NCBI GenBank assembly: GCA_964016885.1
Contig: OZ024747.1
Span: 63,054,001 to 63,118,000, forward strand
DNA from: Eledone cirrhosa
Lineage: Eukaryota
Direction of reading: 5' to 3'
Length of the DNA: 64,000 nt
Positions 1-64,000 of this stretch are shown here, piece by piece. The notes beneath the pieces are model-generated. The model did not search any database, was not told the origin of the DNA, and saw only the letters and a list, made by a program, of their open reading frames with translations. Position 1 is the first letter of the stretch. Each line of letters begins with the position of its first letter. The translations under genes and the position numbers were made by a program.

Positions 1-367
1 TTAAAATCTATGCATAATTCGGAAAGATATATGAAAGAAACTTCGAGGGAGTGGAGCACTAAACTAGTTATGCCAAAGAAAAAAATTGATTATGTCAAAA
101 TTTGAAACTAGAATGCTGGATGAAATTAAATATTGATAAACAACTCTACAAATTTCTTAACTATTCACAGTACTAAGCTCACAACAATTCCCATTACTTT
201 CTGTTTATCTGGTAATTTTCTTTATCTTTAACAGCCTAGGGTTAAGGTTTTCTTAAAAAATATCAAAAGAAATAGTGTTACAGTTGAGATTGAAAGAAAG
301 AGGTGGATTTACTGGATTAAATAAAAAATATTTAAACTACAATGAAAAGAATATATATTGCAAAACC

Positions 368-416
<49 letters not shown>

Positions 417-507
417 TATATATATATATCATCATCATCATCATCATCATTTTACGTCCGCTTTTCCCTGCTTGCAAGGGTTGGATGGGTCCTATAAGAC
501 CCATCCA

Positions 508-555
<48 letters not shown>

Positions 556-863
556 CATCATCATCATCTTCGTTTAACTTTCATCTTCCACGCTAGCATG
601 GGTTAGACGGGAGTTGTCCCACTTGAGGCAAGGTTGGTCGGGTGACCGTGTCTCACACATATAGGACTATCTGGCAGGTTTTCTACGGCTCGATGCCCCT
701 CCTAACACCAACCACATTTACAGTGTGGAACTGGGAACTTTTTCCGTGTTACTTACACGGCCACATTACAGTGTGGACTGTGTGTTTTTTTGTCGTGACA
801 CCTACACGATCTCGATCTCATTATCTCATTTATTTGGACTGAATGTTGTGGTACCAACTTTAC
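556..863 (-). mobile_element. Short retroposon family E, (ATG)n-tailed, sharing the ggaagggcatccagc block with SINE A
   Basis: Homologous to 44899-45198 (+), 23040-23420, 46363-46531, 56175-56450 and 62456-62617 (-). Confidence 0.75.
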
Positions 864-1864
864 AGAGAGAGGGTGGTGTTGGTGAGAGTGGGAGGATAGG
901 GTAGGGGTAGTGGATATATGTATATATTAATTCCAGAATCCACGTCTGATGAGCTATCAAATCCTATTGGGCCCTATCACTACCAATCTTACCTTGAACT
1001 GATCAAATGTCATGTGTGAATAACTTAGATACCTTAGATAGGTTTTGGCCAGTATAGGCCCAGGCCATGTCTCACTTAATAGCACCACCTAATAAACATA
1101 TTATATTGATATGTTGTTCCTGCTCCTAATATATATATATAAATTTGATTATGTGATGGTTGTTTACCAACACTTCAGTATGCAGGTGTGTCTGTAATTT
1201 AAAAACAAAAGTGTAAGTCAACAGGTTAAAATTAACTTAGTTTATTCATATTCGCTGCAATATATATTTCAGCGATAAACATTATTCAACAGCAATGACC
1301 TGAGGCAGCTAGAACTTGAACATTTAGCAGCGAAGGATATAAATGTAATTGGGACACGAGTAACATAATAATGATGTCAACAGCAGAAATAAGAGATGAA
1401 ATGTATGTTTATTTGTTGTAACACAAAGTAATGTTTGTTTAGTTGAAGTTAAATATAAGAGGGTTACAAAAGGAATGTGGCATTGTGCCAGGCCCAAGGA
1501 AGGCCGGCAGGCCAAAGTGTAAATCTCACCGTTACATGTTGTTTGTGCTTACGGAGCAAGAGAATAAGTGGTCTTTACCTTAGCATGGTCAAGCTGCAAG
1601 AGAGAGATTTTTTGGAGCTGACGCGGGAATTTTTCCCTCAGGGCGTGTGTAGGGATACATTCTCCTACGCAGGCGGCGATTGGCTGAGCTGAGCCAAACA
1701 ACGCATGGAGAATGTATATGAGCTCGCGGAATGTAGGTCACTACAAACAGAAAAAACAAGAAAACATAAGGGTGGAACAAAGTTTACCTCTGTTATTTCG
1801 TTAATATGCCCACTTCCGAAGTGTGGTATTGTTTTCTCCAGTTCTTTGAGAAAACAATACCACA

Positions 1865-2310
1865 CTTCGGAATTACCTTGCTAATTCTACCTATGTTGAA
1901 TTTTGACTGGCTGATAAGTCTAATTGATGAAGGATTGCTAAGGAAATCTAATTTATGGTTTTGCAGCTGAATTGGGTTGGAAAAGTTCTGCTCCATCTTC
2001 CAGTTTGAGTTGGTTAACTACTATGTAAGATATATCATTGATTTGTTTAAGTGTAATATTATCTGCTTTTTTATAGTTCTTCCTGAGTTCTTTACCGATA
2101 ACATTTTTCTTTTCTTTTATGTTTATATGATATAAATTTCTGGTTTTATCATATTGGACACATATTAGTACTTTGCTTGAAATCTTTAATTCTCTGATTA
2201 TAATATCTAGTCCTCTTAGGAAGTTGGATTTGTGCTTCCTAAATTTAGTCTCATGAATCATTTTCATAAGATCTCTTTCAAAATTGTCTAGCAGTCTATT
2301 ATGTGGTGGA
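1865..2310 (-). mobile_element. Penelope-like retroelement, reverse transcriptase N-terminal fragment (decayed)
   Basis: LDNFERDLMKMIHETKFR, DKTRNLY..YKK..IN..LKLED and HKLDFLSNPSSIRLISQSKFNIGRISK match the PLE pattern FE.DL..MI..KFR / DKT.N.Y / HK.NF..NP..RLINP.K..IG.ISK; frameshifted. Confidence 0.75.
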
Positions 2311-2933
2311 CTGTTCTATGTTATGAAATTATAATATTTATTTCAGCTTTCTATGCCAATTTTTTTTATCAAAGTGAAAGGTGTACCATCTAATTGATTT
2401 CTGTTAGGAATTGATATGTTTTTCAGGAATTTTCACAAATATTGTTTTTTCATCACTGTTTGGTTGTTATATATATGTATGTGCATATGTATAATTAAGA
2501 ATGGTTTTCTGAAGGGAGTCGGGAAGAAAAACAGTTAAATAAGGTATTCAATACATTAGTAGAGAAGATATATATATATATTTCATATAGAAATGATTTC
2601 TACAAGACTAGAACTGAACTTTTTAATATATATATATATATATATATTTCGTTTCTGAATTTGTTTAGCAAGATTCTTTATGTGAAAACGTGTGTTTTTG
2701 GCAACATGACCCTCTCAAAGTATAACAATATATATATATATATATAAAATTAGAAAAGTATTTTTAAAAACACCATAATCTATGATTGGGTATAACTTTT
2801 ATTCCGTAACATTTACACTTTCTTTTCATCATATATAATACATATAAGTCTTGGGCCAGTAACATTTGATTACTATATTATTTTAATAAAATTAACTCGC
2901 ATCCAAATACTTAAACATGTAGTTACAATGAAT

Positions 2934-2982
<49 letters not shown>

Positions 2983-2984
2983 GC

Positions 2985-3422
2985 AACATTGGTCTCCCTT
3001 ACACTACAGAAATATAGTATTGACATAGCTGCACAGTGAAACACATCTTGCAGGTTCATCACAATTAGAGAAAGTGAAAAGAGATTATGGGTTTTATCTG
3101 TCTGGGAAAAGTGAGAATGAGCCACGTCAGTCAGGTGTTGGCTTTGTCATAATATCAGAAATTACCAAATCTCTTTCTATGCTGCTCATATGTGTATCAG
3201 ACCACATCATGACACTGATATTTGACATAAAACGCAGTACTAGTGCAAGATTGGAGGCATTGAAACCTATCTTATGAAATCACAACTACGCTGGGCTGGC
3301 CATGTCATCAGAATGAATGACAAAAGAATACAAACATTCTTTGTGTCCAGTTAGCCTGGTGGTGGGTATAGAAATGTTGGGCGGCCATTGCTCAGGTACA
3401 AAGACAAGCTGAAGAGTAATTG
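2985..3422 (+). mobile_element. Internally deleted RTE (BovB-like) LINE
   Basis: Endonuclease start (IDIAA..SET; FYLSGK..EPRQSGVGF..SDHIMTL) fused near 3243 to C-terminal QLRWAGHVIRM..GRPLLRYKDKLK. Confidence 0.8.
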
Positions 3423-3560
3423 TCCTTTTTACTCAGTAACTCCCTGCATTTTAATGGCTTTATTGCCTTGCATGTAGTGAATACAAACAAAAAAATATGT
3501 TCAAATGACTACAGCGTTTTATGATAATATTTTATATGTATCATTATATTATATGCACGT

Positions 3561-3746
3561 TGGATTGGCAGTATCGGTAGAGGGTCGGACGCCATGCTTT
3601 GCAGCAAAGAGTTACGGCCCTTTATGATCTGAGTTCAAATCCTGCCGAGGTTAACTTTGCCTTTCATCTTTACGGGTCGATAAAATAAAGTACCAGTAAT
3701 ACACTGGGTAATTTGCTGGACTTGTGCCAAAAGTAGTAACAATTAT
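3561..3746 (+). mobile_element. SINE family B
   Basis: Colinear with 51114-51294. Confidence 0.85.
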
Positions 3747-4316
3747 ATTATATGCACAGTTCATGTCTATCATATATGGTAACAAATATTTATTTACTGC
3801 ACCACATAATCTGTTGTCATAGTATAAACATTACTGCTACTAGCAAAAAAAACCATCCTTCGGGGGGTTTTCTGCTAGCCTGTGTAGTGTGTATATTGAT
3901 ATTATACGCAAGTATATATACATGTAGATATGATACATCGTAATTGACAATATACACAGAAATTGAACGAAGACTGTGTTACACTGTCTTATGTAATCAG
4001 TAACGTAATCCATGATACATTAAAAAAAGACGATATTATATATAAACTGCATTAGGAGAAAATTAGTGACACAAATATATGAATGTTTATTTAAGAGACC
4101 GCTAACCAGAAGTGTTGACATTTGAACATTTTAAAGAAGTGAAGCTTTAAATAAGTAATAACATATATTTAATGAACAGCCACAAAATTTAGTAGATAAA
4201 TTATGTAATATTCATTCATTATTTATTCAAAGTAATCCTACTTATTTTACTAATGGGACAAAAAATTATAAACCGTACACAGTCTCGTGCTCCTTACTTT
4301 ATTATAGTTTAGATTA

Positions 4317-4984
4317 AGAACATTATCTATTGTCATGGACCAACACTATCATTTATAAGAACATTATCTATTGTCATGGACCAACGCAATCATTTATAAG
4401 AACATTATCTATTGTCATGGACCAACACAATCATTTATAAGAACATTATCTATTGTCATGGACCAACACTATCATTTATAAGAACATTATCTATTGTCAT
4501 GGACCAACGCAATCATTTATAAGAACATTATCTATTGTCATGGACCAACACTATCATTTATAAGAACATTATCTATTGTCATGGACCAATGCAATCATTT
4601 ATAAGAACATTATCTATTGTCATGGACCAACACTATCATTTATAAGAACATTATCTATTGTCATGGACCAACGCAATCATTTATAAGAACATTATCTATT
4701 GTCATGGACCAACACTATCATTTATAAGAACATTATCTATTGTCACGGACCAACACTATCCTTTATAAGAACATTATCTATTGTCATGGACCAACACAAT
4801 CATTTATAAGAACATTATCTATTGTCATGGACCAACACTATCATTTAAAAGAACATTATCTATTGTCATGGACCAACACAATCATTTATAAGAACATTAT
4901 CTATTGTCATGGACCAACACTATCATTTAAAAGAACATTATCTATTGTCATGGACCAACACTATCATTGATAAGAACATTATCT
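4317..4984. repeat. 41-bp minisatellite, ~16 copies
   Basis: Unit AGAACATTATCTATTGTCATGGACCAAC(ACT/GCA/ACA)ATCATTTATA. Confidence 0.95.
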
Positions 4985-5130
4985 GTCGTCACAATATATT
5001 ATCTGTTTTTCATTTTCTGTATTCTAGATTAATATATAAATCTTATTTAAAACAAAACAATTCCATTTCTTATTAAATAATATTTTACATAAACTCCCTG
5101 CAATTTAGCAGAAAATAATTCCTGTACTTC

Positions 5131-5318
5131 TAATAATTTTTTCTACTTTTGGCACAAGGCCAGCAATTACCCAATGCATTACTGGTACTTTATTTTATCG
5201 ACCCCGTAAGGATGAAAGGCAAAGTTAATCTCAGCGGGATTTGAACTCAGATCATAAAGGGAGGTAACTCTATGCTTCAAAGCATGGCATCCGACCCTCT
5301 ACCAATACTGCCAATCCA
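5131..5318 (-). mobile_element. SINE family B
   Basis: Reverse-complement copy. Confidence 0.85.
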
Positions 5319-5724
5319 GAAATATTTGGGATGTTGGTGATTGCCATTTTAGCAGATATGTAATTTGTTGTTGTGGTTGAAATTTTGTTTGTTGAAGTTG
5401 TTGAAATGTTGGTCCTTGATTTGTTGTGTGTTGTATGAGCTGATTGGTGTAGTTGGAAAACAATCAGGACCAATCATTGAAATAGAATGAAGAAAAAAGA
5501 AAATGCTACTTTTGATATTCTTATTTGTTTCATGGTCAACAACACCATGCAGCAAAATATAACACAACCATAATATGTAAAAGGCTTGATACAAAAAAAG
5601 CATGTTTCATCATGTGTAGGCCTTTAAATGACTTGGAGTTTAAGGAGTTTGTTTTGATCTCTGTTGTGGGTTTTTTTTTTAACAATATGGCAACACAACA
5701 ACAGGGTGGATAGGGAGGACACAC

Positions 5725-5878
5725 CTTCCTCTCAAAGAAATATTCAAATATTTCTGTAAAAGCTACATGTATTTTAAAAGTAATTTTCCAAGCCAAGTCA
5801 AGGCATAGGGAAGCCTTATAGACTTCATAAAACAATTGCCAGAAAATTACCTCATAATCAGTATAATTTCTGTAAAGG
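5725..5878 (-). other. Candidate pair of micro-exons (28 nt and 29 nt) separated by a 97-nt intron
   Basis: ttcttttttcttttgtttAG|CCTTTACAGAAATTATACTGATTATGAG|GTAATT ... cttttacAG|AAATATTTGAATATTTCTTTGAGAGGAAG|GTGTGT; joined frame LYRNYTDYE-KYLNISLRG is open. Confidence 0.3.
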
Positions 5879-7296
5879 CTAAACAAAAGAAAAAAGAACA
5901 TAAATACTTCATATTGTCACATCACACAGACTCTTTTAAAGGCAACTTTAGAGACTTTTTTTAAAACAAAGTGATTCTGATGCTTAGTTTGGGAAAAGAA
6001 ACAGTAGCACTATCATATGCATACATGCCTTTCCCAGTAAAATTATTAATGAAAAAATAATGTTTTGCTAATTTTACTTCGAATAGGGAGGGTTTAACAC
6101 TTCATGGCCATATTTCTAATAAAATACACTTTATTCTCATAAATTGATGAAGAATTTTGAGGGATTTACTAAACTTATTACTTCATTATTAAAATAGTAA
6201 CTTGACATATGGTTCTTACATAAAATTATGTTGGATGATTTTAATTTAAACAGGAACTATTTAAAATGCTAGTTTACCTTTTCATAAACCATAACTGATT
6301 TTGGCTGGGTTGGTAAACATGGACAAGACCCAATCCCAGAAGGAACTATGGTAACATTACGTTAGCAAACATCCTCTCTTAAACAATTTCCTTGGACAAG
6401 GAGGAAACTGACATTGCTATATCATGATAAAAATGGACAAATGAATGCAACAAATGGAGGGATGCTATGCTGGAGAAGACTCATTCAACCCATGTAAGCA
6501 TGGAAACATGGCTATAAAACTAATGAGGATGAGGATAATGGTGATTATGAGTACTAGGGAAGAATAGGATAACTAATCTCATGGAATGTTAGGGCCTTAA
6601 TAAAATGAATGTTAACTTTGAATAATTTCACCAGTACTTGAAAACCAATATGAGAATCCATTCATTTAATCTGATAATAGTGAAGTAGAATTGCTTCAAC
6701 AAGCTCTGGTTTATGGAAGTCTACTCAGTGACTTTTCAGCTGATATTGGTAAATGCTGTTGCAAAAATTATAACATTAATTTCTATTGATATCCTTATTA
6801 CTCAATATTATTGATTTCCTTTGACTAAACATTAGGAAATGTTTGAATGAGATGCAGTAACATTATTGAATTGAACCTTCGTAACAGGAAAAAATGTGTT
6901 TTATGAATCACAAGGCATAAAAGAGAAAGTCAGACACAACAGGATTTGAACTTAGAACACAGAAAGGTGAAATGATTAAATGCTATAAGTTTGAACCTCT
7001 AGCACTTAGTCATCTACTTTCTATAAACCTATTAAATTTGCTATACTATAAAGGCACATACATGGCTGTGGGGTTATAAATTTTGCTTCATTAGTTCGCA
7101 GTTGTGGGTCTGATTTCACTGTGATGTTGGATCAGGGAACATCATGTGATAAAATTGGATTGATTGAAAGCTGAGGAGAAACACAATTTTCCAGTTGTCA
7201 AATTCATTAGTATATATTCTACTTGAGCATATATCATGTTTAAATATATTCCATATTTAGAATATATATATACCATACTTATGAGTTGCTCTCAGG

Positions 7297-7922
7297 CAGG
7301 GCCGGATTTAATGGAGTGTGTGTGCGTGTGTGTGTGTGTGTGGGGGGGGGGGGGTGACAAAGAGGATAATTGCACTCTTTAAGGTACTATTGAACAGCCC
7401 ATCATCATTACATTGGTTTTTCCATATTTACATAGGTTATATAAATCCTCTCCAGCACAACCATTCTCTACTCATCTCCTTCCTTTGTCATATTCTTTGT
7501 GGTTCACTTTCAGCATTTCCACCTCCACCACATTTTCTTTCCATTCAGAATTCCTGGCATTTCTTTCCCAAAAGCTGCAAACATCCATACCTATTATATA
7601 TCTGTGCACTCATCCAGCTTGTACTCAACCAGGGCCGTATTTAATTGGGGAGCAAAGGGGACATCTTCCCTGGGCCCCCTACAATGGGGAGCCCCACCAA
7701 CGATGGTCGTAACAATTTATTTGTGCCTTCAGCTGGGCTTTTTTAATTTGGAATTTTTTAATTTAATACTTTTATGTATACCTTTTCAATTCCAATTATT
7801 TGTGCCAAGCTAACTTTGATATGTAAAATTGGGATCTTTGTTGTGTATTCTAATTTTTTGTGTGTGAGGGATCTCCCAAACCTGAAGTGCCATGGGGCCC
7901 CCAAGGCCTAAATCCAACTCTG
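7297..7922 (+). mobile_element. hAT-type non-autonomous element with duplicated left end
   Basis: TIR CAGGGCCGGATTTA / TAAATCCAACTCTG, exact 8-bp TSD CTCTCAGG; second left TIR at 7630; sibling at ~32515-32801. Confidence 0.8.
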
Positions 7923-8576
7923 CTCTCAGGAAGGACATCTGGCCCTAGAATACTGCCACAAAACTATGCCAGTATGGAAAAGCATATAAAAAAAATTGTT
8001 CTCTTCTCCAAACAAAATATTCCTCTTACTTTCTTGAATATTTATTTATTTATCCAATAGAATTTTGAGATGCTTTGGAGATAATAAAACAATTCTCTAA
8101 ACCTAAAAATATATTAAATATAATTAGATTTAAGTCAAATTTAGAAGAGAAATATTATTTACTCTCTGTGAGGAGAATAGATAATCACAGCAGTGGTGAT
8201 AATGGTATTATGATGTTAACAATATTAATGTCAGTGTTAACACTAATAATGGTGACTAGTATAATGATAATTATAGAAAATCTCTTATTGTAATAATTGT
8301 AATCACTTTCTTAATTATAAATAATTAACAGGGGAGACAAATTTAGAGATAATGTCTCATATTGTGTTGTGTGTGTGTAATCCTTCCATAATCATTATAA
8401 TTGAGTTAATTAAATTTGGTTATTGAGCTCTTTTGTCCCTGAGTTTACCTTTTCTTTATACATACTAATCAATAATTAATAAGGATATTATTGATTTCTA
8501 ATTTAGGGAAAAGTCCAACACTTAATAATGATAATATTAAAACCCAAACTGTGTTACCAATTAGCTAGCAATATTC

Positions 8577-9240
8577 TTCTTCTTCAGTTCTGTTTGTTCC
8601 CTTTAGGGCATTAGGCAGTTACAGATCCCTATCTAACACAGTTTCATGCTCTAAGCCAGGTCCATATCTGTCAGGCCATCCTTCACAGTCCTCAACCAGG
8701 TTTGACTGGCATCTTTTAGGCTGCCACTTATGGTAGGCTCTAATTAATCCTATCATGAGCAGGCATAGCACATTGCTAAACGTTTTCTATTATCATATGG
8801 TAATTGCATTACTTAGCTCATCCCTTTCCAAGAGATTCTAAGTGTGGTGCTAAGGCAACGTTTATGGAAGACATCTGTGGGTTTAAAAATTCTGATGGTC
8901 TTTTTCCACATTTTGCACACTTAAACTGCCATTGGGATGACAATTAACATACACACAGTTTTGAAATGTTAATAGAGCTTCAAATAAATTGTTAATAGCT
9001 TTACACCACTGACAAAGAATTTTAGCTGAATAAAGATTGTGTTTGTCAGATCACTATGTGAAACAGCTTGGAAAAATAGCCTCAAATCTTGTGCCGTACC
9101 TGGGTAAAAACAACTCACCAACTTCATTGATATACTTCAAAAGAACTCCATATTGAAGAGTGCATCAGAAATAAGACCAGTAAGGCTTGATAAGGACATT
9201 TGAAATTGGTATGTTGCCTTGAGTTGATCAGAATTTCAGC
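8577..9240 (-). mobile_element. RTE-like LINE 3' remnant
   Basis: Decayed RT C-terminal frame (DVFHKRCLSTTLRISWK) ending in a (GAA)n tail. Confidence 0.6.
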
Positions 9241-10207
9241 TGAGATGATATATATTAGTATGAACAACTAGCACTGCCTTAGTTATTTATTAGGTACAGC
9301 AAGAATGTGAGCTTTCCAAGATGACCAAATACTAAGCTAAAAAGTAATATGAGAATGTTTATTGTGTTTAGTTACACGTGGGAAATATGATGAAAATAGA
9401 GAGAAAGAGATCGCTACAAAACTAATTTACACACTAGAAGGACACACATACACAAAACAACATAAATCATTCATGAGATAATATACTCGATGTCACAAAA
9501 TAAACAAAAGGAAAATGTAGATACAATCTATGTTTAAAAGTAGTAGCGTGTATCGACAACTTTAATCTCTATTCTTCTGTGGGTTGCAGTAACAATTTCC
9601 AATTATGTTTTAATCAAAATATACCAGGTAAAACTGAAGTTGTTACAAAACATCACTTATATGATATTTAAATATTGTTTTTTCATCACATTATTTCTGC
9701 TATAGTATTTTTTTGAAGGTGAGCTAACTAAAGCTAATGAATAATATCAGCTGTATTCTTTTCCACTATATAATTATGAAGTAAGGATGAAGCCTGTTTC
9801 GGGGGAAATTGAAAGGAGAATAGTTTTAAATCAATATCTAAATGTTCAATATAATGGTTGTGGCAGGATTTCAACTATTCTAACAGATTCCTCATTCAGG
9901 AAAATGTTGTAGAATCTAAAGAGTTCATTAGTGTGGCTGGGTTTTCTCTGAGAAATATTTACTGCCTTACAATTCTCCCAGCATGTTGTGCAAATATTGT
10001 AGCCTCATTAATACATAAGTACACATTTCTCATTTTGTTTCAATCACTAATCTTAACGTTTCCAAGGATATCTTATGCATCAACTTTAAAATACTTTCTA
10101 TACCACACCTACTGCCTTCTAACGTACCTGACATCCTGAAAATTAATGAATCGCATTGATGCAGACTACCTCTTAACATCTTGTTATAAATAAAATTATA
10201 CATATAC

Positions 10208-10400
10208 AGCAGGTTCAAACACAATGGAACCAAACTCCCACTGTCACTGCCTCCTTCTCTCCCACTCTCCCCATTTCTCACAATATGAGCAAATGAAGGC
10301 CCATGCATTGTCTGCCTCGTGGCCCCAGTGAGCAGAATAGAGAAGATGTTTCCCGAGAGGATGGTGAGGGAGACATGCTGGAAGAGCCATTCCAGTTTGC
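10208..10400. repeat. Unclassified dispersed repeat
   Basis: Inverted homologue at ~35345-35522. Confidence 0.7.
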
Positions 10401-10766
10401 GAGGCTGTTATGATTGAGAAGAAATATCTGAAAATGGATTTATTAATTCAAATATTTATAGTAAATATCTGAAGTCAGGTTTGTTAATTCAAATGTTTAT
10501 ATTATCTTTACTAGTGAAGAAATGGTTTTGGAAACAGGTAGCATTAGAGCAATCCCTTTACTTTTGAGTGTTCTGCATGTTTTATACATTTGACACTTTT
10601 GATACCAAACAGTCCTTAGTTCTCTGATAAAAAAATAATATTTTAAAGATTTCATATTTAAATTTTATATGTAAGAACTATTGTTAATGTGTTCCAAACA
10701 TATATGTAAGAACTATTGTTAATGTGTTCCAAACATATATAATGGAAGCATTAGCTATATGATTAA

Positions 10767-10982
10767 CCCTTTAGCATTTACATTACTCTATATTTACTAT
10801 TGTATTTTCAGTTAAGGTTTTACCTCACAAAATTATCTCACATAATATTGAATCTATGAGATTTTTATATTTATTTTGAGAATAATGCCTTAACGTCAGT
10901 ATGAGTGGATGGTTATGACTGGTTTGTACAGAAAAGGGTGAGAGAATTTTGGCTGGATAGAGCCAGTTTAAATGCTAAAGGG
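10767..10982 (+). mobile_element. piggyBac-type MITE, family C (~216 bp)
   Basis: TIR CCCTTTAGCATTTA/TAAATGCTAAAGGG with TTAA on both sides; eight copies in the window. Confidence 0.9.
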
Positions 10983-11042
10983 TTAAAGCATTCCAAATTT
11001 TCTTATTATTTTCATGATCAATTGATACACATAGACTGTTAG

Positions 11043-11081
<39 letters not shown>

Positions 11082-11083
<2 letters not shown>

Positions 11084-11260
11084 TATCGGGGTAACCACAG
11101 TAAGTAAGGTACTCAATACAAAGCAGAGTATAAATATTTAATATAGAAAAGCTTCTACAGGACTAGAACTGTTTCATTCGTGAGAAATCATCAGGAAGCT
11201 CTTGATGATTTCTCACGAATGAAACAGTTATAGTGCTGTAGAAGCTTTTCTATATTATAT
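11082..11260. mobile_element. Penelope-like terminal-repeat remnant with inverted duplication
   Basis: ~55-bp inverted arms (11141-11195 / 11201-11256) carrying the hammerhead; flanked by (TA)n; related pieces at ~2585-2615 and ~35550-35635. Confidence 0.55.
11150..11200 (-). ncRNA. Type I hammerhead ribozyme motif
   Basis: Minus strand AGCTTC-CTGATGA-T-TTC(TCAC)GAA-T-GAAA-CAG(TTCTAGTC)CTG-TA-GAAGCT: 6-bp stem I, intact core, stems II and III, GUA cleavage triplet; U.U at the base of stem II. Confidence 0.75.
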
Positions 11261-12565
11261 ATATATATATAATATATATATATATTGGAAAATGTGTGAA
11301 ATCCTTTGTACAGTTAGGTATATTTAAAAAAAGGAAAAGAATGACTTCACTTGTAGTTCTAAACAATTTGATTTAACTTTACAATATTATAATTTTACAA
11401 TTTGGTTTTGTAGATCTAAGTTCTTTATTAACTTCGGTGGGGAGATTTTTTAAAGATTTCTGGTTAACTTTCCTGGAGAACTTTCTCGCATTCGTCGGTG
11501 GGGATTGTCAAACTGGTTCAGTCCTGGAATCAAACTCATGACATTTTGATTGTAAGTTACACCCTTACCACTAGGCCACATGCCCCACATAAATATATGA
11601 GTAAAATGTAGTTTTTATGAAACATAATAGACTCAAGCATATTTCTCACTGGTAGAATCATAAGCCTTTCTTTTGATATAACATTCTCTATTCATTAACC
11701 TATCACTCTTCTCACCTGAGAATCAATCATCATTTAATTCTCTTTTTAGTCTTTATCAACTTTCTTTTGTTAACCAGTCATACTGTAAATATTCTACATA
11801 CTTAGGATTCAATACCTGTTGCAGAGTTGCTTTTTAGAATATGTCAGATGCACTTCACCATCAGTGAGTAAAGAGGTATAATATAATTATATATAAAAGA
11901 GCTATAGAAGCTTTAAGTTACAGGTTGTTTTACATCTGAAAGGCTGTAAAATAAAAGTCATAGATTTGTGTAGAAAAAAAAGTATGAAATAATAAAAGAT
12001 CTTGAAGTGAAAAGTGTCAATAATTATATAAGATGTAGTTTTTTACATTGATAATAAGAGCAAACATGGAAGTAGCTGGCTCAACTGTATAATTAAGAAG
12101 TTTGATATGTAACCACATGGGGGTGGGTTATATTTCACTGCATGACATCTTGGGCAAATGTCTCTTACTATAGCACCGTAGCCTGGGGTTGACAGATGTT
12201 TTGAGTGAATTTGGTAAACTGAATGATGCCCACTCTGTACACATACATATATAAGTATGTATGTATGTTCTTCTGGTTTTATAATTTTATAAATTTTTAC
12301 CAATAGAGAGAGAGTCAGTTTCTAACATTGATACAAGACTCTCTCATTGGAATTTAAACAACATCAACTAGGTAGATATGTAGACATGTCTGGATGTTAA
12401 TGTATGTGTGGATGTGGGTGTTTTGAGTTGTATGTGTGCATGTTCATATGTTTGTATCTGAACATGTGTACATGCAGTTATTAGATGCAGAATCTTTGGA
12501 ATGTTTTACATATATTTACTTTTCCATTAATGGCTTATATTTGTAAATTTTTGTATGTATGTATG

Positions 12566-12596
<31 letters not shown>

Positions 12597-12611
12597 CATG
12601 TATCCCAGTAC

Positions 12612-13173
12612 CACCTGTCTCATGGTCGGGCCATTGGCAACTAAACTGGCAACCCCACCAAGGTTTCTTGGTGAGGAGGGTGACTTTGGACATCCTGCAG
12701 GACTAAAAACAAAACCTGTCAAAGGGCAAAGGAGCTCTTAAGAGTCAATGGCCATCCAATATCACCGGGAGAGATGACACCTTAGCCTTTGTCAAGGCAG
12801 AATTCTAGGAGAAGGAAAACTCTGATATAACACCTGCAGCCCTGATGGTATCCAATGATGTTGACTTGTTCTTCTTTTTGGTAAATATCATCTTGGTTAA
12901 GAGAGTGGGACTGGCTTTGTGCAGTGCCTTTGCTCACTATAAAAGCTTCACGGCACAGGCATTGCTTTATATCTGGAGATCTCTCTACACTTGTCGTCAC
13001 ATGGTACCATGGGCCCAGCGCTATGTGTCAATAATTGTCACAAGTGTAGTGTTTGTACCAGACTTTTCAAGTCGCTGGCTGGACTAAAAAGTCACACTCG
13101 TAGGGGTTCGGTAGGGGTTCTCCTACATGGATATAAAGTAGTGGCCGTACTCGAAAACGAGTTGGCAGCCACC
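12612..13173 (+). mobile_element. Non-autonomous RTE-derived element (5' part plus zinc-knuckle 3' end)
   Basis: CSVCTRLFKSLAGLKSHTR C2H2-like LINE end; the 5' part recurs at ~54048-54330 and LAGLKSH recurs at ~38620. Confidence 0.55.
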
Positions 13174-13199
13174 ATGTATGTGTATATATATATACATAC

Positions 13200-13280
<81 letters not shown>

Positions 13281-13299
13281 AAATGTAAATGCCATCATA

Positions 13300-15580
<2,281 letters not shown>

Positions 15581-15581
15581 T

Positions 15582-15800
15582 GAAGGCGTGTGGCTGAGTG
15601 GTTAGAGAATTGGATTCGCAATCGTAAGGTTGTGAGTTCGATTCCTGGACCAGGCGATGCGTTATGTCCTTGAGCAAGACACTTTATTTCCCGTTGCTCC
15701 TTCTACCTGGAGTTGCGACCGATAGATAGTATTAGCAATTGGAAAGACCAACGGAAACATTGTTCCCTCGGTCCGATTTGACGAAAGTCGATCGTTCCTA
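15582..15800 (+). mobile_element. CORE-type SINE with alternative tail (family H)
   Basis: tRNA head and ccttgagcaagacact core, then tail ctacctggagttgcg..ggaaagaccaa; siblings at 29581-29790 (+) and ~27290-27490 (-). Confidence 0.8.
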
Positions 15801-15802
15801 TT

Positions 15803-15988
15803 ATGTATATATATATATATATGTAGATATATATATGTATATGTATATATATATGTATATATATATGTATATGTATATATATATATGTTTATGTATATAT
15901 ATATATATATATATGTATATGTATATATATATATGTTTATGTATATATATATATATGTATATATATGTTTATGTATATATATATGTAT

Positions 15989-16020
<32 letters not shown>

Positions 16021-16047
16021 GTATATATGTATATGTATATATATATG

Positions 16048-16080
<33 letters not shown>

Positions 16081-16421
16081 GTATATATATATGTATATAT
16101 ATATATATATATGTATATGTATATATATATGTATATATATGTATATATATATGTATATGTATATATATATATGTATATGTATATATATATATGTATATGT
16201 ATATATATATGTATATATATATATGTATATATATATATATGTATATATATATGTATATATATATATATGTATATGTATATATATATGTATATATATGTAT
16301 ATATATATATGTGTATATGTATATATGTATATATATATGTATATATATATATGTATATATATATGTATATATATATATGTATATATATATGTATATATAT
16401 ATATGTATATGTATATATATG

Positions 16422-16484
<63 letters not shown>

Positions 16485-16583
16485 GTATATGTATATATAT
16501 GTATATGTATATATATGTATATGTATATATGTATATATATGTATATATATATATATGTATATGTATATATGTATATATATATG

Positions 16584-16615
<32 letters not shown>

Positions 16616-16675
16616 TATGTATATGTATATATATATATGTATATGTATATATAAATATGTATATGTATATATATG

Positions 16676-16706
<31 letters not shown>

Positions 16707-16746
16707 ACATATACATATATATACATATACATATATATACATATAC

Positions 16747-16778
<32 letters not shown>

Positions 16779-16930
16779 ATATATACATATATATATGTAA
16801 TAAATATATATATACATATATATATATACATATACATATATATATATACATATATATATACATATATATATATACATATATATATACATATATATATATA
16901 CATATATATATACATATATATATATATACA
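15803..16930. repeat. (TA)n compound microsatellite, G-interrupted then C-interrupted
   Basis: TATG units to ~16680, TACA units from ~16690. Confidence 0.95.
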
Positions 16931-18045
16931 CAGCTAACAGAGTAAGCAGATGTTAAAACAACAATGATGATGATGAAATTCGAAAAACTTTTTGAAACCT
17001 AACATAATGGAAACTGATTATGTAATGGAATTGTGAAACAAAAACTATACTCTTAACGACACTTAAAACATTTTAAACGTCAAAATATTAAAAGTTCATA
17101 AATATATTTCATACTCATGAGAATTTTGAAGCCACACCATTCAAACTCTATAATGTATCATATATTTTGAATTGAGGTGTAGTACATCCAGTAGATAAGT
17201 TACACCTCCATTTTATGTACTTTTAAAATGTACTATGTAATTTAAGATTTTGTAGATTCAAAATATATGGTGGTATTTCATGTATTTTCATGGAACACAG
17301 TACAACTTATTCATGAATACATACTCTACATATTAGTGGTATAAAAATATTGATGGGTTTGGAAAGCCATTGGAAAATGCAATTAGAATATGCCTTAGAA
17401 TATTAAATGAAATGGTATTGATGAGTATTGAGCAATGATCTATAGCAGACCTAACATACCTATGACCAAAGATATTAAATCTATGATAGTATGTGTATAT
17501 TGTGTCTGTGAGATATATATATGTCCATTGATATTTTTATGTGATTGCATATTCCTATGTATCTGCAATGTGATGATAAATATGTATTTCGACTATAAAC
17601 ATTATTTACAGCTATGTAATTTCAGTCAATTCATAAGAAGCTAACCAAAAATATATCACATTAAGTCTAATATGTTTTATGCTACTCTTTTCTAAAAGCT
17701 TTACTAAATGTTGAAGCTATCAGTTTTTATTCAAGTTGTGTAGTATATCTATACCACACATGAATTGGAAAAACCATTGATTTTGTTTTGAGCTGTTTAG
17801 CTTTGCTATTGTGTTACATTCCAGTCCTTTTCATTTCATCATTGCTATTTCATTTCCCTATATTGAATATTCATAGCAAGATTTTCCTAACCTTTTTGTC
17901 ATCTTTTCCCCTAGAAATTACCAAAGAAACTTATGGAACTTTCATAAATGCAACATCACAAATAATTCCAAGCATTGATTTGTTTAGCTCATAGTTTGAT
18001 CCTTACAATCTGAATGACTCATAAAAAATTGATTAGAAGTTACCA

Positions 18046-18141
<96 letters not shown>

Positions 18142-18171
18142 GTGTATATATATACACATATATATACACAC

Positions 18172-18202
<31 letters not shown>

Positions 18203-18297
18203 TATGTATATATATACATATATATATATGTGTATATATATACACACACATATATATATACATATATATATATATATACACACACACGCATATATAT

Positions 18298-18546
18298 CAT
18301 CATCATTTTACGTCGACTTCACAGTGTGGGCTGGGTGCTTTTTTTCCGTGGCACCTCCACGACCACTTTGCAGTGTAATGATAGGGACCCCAGTCCCTAT
18401 CATCTCATTTATACAGCTGAGTAAACTGGAGCAATGTGAAATAAAGTGTCTTGCTCAAGGAAACAACACATCACCCGGTCTGAGAATTGAACTCACAACC
18501 TTTCGATTGCAAGGCCAATGCTCTATGCACTAAACCATGAGCCTCC
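18298..18546 (-). mobile_element. SINE family A with internal deletion near the tail
   Basis: Head and core intact, the ggaagggcatcc segment is missing; embedded in TA/TACA arrays. Confidence 0.85.
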
Positions 18547-18654
18547 ATATATATATATATACACACACATATATACATATATATATATTTATATATACAT
18601 ATACACACACACACATATATATTTTTACACACACATATATGTATATACACACAC

Positions 18655-18687
<33 letters not shown>

Positions 18688-18790
18688 CATATACACACAT
18701 ATATATATATACACACACATATATACATATATATATATACATATACATACACATATATATATACATATACACACACACATATATATATAC

Positions 18791-18888
<98 letters not shown>

Positions 18889-18940
18889 AAACATATATAT
18901 ATATATATACATACACACACACACATATATATACATACAT

Positions 18941-18976
<36 letters not shown>

Positions 18977-19001
18977 GCATGTGTGTGTGTGGTAGCCATA
19001 C

Positions 19002-19245
19002 AAATCTTTCATTTCTGGCAAATCTTCAAAGTCATATTGTCTTCATGCTTTGAAATACTTTGGTATAATAAAAAAATTGATTTCACATTGATGGCCACTA
19101 CTGTCAATGTTAAATAATAAATTATTTAATATATAACCCTGTGTTGGTTAGAGAGTCCAAAGGAATCATTTAAGAGAAATCATTTGATCCTATTGCTGTG
19201 AAATAATAATCTATTTTTCTTTATTTCTTTCCATTCTAATACAAT
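19002..19245 (-). pseudogene. Relic exon (244 nt)
   Basis: Acceptor ctattttgcAG, donor |GTATGG; phase-0 frame IVLEWKEIKKNRLL.. with 3 stops. Confidence 0.45.
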
Positions 19246-19365
19246 CTGCAAAATAGCTATACTAGAAAAAGATTAATATTACTCGAAAAAAAAATGAAAA
19301 AAAAAAAATGATTTTATAAATAATTTGAAAAAAAAAAAAATTAGCTTTTGGAAATAGTTATTTGC

Positions 19366-19419
<54 letters not shown>

Positions 19420-20433
19420 TTCACACTCACTTTCCATGCTTGGAGATCCAAAACTCTATTAAGTGAGGGTTGGTGTTGAGAATGTCATCTAGCCATTAGA
19501 TTCTGCCTCAAAGAGAGTTGTACAATTGATGCCAGCATGGAAAAGTGTTTTAATGGATTGGACTATTTAATCATGTTAAGCCTATGACAATCTGCTAGTG
19601 CTGTGATTAAATACACTCAATGCACTCTATAAGAATGTTGATGTTAAGAAGGATATCCAGCTGTAGAAATGACTCCTCCAACCCATACCAGTATGGAATT
19701 AGGGGCATAAAATGATGATGATGATTGAGATATATATGAAGGACTTGTCAAATTTCACTCATAAGGCATTGGATAGCCTGTTAGTATAGTAAAAGACATT
19801 TACTTGAACTGTCAAGCAGTACATTTAATCTGAATCTACCTGGCTGCAAAGCAAAATTATTAACCACACAACTGTGACTGCAAAGTGGCCGCTACCCCCC
19901 CCCCCCCCCCCGGGACATTGAAAGGGACCAATGGGGGTTCAGCAGCCTAAGTCGGTGGTAGAGATGATATAATAGTATATTAAATATCAAAGGATACATA
20001 TTATATATAAATATAGTAAAATAAAAAATATATAATATTTATTCATACATAGTATATTATTTATTATATATAAATTAGCGATTTTATTTATTATATTTTA
20101 TTTACAATTTGCGTGTTGGCAGGTCTCTCTGGAAATAGGGTTGTGTGCGCTGAGGATATTAGGTGGCCCAAAAAATTTGAGAACTTTTGATCTAGCGCAT
20201 TTGTTGATAAAGTGGCCCAACCCTTGTAAATAGTTGTCTCTTTGAATGTTAGGTTTAACAAGCAAATAGACCTGCCTGGCCTATCTAATGCTGACATTGT
20301 TTTCCTAACAATAGGGATATTTTCGTTTTAAGTTATACCACATTATGGGATATTTGACACTAGTACATCCTATAGTCTAAATGGGAATAATTAATTTCTA
20401 GTATAAATCATAAGTCCTGTGTATATATGTATT

Positions 20434-20765
20434 TCTTCTTCATCTTCGTCTTCTTCTTCTTGGATGTTATCCAACCATCTTTCTTGGAGTCTACCCCTGG
20501 GTCTCCTGCTAGTTAGTTTTGCCCCTAAAATCTATCCAGCAATTCTTTCCTGAGACATTCTAACCACATGCCAATAGTATCTGAGCTGTGATCTCTCAAT
20601 TTGAAGAAGTAGTGACTCTAACTGGAGTGACTCTCTGAGTTCTATTGAGTAATGTTACTCCAAAGACCCTTTGGAGGAACCCTATTTTGGCCTCTTGTAT
20701 TTTTCATCTTATTCTTTTCAGTCATTACCCAAGACCCATGACCATAGGTAAGGTTTGACACAAAT
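20434..20765 (-). mobile_element. RTE LINE 3' fragment
   Basis: LTYGHGSWVMTEK..IERSQLRYYWHVVRM..RPRGR..RWLDNI with a (GAA)n end. Confidence 0.8.
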
Positions 20766-20811
20766 ATATACATATGACCTTGAAGGTCATATGTATATAT
20801 CTGGGTATTAC

Positions 20812-21014
20812 ATGAATGCATGTCAATTTTTCCAGTAGATGCTCATTTTTGTGTATATGCATATCCACTTTTCTGATTTAAAAATGTTTAATCATCTCAT
20901 TGAACTAAAGTAATATTGATTACATCAGGAAAATGAATTTATTGACATAAAATGTATATACATTTATGACGTCTGAAGTCATGAACTGCTGATTTAAATA
21001 CTTAAAAAGTTCCA
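20812..21014 (-). pseudogene. Relic exon (203 nt)
   Basis: Acceptor tttttatatttcAG, donor |GTAATA; frame ELFKYLNQQFMTSDV..HKNEHLLEKLTCIH with 3 stops, phase 1 in and phase 0 out. Confidence 0.5.
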
Positions 21015-21226
21015 CTGAAATATAAAAATATAATTTATTGATCAAATATAATTATTAGATTTAGTTTCAAAGGATATGCATTCTAATTTCACTTTTTTAA
21101 AATTTCACAAGTTTAGTTCTCTTTACACATGTATGATTATTTAAATATATGTTTAAAAGCTTTTTACTCAACTTGATATATATTAGTGTAACGTAGTGAA
21201 TTGGTAGAGTTATTAGAATGTTATTA

Positions 21227-21445
21227 GGGCGGTAGAGTGGCAGAATCAGTAGAGCGTCGGACAACGTTTAGTGGCATAGAGTTATGGCCCTTTACGTTCT
21301 AAGTTCAAATCCTGTTGAGGTTAGCTTTGTCTTTCATCCTTACAGGGTTGATAAAATAAAGTACCAGTAATGCACTGGGGTTGATTTAATCGGCTTTCTC
21401 TTTCTCCCAAAATTGTTGCTCTTGTGCCTAATTCAAAAACTGTTA
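21227..21445 (+). mobile_element. SINE family B, long-tail variant
   Basis: Flanked by direct repeat gttattagaatgt; the same variant occurs at 23757-23981 (-), 50889-51100 and 63166-63369. Confidence 0.8.
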
Positions 21446-21715
21446 TTAGAATGTCAGATAGAATGTCCAACCCATGCTAGCGTGGAAGATGGATGTTAAA
21501 TGATGATGATGATGATGACGATGAATGATTTGCAGTTTTCATTCTGGTTTAATTCTTGCTGAGGTTAATGTTACCTTCGATCTTTTCTGGGGTCAATAAA
21601 TTACTAGTCTCATACCAGAGTCGATAATTCTTCTTCTGCTCTACCTCTTACTTTCTCTTTCAAAGAAATCATCTATGTTCAAACCTGGAGATGGACAACC
21701 CCTTTCGATTTATAA

Positions 21716-22380
21716 TGCCTAAGACTTTCTGTAAGTTATGAAGATATCCTTACAACCCCAGTAGGAGGTTAGGAACCAAAGATGTGTTAATTCTGATTTA
21801 ACCAAAGAAGGTGATACTAAGATATTTTGTGTTAGTTCTGTATGTTATGAAGTTACCCCTTAAAACCCCAGTAGGATTTCAGGAACCAAAGAAAGTGATA
21901 TTAACATGTGTGTGTTAGTTCTATTTTTGCCAATGAAGGTGATACTAACAGGTATATGTTTATATGTTAGTTCTGTATGTTATGAAGTTACCCCTTACAA
22001 CTCCAGTAGTTCAGGAACCAAAGGGCGTGATACTAACATGTGTGTGTTAGTTTTGATTTAACTCATTACATTGTATTTTCACTGTAAAGGCTTTATCCCA
22101 CACACTGTCGAATCTATGAGATTTTGATATTATTTATTTTAAAAACAATACCTTAACATCAGTATGAGTGGTCAGTTACAGCTGGTTTGAACTGAAGGAG
22201 GTGAGAGAATTCTGGCTGGATACAGCCAGTCTAAATGCTAAAAGGGTTAATTAATGAAGGTGATACTAACATGTATGTGTTAGTTCTGTATGTTATGAAG
22301 ATACCCTTACAACTCCAGTAGGATTTCAGGAACCAAAAGAGATGATACTAACATGCAATGTGTTAGTTCTGATTTATCCA
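21716..22380. repeat. Degenerate tandem array interrupted by a family C MITE
   Basis: Recurring gtgatactaac..gttagttctg..tatgaag..ccagtagg..caggaaccaaa. Confidence 0.8.
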
Positions 22381-24016
22381 TGTGTATGTCTCCATGTAGA
22401 TATAGAAACTTTGCTATTTAGAATCAATGCAAACTTATTATTACTTCAGTAAAAATGTAAATTTTGGTATATTTTCTAACAATGATTGCTAGAAGGCTAA
22501 ACTTTTGTGTTCTCATCAATAGTTTTTGACAACACAGCAGTATTTCCTTTCATAAAAATGATGCATTCTTCTAGAAAAAGAATTGAATTTCAATAATTAT
22601 GATAGTTTGGATTTTATTTTTTTTTTTACATACAAATATATTTATTAAGATCTGTGTTATTTTAAGATTTTGTGATCTTTTTTCTACTAAGTTTGGCTTA
22701 CTTTTTTATATTAAATAAAATATGGTTACTAAATATGCCAATAAAACTATTGTCCATATATTATCATCATCATCATCATTGGTTTAACATTTGTTATTCC
22801 AAGCTCACATGGGTTAGAGACACTCAAAATCATGAGATTTAGCCTCACCACTTTCACATCATTTTCAGTTAGGTATTCTTTTTAATGATCACATGTTGCT
22901 TCTTCCAATTGAACTCATAGTGATATATTCCAGATAATAGTTAGGAATCAGCAGTTGAACAAATTGTCTTATGGCATGTTTTCAAATTTCTCCATTCTAT
23001 GAGTTCAAATCCCATCAAGGTCAATTTTGCCTTCATCTTATCATCATCATCACTGTTCATTTTCCCACACTAGCATGGGTTAGATGAGTTGTCCTCGGGT
23101 GACCATGTTTTGCTCATACAGAACTGATTTTGGCTTGGTTTCTACAGTTGGATGCCCTTCCTAATGCCGACCTCATTTACAGTGAGTACTGGGTGCTTTT
23201 GTTGTGACACCCACATGACCACTTTACAGTGTGAGCTGGGTGCTTTTCCTCATGATACCTATGCAACAACTTTACAGTGTGGGCTGCATGCTTTTTGTCA
23301 TGACACTTACCACTTTACAGTGAGTACTGAGTACTTTTTGTTGCTCACATGACCACTTTACAGTGTGGGATGGGTGCTTTTTGTCGTGCCACCATCACAA
23401 CCACTTTACAGTGTGGGCTGGAGGCTTCACTGGATGTATACTTCAGCCTGTCCGCATGCCAGATGTATGGGAGTGAGTGGTGTGGGGTTGTGCATACTAT
23501 ATATGCTTCAGCTAAAATAAAGTAATAACCCAAAATTAATAGCTGTTAAGTGGGTATGAATGGAAAATCAATATTGATTGCTCGCCCTAAAAAGTACTGC
23601 ATGCATGTATGTTGGTGTCAGGAAGTGCATCCAGCTGTACAAACCATACCAAAGATAGGAATGTACAAATGAGATGTTGTGCTTAATACATCTAGAATGA
23701 CAGTAGCTCTGATTATCATTTGACTTGGACTCTAGCAGTCTGTCCAACACATCAATATTGATTTCTGATTTAGGCACAAGGCCAATAATTTTGGGGGAGA
23801 GGAGTTCAGGAACCAAAGAATCAATCCCAATGCATTACTGGTGCTTTATTTTATGGACTCCATAATGATGAAAGGCAAAACCAGTCTAGGTGGGATTTAA
23901 ACTTAGAACGTAAAGGGACGTAACTCTATACCGTGAAGCATGGCGTCTGATGCTCTATCGATACTGTCAATCCACTCCCCTTACACATACCAGTATTGAA
24001 AAATGGATATAAAAGA

Positions 24017-24283
24017 TGATGATCATCATCATGACAAAGATGATGATGATGATGATGATGACGATTATGATGGTCATGAAGATGATGATGGTAAGAATGA
24101 TTTAGTGGTAATGTTGATTATAATGATGGTGGGGATTACAATGATGATGATGATGTTGGGGATGGGGAGGCTGATAGTAGTGGCAATGTTGATGATTATA
24201 ATGATGGTGGTGATGATGATGAGGGGGATGATGATGGTAGTGACAATGTTGATGATTATGATGTTGATGATGATGATGATGAA
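24017..24283. repeat. Degenerate (GAT)n
   Basis: Direct reading. Confidence 0.9.
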
Positions 24284-25586
24284 ACTCAGCTCAAGAAACA
24301 CAGAAGAAAAGAAAATTTGGATAGCTGCAGTGCAGTGCACTAAACTATTCTGGGTTTTAAGTAAGCTAAACTTTCAGTTTATATGACTAACAAAATAACA
24401 TGATTAACACAGAGCAATATATGGAATGGGTTACTATTAAATGTGATACTTCATCTATGTTGAGTTGCTTAAAACTAACAATAATGAACAGGCTTTTAAA
24501 TTCTAAAGAGCAGAAATTTATTATTAATGAAGTTAGTGGAGTGGGTCATAGAATGTAAATTGCTAAATGGAATTATGATGGAAGCTAATTAGTTTTCCAT
24601 GAATAATAAGTGAAGTCTTGTGTTGTTAGTAGTTAGTAGTGGAGATACTATGTATTCACTAAGTTTGGTCAGTTATGGGAGGCCTGAAAATATTTCATCC
24701 CTTGCCTAATACAATAACAATCAACTCTCTAACTTAGTGGTAATTGGGTTGTCCTCAACATGGGATACCTCTTACCCTTTCTTACTACAATGTGAAATAA
24801 AGGCAAAACTAGACAGAATACTGAACCTACCAGAAGAGTGGATGAAGGAACATGGTGTGGGGACCCGTCCAATCCATGACAGCATGGAAAAATTGACTAG
24901 GATACATAATGGGATACTGTTCACATTTTGGATGATGTTGCTGCTACACACACAATCCCTAGACAGCATCCATTGTCTTTCCATTGGACAACATCAGTGG
25001 CATGGAGAGAGGAGTCATGGGTGATTGCTGGTCTTCCACAAACAACCTTGCCCAGACTTGTGCCTCGGAGGGGAACTTTCTAGGTGCAAATTCCATGGTC
25101 ATTTGGGACCAAAGGGTATCTTTACCCCTAGCCTTACTTAGCATGTATTCATTCAGGTTTTTGTTTTAGAAATAATTCAATACAGTGAATAGAAAGAGTT
25201 GTTAATGGTTTGAAAAATATGCTTCATATTTATTATGACTGTCTTCTTTCTTCAAATTCCATGGAGATCACTTTTGCCTTTTATCATTCTGTGGCCATGA
25301 ATCTAAATTAATAGTCCAGGGGGATAGTTGCTGGGCAGAATTATCAAGATATCAGGCAAGATATTTTGGTGTATCTATTCCAGTTCTGTACATTCTGAGT
25401 TCTAATCCCACCTCTTGTCAGGTGTGGCAAAGTTAAAATCTGCCTAGTGATGCTACCAATAAAAAGTATCGGCAAAAAAAAAAAAAAAAAAAAATGGCTG
25501 ATAGAAATATAGTTTACTTGACCCAATCTGAAAAATTGTCTTCTTTTTTTTCACTCTGAATTTAAATATAAAATGTGATGCTTTAT

Positions 25587-25795
25587 CCCTTTAGCATTTA
25601 CATTACTCTATATTTACTATTATTTTTTTACGGTAAACACATTATTTCACATAACTATCTCACATAATAACAAATCTTCGAGATTTTGATATTATTCATT
25701 TTGAGAACAATACCTTAACATAAGTATGAGCAGCTGGTTTGAAAAGAAAGAGGTGAGAGAATTCTGGCTGGATATGGCTGGTTTAAACTAAAGGG
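25587..25795 (+). mobile_element. MITE family C
   Basis: Same TIRs and body; flanked by TTAT on both sides. Confidence 0.85.
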
Positions 25796-27869
25796 TTATA
25801 CTAGATACTGATTTTATACAGGCATTGTAACTGAATAGGAAAAACTATGGGTTAATACATTTACTAGGCACATTAAGAGATTTACTGGGTATTCAACTAT
25901 AGATTAATCTTGATCCTAGAATTCAAAGAAATATTACAGTTTTAGATATTAATCAAGAAATGGGTATTGAGATTAAAGGTTAAACAAAAAAGAAAAACAA
26001 TTAAAGGTGGGATGTTTGTCATAATTCCTTTGAATCTTTTTCACTAAATGACATTTAATGTAATAAATAATATTTTGAACCTATTTTAGCTGTGATCAAT
26101 AAATTATATGTTATGATAAAATCTGATAAAAAATAAATCTTTTGAAACGAGGACATAAAGTATTGTTTTTGACAAGAGCATCATGACACATTTCAGTGAA
26201 TATTTTGCTGATCAAGAAAACAATTGATTTTAACTATGATTTGTAGCTTTGTGTCGTTCTTTTGTATTGTGGAAACCACTGATAATTGATTGTATTTATT
26301 GACACTCATATTGCACATGAAAGAATTATCATCATCATCATCACTTTTACATCTGTTTCTCTGTTTGCATAGGTTAGAAGAGTCTTCTCCAGCACAACAA
26401 CTTTCCATTTGTCTCATCCCTTTGTCATTTCCTCTGTAAGCCTGAGATATGCTTTCCCCATCTCTCTCATATTTTGTCTGCCTACTTCTACCCTTGTCAA
26501 CTCATTTGTGAGATTTAGTGTCCTCAGATCAGTTTTCCATGCTTGCATAAATTAGATGAGTCCACTCCAGCACATCGTCCCTTCAAATGTTTATTTCTTG
26601 TTACATCTCCATTGTGTATTTCAGCATCCTGCGATAATCATTCATCATTTCTGCCTACATCATCCTCAGCCTATCTTTACCACATCTTCCTCCCATTTGG
26701 ATGGAATTCCAGGTATTTCCTCATCCCAAAATTATAATCCATACACATTATATGTTCATACCAGTGCAGTCTTCTCTTTTGCACATTATATGTCCATACC
26801 TGTGCAGTCTTCTTTCTTGTACATTATATGTCCAAGCCACTGCAAGTTACTCTCTTGCACATTATATATCCATACCAGTTTTCTCTCTTACACATTACAC
26901 AGATTACTCTTATAACCAGTTTTATTCTCAGTTCGTCTGTGTTTTGTTAATATACACAATTGATTTGTTTCTTTCTAATGTTTACACATTCTATACATGC
27001 AATATTCATGTTTCACTACACATCTAAGTGAGTATAGTAAATACCCCCCCCCTCCATCAATTAGCATTTTCTAAAATTATTATAGAAGCCTTGGATGTTA
27101 GAGCATTGATATACATGCTATATACATGTTCTGAGTTCAAATCCTGCCAAAGACAACAGACAATAGTACCAGTCAATACTGGGGTTGAGTTAGTTGGCTA
27201 ATCCTTCTCCAAGTTGCTGACCGTGTGCCTAAATTAGAAACTATTATAAGTAGGGGGTACAATCAACAGGTTTTCAGATCTCATTTGCTTACCAAGTGGG
27301 GTGGAACTCGTGAAATCAGAGCAAGGAAACTATCTTTCCATTGGTCTTTCTATTGCTGATACTATCTACTGGTTGCAACACCTGACAGAAAGAGCAATGT
27401 GAAATAAAGTGTCTTGCTGAAGAACATAGTACATCTCCCAGCCCAGCAATCGAACATACAACTTCATGATTGTGAATCCAATTCTAAAAGTCTAAAAGAA
27501 TGAAAAGAAGGATGCTTTATATATGCTAATATTTGAAGTATTTGTGTAGAGAAAAAAGGTTACTTTGATAGACTTTATCTCTTGGCACTGGAGCCAGTAA
27601 TCTATATTAGCAACATAATATGTAAGATAATCATTTAAATTACTTAAAAGTGCAAAAGGTGAAGGTATCTGTAACAAATTAAAATCTGCTGAATCATACT
27701 CACACACATTATGTATGTTTGTATGTGTATGTATGTCTGTATGTCTGTATGTGTATGTATGTATGTGCCTGTGTGTGCATACATGCATGCATTGATTTCA
27801 TGCATGCATTGATTTCATGCATGTATGTATGTATGTAAGTAAGTGTGTGTATGTAAATGTGTGTGAGTA

Positions 27870-27946
<77 letters not shown>

Positions 27947-28827
27947 ATATGTAGGTAAGGAGAGGGGTGTGTATGTATATATGCAGGTAAGTTTTGTCAC
28001 AGCACCAGTATGGCCCCTATAAAGGGTGGACAGATTGCTTTTTGCAATGGCACCAACATGGTGACCTTGCAGAGTGGACTAGGTACTTTTCATTGTAACT
28101 GCAATATTACCACCATACAGCATGGACTTGGTGCTTTTTGTCATGGCAAACAATGTGCCATAGGGGTGATCATGAAGAGAGTGACTTGCACTTGGCTGTA
28201 TAGTGTGGGGAGTATTTAGCTATTCATGCGCACTAAACCCATGCTAGTGTGGAAGATAGATGTTAAACGATGATAATGATGGATTATACTGGAGAGGTGT
28301 ATCTAGGATTTGACAGGATGTAAGTGGGGTATGGCATCATCATTATTAAATGTCTATTTTTTTCCATGCTCACTTGGGCCAGCCAGGCTGTAATGCTCCG
28401 TAAGTTGGACAGCTGACTATACCTAGTTTATACATTCCATTTTGTTTTGTTATGGCCTCCATGTTCAGATGCCTTTCCCAACACCATCTGACCTTTTTAT
28501 CATGGTATGAGGTAGGGGCGTGTCTGGCTTTCCATGTTGGCATGAGTTCGATGTGGAAGATTAGTAGCAGATTATGAGGAAATGATTTCATGTAATCATT
28601 ATCACCATCACCATCATCATCACTGTCACCTTCTTCACCTCCTCCATCACCTTCTTTTTCATCTTCTTTCTTCTTTTTCTTCAGCAACAAGAACAAATTT
28701 CGATTATTTTTCAACTAATTTGCAAACTATAGAGTTTTTAGAACCCCCCCCCCCACACACACACACCACGATCAGATTTAAGCCATCCGCTTAATGCTTT
28801 TCTTTATTCTCTGTATTTCTTGTTTAA

Positions 28828-29053
28828 CCCTTTAGTTACCAACCCAGCCAAAACCAGCTCTGGTTCTATGAAATAAAATCAACTATTTTAAAGATTTCCA
28901 ATTTAAATTAAAACCTTCCAACATATATAAGAACCATACATTAATTTACTATCTTAGTACTAAAATAATTGCTAATTGTAGTAAAATCCCTCACAATTCT
29001 TCATTAATTAATGGAACTAGATGTATTTCATTAGAAATGTTGTCATGAAAGAG
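28828..29053 (+). mobile_element. Older piggyBac-type MITE, family D
   Basis: TTAA-CCCTTT..AAAGAG-TTAA; diverged relatives at ~6094-6316, 44640-44855, 52562-53013, 54775-55255, 59030-59250 and 61138-61340. Confidence 0.7.
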
Positions 29054-29166
29054 TTAAACATTTAAGCAGTTTTTGTTTTTATATGAAATATTTTATTACT
29101 AACATATATACAAAGACATAGATCAACATAGATATATCATCTATTTAAATGAAACATCTGACTTAC

Positions 29167-29438
29167 ACAAACATTTTCACTTATCTATTTTTACTGATTT
29201 TGTTACAATGTATGTTTGTGTGTAAATAACAAACCAACATCTATTGATTGATTAAGTAATTTGTTTTGTATTACTTAAAAATTTCCATTCTAAATCTTAA
29301 CTTAAAATCTTGGCTTGACAATAAAACATTCAATCAATAAAACTTCGCTTAAAATGTTTGATACACTTTAGAGATAAAGAACCAGCTAGGTGACAGTTTA
29401 ATATTTTAGAGTCTAGCAAGAATTCTGCATTATCTCTT
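29167..29438 (-). pseudogene. Relic exon (272 nt)
   Basis: Acceptor ttatctcatttAG, donor |GTAAGT; frame RDNAEFLLDSK..DLEWKFLSNTKQIT*SINRCW.. with 4 stops; exit phase 1 matches the next segment. Confidence 0.5.
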
Positions 29439-29580
29439 CTAAATGAGATAAATTTAGTTAATCTAAAAATGTTTAACCATTTCATTACCATATTTCTAAA
29501 GAAAGACACTGTTTATGATTTTCAATTAATTTTGAAAATAAGCAGGCTTTTTGAGAAATTAAGTAATATAACTATCTCTT

Positions 29581-29790
29581 TGAAGGCATGTGGCTTAGTG
29601 GTTAGAGAATTGGATTCACAATCGTGAGGTTGCGAGTTCAATTCTTGGACCAGGTGATGCATTATGTCCTTGAGTAAGACACTTTATTTTCCGATGTTTT
29701 TTCTACCTGGAGTTGCGATTGATATATAGTATCAGCAATGGAAAGACCAATGGAAACATTGTTTCCTTGGTTTGATTGGACCAGGTCCAC
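29581..29790 (+). mobile_element. CORE-type SINE family H, CpG-decayed copy
   Basis: Colinear with 15582-15800, with many CG>TG/CA changes. Confidence 0.8.
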
Positions 29791-30247
29791 TCCACTTGGC
29801 AAGCAAATGTGGTCTGGGATCTTATTGATTGATCAGAGCGATTATTAGGTAGCAGTTTTGAAAATAACATTGTAATGGCAGTGCCCCAGCATGGCCTCAG
29901 CCTCTCAGCTGGAACATGTCATAGTGTAATAGAATAAAATGTGGTGGTGGTAGTGGTGGCACAGTCATTGTCGTTGTCATTAATTCTGCTTTTTTTCTTT
30001 CCCTTTCTTTTATCACACTCTCTTCTGTTCACCATTCTAATCATGATGCCTTGAACAGATCGAAAGAGTATAGAGTAACAACACTTTAGTTTTTCATGGT
30101 TGAATGTAACATCACTGGTGCTGATGCCATGTTAAAATGCAGACAGTACACTCAGTAACATTTTACCAGTTGCACTCGAGAGTGACCTAAAGTGGTAGGC
30201 AACGTAAAGGAGAGAAAATAGTGTGAAGAGAAACCTTTAATCCTGCC

Positions 30248-30478
30248 AAGGATGAAGACTGCTGGGTAAAGAAGTGCCATGTGATCCTAATGAGAGGAAG
30301 ACGCAGTAGAGGAAGACTGCAGAAGACATGGGTGGAGGTACTGAGAGCCTACATCAGATTGTTGAAGCTCACAGTAAAGATGACGAAAGACCGTGACAAA
30401 TGGAGTGATGCTGTGCTGAAGAGAACCTGCCCCACCCTTCCAAGCAGAGAAAAGCAGATGTAAAATGATGATAATGAA
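30248..30478 (+). mobile_element. RTE LINE 3' end with (ATG)n tail
   Basis: DCWVKKC..RGRRSRGRLQKTWVEVL..MTKDRDKW..VLKRT followed by cccacccttccaagcagagaaaagcagatgtaaaatgatg. Confidence 0.8.
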
Positions 30479-30543
30479 GTAACCTTTGGGCCACCCTGTA
30501 TTTATCTCATATCTCATGGGTCTCTGAAACTTATTAGTCATAC

Positions 30544-30746
30544 ATCTGAATGTTTCTTTTCATAGAGAACTAGAATAATTCTGTTTATTTCACATTAATT
30601 GCCAGGAATTGCTTGGAGGTGATCTTGACAAGTCGCTAGACAGCACAGTTTGCATGACTTGTTAACAATTAACAGGTGTAGCCTGTAGAAGATGCAGGCA
30701 CATAGCTACCAGACATCAGCTTACACTTGAGACCAATTAACAGACA
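30544..30746 (-). pseudogene. Relic exon (203 nt)
   Basis: Strong acceptor ttctgttttatttgtctttcAG, donor |GTATGA; begins CLLIGLKCK in phase 0; stops in all three frames. Confidence 0.5.
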
Positions 30747-30994
30747 CTGAAAGACAAATAAAACAGAAATTGAATAATCTGCACCTAATATTATTTCTCC
30801 CCGAAGAGATTGTTAGTGTTTTGATGAGATTTATATGTAATATAAATGGTGTCATTAAGGAGAAAGCAAGAAAGCAAGCTTAATGCATTATTTGATTCAT
30901 TGGCAGTAGCATGCATATATATATATATATATATATAAATCAGGAAAGAAGAGTGACACGGTTTGCTATACAAAAAAAGGTTTTTAATCTCATT

Positions 30995-31101
30995 GCTGAC
31001 AATTGTTTCTCTGAACTGGTAGGTCTAGAGATCGCTACATGCTTGTTTTCGTGTCATTCGATCACCAATACAAAGTTGTAACCAGTCAATTCATCAGAGC
31101 T
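30995..31101 (-). ncRNA. Degenerate type I hammerhead with extended stem II
   Basis: Minus strand gct-CTGATGA-aTTGACTGGT..~70 nt..ACCAGTTCAGa-GAAA-C(AATT)G-TC-agc; palindromic minimal stem III typical of Penelope-like element hammerheads. Confidence 0.5.
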
Positions 31102-33116
31102 TGTGAGAATGAAAGGAATATACAGGCATGGCTTCTATATATAGTAATGGCATTCAATCAGAACAATAACAACAATACTAACAATGCTAGCAATAAATTA
31201 TTTGAAATAATCACAACATCAATCTAAGTAAGAAACATAGTATATCTACGACTTTAGCGTGTAAAACTAGCTGACATGAGGCAGATGTATGAAATTGACA
31301 TGTAAAAGCTGTCATGGGGTGTATTATATATAGTGTAGAGATAAGCCAGTGGCTTTAAACAATGTACTATTTCCTTTACTGTAGGTCTGGTGACTGTAAG
31401 AATTATTTATTATCTGACAGATGAAATATTTATCATTGTAGTGAGGATAGTAATATTTGTGGTGTGAGGTGGGTTCAATATTTATGTGGTCTATATTAGA
31501 TGAAGGGATTGTTAGTTCGAATCATGGGGTTGTTTCCTCTCTTTCACTTTCTACCTTTCTCTGGAAGAAATCTGCTGCACTCAGGCCTGGAGTGGGGTGG
31601 GCTCTGCCAGGCTTAAAATGCCCAAGAAACGTTGTATGACAATATGGCACCCCTACGACTCTATCAGGAGTTACGGGACCATACATGTATACATACATAT
31701 TGTGAAACGCATTAGGCAATACTTTGTGGTAAATTCATTTAATGATATATGCTGTATATGTTGCTGGATAGACTCTTGCATCTAAAAAAGTCAATTATTT
31801 TTAAAAGCAGCTTGTAAACAGCGAAATTAGATATTAGAATTTAGAATTTTAACCCCCTTTAACTACATAAAATGAGTCAATGATCGTAAGATTTAATCTG
31901 TAGGTAACCAAAATATTTATCAATAGCCCCTTATTATCTGGTGGTTTGTGACAAAATAATGTTATAAAACCAATTTAATACAATAATGCAATGCAATATA
32001 CTGTTTTTGTATTCCCATTCAATGGCAGTCTTTATATGCATTGTCAAACTAGATATATGAGAATTGAATAGCTTAGAATGTTAAAATAGATACTGTATAA
32101 GAATAGAGAAACATTTTAACACTTTTCTCAAACTCTATCAGAATTGTTTCATTCAAAATAGATTTAAAGCCTTACTCTTTTGACAGTGATTCACACACTA
32201 CTGCCTCTGGTTGTATGAATCAAAATCCCCTATTTTAAAGGGTCTCTCTCCAAATTATAATCTTTTAACATAATTTTATATGAGAATCTTTTGTTAAACT
32301 ATGTTCCACAATTTGTGTTGGAGAGAGAATTGTTTACATCTACCCCAGTTCATGACTGGTGCTTTAATTTATTGACTCTAGAAGCATGAACGGCAAAGTT
32401 GACCTGGAGAGGTTTGAAAAATACCATCTTAATAATGACATAATTCATAATTCTAGTAAATACCACAAAATATGTCGGTCATAAATTAAAATTCAGAGTG
32501 TTTCTTTAGAAATCTGGTTATGGGGGGCAATTAACCCGGGGGCACCAGCGATGGCTGTAGCAATTTATTTGGGCTTTTTAGTGATAGGATGGTTAGAATT
32601 TTTAATTTAATCATCGTCATCATCATCGATTAACATCTATATTCCACACTAGCATGTATAATTTTTCAATTCCAATTACTTGCTCCAAGCTAACTTTGAT
32701 ATGTTAAATTGTGGGGTTTGCTGTGTATTCTAATATTTTGTGTATGAGGGGCCTCCCAAACCTGAAGTGCCCCAGGCCTCCAAGGTCTAAATCAAGCCCT
32801 GGGTGATTGGTTGACAGAAATGTTAAACATTAGATGGGATGATTTGCAGTACATTATCTAGCTCTGTGTATTTTCAATTCAAATCCTGCTTTCTGTCACC
32901 AGAAAAGTGGTGACACTTCCGCCAAGAGTTGTGACTGACAATATTACTAATAGAAATACCAATGAAAACATAGTTTCTTTAGTCCAGCCTGTAAAATCAG
33001 CTTCCATACTTTTCTCCCTTTCTAATATAATATATTCTGGCTGAAATTTCCAAATTTAATTGCCATTCTGTTTATATTAGGGCTGATTTATGTTCTAAAT
33101 GATTAAAATCATTTAA

Positions 33117-33338
33117 CCTTTAACATTTGCATTACTCTACTATTGTAGTTAGCAATAAAGGCCTTACCTCACATAATTATCTCACATAATATCGATTCTA
33201 TGAGATTTTGATGATGTTATTATTTATTTTGAGAGCAATACCTTAACGTTGTTATAAGCAGCTGATTGTGGCTGGTTTGAACAGAAGAAAGAGGTGAGAG
33301 AATTCTGGCCGGATACGGCCAGTTCAAATGCTAAAGGG
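33117..33338 (+). mobile_element. MITE family C
   Basis: TTAA flanks and same body; a 5'-damaged copy is at 22062-22246. Confidence 0.85.
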
Positions 33339-34067
33339 TTAAAGAAATTTAGTTGAAGGTGACAAGATGGCACATGCTATTCTTTTAGATAATATCAGAC
33401 AGGTAAAATCTGTTTGTATAATATTCAGCTTTAATATCTGTAAGTTTTATATTTGTATGTGGTCACTTGATCTAGAAATTGAAGTTAATTCTGCTTCAAA
33501 TTCTGCCATATTGTCTTAAAAAAAATGAAAAGACATCTTGGATAGAGTAGTTCATGATAGGCTTATCTGTCCTGTTAACAGAAAAAGGGACGGTCATGGT
33601 TGGAATATCTTTTATCATATGTCTGTTTAATCAGAGCTGATCTGGAGCTGAACAACAACAGAGTTCTAGAAGATTGCAAATCTGGGGAAGGAGGATTGAC
33701 TAACTATCTGGATTAGCATTTACAGAAGGAGACATAAGTAAGTGATGATGAGAAGAGACATATGTGCATGAGGTAGGCTTGGATTGTATGGTGGTAAGTG
33801 ACGATGAGAAGAGACATATGTGATGTGATTCAGGTGAGCCTTGATTGTATAATGGTAAGTACCTTACTAGTTTTGAGACACTGAAGCCATTCTGGTAGCA
33901 GTAGTAGTATCAGCAGAATGGCTAAACAGGCAGTACTGCTGCTGGTTATATTGAATTTTTAAGTAAGATTATGCTAATCAACTGCACAGTCTTTATATTG
34001 ATATAGACTGTGTTTGTTTTTGTAGCTGCAACACTAACCTAGATATGTAAAATACAAAATCTGTCCC

Positions 34068-34335
34068 AAGCGTGGAGGCTCATCAGATCAATGCTTATCC
34101 TTGTTTCCTTGGTGTTAAGTGTCTGAGAGTGTAACATTTCCTCCTGGATAGGCTGTTAGTCCATCGCAGGGTTAAATGCCCAGCTACAGCTGGTGCTCAT
34201 TTTCAGTAGAGTATACTAGAGCAACATGAAAAGAAGTGTTTTGCTTAAGATCACGACACACAACTTAGTCCAGGAATCAAACCCATGACATTATGATAAG
34301 TCCAACAATCTAAACACTAGGCTACTCGCCCTCAC
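34068..34335 (-). mobile_element. Old CORE-type SINE with V-domain-like segment
   Basis: Minus strand has decayed head and core, then accctgcgatggactaacagcctatccagg resembling the V-SINE motif CCCTGCGATGGACTGGC..TCCAGG. Confidence 0.55.
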
Positions 34336-34392
34336 TTAGATATGTAAGGGGTACTTTAATATTGGTTACACTGGAGTTTGTCATTAACTCAC

Positions 34393-34532
34393 CTAAGCTG
34401 AATTTAATTTTCACAACATTACACATATAAAAGCATCATAAGAGATCACTAGTTGTTGTTGAGAAAATCAAAATGCAACCAAATCTCCTTCAATATCTAT
34501 TCTGTTTGCTCTGTTATGATGTGCACAAGAAT
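34393..34532 (-). pseudogene. Relic exon (140 nt)
   Basis: Acceptor ctattttcAG, donor AG|GTGAGT; phase-0 frame ILVHIITEQTE*ILKEIWLHFDFLNNN**SLMMLLYV*CCEN*IQL. Confidence 0.55.
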
Positions 34533-35759
34533 CTGAAAATAGATTGGTCAGTGGGAGTAGTGAAATGTAACTAGAGTATATTGTCAGTCTTACAAATTAT
34601 TATATGTGGGTTTTAGTGAAATACAGAGATATCAATTTTGATTTGATTACAAGATGGTGCTGAGTAGAATATTAGAATATAGTATTTAGTTTATCTTACT
34701 ATATTCTGAGTTCAAGCCCATTATTCTGAATTTAAGCCCATTTTTCTGTTCAGGAATATGAGGTCTAGAAGTATCAGACGAGTTTTGTAGCTGATTCAAT
34801 CGATTATACTAATAGAAAAGTAAGAAAAATCGATCTTCTAACTATATAAGAAACCAATAATACTTTGATATTTCTAATCATTACTAACATGTGATTGATC
34901 AGATTTTCACTGATGCCAATAGAGAAAAAGAAATAAGAACTCAGTTGTATGCAGGTCAGTGTGAAGAAGTAGAGCAATTCGTATACATCTTTTGTAAGTT
35001 TAGTTTCACTGGGGAAAAATCATTTACAAATTGATAGAAAAAGAAAACAAAGTTATTAGCTTCGTTCTGTGTATTTTTGTTGCTTCTTATACTATATAGA
35101 CAGTCAAGATGCCGACATGGCTGAGGTGCCTCACAGTCGTAAAGTCTCTAGTTTGATCTGACTTTATGGCATCTTCAGCAAGTGTTTTTACCATAACCTT
35201 GGATCAAATCAACCTTGTATGGGGAATTAGGTAAACAGACATTCTATTAGAAGTCTATTGGACATATATCTGTTATTCAAAAGGATACCTCTGTTATTTA
35301 TTGTATCATGCTGATTTGGCTTGGGTCATATGTTAAGAGTACACATGGTTGTGCAATACTCCCTCACCATCTTTCGAGGAAACGCTTTCTCTATTGGGTC
35401 CACCGGGGACACGGAGTGGCCAGCGTTGGGCCTCCATTTGCTCATAATAGTGAGAGATAGAGAAAACAGGAGAGACAGAAGCAGTGATAGTGGGAGTTTG
35501 GTTCCATTGTGTTCAGACCTGGTGTATATATATATATATATATATGTGTTTTAATATAGAAGAGCTTCTACAGGACAATTAAAACTTATATACTCTGCTA
35601 TGTATTGAGTACCTTACTTACTGTGGTTACCTCCAATTCAACCCGGAATAACTTACCTATATATATATATTGATTTACCACACACCATTAATACTTATAT
35701 TTGTGTAGATTCGGTGTTGTGATAATACACCACGTGTGTTTTGATATTTATATACATCT

Positions 35760-36097
35760 GAGGCCCATGGCTTAGTGGTTAGAGCATTGGCCTTGCAATC
35801 GAAAGGTTGTGAGTTCAATTCTCAGACCGGGTGATGTGTTGTTTCCTTGAGCAAGACACTTTATCTCACATTGCTCCAGTTTACTCAGCTGTAGAAATGA
35901 GATGATAGGGACTGGGGTCCATATCATTCCACTGCAAAGTGGTTGTGGAGGTGCCACGGCAAAAAAGCACCCAGCCCTCACTGTAAATGAGGTTGGTGTT
36001 AGGAAGGGCATCCAGCTGTAGAAATCAAGCCAGAATCAGTTCCCGTCCTACCCATGCAAGCAGGGAGGAAGTGGACGTAAAATGAAATGATGATGAT
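35760..36097 (+). mobile_element. tRNA-derived CORE-type SINE, family A, full length
   Basis: A box tggcttagtgg, B box gttcaattc, CORE-like ccttgagcaagacact..cagtttactcagctgtagaaatg (cf. MIR core), (ATG)n tail; five near-identical copies in the window. Confidence 0.9.
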
Positions 36098-36515
36098 CTC
36101 CGTCTGTATCTCTTAATCACATTTTAAATATATGAGTTGGACACACATTTGACTGAACAACTGAAAGCTCATCGTTTACACTGGTGGAGGATCCACCATC
36201 ATATCTCAAACATTTTAATTTAGCACTTTCTCTTTGAAATATATAACAGATTATTCTTTTACTGTACACCTTAGTCCTATGTGTGCCAAGACAAACTAAC
36301 TGGTGATGGTGCCTCAAAAAATGCTCCCAGTACACTCTGTAAATTGGTTGGTGATCAAACTGAGATGATGTAGGGTAGAGAAGACCATTTTGTTCAGCTG
36401 AAGACTTAATGACATGTAGTACAGGTGCTACAATAAAATGCACCCAGTACACTCTGTAAAGTGATAGAATAAAGTTAGCCCAAACTTTTGTAAAATACTA
36501 ATTAACAGATCTTGA

Positions 36516-36517
<2 letters not shown>

Positions 36518-36570
<53 letters not shown>

Positions 36571-36670
36571 TCTCTCTCTCTCACACACTCTCTCTCTCAC
36601 TCTCTCTCTCTCTCGCACTCTCTCTCTCTCCCCCCTATCTCTCTCTCATTCTTTCTCTGTCTCTTTCTCC
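36518..36670. repeat. (CT)n microsatellite
   Basis: Direct reading. Confidence 0.95.
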
Positions 36671-36824
36671 AAGGGCACATGGAGCATGGATAATAAAGTC
36701 GTAAACAGAATACTTTACAGTAATTAGCTTACTATCACATGTTTGGGAATTCATATCCAGTTTAAGATAACATAACCAATCATCTCACTGAAGGCAATAA
36801 AATAAATCTGAGTTTTGTTCTGGA

Positions 36825-36903
<79 letters not shown>

Positions 36904-36905
<2 letters not shown>

Positions 36906-37790
36906 GTGATACCTTGCAGTATGAGTTTAATTCATTCCATGACCAAGTTCGTTTTATGATTTACTCGTTTTACAAATCAATTTTCCCCATTGAAATTAAA
37001 GTATAGTTAATCCATTTCAACACCCTAAAGCCACCCAAAAATAATTTTTTATGGGTTTTGAAACAGAAATGGTGCAGTTACATGGAAAATGACAATTATA
37101 AAAACAATAAAAAAGAATGCGAAAGAAATATATAAACTGGTTTTATTAGTTTAATTACCTTAAAGATGGGATGATTTGTGCACAAGGAAGACGATGGGGC
37201 AGGGAGGAGGAGGATTATTATTTGGAAGGAGAATCTCTTTCTATTAAGACTTCAGGAAGAATAATTTCTGGCATTTTCTCTCTCACTTAGAATTATATAA
37301 AGAGAAGTCTGCTTTTTCTTGCCTTTCAAAATGTTACAAAAATGCGTCGGAGCAGTGTCATTAAATAAAGCAGCTGCACAACCTCTAGATACTTTTTCAG
37401 GAGGATTTTTTTCTACAAATTCAGAAACATCCTGCCACTTTACCATCACTGCCTTTATGTCACTTGTAGAGGTAGCTGTCTCTGCTACAATGTCCTCCAC
37501 TGGGGAACCAATCTCTCCACTGATTATTATAATATAATAGCAAAGAATGCACAAAACTAAAAAGAAAACAATAGGGATGCTGCCATGAGATAAACACCTG
37601 AACAGAGCAAGTGGAGGCTGCACTTGTTGGGAGAGTGTGTAGGAACTCGGCACCAACTAACAGTTGTTTGTATGAAACACGTTTGTATTGCGGATTTCCA
37701 CTTGTACGACAAGACAAAAATTGGCATGGGTCTCGGCTCATACAGCAAATTACTCATACAATGGGACACTCATACTACGAGGTTCTACTG
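36904..37790 (-). mobile_element. Tigger/pogo-type deleted DNA transposon
   Basis: TIR CAGTGATACCTTGCAGTATGAG vs CAGTAGAACCTCGTAGTATGAG, TA on the left; transposase C-terminus STSDIKAVMVKWQDVSEFVEK..LFND..HFCNILKGKKKQTSL at ~37300-37510. Confidence 0.8.
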
Positions 37791-38176
37791 CATGTATATA
37801 TATATATATATATATATATAATGTGTGTGAGTGTGTGTGTGTACATCATCATCATCTTTTAACTCTCATTTGTCTATGCTGGCATGAGTCGTAAAGGTCG
37901 TCTCAGATCATATGTGGATGTATGTATGTTTTTTAGTTAACTTATGTGTATATATATATTGAAAATTGCAAACTTGACTGTCACCACTGAATATGAACCT
38001 GAAGATTGTGGAAGCAATAAAGTACTTGTTCAATTAACATTTAACATTCTACCATACTATTTCATTATAATATCATTATAATTTTAAAGGATTGTAAATA
38101 AAACGAGTAAATCAGACAAAGTTGGAATTCCTTTTATTAATATAATCTTCTATACACAATCATACACACCCATGTA

Positions 38177-38247
<71 letters not shown>

Positions 38248-38740
38248 AGATTCAGGACCCCGACAGTTGATCTCCGGCCGTTTCGACAGCTAGATCCAAA
38301 CTAAGCCACCAGCCACCAGTCACTGGTGTCCTGAATCTTTTCATATTACCCACTCTACTACCCCCCAGTATTGAGTACTCTGGTGTGTTATGGTCCACCT
38401 GGTATCTTAACACACCCTCTCTGATATCTGTATACATATATATATATAGAGAGAGAGGGAGAGTCTGTGGTGCTGATACTGAGGAGACCACTAATCATGG
38501 GAGTACTCAATGCATGGGGAGATATAGGGGTGTGTATGTGTTCCTTAGTCACCTGTACTGATGTGTCCTATGTTGGAGTGTTGTCAGTGCCTGGAGTGGA
38601 ATCTTGGACTTGTTTTTTTCTTGCTGGATTAAAAAGTCATCTCTCTGCACATGGGGCAGTGTAGACATATAGGAATGGATATCATCTGACTAGATAAAGC
38701 AATCATTTATATATATATATGTTCACAATCAAGTGGTGGT

Positions 38741-38780
<40 letters not shown>

Positions 38781-38781
<1 letters not shown>

Positions 38782-39023
38782 GAGGGCAATCCCAAAAGTA
38801 AGGTCTCCTTCCGATATTGCAACTTTTCCGTTAAAATCTTGTGGATGGTGCTTCGGGAAACCTCAGGAACCAAAATGCAGAGAGCATCCAGAGTGATCCG
38901 CCGATCTTTACGCTTGTTTGGGAGTAAAGGAAGCACCAATCACAATAGAGTTGCCAACAGCTGTACGAACAGTTTCTCTGCGTCCCCATCGCTTTGGAGA
39001 CCTTACTTTTGGGATTACCCTCG
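38781..39023 (-). mobile_element. mariner-derived MITE with HTH fragment
   Basis: ~27-bp TIR (C/T)GAGGG(T/C)AATCCCAAAAGTAAGGTCTC, TA flanks, internal DRRITLDALCILVPEVSRSTIHKILTEKLQYRK. Confidence 0.85.
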
Positions 39024-39227
39024 TATATATATATATATATATATATATATGTTTACAATCCTGTGGTGGTGGTGGTATATATATATATATACATCTCTCT
39101 CTCCACCACCGGATCTTGTTACTCGGAGATTTACCCATCTGCATTGTCGAGGCTTCCAAATGACTTAAAGAAATTTACCTTATTATTCCACAATGCTTCA
39201 AGCAAACTTCAATACTCTCTTATATAT

Positions 39228-39559
39228 CATCATTCGTTTTACGTCCACTTTTCCCTGCTTGCAAGGGTGGGACGGGAACTGATTCTGGCTTGATTTCTTC
39301 AGCTGGATGCCCTTCCTAACACCAACCTCATTTACAGTGAGTGCTGGGTGCTTTTTTGCCGTGGCACCTCCACGACCACTTTACAGTGGAATGATAGGGA
39401 TCCAAGTCCCTATAATCTCATTTCTACAGCTGAGTAAACTGGAGCAACGTGAAATAAAGTGTCTTGCTCAAGGAAACAACACATCACCCGGTCTGAGAAT
39501 TGAACTCACAACCTTTCGATTGCAAAGCCAATGCTCTAACCACTAAGCCATGTGCCTCC
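39228..39559 (-). mobile_element. SINE family A, full length
   Basis: Reverse complement of the 35760-36097 copy with few differences. Confidence 0.9.
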
Positions 39560-39979
39560 ATTATATGATATATATATATCAGGATGGATTCAATTTGAAG
39601 CTGGTTAGACCATAACTCAGCAGAGTACTCGATAATTGAGGTAGTAGAGTATGGCTATATTATAAAGAGTTGGGACACTGGCTATGTCTGGAACTAGCTG
39701 TTGAAATGGCAAGAACTCAGCTGTTGGTGTCCCGATTCTTTATAATATATGTGTGTGTGTGTGTTTGTATGAATATATACACATCACTTTCTTTAAATCC
39801 ATTCCTCTATTCTGATATGGGTTTAACACATGGACACTTACACAAATAAAGTATACATTAAAATATATATATATATAACCTTTCAAATATCTAAAGCTGT
39901 TAAAATGAAAGTTACATTCTTTCATCTTTTAATGAAGAAGAACCCTGTTTTTATGTCCTATGAAAGGTCTATAGTGGAA

Positions 39980-40666
39980 CAATAGAATAGCAGAATATAG
40001 AGATATATAGAGGTATAATAGGATAGCAGAATATAGAGATATATAGGGGTATAACAGAATAGCAGAATATAGAGATATATAGAGGTATAACAGAATAGCA
40101 GAATATAGAGATATATAGAGGTATAACAGGAAAGCAGAATATAGAGATATATAGGGGTATAACAGAATAGCAGAATATAGAGATATATAGAGGTATAACA
40201 GAATAGCAGAATATAGAGATATATAGAGGTATAACAGGAAAGCAGAATATAGAGATATATAGGGGTATAACAGAATAGCAGAATATAGAGATATATAGAG
40301 GTATAACAGAATAGCAGAATATAGAGATATATAGAAGTATAACAGGAAAGCAGAATATAGAGATATATAGAAGTATAACAGAATAGCAGAATATAGAGAT
40401 ATATAGAGGTATAACAGGAAAGCAGAATATAGAGATATATAGGGGTATAACAGAATAGCAGAATATAGAGATATATAGGGGTATAACAGAATAGCAGAAT
40501 ATAGAGATATATAGAGGTATAACAGAATAGCAGAATATAGAGATATATAGAAGTATAACAGGAAAGCAGAATATAGAGATATATAGAGGTATAACAGAAT
40601 AGCAGAATATAGAGATATATAGAGGTATAACAGGAAAGCAGAATATAGAGATATATAGAGGTATAC
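39980..40666. repeat. 36-bp minisatellite, ~19 copies
   Basis: Unit ACAG(AAT/GAA)AGCAGAATATAGAGATATATAG(AG/GG/AA)GTATA. Confidence 0.95.
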
Positions 40667-42822
40667 ACTGCATAAGTTAAAATTGGATGAAAACCTCATA
40701 TTGCAGCAATACACAAGTTTGGAAGTGTTCCATCATCAAAGGGAAACAACTAGAAGTGTTGAGAAAGTGTTCATAATTTGTACTACTATGGATAGTAGGA
40801 AGAGAAAGAGGGACAGGGGTAAAGAGAATTTAAAGGCCCAGACAGTTGAATATAGGATAAGAGAGAGAAAAAATATGAATGAATGATGGATGAGGAAGGA
40901 GAATGAGAGGTGTTTGTGTACTAATAAGGAAAATACAAGCGAAAAATGAATGAGTAAAAGTGATGTGTTAGAAACTAAAGAATTGTAGTGCCGGTATTAA
41001 TAATAGTATTATTATAGCAAGGAAAATACAAGGCATTACCACAGTCTGACAGTCTTGGAAGACTGATGTTAGAAATCTCTCAATATTTTCAGCTGCAGTT
41101 CCGATGGTTTTTGTTCTTTTGTTATTATTTATTGTTGAGTTGTTTGTATTTGACAAGTTGCATTGCTTTTACATGAATGCTTTTGTTGCAGCAACTTGCT
41201 GCTAGAACTGCTGTTACCATGCTTAGCTGAGTATTGCTTCTTCGTCTTCTGCTGCTGCAGCTGTTGCTGCTCTTCTCTTATGACTGCTAATGTTGATGCT
41301 GCCGCTGTTGCTGCTATTATTGCAACTGCTACTGCTGCTCTCTGCTCCAAGAGCCGGTAGGCTAAAAATGATAGAAGCTCCTCAGCAGTGTAGAAGCTGA
41401 GGAATGATCATGGTGAGAAGTAGATCAATAGAAAGAGCATTGCAACAGTCTATGATCACAGCAGCAGCCACAGCAGCAGTAGTAGTGTCTGCAAGAATGG
41501 AATAATGTTATGGTGAGTTTCAGTTCCATGCTTCGTCTGATTAACCACTTGTTTGAAATATTCCCCTACCTATCACCTTTATCATCATCATTATTTTAGT
41601 TTGTTTTATTTTGCATTTTTTGTTTCTTTTCTGTTTCTATATTTTCTGTGAAAATTCTTATTTCCATTATTCATTATTTCTAAATGAAGATAGAAAATCT
41701 GTTTGGCAGCTACGGTGATACAACAGTGATTTCAATGTAACTATTTAGGATACCTAATTTCTTACTACTGGTAGTTGAATCCCTTACATTTAACTTCACT
41801 ATGTTGCCTAACCTCCCCTTCAGTTCATCTGACAATGGTATAATCCTCTCATTCATTTCTTCATTGCACGTTGTAGCTAACTCTCTTTTTAAGTTGACAA
41901 TTCTAACTGGAGTTATGACAAGACATACACTCTACCAAATATATTCCTTTTGATTTGGATCCTGGATTCTTACATAAACAATCAAATCTATTAATTACAC
42001 AGCTGGCTAGAATCTTTTAAAATTTTAGTAAGTGTCATTTGTTTTATTGCCTTTTAAAAAAATTTATTTCATGTTGTTTTGTTATTTCTTAGTAGCTATT
42101 TTCTTAACTGCTCTCCTTACATGCTACTTTTCTTCTCTTTCTCCTCTTTCTCTCACTATCTCTCTTTCTTTCCTTATATATATATCATAAATCTTTATAG
42201 CTGTCTGTATTCTTTTTTATCACACAAGGTTTCTAGCAATCTCCTGATGTTTTAATCCCTGAAATAATAATACTAGGTGTGTTTATTTGTTGTATTTATA
42301 ATTCTCCCATGTCTGTTCATCCCATAAGAAGCCTACTCAATTAAGTTCCTACCATGCCACACATGAGAGCTATGAGTATTTTTATTCAACATACATCAGC
42401 AGAAAACTAATTTTTGCTGCATTTCATAATTTTCAACAGTAGCAAATCTGTCATGTGTGTATATAAGGGAAGTAAAGATTTCTAAGGAATTCCTCCAATA
42501 TAATGTTTATATTTCTTTGGTTTCTATTTAACAAATTTGAATATAGTTATTATATAAAACATGTGTTTACAGTCCTTTGATCAGTGAATATAATAAATAA
42601 AACTACCAAATAATGTCATTGATGAATATATCATCCTTAGAAAACTAAAAGATTATTCATTGATGGTATTATACATATAAAATCCTCGTGGTTCACTGTG
42701 TGTATTCATTATTTCAGAAAAAAAGACCCATCCTCGTGCATATAAATTATCCAATTAATTTTATTACAATTGATACAAATCATAATCTCTGAAATATTAT
42801 TATGTCATTTGAATAGAAATAG

Positions 42823-42858
<36 letters not shown>

Positions 42859-44011
42859 TAGAAAGAAAGTGTATATAAATATCTTAACATTTTTTGTCCT
42901 GAGAAAATCTGTTTGCTTTTAAGATTTTTCTGTGTACATGTTATAATTTCTAGTTAATAAACACTATGAATGAATTACCTCTTAGCATTATTTTTAAATG
43001 AGAGCATGGATGGCTGAGATTAGAGTTTAGTGGACACCCATCAGAAAGTTTGTCAGTATTGGACACCCATTAGAGAAGTTGACAGTAGTGGACACCCATT
43101 AGAGAGGTTGACAGTTCAAATTGTGGCACAAACGTTACATTGTATACATAGTCATGTTGCTTATATCTCATGGTCTAAGTTCACCTAGCTGTGATTAGGT
43201 ACTTCATGTGACAATTCATTGTAGTAAGTAGGAGCTGTATTTTTCAGTTGAGAAGTATTTTGTTTATGCATAGTCATTAATTCCTTCAATAGACTGGCAA
43301 CCTATCCAGAGGTAACATTGTTTCACACCAACTTGATGTTACCAAAAACTAGAGTTAATTTCCGGTTTTATGGATCATTATAATTCTGAAAGGACTTCCT
43401 TCTTAAAGTACATATTGCCTCAGTCATGCTCTTGAATCTGTTACTATGTACACAAATGTTATGTGTGGAAATGTGTCTTGAGTCAGGAGACTATTTCATG
43501 AGAAAATACTAATAAATTAAAGTAAATATTAGTAACTTTCTTTCATTAATGTAAGATATTAGTAAATGGCAGGGAAACTAAGGACAATATATACCAATAT
43601 ATATAAAACTAGATGTCATATATACTTCTGTGCAAGTCACACCTCTGTTATACATGGGCAATTTACAATGTAACATATATTTTGAATTGAGGTTTTATTG
43701 GTCCAGTAGATATGTCACACCTCCATTTTACATACATTTACAATGTACCATATATTTTAGATTGAGGTTTTATAAGTTCATTAAATAAGTCCAAGGCTGA
43801 TCTTTCATGGTGCCTTTTCATAGATAAAGGTGTAACAAAGACGTGTATATAGGGTATATAAAAGACATGCTTATACATGCATATATATATATAAGATAAA
43901 TAGAGAGAGTGAATATAGGAGGAGCAGTTGCAGTGGGAGACAATCATTTTTGAAGGTTCTCTCTCCAGTTCTATTGAAGTGTGTGTGTATGTATGTATGC
44001 ATATGAGTCTC

Positions 44012-44079
<68 letters not shown>

Positions 44080-44898
44080 AACGAATGAATGAAACTAAGG
44101 AAAAATGTGGTTTCTAGTGATAAAGTTACCCTGGTTGTGTTAAAGCTTAACTATAGTTTATGTGTATATTTATTCTTAAGCATGGTTTCATTCTCTCTCA
44201 AGACACAAAATATACATTAAGAAAAATATCTATAGTGTTTAATTTTGTATGTTTTTGACACCCATCCTAGATATTCATTGTAGTCATTTAAAAGAGAAAA
44301 ATATTCATGAAATTCTGATTATGGAGTTATAAATGTTAATGGAACTAAACATTGCTGTTGGTGTTTTAGTTGTTGTTGTTATATTTGGTTTTAGATTTCT
44401 ATCATCTTCTAATTTTAGCAATTACTTTTATCATTATCTCTGCAAATCCCATTATTTATTGTTTTCTGGGCAAATCATTTTTACAAATATATTTCTTGCT
44501 TTCTTCACATTTATTATTTTGTCTTAAAATCTCTATAACAGTAATTACTCATTTATATCATCATCATTGTCGTCATCATGTATATGTTTTTCCTTGCCAA
44601 TATGGGTTGGGCATGTCCTAAACACATTCATGACAGCATTTCTAATAAAATACATTCTATTTTAATCAATTAATGAAGAATATTGACTTATATACTAAAA
44701 TGATCAATTGTTTCATTACTAAGATAGTAACGTGGTGTAAAATTCTTATTATATAATTATGTTGGAAGATTTTAATTTAGACTGGAAAACTTTAAAATGG
44801 GTGGTTTTATTTTATAGAAATAGAGCCAATTTTGGCCGGTTTGGTAAGTAAAGGGTTAAAGATCAAGATAGTATCTAATTTTAACCACTGTTCCATAT

Positions 44899-45198
44899 GT
44901 AAAGTTATGTTGGTACCACAACATCCAGCCCGAAACAAACGAGGTCGTGTAGGTGTCACGACAAAAAACACACAGTCCATGCTGTAATGTGGCCGTGTAG
45001 GTAACACGGTAAAAACCTCCCAGTTCCACACTGTAAATGTGGTTGGTGTTAGGAAGGGCATCCAGCCATAGAAAACCCGCCAGACAGTCCTATGCGAGCA
45101 AGACAACCACTCTTGCCTCAAGTGGGAAAACTCCCGCCCAAACCCATGCGAGCGTAGAATATGGACGTTAAACGATGATGATGATGATGATGATGATG
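44899..45198 (+). mobile_element. Short retroposon family E
   Basis: Inverted homologue of 556-863 with (ATG)n tail. Confidence 0.75.
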
Positions 45199-45539
45199 TT
45201 CTAGTAGATAAGTCACTCTCTTTTGTTCATATACATTCTATATTTGGCATGATTTCTACAGTTGAATGCACTTCCCAATACCAACACCTTACAGAGTGTA
45301 CTGGGTGCATTTTATTGTTGCACCAGCAATACTCTTTACAGAATCAATTCGGTGCATTTTATCATGAACCAGGACTGTAAAAATTTATCATATTCTTGGC
45401 TTGACTGAATATGAATGTATACATATGAAGTATATATACATATAGAAGTTAAGAGCCAAAACACTTGCTTGAGCAGGGTTTCTTCTCTCTAGATCTTCTA
45501 CTGTCCAGCTCTTCTGGCAGTTTCTGATCATATCATCTC

Positions 45540-45875
45540 ATCATCATCTCATTTTACGTCCACTTTTCCCTGCTTGCAAGGGTGGGACGGGAACTGATTC
45601 TGGCTTGATTTCTACAGCTGGATGCCCTTCCTAACACCAACCTCATTTACAGTGAGTGCTGGGTGCTTTTTTGCCGTGGCACCTCCACGACCACTTTTGC
45701 AGTGGAATGATAGGGACCCCAATCCCTATCATCTCATTTCTACAGCTGAGTAAACTGGAGCAATGTGAAATAAAGTGCCTTGCTCAAGGAAACAACACAT
45801 CACCCGGTCTGAGAATTGAACTCACAACCTTTTGATTGCAAGGCCAATGCTCTAACCACTAAGCCATGTGCCTCC
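45540..45875 (-). mobile_element. SINE family A, full length
   Basis: Near identical to 39228-39559. Confidence 0.9.
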
Positions 45876-46533
45876 ATATATATATATATATATATATATT
45901 GATCTTTAAGGGCATGTCCGACCCATATACACATACAAACATAAGGTCACTTCTCCAAATATAAAATGTCCATGGTAAATACAACATTCACATACACCTG
46001 CACATGTGATTTGATAACGTGTGTGTATATAAACAAATATACCATGTTTGCAGTAGTTATCACATTATAATATACATACACAAACACAAGGTCACTTCTC
46101 GACATATGCAACGCCCATACTAAATTTGTATACATTTGTATACACCTGAACATGTGTTAGTTTGTGTATTTAAACAAATATACCATGTTTTGCAGTAGCT
46201 ATCATTTAATAATACAACAGCTGTTGAACATGTGTATACATTGACAAATATAAACACATGTTAGATAAATCTGTATATTTAATGTTATATAAAGCAATTA
46301 TTGTATCTTTGGTTATGTTACTTCGTTGAAGGAGGTATACTATGAAATCATATATATATATATCATCATCATCATCATCATCGTTTAACGTCCATCTTTC
46401 ATGCTAACATGGGTTAGATGGTTTTGTTCCATTTGATGATGCGGGGGAATGTTTGGGAGACGATGTCTCGCTCGCACAGAAGCGTCTCTGGCAGGTTCTT
46501 TTACAGCTGGATGCCCTCCCTAACACCAACTAC

Positions 46534-46573
<40 letters not shown>

Positions 46574-46721
46574 TAACCAGTATATAATCAGTTGGAGATG
46601 ATTGCTTTGGACAGGACCTGCTGGAAGGAGTGTTTGAAGACTCTGCCCCCACAACCCTCTCAAGAATAACTAGGCAAAGAAGATACATATATGTAATATA
46701 TATATAATATCTACTGTATAC

Positions 46722-46929
46722 CAGGCATGTCAAACATGCGGCCCTTTACAAGTGCACCTATGGCCCACACAAAGGTTTTTACAGCGGGAGCATGTTTTAT
46801 CTTTGTAAAATTAGTTGTAATGTGTGCAATTATTGTTATTTGTGACCCTCAGATAACAGATGTGTGACCCTCAGATAACAGATATGTGACCCGTGGGACC
46901 CCTGGGGGACCCTCAGTTTGACATGCTTG
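46722..46929. mobile_element. hAT (Charlie-like) MITE
   Basis: TIR CAGGCATGTCAAAC / GTTTGACATGCTTG; 8-bp flanks ctgtatac / ttgtatgc. Confidence 0.75.
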
Positions 46930-46959
46930 TTGTATGCTATGCACTATGTTATAAATACC

Positions 46960-49900
46960 ATGTGACATACTACTATACACTGTTATATACTACATATAAT
47001 ACAACATACATACATATATTAATATATATACTCTCACATATACTACAGCATACTATGACATATACTACATATACTACAACATACATACATATATTAATAT
47101 ATATACTATAACATATACTACAGCATACTATGACTTATACTACATGTACTACATATACTACAACTTACAATATGTACTACATACTATGATATGTACTACA
47201 ACATGCTATGACATGTACTACATATATTACTCCATATTATGACATGTACCCCAACATATGACATATACTACATATAGTATAATGTGTACTACAGCATACT
47301 ACTATGTACTATGACTTGTACTACATATATTAATATATATTATAGCATACTATGACATATACTACATATATTAATGTGTACTACACCATACTACTATATA
47401 CTATAATATATACTACATATATATAATGTGTACTACAACATACTACTACATACTGTGTTATATAATACATATATATAATGTGTACTACAACATACTACTA
47501 CATACTATGACATATACTACATATACTATTGCATACTGTGTTATATACTACATATATAACAACATACATATTCATCTAAAGTGCCATATGTACACAACAC
47601 CATATTGTATACACACCATCAAATATACACAACACCATATATACACACCATCAAATATACACAACACCATATAAATACACCATCATATATACACAGCATC
47701 ATATATACACCATCATATATGCACATCATCATATATACACACCATCATATATACACATCATCGTATATACACCATCATATATATACACCACCATATATAC
47801 ACAACACCATATATATACATCATTATATATACACACCACCATATATACACACCATCATATATACACAACACCATATATATACACCATCATATATACACAA
47901 CACCATATATATACACCATCATATATACACACCATGAAATATACACACCATCAAATATACACACCATCATATATACACAACACCATATATACACAACACC
48001 ATATACACACAACACCATATATACACCATCATATATACACAACACCATATATACACAACACCATATACACACCATCATATATACACCATCATATATACAC
48101 AACACCATATATACACAACACCATATACACACAACACCATATACACACAACACCATATACACACAATCATATATACACACAATCATATATACACACCATC
48201 ATATATACACACCATCATATATACACCATCATATATACACAACACCATATATACACAACATCATATACACACCATCATATATACACACCATCATATATAC
48301 ACAACACCATATATACACACCACCATATATACACACCATCATATATACACACACCATCATATATACACACCATCATATATACACACCACCATATATACAC
48401 ACCACCATATATACACACCATCATATATATACACACCATCATATATACACACACCATCATATATACACACAATCATATATACACACCTTCATATATACAC
48501 ACCGTCATATATACACACCGTCATATATACACACCGTCATATATACACAACACCATATATACACACCACCATATATACACACCATCATATATACACACCA
48601 TCATAGACTACTATTCGATACATCTTATACTATGTCATACACTACATTACTCCATACCTAGACCATACACCACACCACATCACTCCATACACCACACCAC
48701 ATCACTCTATACACCACCCCACATACTATACAACACAACACCCCACATACTATACAACACACCACCCCACATACTATACAACACACCACCCCACATACTA
48801 TACAACACACCACCCCACATACTATACAATACGCCATACACCACATACTATACAACACACCACCCCACATACTATACAACACACCACCCCACATACTATA
48901 CAACACACCACCCCACATACTATACAATACACCATACACCACATACTATACAACACACCACCCCACATACTATACAATACACCACCCCATATACTATACA
49001 ACACACCACTGCACATACTATACAACACACCACTGCACATACTATACAACACACCATACACCACATACTATACACCACACCACCCCACATACTATACAAT
49101 ACACCACCCCACATACTATACAACACACCACCCACATACTATACAACACACCACCCCACATACTATACAACACACCACCCCACATACTATACAATACACC
49201 ACCCCACATACTATACAACACACCACCCACATACTATACAACAGACCACCCCACATACTATACAATACATCCACCCCACATACTATACAACACACCATAC
49301 ACCACACCATACAGCACATACTATACAACACACCACCCCACATACTATACAACACACCACCCCACATACTATACAACACACCACCCCACATACTATACAA
49401 CACACCATACACCACACCATACACCACATACTATACAACACACCACCCCACATACTATACAATACACCATACAGCACATACTATACAACACACCATACAC
49501 CACATACTATACAACACACCACCCCACATACTATACAACACACCATACACGACATACTATACAACACACCACCCCACATACTATACAACACGCCATACAC
49601 AACATACTATACAATACACCACCCTATATACTATACAACACACCTTACACAATATACTATACAATACACCCCCCCACATACTATACAATATACCACCCCA
49701 CATACTATACAATACACCACCCCACATACTATACAACACACCACCCCACATACTATACAACACACCACCCCACATACTATACAACACGGCATACACCACA
49801 TACTATACAACACACCATACACCACATACTATACAACACACCATACACCATACACTACATCACAATGCACTATACCACACCATGCCATACATCATATCAT

Positions 49901-50312
49901 ACTATGTACCACACTATATACTACACCCTTCACCAGACCATACACCACACCATACACCATACCACACACACCATACACCACACCATACACCACACCATAC
50001 ACCATACCACACACACCATACACCACACCATACACCACACCATACACCATACCACACACACCATAAGCCCCACCATACCATACACCATACCACACACGCC
50101 ACACCATAAACCCACCTGGTCAAATACCACACTGCAACATACACCACACTGCAACATATACCACACTGCAACATATACCACAACATACACCACATTGCAA
50201 CATATACCACAACATATACCACACCATACACCACACTGCAACATATACCACAACATACACCACACTGCAACATATACCACAACATATACCACACTGCGAC
50301 ATATACCACACC
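46960..50312. repeat. Composite C/A-rich satellite with successive unit types
   Basis: CATATACTA-like, then ~16-bp ATATATACACACCATC, then 24-bp CCCCACATACTATACAACACACCA, then 12/17-bp CATACACCACAC units. Confidence 0.95.
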
Positions 50313-51113
50313 ATAGACTATATCGTTGTTTCGTTATTGCAGTAAACAGACTGACATGTATTAATGTGTAAAGAATGTTTTTATGATCTCCTGTAAATCA
50401 CCAGAAGTGTGTTAACCCATTGGTAATCAATGAAGACTTAGACTCTGGCTATGTGATTGATTGGCTGTTATGTGTCCATCAATGACTTCTGACACTGATA
50501 TTGACACAGAAATAACAGTCATATGTAAGACCAATGTTATATGAAGCTTATTTCTCATTCTTTGAAAATCTTGGAGTAGAGTCATTGTTGCAGAGTTTCC
50601 ATGGGAAAATTTATTTAAATAAAAAGTTTCTTAGTTATGGAAAAGGTATGAGAAGCATTGCTCTGGTTTGTAGTAAACTCTATTCCATGCATTCAAAACG
50701 AAATTCAGATTTGTTGTAGTGAAGTTAAACAGTGTTCTTCACTATCTGTCCCAAATTCTAAGGCTCATCTGACCGAAGCTAATCTCGGTTTCACTGGAAT
50801 TAACTGAAATTAGAAGTGAAGTGATGTGTTTTGCCCAAGAACACAATGTTCCATGCTGCATCTACACACACACAGATACACACAACAGTATGGCAGGGAA
50901 TCAGTAGATCATCAGACACTCTACTTTGTAGCATAGAGTTATACCCCTTTATGTTTTGAGTTCAAATCTCGCCGAGGTTAGCTTTGCCCTTCATCCTTAT
51001 GGGTTCAATAAAATAAAGCACCAGTAATGCATTGGCGTTGATTTAATCGACTTCGCTTCCCCTAAACTTGTTGATCTTGTGCCTAAATCAGAAATCATTA
51101 TTACAATTCATTA

Positions 51114-51294
51114 GGGCGGTGGATTGGCAGTATCAGTAGAGGGTCGGACGCCATGCTTTCCAGCATAGTTACGTCCCTTTACGATCTGAGTTCAAATCCC
51201 GCCGAGGTTGACTTTGCCTTTCATCCTTACGGGGACGATAAAATAAATGCACTGGGTAATTGCTGGCCTTGTGCCTAAAGTAGAGACAATTATT
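51114..51294 (+). mobile_element. SINE family B (tRNA-like head, gcctttcatccttacggggtcgataaaat central domain, Meta-domain-like)
   Basis: B box gttcaaatc; ~15-bp TSD ttacaattcattagg; inserted at the tail of an older B copy (50889-51100). Confidence 0.85.
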
Positions 51295-51467
51295 ACAATT
51301 CATTAGGAAATATCTAAGATTATAAGTATTTCTGCTAATGGGTCTAATCAGAGAAGCTGATCAATCAGATTATATCTAAACTGCTATTTAAGCCATTCTC
51401 AATCATAAAATCATTATTAGGTTTTCATTATACTTGGAGTTTTAATAAAAATTCCTTGGGTTAGTTA

Positions 51468-51686
51468 ACCCTTTAGTATTTAAACCAGCTGTATCCGACC
51501 AGAATTCTCTCATTTCTTTCTGTTCAAACCAGCTGTAACTGGCCACTCATACTGATGTTAAGGTATTATTTTCAAAATAAATATCAAAATCTCATAGATT
51601 CAATATTATGTGAGATAATTATGTGAGGTAAAGCCTTTACCACTAAAATACAATAGTAAATATAGAGTAATGCAAAAGATAAAGGT
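51468..51686 (-). mobile_element. MITE family C, inverted
   Basis: Reverse-complement body, TTAA flanks. Confidence 0.85.
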
Positions 51687-53166
51687 TTAACCTTTTTCAG
51701 ACCAAATTGACTAATTTTTTTTACATTTGTAAAAGGCCAAGCAAGGAACTTATAGGGGAGGGTGCAGTCTATTGAATCTATCCCAAAATGCTTGGACACT
51801 TATTTTGTTGACTCCCCCATCCCCCAGAAGGATAAAAGACAAAGTAACTCTGGCAAAGCCTGATGTATAAAACCAAATATTGTTAGAATTTTCGTCCAAC
51901 ACTGTATTTTTTCTTGTGCTCTACTGCAATTGGGAAAGCATGTACTAATAGTAAATAAGTTAGATAAAGTTTGCTCTAAGGAAACCTTTGCTTTCTTCAC
52001 AAAATTATTTAAATCTAAATAAACTGACATGAACTTGCCAATGGTAACTCTACTTGGCAAATGAAAGTGAGAAAATTGATAGTGAATAAACTTTCATTGT
52101 AAATCACAACTATTGTTTAAAATTTGGCAAATAGTAGTAAAGAATGACTTTATACCAAAGGCTTTGCTACTCTCTAACTAATTAATATAACATCATCATC
52201 ATCTTCATTTTCATTTCTTCATGCTTACATGGGCTAGCTGAGATCTTTTTGATGCAATCTTCTACTACCAGCTGCTTTTCCTGATATTAACTGATATTTT
52301 AAGATCAAACTGTTACACTACATGACATAATATCACTATCAAGTGGGATCAAGTGTAAAGTGAAGATGCTATCCTGGTTCAATTCTGCTGGCATCTTGGG
52401 CAAGTCTTTTTACCATAATTCAAGGCCAAGCCAAGCCTTCTGGGTGAAATTGGGTAGATGGAAACTGTGTAAAGGTGTATTCGGTGGATTCTACCTGTAA
52501 TTCAAAGTTCCTGTTTTGTCACATATTGTGTCATGTTGACATGGCTGGTCAATTACATTAACACTTTTGGTAACAAGATGCCAGAAACTGACCCTGGTTC
52601 TATGAAACAAATTTGGTCTAAATTGTTTAGATTTATCTAAAAAGCTTTCTATCATATTTTTATGTAATAAACTTTAAGTTATATGCTAAACACCATCTTA
52701 ACCATTTACATTACTCTATATTTACTACTGTATGTTCATAGTAAACACTTTATTTTACAAAGTTATCTCACATAATATTGAATCAACAAGATTTTGATAT
52801 TATTTATTTTGAGAACAATACCTTAACATACGTATGAGCAGCTGGCTATAGCCAGTTTGAACAGAAATAGCTTAGAGAATTTTGACCAGATACAGCTGGT
52901 TTAAATGCTAAAGGGCAAATAAGAGAAAGTAAGTTATATTACTAAATCCTTCAAATTCTTCATTATCTTCAAAATTATTTATTCTTTCAATAGATATATA
53001 ATAATGTAAAGGTTATGGGTATATGAGTTTCTGGAATACTCAACCACTTGCATGTTAATTCACAAGTTGGATATTTAGTTGATTAAACAACTGAATATTC
53101 ATCGTTGAAACTGATGGAGGATCCATGATCACATACATTTACAATGAATGGATTTCTGTAAATACT

Positions 53167-53357
53167 AATAATAATTGTTTCTACCTTTGGCACAATGCCA
53201 GCAATTAACCAGTACATTACTGGTACTTTATTTTATCGACCCCGTAAGGATGAAAGGCAAAGTTAACATCGACGGGATTTGAACTCAAACTGTAAAGGGA
53301 CGTAACTATGCTAGAAAGCATGGCATCCAACTCTCTACCGATACTGCCAATTCACCA
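53167..53357 (-). mobile_element. SINE family B
   Basis: Reverse-complement copy; a partial copy is at 14455-14565 (-). Confidence 0.85.
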
Positions 53358-54892
53358 ATAATGAAAATTATTGTGTACAGTGCTCAGGTGCACTACAACT
53401 CATCAAAGGTGCATGTATAATATATAGAGTAATATACAAATGTCAGGAAAGTGAACAGTGTATGAGTCATGATATACATATTGATACACACACACACATG
53501 CGTGCGTCTGTATAGAGGGGGAATATCAGGTGCAGTGTTGGCGAATTTCAGGAAACATGGAAGGTTTGAAGGATGCAGTATCTCGATAGCTAATAACTGA
53601 TGTAGAATTATGTTATCAACTAAACCCAAAGCAAACATATGCTTCTACTTTCTTGTGACTGTATCTCTGCCTACATCAGGTTATATTCGTTGACTGGCAT
53701 CAATATATAGGATTGATTGCTGTTAGCTATTTATTGAACTTGCCAATACCTTCAACTTATTCTACACAAACTAATCTTTGCAAAAATAGAATACAGTGTT
53801 TTTTTTTCCTTGCTTTTATTTTGTTATTCATTATATTTTCTTTGACAGGAAGTCTATGTTTCTGTAAGAGGTTATCTAGGTGCAATCTATAAGTTCTGAT
53901 TGGTTCTTTGAATTATACATATGGTTAATCTTCACTGTTATACACACTGAATACATACAAGTGACAGACTGTAAAGAGCTAAAATGTATAAGGAGATGAT
54001 GAGATAAAATATTAGAAGGGGATGTCAAGTTACTCTTGAGTGTTACTGTCACAGGGTCAGGTCATCAGCAACTAAACTGGTAACCCTTCCAAACTTGAAT
54101 TTTGGTTACCCTGCAGCATGAGAAAGAAATCCTGCCAAAGGGCAGAATAACTCGGGAGAATCAACATCCATCAAATACTGTGTACAAAACTAAAATGGGT
54201 AGGCATAACTTGTTAGCCTTGGCTGGCCATTTGTCTAGGAGTAGGATCAATTTGATTTAAAAATTAGGGTAAATGGGATTCCTTAGTCACCATGGGGACA
54301 AACATCCAATGGCTTCATACATGTGATGAAGGCAGATGAGCTGTGGCTCAGTAACCAGCTACTGAGTAATGGTTGGATGAGGATTTGGAACCCACAGACA
54401 TCACTTTTTTCTTATGTGAATGATGGACATACAGCATCTTAGAGATGAGCATTGGTGCAATTGTCCCAGCCCTCAGCAAAGAGGGTGGAAAGACACCAAA
54501 CCAAAAACCTGATCTAATTTAGAAAAGGTACACTGTATCATCTGTTGTAATAAGTATCTGAAAAGGTTGGTCTCAGGAAGGGCATACAGCTGTAAAACAT
54601 TGCCTCTAAAAGTTCCCTCCATTCAATGCCAGCATGGAATTATAGAAATTTAAATAATGATGAGAGATGTTAGTTTGTAAGTGATAAATATGTAATGGCA
54701 AATCGTTTGAGTGTGTGTGTGTGTGTGTGTGTGTGTGTATTTATATATAAACATGTTTATGCATGTATTTTAAACCTTTTTGATACTAAAGCAACACAAA
54801 TCACCTTTGGTTCAATAATATAGAATTATTAGATTCCAAAGTATGTTTGTCAAAATCTTTTCATCATAAATATATATAAAAACCTGTGTTAA

Positions 54893-55113
54893 CCCTTTAG
54901 CATTTACATTACTCTATATTTACTTTTGTATTTTCATGGTAAAGACTTTATTTCACATAATTATTTCACATAATATCGAAGCTATGAGATTTTGATGTTA
55001 TTTATTTTTAGGACAATACCCTAACATAAGTATGAGCAGCTGGTTACAGCCGGTTTGAATAGAAAGAGGTGAGAGAATTCTGGCCAGATATGGCCAGTTT
55101 AAATGCTAAAGGG
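54893..55113 (+). mobile_element. MITE family C nested in MITE family D
   Basis: Perfect TIRs and TTAA TSD; host D sequence continues on both sides (54775-55255); similar nesting at 52702-52915. Confidence 0.85.
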
Positions 55114-55341
55114 TTAAGGTATGCTCCAAACACTAGCTTAATAATGAGAAGATTAATCATTATACTAAATTATTTCAAATACTTGGTTATTTTTCAAAAT
55201 TATTTGAAAATCATAGGCAATGTCTTTCATTAGAAATATGGTAATAAAAAGCTTAGAATGACTGAATTTATAATATACATGGTTAATAGATGAGTGTTTA
55301 AAACCTATTTTAACTAAGACTTATTGTATGTGACACTATAA

Positions 55342-55504
55342 CAGTCATGTGAAAACTGCAGCCCACCTGCTTCATGCAGCCTGTTTGGCTTTCTGAATGG
55401 GACGCTTAATTACAAAATAGCCTTGAACTTTTAGTAGTGTGGCCTGCCTTATGATGAGCCACATCCTCTGTGGCTCACTGCCTGAAAAAGGTTGCCCATG
55501 CTTG
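55342..55504. mobile_element. Decayed hAT MITE
   Basis: Degenerate TIRs; 8-bp flanks cactataa / cactaaaa. Confidence 0.6.
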
Positions 55505-56494
55505 CACTAAAATGTCATGTCAAAATCTGCATCTCCTGTACACATAAGACATGAGTATAACATTTCTTTCTAACATTGTCACAATGCCAATATATATAGA
55601 ATGTATGGGCAAGACAGGGTTTTGAAACAGCTTTTGTTTCAGGTTGTTACAGCTTGTCAAACCCATGCTAGCATGGAAAACAGATATAAAGTGATAATGT
55701 TGGTGTCAGTTTTGTCTTTTGTCCGTCTTGGGTTGATTTCATTTACTAAATCCTTCCCTGCAAAAAGAATAAATAGTATGTGGCCTTGTGCCAATGACAG
55801 AACCAGTATTGCTGAATTTATATTTAATGTGTATTAGTGTGTATTGTTCTTTGAAATGTATTGTTTTAGAAACTGAGTTTGTAATGTTATTTTCATTTGT
55901 ATTTGTATAAAATATATAAATACAAGAATTGACTGTAAAGCTACAAGCTTTGCTTCATTGATTAAAAAGATATAATCAATAAGCTAGACATTTTTAGTTG
56001 TGTATGTGTTGTTTCGTTTAAACCAGCTTTGATCTAGTAGAATATGACATGAAAGTGACAAAGTATGAGCAGTGACCCAGAGAACTAAAATACCTGATTT
56101 ACTAGTGATTTAGTTGTATAAACAATAACCTACTTCTTGTATTTGTAACATTTAGAACTTGGAACATGATGGAGATCATTATCATCATCATCACTATTTT
56201 ACATCCATTTGTCCACGCTAACATGGGTTAGATGAGTTGTCCTGTTGTGGGCAATGCCAGGTCAGGTGACCATGTCTTGCTCATACAGAACTGATTTTGG
56301 CTTGATTTCTACACTTGGATGTCCTTCCGAACACCAACCTCATTTACAGTGTGTAATGTGTGCTTTTTATTGTGGCGCCTACACAACCACTTTACAGTGT
56401 GGACTGGGTGCTTTTTTATCATGACACCTACACGACCACTTTACAGTAGGAGGGGGGTGGGGATATACTGTCTATATGCTTCAACTTCGGCTTG

Positions 56495-56750
56495 TATCCG
56501 TGGGAAGTCAGATCTTCTGTATTACTGTGTGATGCCAAAGATCTCGGTCCTGTGTCATTGCCTTTGAGAGCTTTTATCACCTCATCTCAGGTCTTCTTGG
56601 GTCTCCCCACTTTAAGGTTTCCATCGACTTTTAGCACCCTGCACATTTTTATGCAACTGTCATCCTTCATACACATCACATGTCCATACCAATGCAATCT
56701 CCTCTCACCATTTGCACTCACCATTTGATTCCTCTTATGCCTAGTCTCTC
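56495..56750 (-). mobile_element. RTE LINE 3' fragment
   Basis: ERRLHWYGHVMCMKDDSCIKMC..VGRPKKT. Confidence 0.75.
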
Positions 56751-57114
56751 TCACAAAAAAAAAAAAAAAATACATAAAAAAAATTTGATGGGATAGATAA
56801 AATCTTCTTCACAAAAATAAATTATCCAAACAAAAGATTCTCTGTTAATCTCAGTAATACTTATATTCCAAAGATTAAGCTTTGGTAACCTCTTCCACTA
56901 TTATTGGCACTACTGACCTATCTGATTACATTATTGCTCATAATTGTATTGTGTATAAGGAAATATATATTTTATCAAATATATCAAATTTCAGTGTTGT
57001 CGTCATCATCAACAGTGTTACCATTTCCACTCTTATCACTGCAATTATCATCATCATCATTGTTATTGCTGTTGTTGTCATAATTGTTGATGTCATTATT
57101 GTCATCATTATTAT

Positions 57115-57300
57115 TTGGCAGTATCGGTAGAGGGTCGGACACCATGCTTTCCAGCATAGTTACGTCCCTTTACAATCTGAGTTCAAATCCCGCCGAGGTT
57201 GATTTTGCCTTTCATCCTTACGGGGTCGATAAAATAAAGTACCAGTAATGCACTGGGTAATTGCTGGCCTTGTGCCTAAAGTAGAAACAATTATTATTAT
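57115..57300 (+). mobile_element. SINE family B
   Basis: Near-consensus copy; another at 63471-63650. Confidence 0.85.
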
Positions 57301-57311
57301 CATCATAGTAT

Positions 57312-57656
57312 GGAGGCACATGGCTTAGTGGTTAGAGCATTGGCCTTGCAATCGAAAGGTTGTGAGTTCAATTCTCAGACCAGGTGATGTGTTGTTTCCT
57401 TGAGCAAGACACTTTATTTCACATTGCTCCAGTTTATTCAGCTGTAGAAATGAGATGATAGGGACTGGGGTCCCTATCATTCCACTGCAAAGTGGTCGTG
57501 TAGGTGCCACGGCAAAAAAGCACCCAGCACTCACTGTAAATGAGGTTGGTGTTAGGAAGGGCATCCAGCTGTAGAAATCAAGCTAGAATCAGTTCCCGTC
57601 CCACCCTTGCAAGCAGGGAAAAGCGGACATAAAATGATGATGATGATGATGATGAT
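57312..57656 (+). mobile_element. SINE family A, full length
   Basis: Same head, core and (ATG)n tail; directly follows a family B copy. Confidence 0.9.
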
Positions 57657-58009
57657 AGTTGATATCATCATTGTTATCATTGTCATCATCTGTTTTTCTA
57701 TGCTTGATTATATTAGGCAGGTGCTCTACAAAACATCACTTTGCCATTTGGTGCATTCTTTTGTCACAATGAAATCAACTTCCTCCACTTCTGCCCATGT
57801 TTTTATTAACGTAAATCCAGCAATTAAACAAAGAAGAGCCTAATTATCAAGTTATCTGCTAAAGTAGTTTGCTCCTAAGTAAATTTGGAAAAGATCTGTT
57901 TCTATGACAATATCATTCAATCAATTTCAGATATTCAAAACGAAAGAACTTATTGAAAAACTATCTTTGTGAAATTATGTACTATTTGCTTCTCACATCT
58001 CCATATTAC

Positions 58010-58350
58010 ATACACTTATAATGCACCATATATTGAAAATTGAGGATTTATAGGTTCAATAGATAAGTAGCTCTTCCATTTGCAATGTACTATATATTTT
58101 TAATAGAGGTTCTGTAGGTCCAGTACATAAGTCACACCTCCATTTTACATACAACACTTACAGTGTACCATTTATTTTAAATTAAGTTGTTGTAGGTCCA
58201 GTGGATAGGTCACACCTCCATTTTACATGCAAAATTTACAATGTACCATATATTCTATACTGAGGCTTTGTATGTCCAGTCGATATGTTACACCCACAAT
58301 TCAAGTCATATTTTCATGGGAAAAAATGTCATATACATGCATTTTTACCT
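58010..58350. repeat. ~75-bp degenerate tandem unit, dispersed family
   Basis: acaatgtaccatatatttt..gagg..gtccagtagataagtcacacctccattttac; also at ~17145-17260 and ~43615-43790. Confidence 0.7.
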
Positions 58351-59375
58351 TGAAAATAAGGGAAAAGAAATCATAGACGTTTGTTTACTTACTTTAAAAG
58401 GCCAAAAAAGAAGAAAAAATTGAATTGAATTCCTTGAGTAACTTCAATTTCATGGCATTTTATAATACTTCTAATTTTAATTTGTTCAATTGTATCTAGT
58501 ATTTTCTATAGAGTTGTAATAAAGTTAAGAATTTATTTTGTGGGAAACAAAAACTGACATTAACCCTTTTGTACACAGTATAGCACAATCACTAGGATTA
58601 AAACAGTTTTAAAAATAAAATTTAGTTATTTTGTATGAGTAAACTTTAGCAATGAAATATCCCTTACTTTGTCTATTATAATAATTACCTTTATAAATTA
58701 TACAGCTTAGTTGTATCTCTAGATCTATATTTCTGAGTTGTTAACATTGAATTCAATTTTATGTTATTGTAAAAGCCTGAAAATAATAATGAATGGTATA
58801 TTGTGAAGCCTAGCTTCATAACAGTACACTTCAAACAATAATGATATCATACATTAATATGCTTCAAAAACTATATGTAAAACCAGCTCATTGTATTCTG
58901 TTAACAAGATAAATATTGGTATAGAAACACACTTGAAATATATGACAAAAAAAATGAAACATAATCATTTCTATGCTATCGGAATACAATCTGATTATTT
59001 ATCTAAATTTCTAAAACGTGATTCTTTAACCCTTTCATAACCATATCTGTAATAGAATGTCTTCTATCTTGATTAATTAATAAAGAATTTTGAGGGATTT
59101 ACTAAAATTATCAATTATTCCCTTACTATCAAACAAAAGGTCTTTGTTTGAAATTATGTTGGGAGATTTTAATTTAAATTGGAACCTTTTAAAAAGGGTG
59201 GTTGTGTTTCATAGAAACAGGGCAGTTTTGGCTAGGTTGATATCAAAGGGAATTAATACATTCCTCAAAGTCAAAGGTTCTTGGTTAACAATTCAGGAGT
59301 GTATTGAGATTCAATGTTGTATTTATTGATACTTAACTAGGAAATGAGGTGAACTAATAAAATGACTTACTTTAA

Positions 59376-59565
59376 CCCTTTAGTATTTACATTACTCTAT
59401 ATTTACTATTGTATTTTCGTGGTAAAGGCTTTATCTTACATAATTATCTAACATAATATCGAATCTCAGAGATTTTGATGTAATATATTTTGAGAACAAT
59501 ACCTTAACGTAAGTAGAAGCAGCCAGTTATGGCTGGTTTGAGCAGAAAGTTTAAATGCTAAAGGG
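59376..59565 (+). mobile_element. MITE family C with small internal deletion
   Basis: TIRs and TTAA flanks. Confidence 0.85.
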
Positions 59566-60429
59566 TTAAATATGTTTAGAACTCTTGTTCATCCTCATTT
59601 ATCTGCTATATCAAATAAACCTATATCCTGAACACCCTGTAGTTATTTTTAAAGTTTACTACTTTTTATCTCATGGGGAAGATGAATATGATATATGAAG
59701 CCTGATCTTTCGAGAGAGAGAAGAAACACATTCTAACTGTTATAGTAATGGCATAAAAACTTAGTTAAACTCAGTTTCCCGGGGACTCTATTTTCTATAG
59801 AGATTTCTCAAGATGACAGAAAATTTAGGTCCTAAAAATTATAAGTGTTATGATAAAATGCACCCAGCTATAGAAACCATTCCAAAATTAGAACATTTGA
59901 AAGTGGCATGATCACCTGACACATCTAAGAGTGTTTGTTACTTTGAATAAATAATAACTGGAACTTTAACAGCAAGTCCAACCTATTCTAGTATTGAAAG
60001 GTGACATAAAATGATGATAATGATAATGATGATAAGTAAGAGTAAAATGAAATAAAAGTAGAGAAGTGTTAAATAAATGTTAGCTGTACTTTTAACCCAT
60101 AAAGCTCTAGTTTCTTAAGAAGCATGTTTTGTTTCTATCTATGTTAACAGAAGTTTGTCATATATTTGGCAACAACTTGACTATATTATAGAAAATGATA
60201 GAGTGATTTGTAGTGCTAGCTTAATGTTAGCAAGCTACTTTAATTGCTTTCTTATCCTGACCATTGATATATAACCTTGTATAGGAATAATGATGTGAAC
60301 CTAGCTGAAAACTATGAATTTCATCACAGTTGCTTGTAATGTTTTAAAGTGCTGTACATCATTCTTGATTGCTACTATTTGTGTGACTGTTAGAATATGT
60401 TTGATTTAGTTTGGAGCGTACACTGTATC

Positions 60430-60575
60430 TCTTAGTTTTAGGTTCTTCCGCGTCTTTCGGCACATCGAGCTATGAGTAGTTGCCAATGGTCATGATCAGT
60501 GGCGGCTTTTTCACGTCTGTGCCAAGTGATGTTGGCTGCCATCAGGTCTTTACATATACTCGTGTATATGTCACA
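60430..60575 (-). mobile_element. LINE (RTE-like) extreme 3' end
   Basis: ICKDLMAANITW..AATDHDHWQLLIARCAERRGRT*. Confidence 0.55.
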
Positions 60576-60599
60576 CATGATAGATACTCTAACATATGT

Positions 60600-60962
60600 G
60601 AAAGTATGTGGCTTTGTGGTTAGGGTATTCAGCTCACAATCATGACGTCATGAGTTTGATTCCTGGCAAAGTGTTGTGTCCTTGAGCAAGACAATTTATT
60701 TCATGCTGCTCCAGTCCACTCAGCTGATAAAATTGAGTTGTACATCTAATTCGAAGGGCCAGCTTTGTAAAATTCTATGTCATGCTGAATCTCACTGAGA
60801 ACTACATTAAGAGTATGTGTGTCTGTGGAATGCTCAGCCACTTTCTCGTTAATTTCACAAGCAGGCTGTTCTGTTGATCGGATCAACCGGAACACTCATT
60901 ATAATAACCAATGGAGTGCCCATCCTACCCATGCTAGCGTGAAAGATGGACGTTAAATGATG
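60600..60962 (+). mobile_element. CORE-type SINE with a third tail type
   Basis: Head and core, then gaagggccagc..ttaatttcacaagcaggctgtt..ggagtgcc; the tail alone recurs at 62050-62228. Confidence 0.75.
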
Positions 60963-61473
60963 TTGAGATGTCACATACACATTTTTATGTTTATTTTTTT
61001 GTGGAAAAATGTGTGACTTCTTCATGAACATATACAATATATTAAAATTTACATTATTTGGTGTGAAGTAGTTTCCTCTCTTGTTTTATAATAGTTATAG
61101 AATTTTAATAGAATATAATCTTTTGTGTTCAATATAACCCTTTTGTGACCATATTTCTAACAAGGGTATAGTGTCTTTCTGTTTTAATTATCAAAATAAT
61201 CAACAATTCTTAACAGTTTAGTGAAATAGCTAACTTTAAATTTAATTACAAAAGATAAATATTTAACTATTGAAATCTATTTTTATCTTGTATGTAATAA
61301 TAAGATTTTAGTTTTGGGTGGTTGACATACATTTGACAAAACTAAAGTATATCCTCTGCTCCATATTAGCCAGTAAAGCACTTTAGATGCTTGGAGATCT
61401 TCTGGCTAGAACAATGGAAAGACATCTGATCACACATTGTTTAAAGAACCTAGTAGTAACTTCCAGAAATCTT

Positions 61474-61559
<86 letters not shown>

Positions 61560-62237
61560 CAGTTTAGAATAAAACGTTTTTGAATAAGAAAACAGATAAA
61601 GGTAGGTGAAGAAGATATTGCAGCTCAAAATATGAGATTTCATTTATTACAGTAAACTACTCAGATGGATGCATACAACTCTACTTGTACAAGAACCTTA
61701 TTTTAGACATTTAAGTGAACTCATAGAGCAAATATTAGATTGAAAAGAAGACCAAAGAGTGTTAATTATATTATATTTTTATTTAACGCACGTTTCTTCC
61801 TCATCATAAAACATGTAATTAATTATTAGTTAATAAATTATATGAACAAACAATTGAATTCATCAGAATTAATAAAAAATACAAGAAACATTTTTACCTC
61901 ATCCAGTCATTTTGTATGCACACTTAAGGCTGTATTTTCTTTAATTGATGAATCCAATCAAATGTTTTATGATGTGTAAGAAACGTGTGTTATTTAAAAT
62001 ATAATATAATTAAGTTTTTTATCTTCTTTTTATTGTATGTATATATATACCTGTTAATCGAAGGGCCAGCCATGTTACATTCTGTGTCCTGCTGAACCTC
62101 CCTGAGAACTACGTTAAGGGTATGTGTGTTTGTTGAATGCTCAATCAATTGCACGTTAATTTCACAAGCAGGCTGTTCTGTTGATTGTATCAACTCGAAC
62201 ACTCATTGTCACAACTGATGGAGTGCCGTTAAATATA

Positions 62238-62432
62238 TAAAACAAAGAGGGTGAGGTAAGATGCCAGGTGGACCATAACGCACCAGAGTACTCAATACTT
62301 AGGGTAGTAGAGTGGGTAATAGGAAAAGAGTCAGGACCCCGACGGTTGAGCTCCGGCTGTTTCAAACTCAGTTCAGATCTAGCTGTTGAAATGGCTGGTG
62401 CTCTGCCGTCAGGGTCCTGACTCTTTTCCTAT
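62238..62432. mobile_element. Foldback-ended repeat, family F
   Basis: ~46-bp inverted arms at 62319-62432; homologues at 38241-38415 and 39600-39740, all next to (TA)n. Confidence 0.6.
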
Positions 62433-63684
62433 ATATGCATATATATATACACACCATCACCATAATCCTTATCATCATTTGACATCTATATTTACACGTA
62501 GTTAGATGGGTTATCACATTATGAGATAAGTCAGATCTGGAGATGAGATCTTGCTCATATGAATCTGTATTTTGGTATGGATTCTACAGCTGGATGCACC
62601 TCCTAACACCAACCACTGTTGTTTAATTTCTTAACATCTTTCAGAGATAGGTTAACTATGAAAGTAGCATTTGCTCAGAATTCTCCAACGAGCTCCCCAC
62701 CCGCCCCCCCAAAATACTTTACAACTATTTTGTTTTCAATATCATTAACCTATTTTTTAAAAGTGCATCTTATTTATTTGTCAGCCTACGGTATTTCACT
62801 CCCATTGATTACCAATAAAAGAGCTTAGTCTTTAAAATATCTTATACTATTTTATGAATTCTTGGCTCCTTATCTACTTTTTCTTAAATTCCTATGTTAA
62901 TCTAGCACTAGGACATACTTTACGATTTATTCAGAGTTGGTCGGAAATCGGAAATAGTGAGAGAATATAAGGTTTATAATACTCTAAAAACAATGTAAAG
63001 TAAAGTAAAATGTATTTTCTTCATTGATTCTAAGAATAATTTATGAACATAAAATAATATCTTTTAGGATAGTATAGTACTCTGTAACCTTATCTTGTTT
63101 GCTAAATAACCATTTGTTTCCCATCAACCTTTTATTGACCTTTGTCATTTCAGACTTGAAGCATTCGGGTGGTGGAGAGTCGGGCACTATGCTTTGTATC
63201 ATAGTTACGTCCCTTTACATTCTCAGTTCAAATCCCACCGAGGTGAACTTTGCCTTTCATCCTTACAGGGTCGATGAAATAAAGTCTCAGTAACACACAT
63301 GGGTTAATTTACTCAACTTTTCTCGCCACCAAAGCTGTTGGCCTTGTGTCTAAATCGGAAACCATTATTTAATCCCTTTGATACCAACACACCTGAAATT
63401 GCTCTGACTCTATGATACAAAGCTGCTTGTATTTTCTTATTTTCATACATATATTAAAACCTCTCATTATTGGCAGTATCGGTAGACGGTGGGACGCCAT
63501 GCTTTGACGCATAGTTACAGCCCTTGCCATTCTGAGTTCAAATCCCACCGAGGTTAACTTTGCCTTTCATCCTTATGGGGTCGATAAAATAAAGTACTAG
63601 TAATACACTGGGTAATTGCTGGCCTTGTGCCAAAAGTAGAAACAATTATAATTTTATCTAAGAACCTTTTGTTGATTTTCTTCT

Positions 63685-64000
63685 CCTTCTTCGCCCACTT
63701 ATCCTGGGAGAGTTGTGGTGGCTGAGTCCTCAAATACATCTTCCAGTGGGTCCTGTCAGAAGCAACCATCTCCAACTGATCCAGCTGGATCCATAAGCAA
63801 GATTAGTCAGGCTCGTGGATGTTATTTAACCTTCTTTCTCGGTGCCCACCCCTGGGTCTCATGTTGGTTGGTTTTGCCCATAAATTTGTCCAGTGATTCT
63901 TCCCTGAGATATTCTAACTGCATGTTCATAGTATCAGAGCTGTGATCTCTCAATTCAGAGTCTCTACCTGGAGCAACTCTCTGATCTCTAAATATCATTT
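63685..64000 (-). mobile_element. RTE LINE 3' fragment, same family as 20434-20765
   Basis: Shared gagctgtgatctctcaatt and cccctgggtctc blocks; its 3' end also occurs at ~46588-46684 (+). Confidence 0.75.

Follow-up and report, generated by a model that had tools for sequence, protein, structure and literature searches.

A 176-bp insertion occupies positions 11081-11256 of the window, the whole 64,000-nt stretch of Eledone cirrhosa DNA analysed here, and lies within a (TA)n run. It is a piece of a Hydra-clade Penelope-like element (PLE), consisting of a minus-strand hammerhead motif and its tail, placed head to head with a shorter inverted copy (Table 1). The feature had been delimited in the first-pass annotation as 11141..11256; that extent holds for the hairpin, but the full insertion is larger, the tail of the minus-strand arm running on to 11081. 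The long arm has a small internal deletion near its own 3' end, and its 5' end is the A that we predict to be the transcription start of the element. The short arm differs from it by three substitutions. The four-base AGCT palindrome described at the centre of the structure is present at the junction, and possibly served as microhomology for joining. With neither a promoter nor an ORF, the locus itself is an ordinary dead insertion.

Table 1. Features of the PLE insertion, its (TA)n target and a second insertion in the window
Feature	Position	Strand	Basis
(TA)n target, left side	11044..11080	.	sequence, family ends
Long arm: hammerhead and ~60-nt tail of Hydra-clade PLE	11081..11200	-	92% identity to L096
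Type I hammerhead motif with intact core, U10.1.U11.1 and 3-bp stem II	11150..11200	-	core motif, stem I compensatory change
AGCT at head-to-head junction, first 4 bases of the predicted transcript	11197..11200	.	sequence
Short arm: second copy, inverted, with the short 3' end typical of the family	11201..11256	+	arm comparison
(TA)n target, right side	11257..11286	.	sequence
Second insertion of the same family	35548..35658	.	non-overlapping short inverted arm and tail-only long arm, between TA runs

Microsatellites account for most of the signal in a repeat search of the whole window. Kilobase-long compound microsatellites occupy 14700-16950 and about 47000-50500, the latter with extreme GC skew and AT skew, and a near-perfect 36-nt tandem duplication lies at 10669-10742, about 340 nt from the insertion. 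The insertion had been placed next to a minus-strand gene relic, a reading not sustained by a Pfam scan of 60 of the 186 open frames of the window that passed the filter: none of the 60 reaches the Pfam cut-off, and no host gene was found among them near the insertion. The sole coding relic found is an old PLE piece unrelated to the insertion (1871-2333) and 9 kb away from it. This degraded minus-strand relic of a related PLE, with 33% protein identity to the family ORF, extends over 1871-2616 and has a worn hammerhead-tail end at 2531-2616.

How secure is the hammerhead itself? The type I hammerhead claimed on the minus strand at 11150-11200 is borne out in its parts, with stem I AGCUUC/GAAGCU, CUGAUGA, GAAA, a GUA site and stem III CAG/CUG. 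Stem II consists of U.U followed by UUC/GAA, the stem III loop contains a CUAG palindrome, and the predicted cleavage falls between 11156 and 11155. The motif thus has the type I core CUGANGA, GAAA, NUH, three stems and covariation, with U.U in place of the G10.1-C11.1 pair. The covariation is one compensatory stem I pair, C-G to A-U, between the window's subfamily and a sister subfamily; loop II differs between the two subfamilies, and the UUC/GAA stem is kept. The identification draws on the core motif, on covariation and on context, because the stability of the lone hammerhead is like that of shuffled sequence (z -0.17), and an Rfam scan of the motif returned generic hairpin matches only, without a hammerhead family either at the gathering threshold or at E<=10. 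By its core and stems the motif is a candidate self-cleaving type I hammerhead. The U.U at 10.1-11.1, at first noted as atypical, is indeed present. It recurs family-wide and is not a defect of this copy, it occurs in at least four other hammerhead types among the loci fetched, and the published Hydra-1_aJap hammerhead has U at both positions (PMC8557442). Many further hammerhead types with palindromic helix III loops are present in the genome (L039, L130, L142, L007, L079 and others); the closing pair at 10.1-11.1 in these types is U.U, C.A or G-C.

The inverse plus-strand copy was likewise found where it had been described (11197-11246), with C3>U and one unpaired A in stem I, as was the hairpin of about 55 bp. 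The 116-nt hairpin folds at -83.4 (plus) or -77.1 (minus) kcal/mol, about 21 and 20 standard units below shuffles (z about -21 and -20), and 0/200 shuffles are as stable.

A genome-wide count suggested at first reading gave 1,641 exact matches to the 26-nt core (reversed control 0), and pattern search gave 14,607 exact matches for the core of the sister subfamily and 6,277 for a further hammerhead family, family C. The source assembly is 3.0 Gb and rich in (TA)n. A search with the 116-mer produced 1,828 first-look candidates, of which 40 were scored; in the copies fetched, a shared tail of about 70 nt prolongs one side, and TA repeats usually border both. Searching with one arm exposed the native upstream sequence of the element. 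The first 60 loci had been selected by likeness to the query and were therefore unfit for frequencies; they were excluded from frequency counts, for which position-ordered pattern matches were used instead. The resulting sample of 86 sites comprises the first 95 of 100 listed position-ordered core matches on contig C1, minus 9 that were partner arms of sites already counted, and retains 3 sites of a derivative family. A large share of the family's copies are minimal hammerhead-only stubs, and the genome holds thousands of young copies whose ends separate insertion models.

Several other repeats share parts of this architecture. The family B hammerhead, with 25,687 exact matches (L213-L242, e.g. 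G000:C1:5541147-5543698), also has U10.1.U11.1 and occurs in retrozyme-like tandem arrays, same-sense and of about 420-520 nt, which frequently include an inverted block; by eye, these arrays show no obvious cluster of 5' ends. A derivative repeat of several hundred non-coding nt in L126, L143 and L151 has a fixed partial antisense arm. In L143 and L151 the repeat continues into the hammerhead and the short end; it is possibly a non-autonomous element that captured a hairpin. Another abundant mirror-image repeat in TA runs (L003, in the downstream flank, L026, L029, L039, L045), with a GAAA-loop hairpin but, on inspection by eye, no CUGANGA, is likely to be the end of another PLE family.

The suggested link with Penelope-like terminal repeats proved correct. 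Hammerhead and tail directly precede frames encoding reverse transcriptase (RT) and GIY-YIG domains. In L096, which carries the end of the window's subfamily, this frame is broken; in L117-L120, of the sister subfamily, the frames are intact over 758 codons. The long arm matches the pre-ORF stretch at 92% identity over 118 nt in L096 and at 90% in L117. The parent therefore has the layout of an endonuclease-positive PLE, a single ORF with RT followed by GIY-YIG, downstream of the Penelope terminal repeat (pLTR), although the Pfam match for the 758-codon frames is weak (E 0.008, below cut-off). Of 7,994 candidates scored against its protein, 1,416 are relatives at E<=1e-20, and the 120 listed include no named one. 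Translations read by eye contain RWR, DKT, CNCLNKEAC and CDLC..E..N..CMH, and no CCHH was seen; the Hydra clade is described as having RWK-like and DKT motifs, a CxCx5C linker, and CxxC and CxH around E and N, without CCHH (PMC8557442). Judged by these motifs against the published description, the parent is assignable to the Hydra clade. Insertion into (TA)n agrees, 69 of the 86 family 3' ends abutting TA repeats. The partial-tandem pLTR of endonuclease-positive PLEs is present too, hammerhead and tail being repeated every 4.8-5.9 kb. Hydra-clade families are generally under 3 kb, a tendency and not a strict rule (PMC8557442), and the spacing of 4.8-5.9 kb between hammerheads exceeds it. The ORF is about 2.1 kb, and the length of the units is explained by a microsatellite-rich region of 2-3 kb between the ORF and the 3' repeat (L117:4260-7100; L118-L121).

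Where do the arms stop, and how are they paired? The A that opens stem I is the commonest 5' end point (17 sites), and 56 of the 86 arms end no more than 8 nt from it; the remaining 30 read past the hammerhead edge, and their 5' ends scatter across 450 nt or more. Junction positions are uncertain by a few bases, owing to the AGCT palindrome and to local alignment, and the search pattern misses any arm ending within the core. An inverted arm is adjacent at 54 of the 86 sites, both arms ending at the stem I edge in 38, and the junction letters vary from site to site. At 48 of these 54 sites one arm has a long 3' end and the other a short one (p 2e-9 against 50:50). A C/T site that distinguishes the subfamilies is the same in both arms of all 32 scorable pairs (18 T, 14 C), so both arms derive from one template or locus.

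The position of the stop is where a transcript would be expected to begin. Among the 26 copies that extend upstream, 23 have ATAAATA 28-33 nt above the stop A, and in the window's family that A stands in a TCAG or CCAG context. This is the spacing of a TATA box and its initiator. In the sister subfamily (26 sites after dropping 4 partner rows), which lacks the AGCT palindrome and has its TATA at -30, the end falls no more than 7 nt from the same A at 11 of the 26 sites, of which 8 are tight hairpins; AGCT is thus ruled out as the cause of the junction, since a subfamily without it joins at the same place. Family C separates a promoter from a ribozyme explanation, because its TATA and TCACT initiator lie about 58-60 nt upstream of stem I. 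In this small sample (29 sites after dropping 1 partner row), 13 sites extend at least 100 nt upstream, and in 10 of 11 long copies checked a TATA lies at -30 or -31 of the TCACT initiator. Of the 16 truncated copies, 10 have their end no more than 7 nt from the initiator, and no copy ends as near as 10 nt to stem I, so the stop follows the promoter motif and not the ribozyme. The 5' ends cluster, then, about 30 nt below a TATA-like box, and we infer that the A opening stem I is the transcription start of the element RNA. Both arms stop at a position with the spacing of a TATA box and initiator, and family C stops at its own initiator, which makes it likely that the arms are run-off cDNAs from the 5' end of the RNA. 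The AG at the 5' end point could instead be a 3' splice site; in Drosophila virilis an intron ends at helix I (PMC4209133). Penelope of D. virilis has an internal TATA-less promoter (PMC2377424), so the type of PLE promoter is not universal.

Taken with the identity of the element, these observations suggest how such stubs may arise. Both cut strands of the (TA)n target would prime reverse transcription on the element's RNA, at two internal start sites about 60 and 130 nt into the leader, one per target strand. Both cDNAs would run off the 5' end of the RNA and be joined head to head with 0-4 nt of microhomology, and longer copies would derive from the downstream repeat of the same RNA. The hammerhead, occupying the first 51 nt of the element RNA, would be a passenger. 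Similar steps have been seen in vitro with an anole PLE, which cuts and extends both strands of AT-rich DNA and starts reverse transcription at two internal RNA sites bracketing the tail, with no need for hammerhead cleavage (PMC11167929). For the stub in the window we consider it probable that it is a Hydra-clade PLE end produced in this manner, both cut target strands having primed and the run-off cDNAs having been joined. The broader proposition, that PLE head-to-head palindromes are two 'strong-stop'-like cDNAs started at two fixed leader sites of one mRNA, run off its end and joined, we favour only slightly.

The closest competitor keeps the same element and derives the palindrome from self-priming, one cDNA or an antisense template folding back at the junction and copying itself. 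Self-priming of an antisense template was proposed by Arkhipova et al. 2013 and is the published reading of PLE junction palindromes (PMC3846280). The invariable agreement of the arms at the subfamily variant suits it, AGCT could seed the fold-back, and 37 of the 48 long/short pairs have nested or equal arms, which fit it equally well. Fold-back predicts, however, that the tailed arm contains the other arm, and 11 of the 48 pairs run counter: in these, of which one is borderline, the 5' end of the short arm lies more than 8 nt beyond that of the long arm, and the long arm has tail sequence that is missing from the short one. The long arm reaches further 5' in only 5 pairs, and the two are equal within 8 nt in 32. 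In six of these non-nested pairs the long arm ends at the short start site, 42-56 nt beyond the beginning of the core, which is what would be expected had another enzyme been primed earlier at that site of the same RNA. The copy at 35548-35658 has a non-nested layout too, and because its arms do not overlap, neither can be a copy of the other. These 10 clear non-nested pairs and the second window copy, together with a sister subfamily that has the junction at the same point without AGCT, tell against fold-back, which we regard as unlikely, though the strongest of the alternatives. Non-nested arms could also come from later asymmetric deletion at an unstable palindrome.

Two further readings give the ribozyme or the hairpin a role of its own. 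A ribozyme fold, a bound protein or a splice acceptor at the hammerhead edge might block or divert RT: in the window's family the arms stop exactly at the base that begins stem I, with CAG before it, or a U-rich tract in the sister subfamily. Family C, stopping at its initiator well upstream of stem I, and the 30 of 86 arms that read through the hammerhead edge make such a block improbable. Alternatively, selection at this locus could maintain the hairpin as a ribozyme switch or a dsRNA substrate, or the palindrome could be an element that moves in one piece; any transcript across the site would form the hairpin, and the derivative family in L143 and L151 has part of it as a fixed piece. The first-pass annotation had called it a ribozyme dimer and a potential conformational switch. 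Hammerhead dimers need two same-sense copies (PMC4209133), between which helix III is exchanged, and the two copies here are mutually antisense, so this is not a dimeric hammerhead. Nor is switching expected at equilibrium, because the hammerhead fold is about 70 kcal/mol worse than the hairpin and the stem I pair probability falls from 0.99 alone to about 1e-40 inside it; an RNA switch is improbable. Within the power of the 86-site sample, no selection on the ribozyme is detectable: in arms not fixed by the search pattern, core positions are 96.8% intact against 95.5% elsewhere (p 0.27), so the core is not detectably better conserved than its flanks. Apart from the C/T site, 123 variants occur in one arm only and 17 are common to both, and the structure is in decay. 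With junctions that vary among sites and no host gene found nearby in the frames scanned, selection or movement as a unit is very improbable. A hairpin DNA transposon moving as a unit, in particular, is ruled out by the differing junctions, the asymmetric ends and the ORF-linked parents.

Two run-off cDNAs, the reading we prefer, can be set against what is known of related systems. PLEs typically have inverted copies truncated at the 5' end and a tail on one side (PMC8557442), and the Hydra-clade elements of Craig et al. 2021 resemble the present family in RT followed by GIY-YIG, (TA)n targets, a canonical hammerhead, an inverted 5'-truncated copy at the 5' end and a tail on one end only (PMC8557442). 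Unlike the Hydra-clade elements, generally below 3 kb and with tails of 30-40 nt, the present family has units of about 4.8-5.9 kb, a tail of about 65-70 nt, and many copies that are minimal hammerhead-only stubs (PMC8557442). In the rotifer Adineta vaga, Penelope pLTRs are inverted head to head with a junction palindrome ascribed to self-priming, and carry TATA and initiator-like motifs (PMC3846280). The junctions described here are alike in all these features of arrangement and sequence, but their non-nested arms argue for two primings. This is also reminiscent of Schistosoma, where 100-700 bp separate the dual minimal hammerheads of opposite strands (Cervera and de la Pena 2014, PMC4209133), unlike the hammerheads here, which abut directly.

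Poseidon of Anolis offers the nearest experimental parallel (Frangieh et al. 2024, PMC11167929), with two RT starts bracketing a tail downstream of the hammerhead, AT-rich targets, and cutting and extension of both strands without hammerhead cleavage; it belongs to a different PLE clade, and is not known to have been examined for inverted products or for run-off at the RNA 5' end. The non-coding, PLE-derived non-LTR retrozymes share the type I hammerhead and consist of same-sense tandem units with at least two hammerheads (bioRxiv 10.64898/2026.07.22.740005). The window site differs in having an inverted pair and no tandem unit, in contrast to the arrays of family B. The priming scheme itself has a counterpart outside PLEs. 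In twin priming of LINE-1, two target ends prime two cDNAs and leave an inverted 5' segment. Unlike in LINE-1, the priming sites here would be fixed, about 70 nt apart and close to the 5' end of the RNA; overlap between the arms, which is usual, produces a palindrome in place of a simple inversion.

Inverted PLE ends are thus already known, and the run-off, two-primer reading would be the new part; no title proposing a two-priming or a run-off model for PLEs was found in the open literature. The inverted structures have been ascribed to 'still undefined features' of the transposition cycle (PMC8557442), which makes the family useful, since the ends of the genome's many young copies discriminate between models. 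What makes the locus of interest is that the ends of its family can test how PLEs replicate. Insertions of this kind seed many hairpins of about 55 bp, with dsRNA predicted wherever they are transcribed. If the run-off, two-primer reading is true, a single step would account for the tail, for the inverted pLTR and for the abundance of mini-stubs, and the reading would replace self-priming and give direct predictions for the in vitro PLE system. Junction positions would then map the transcription starts of PLEs from DNA alone.
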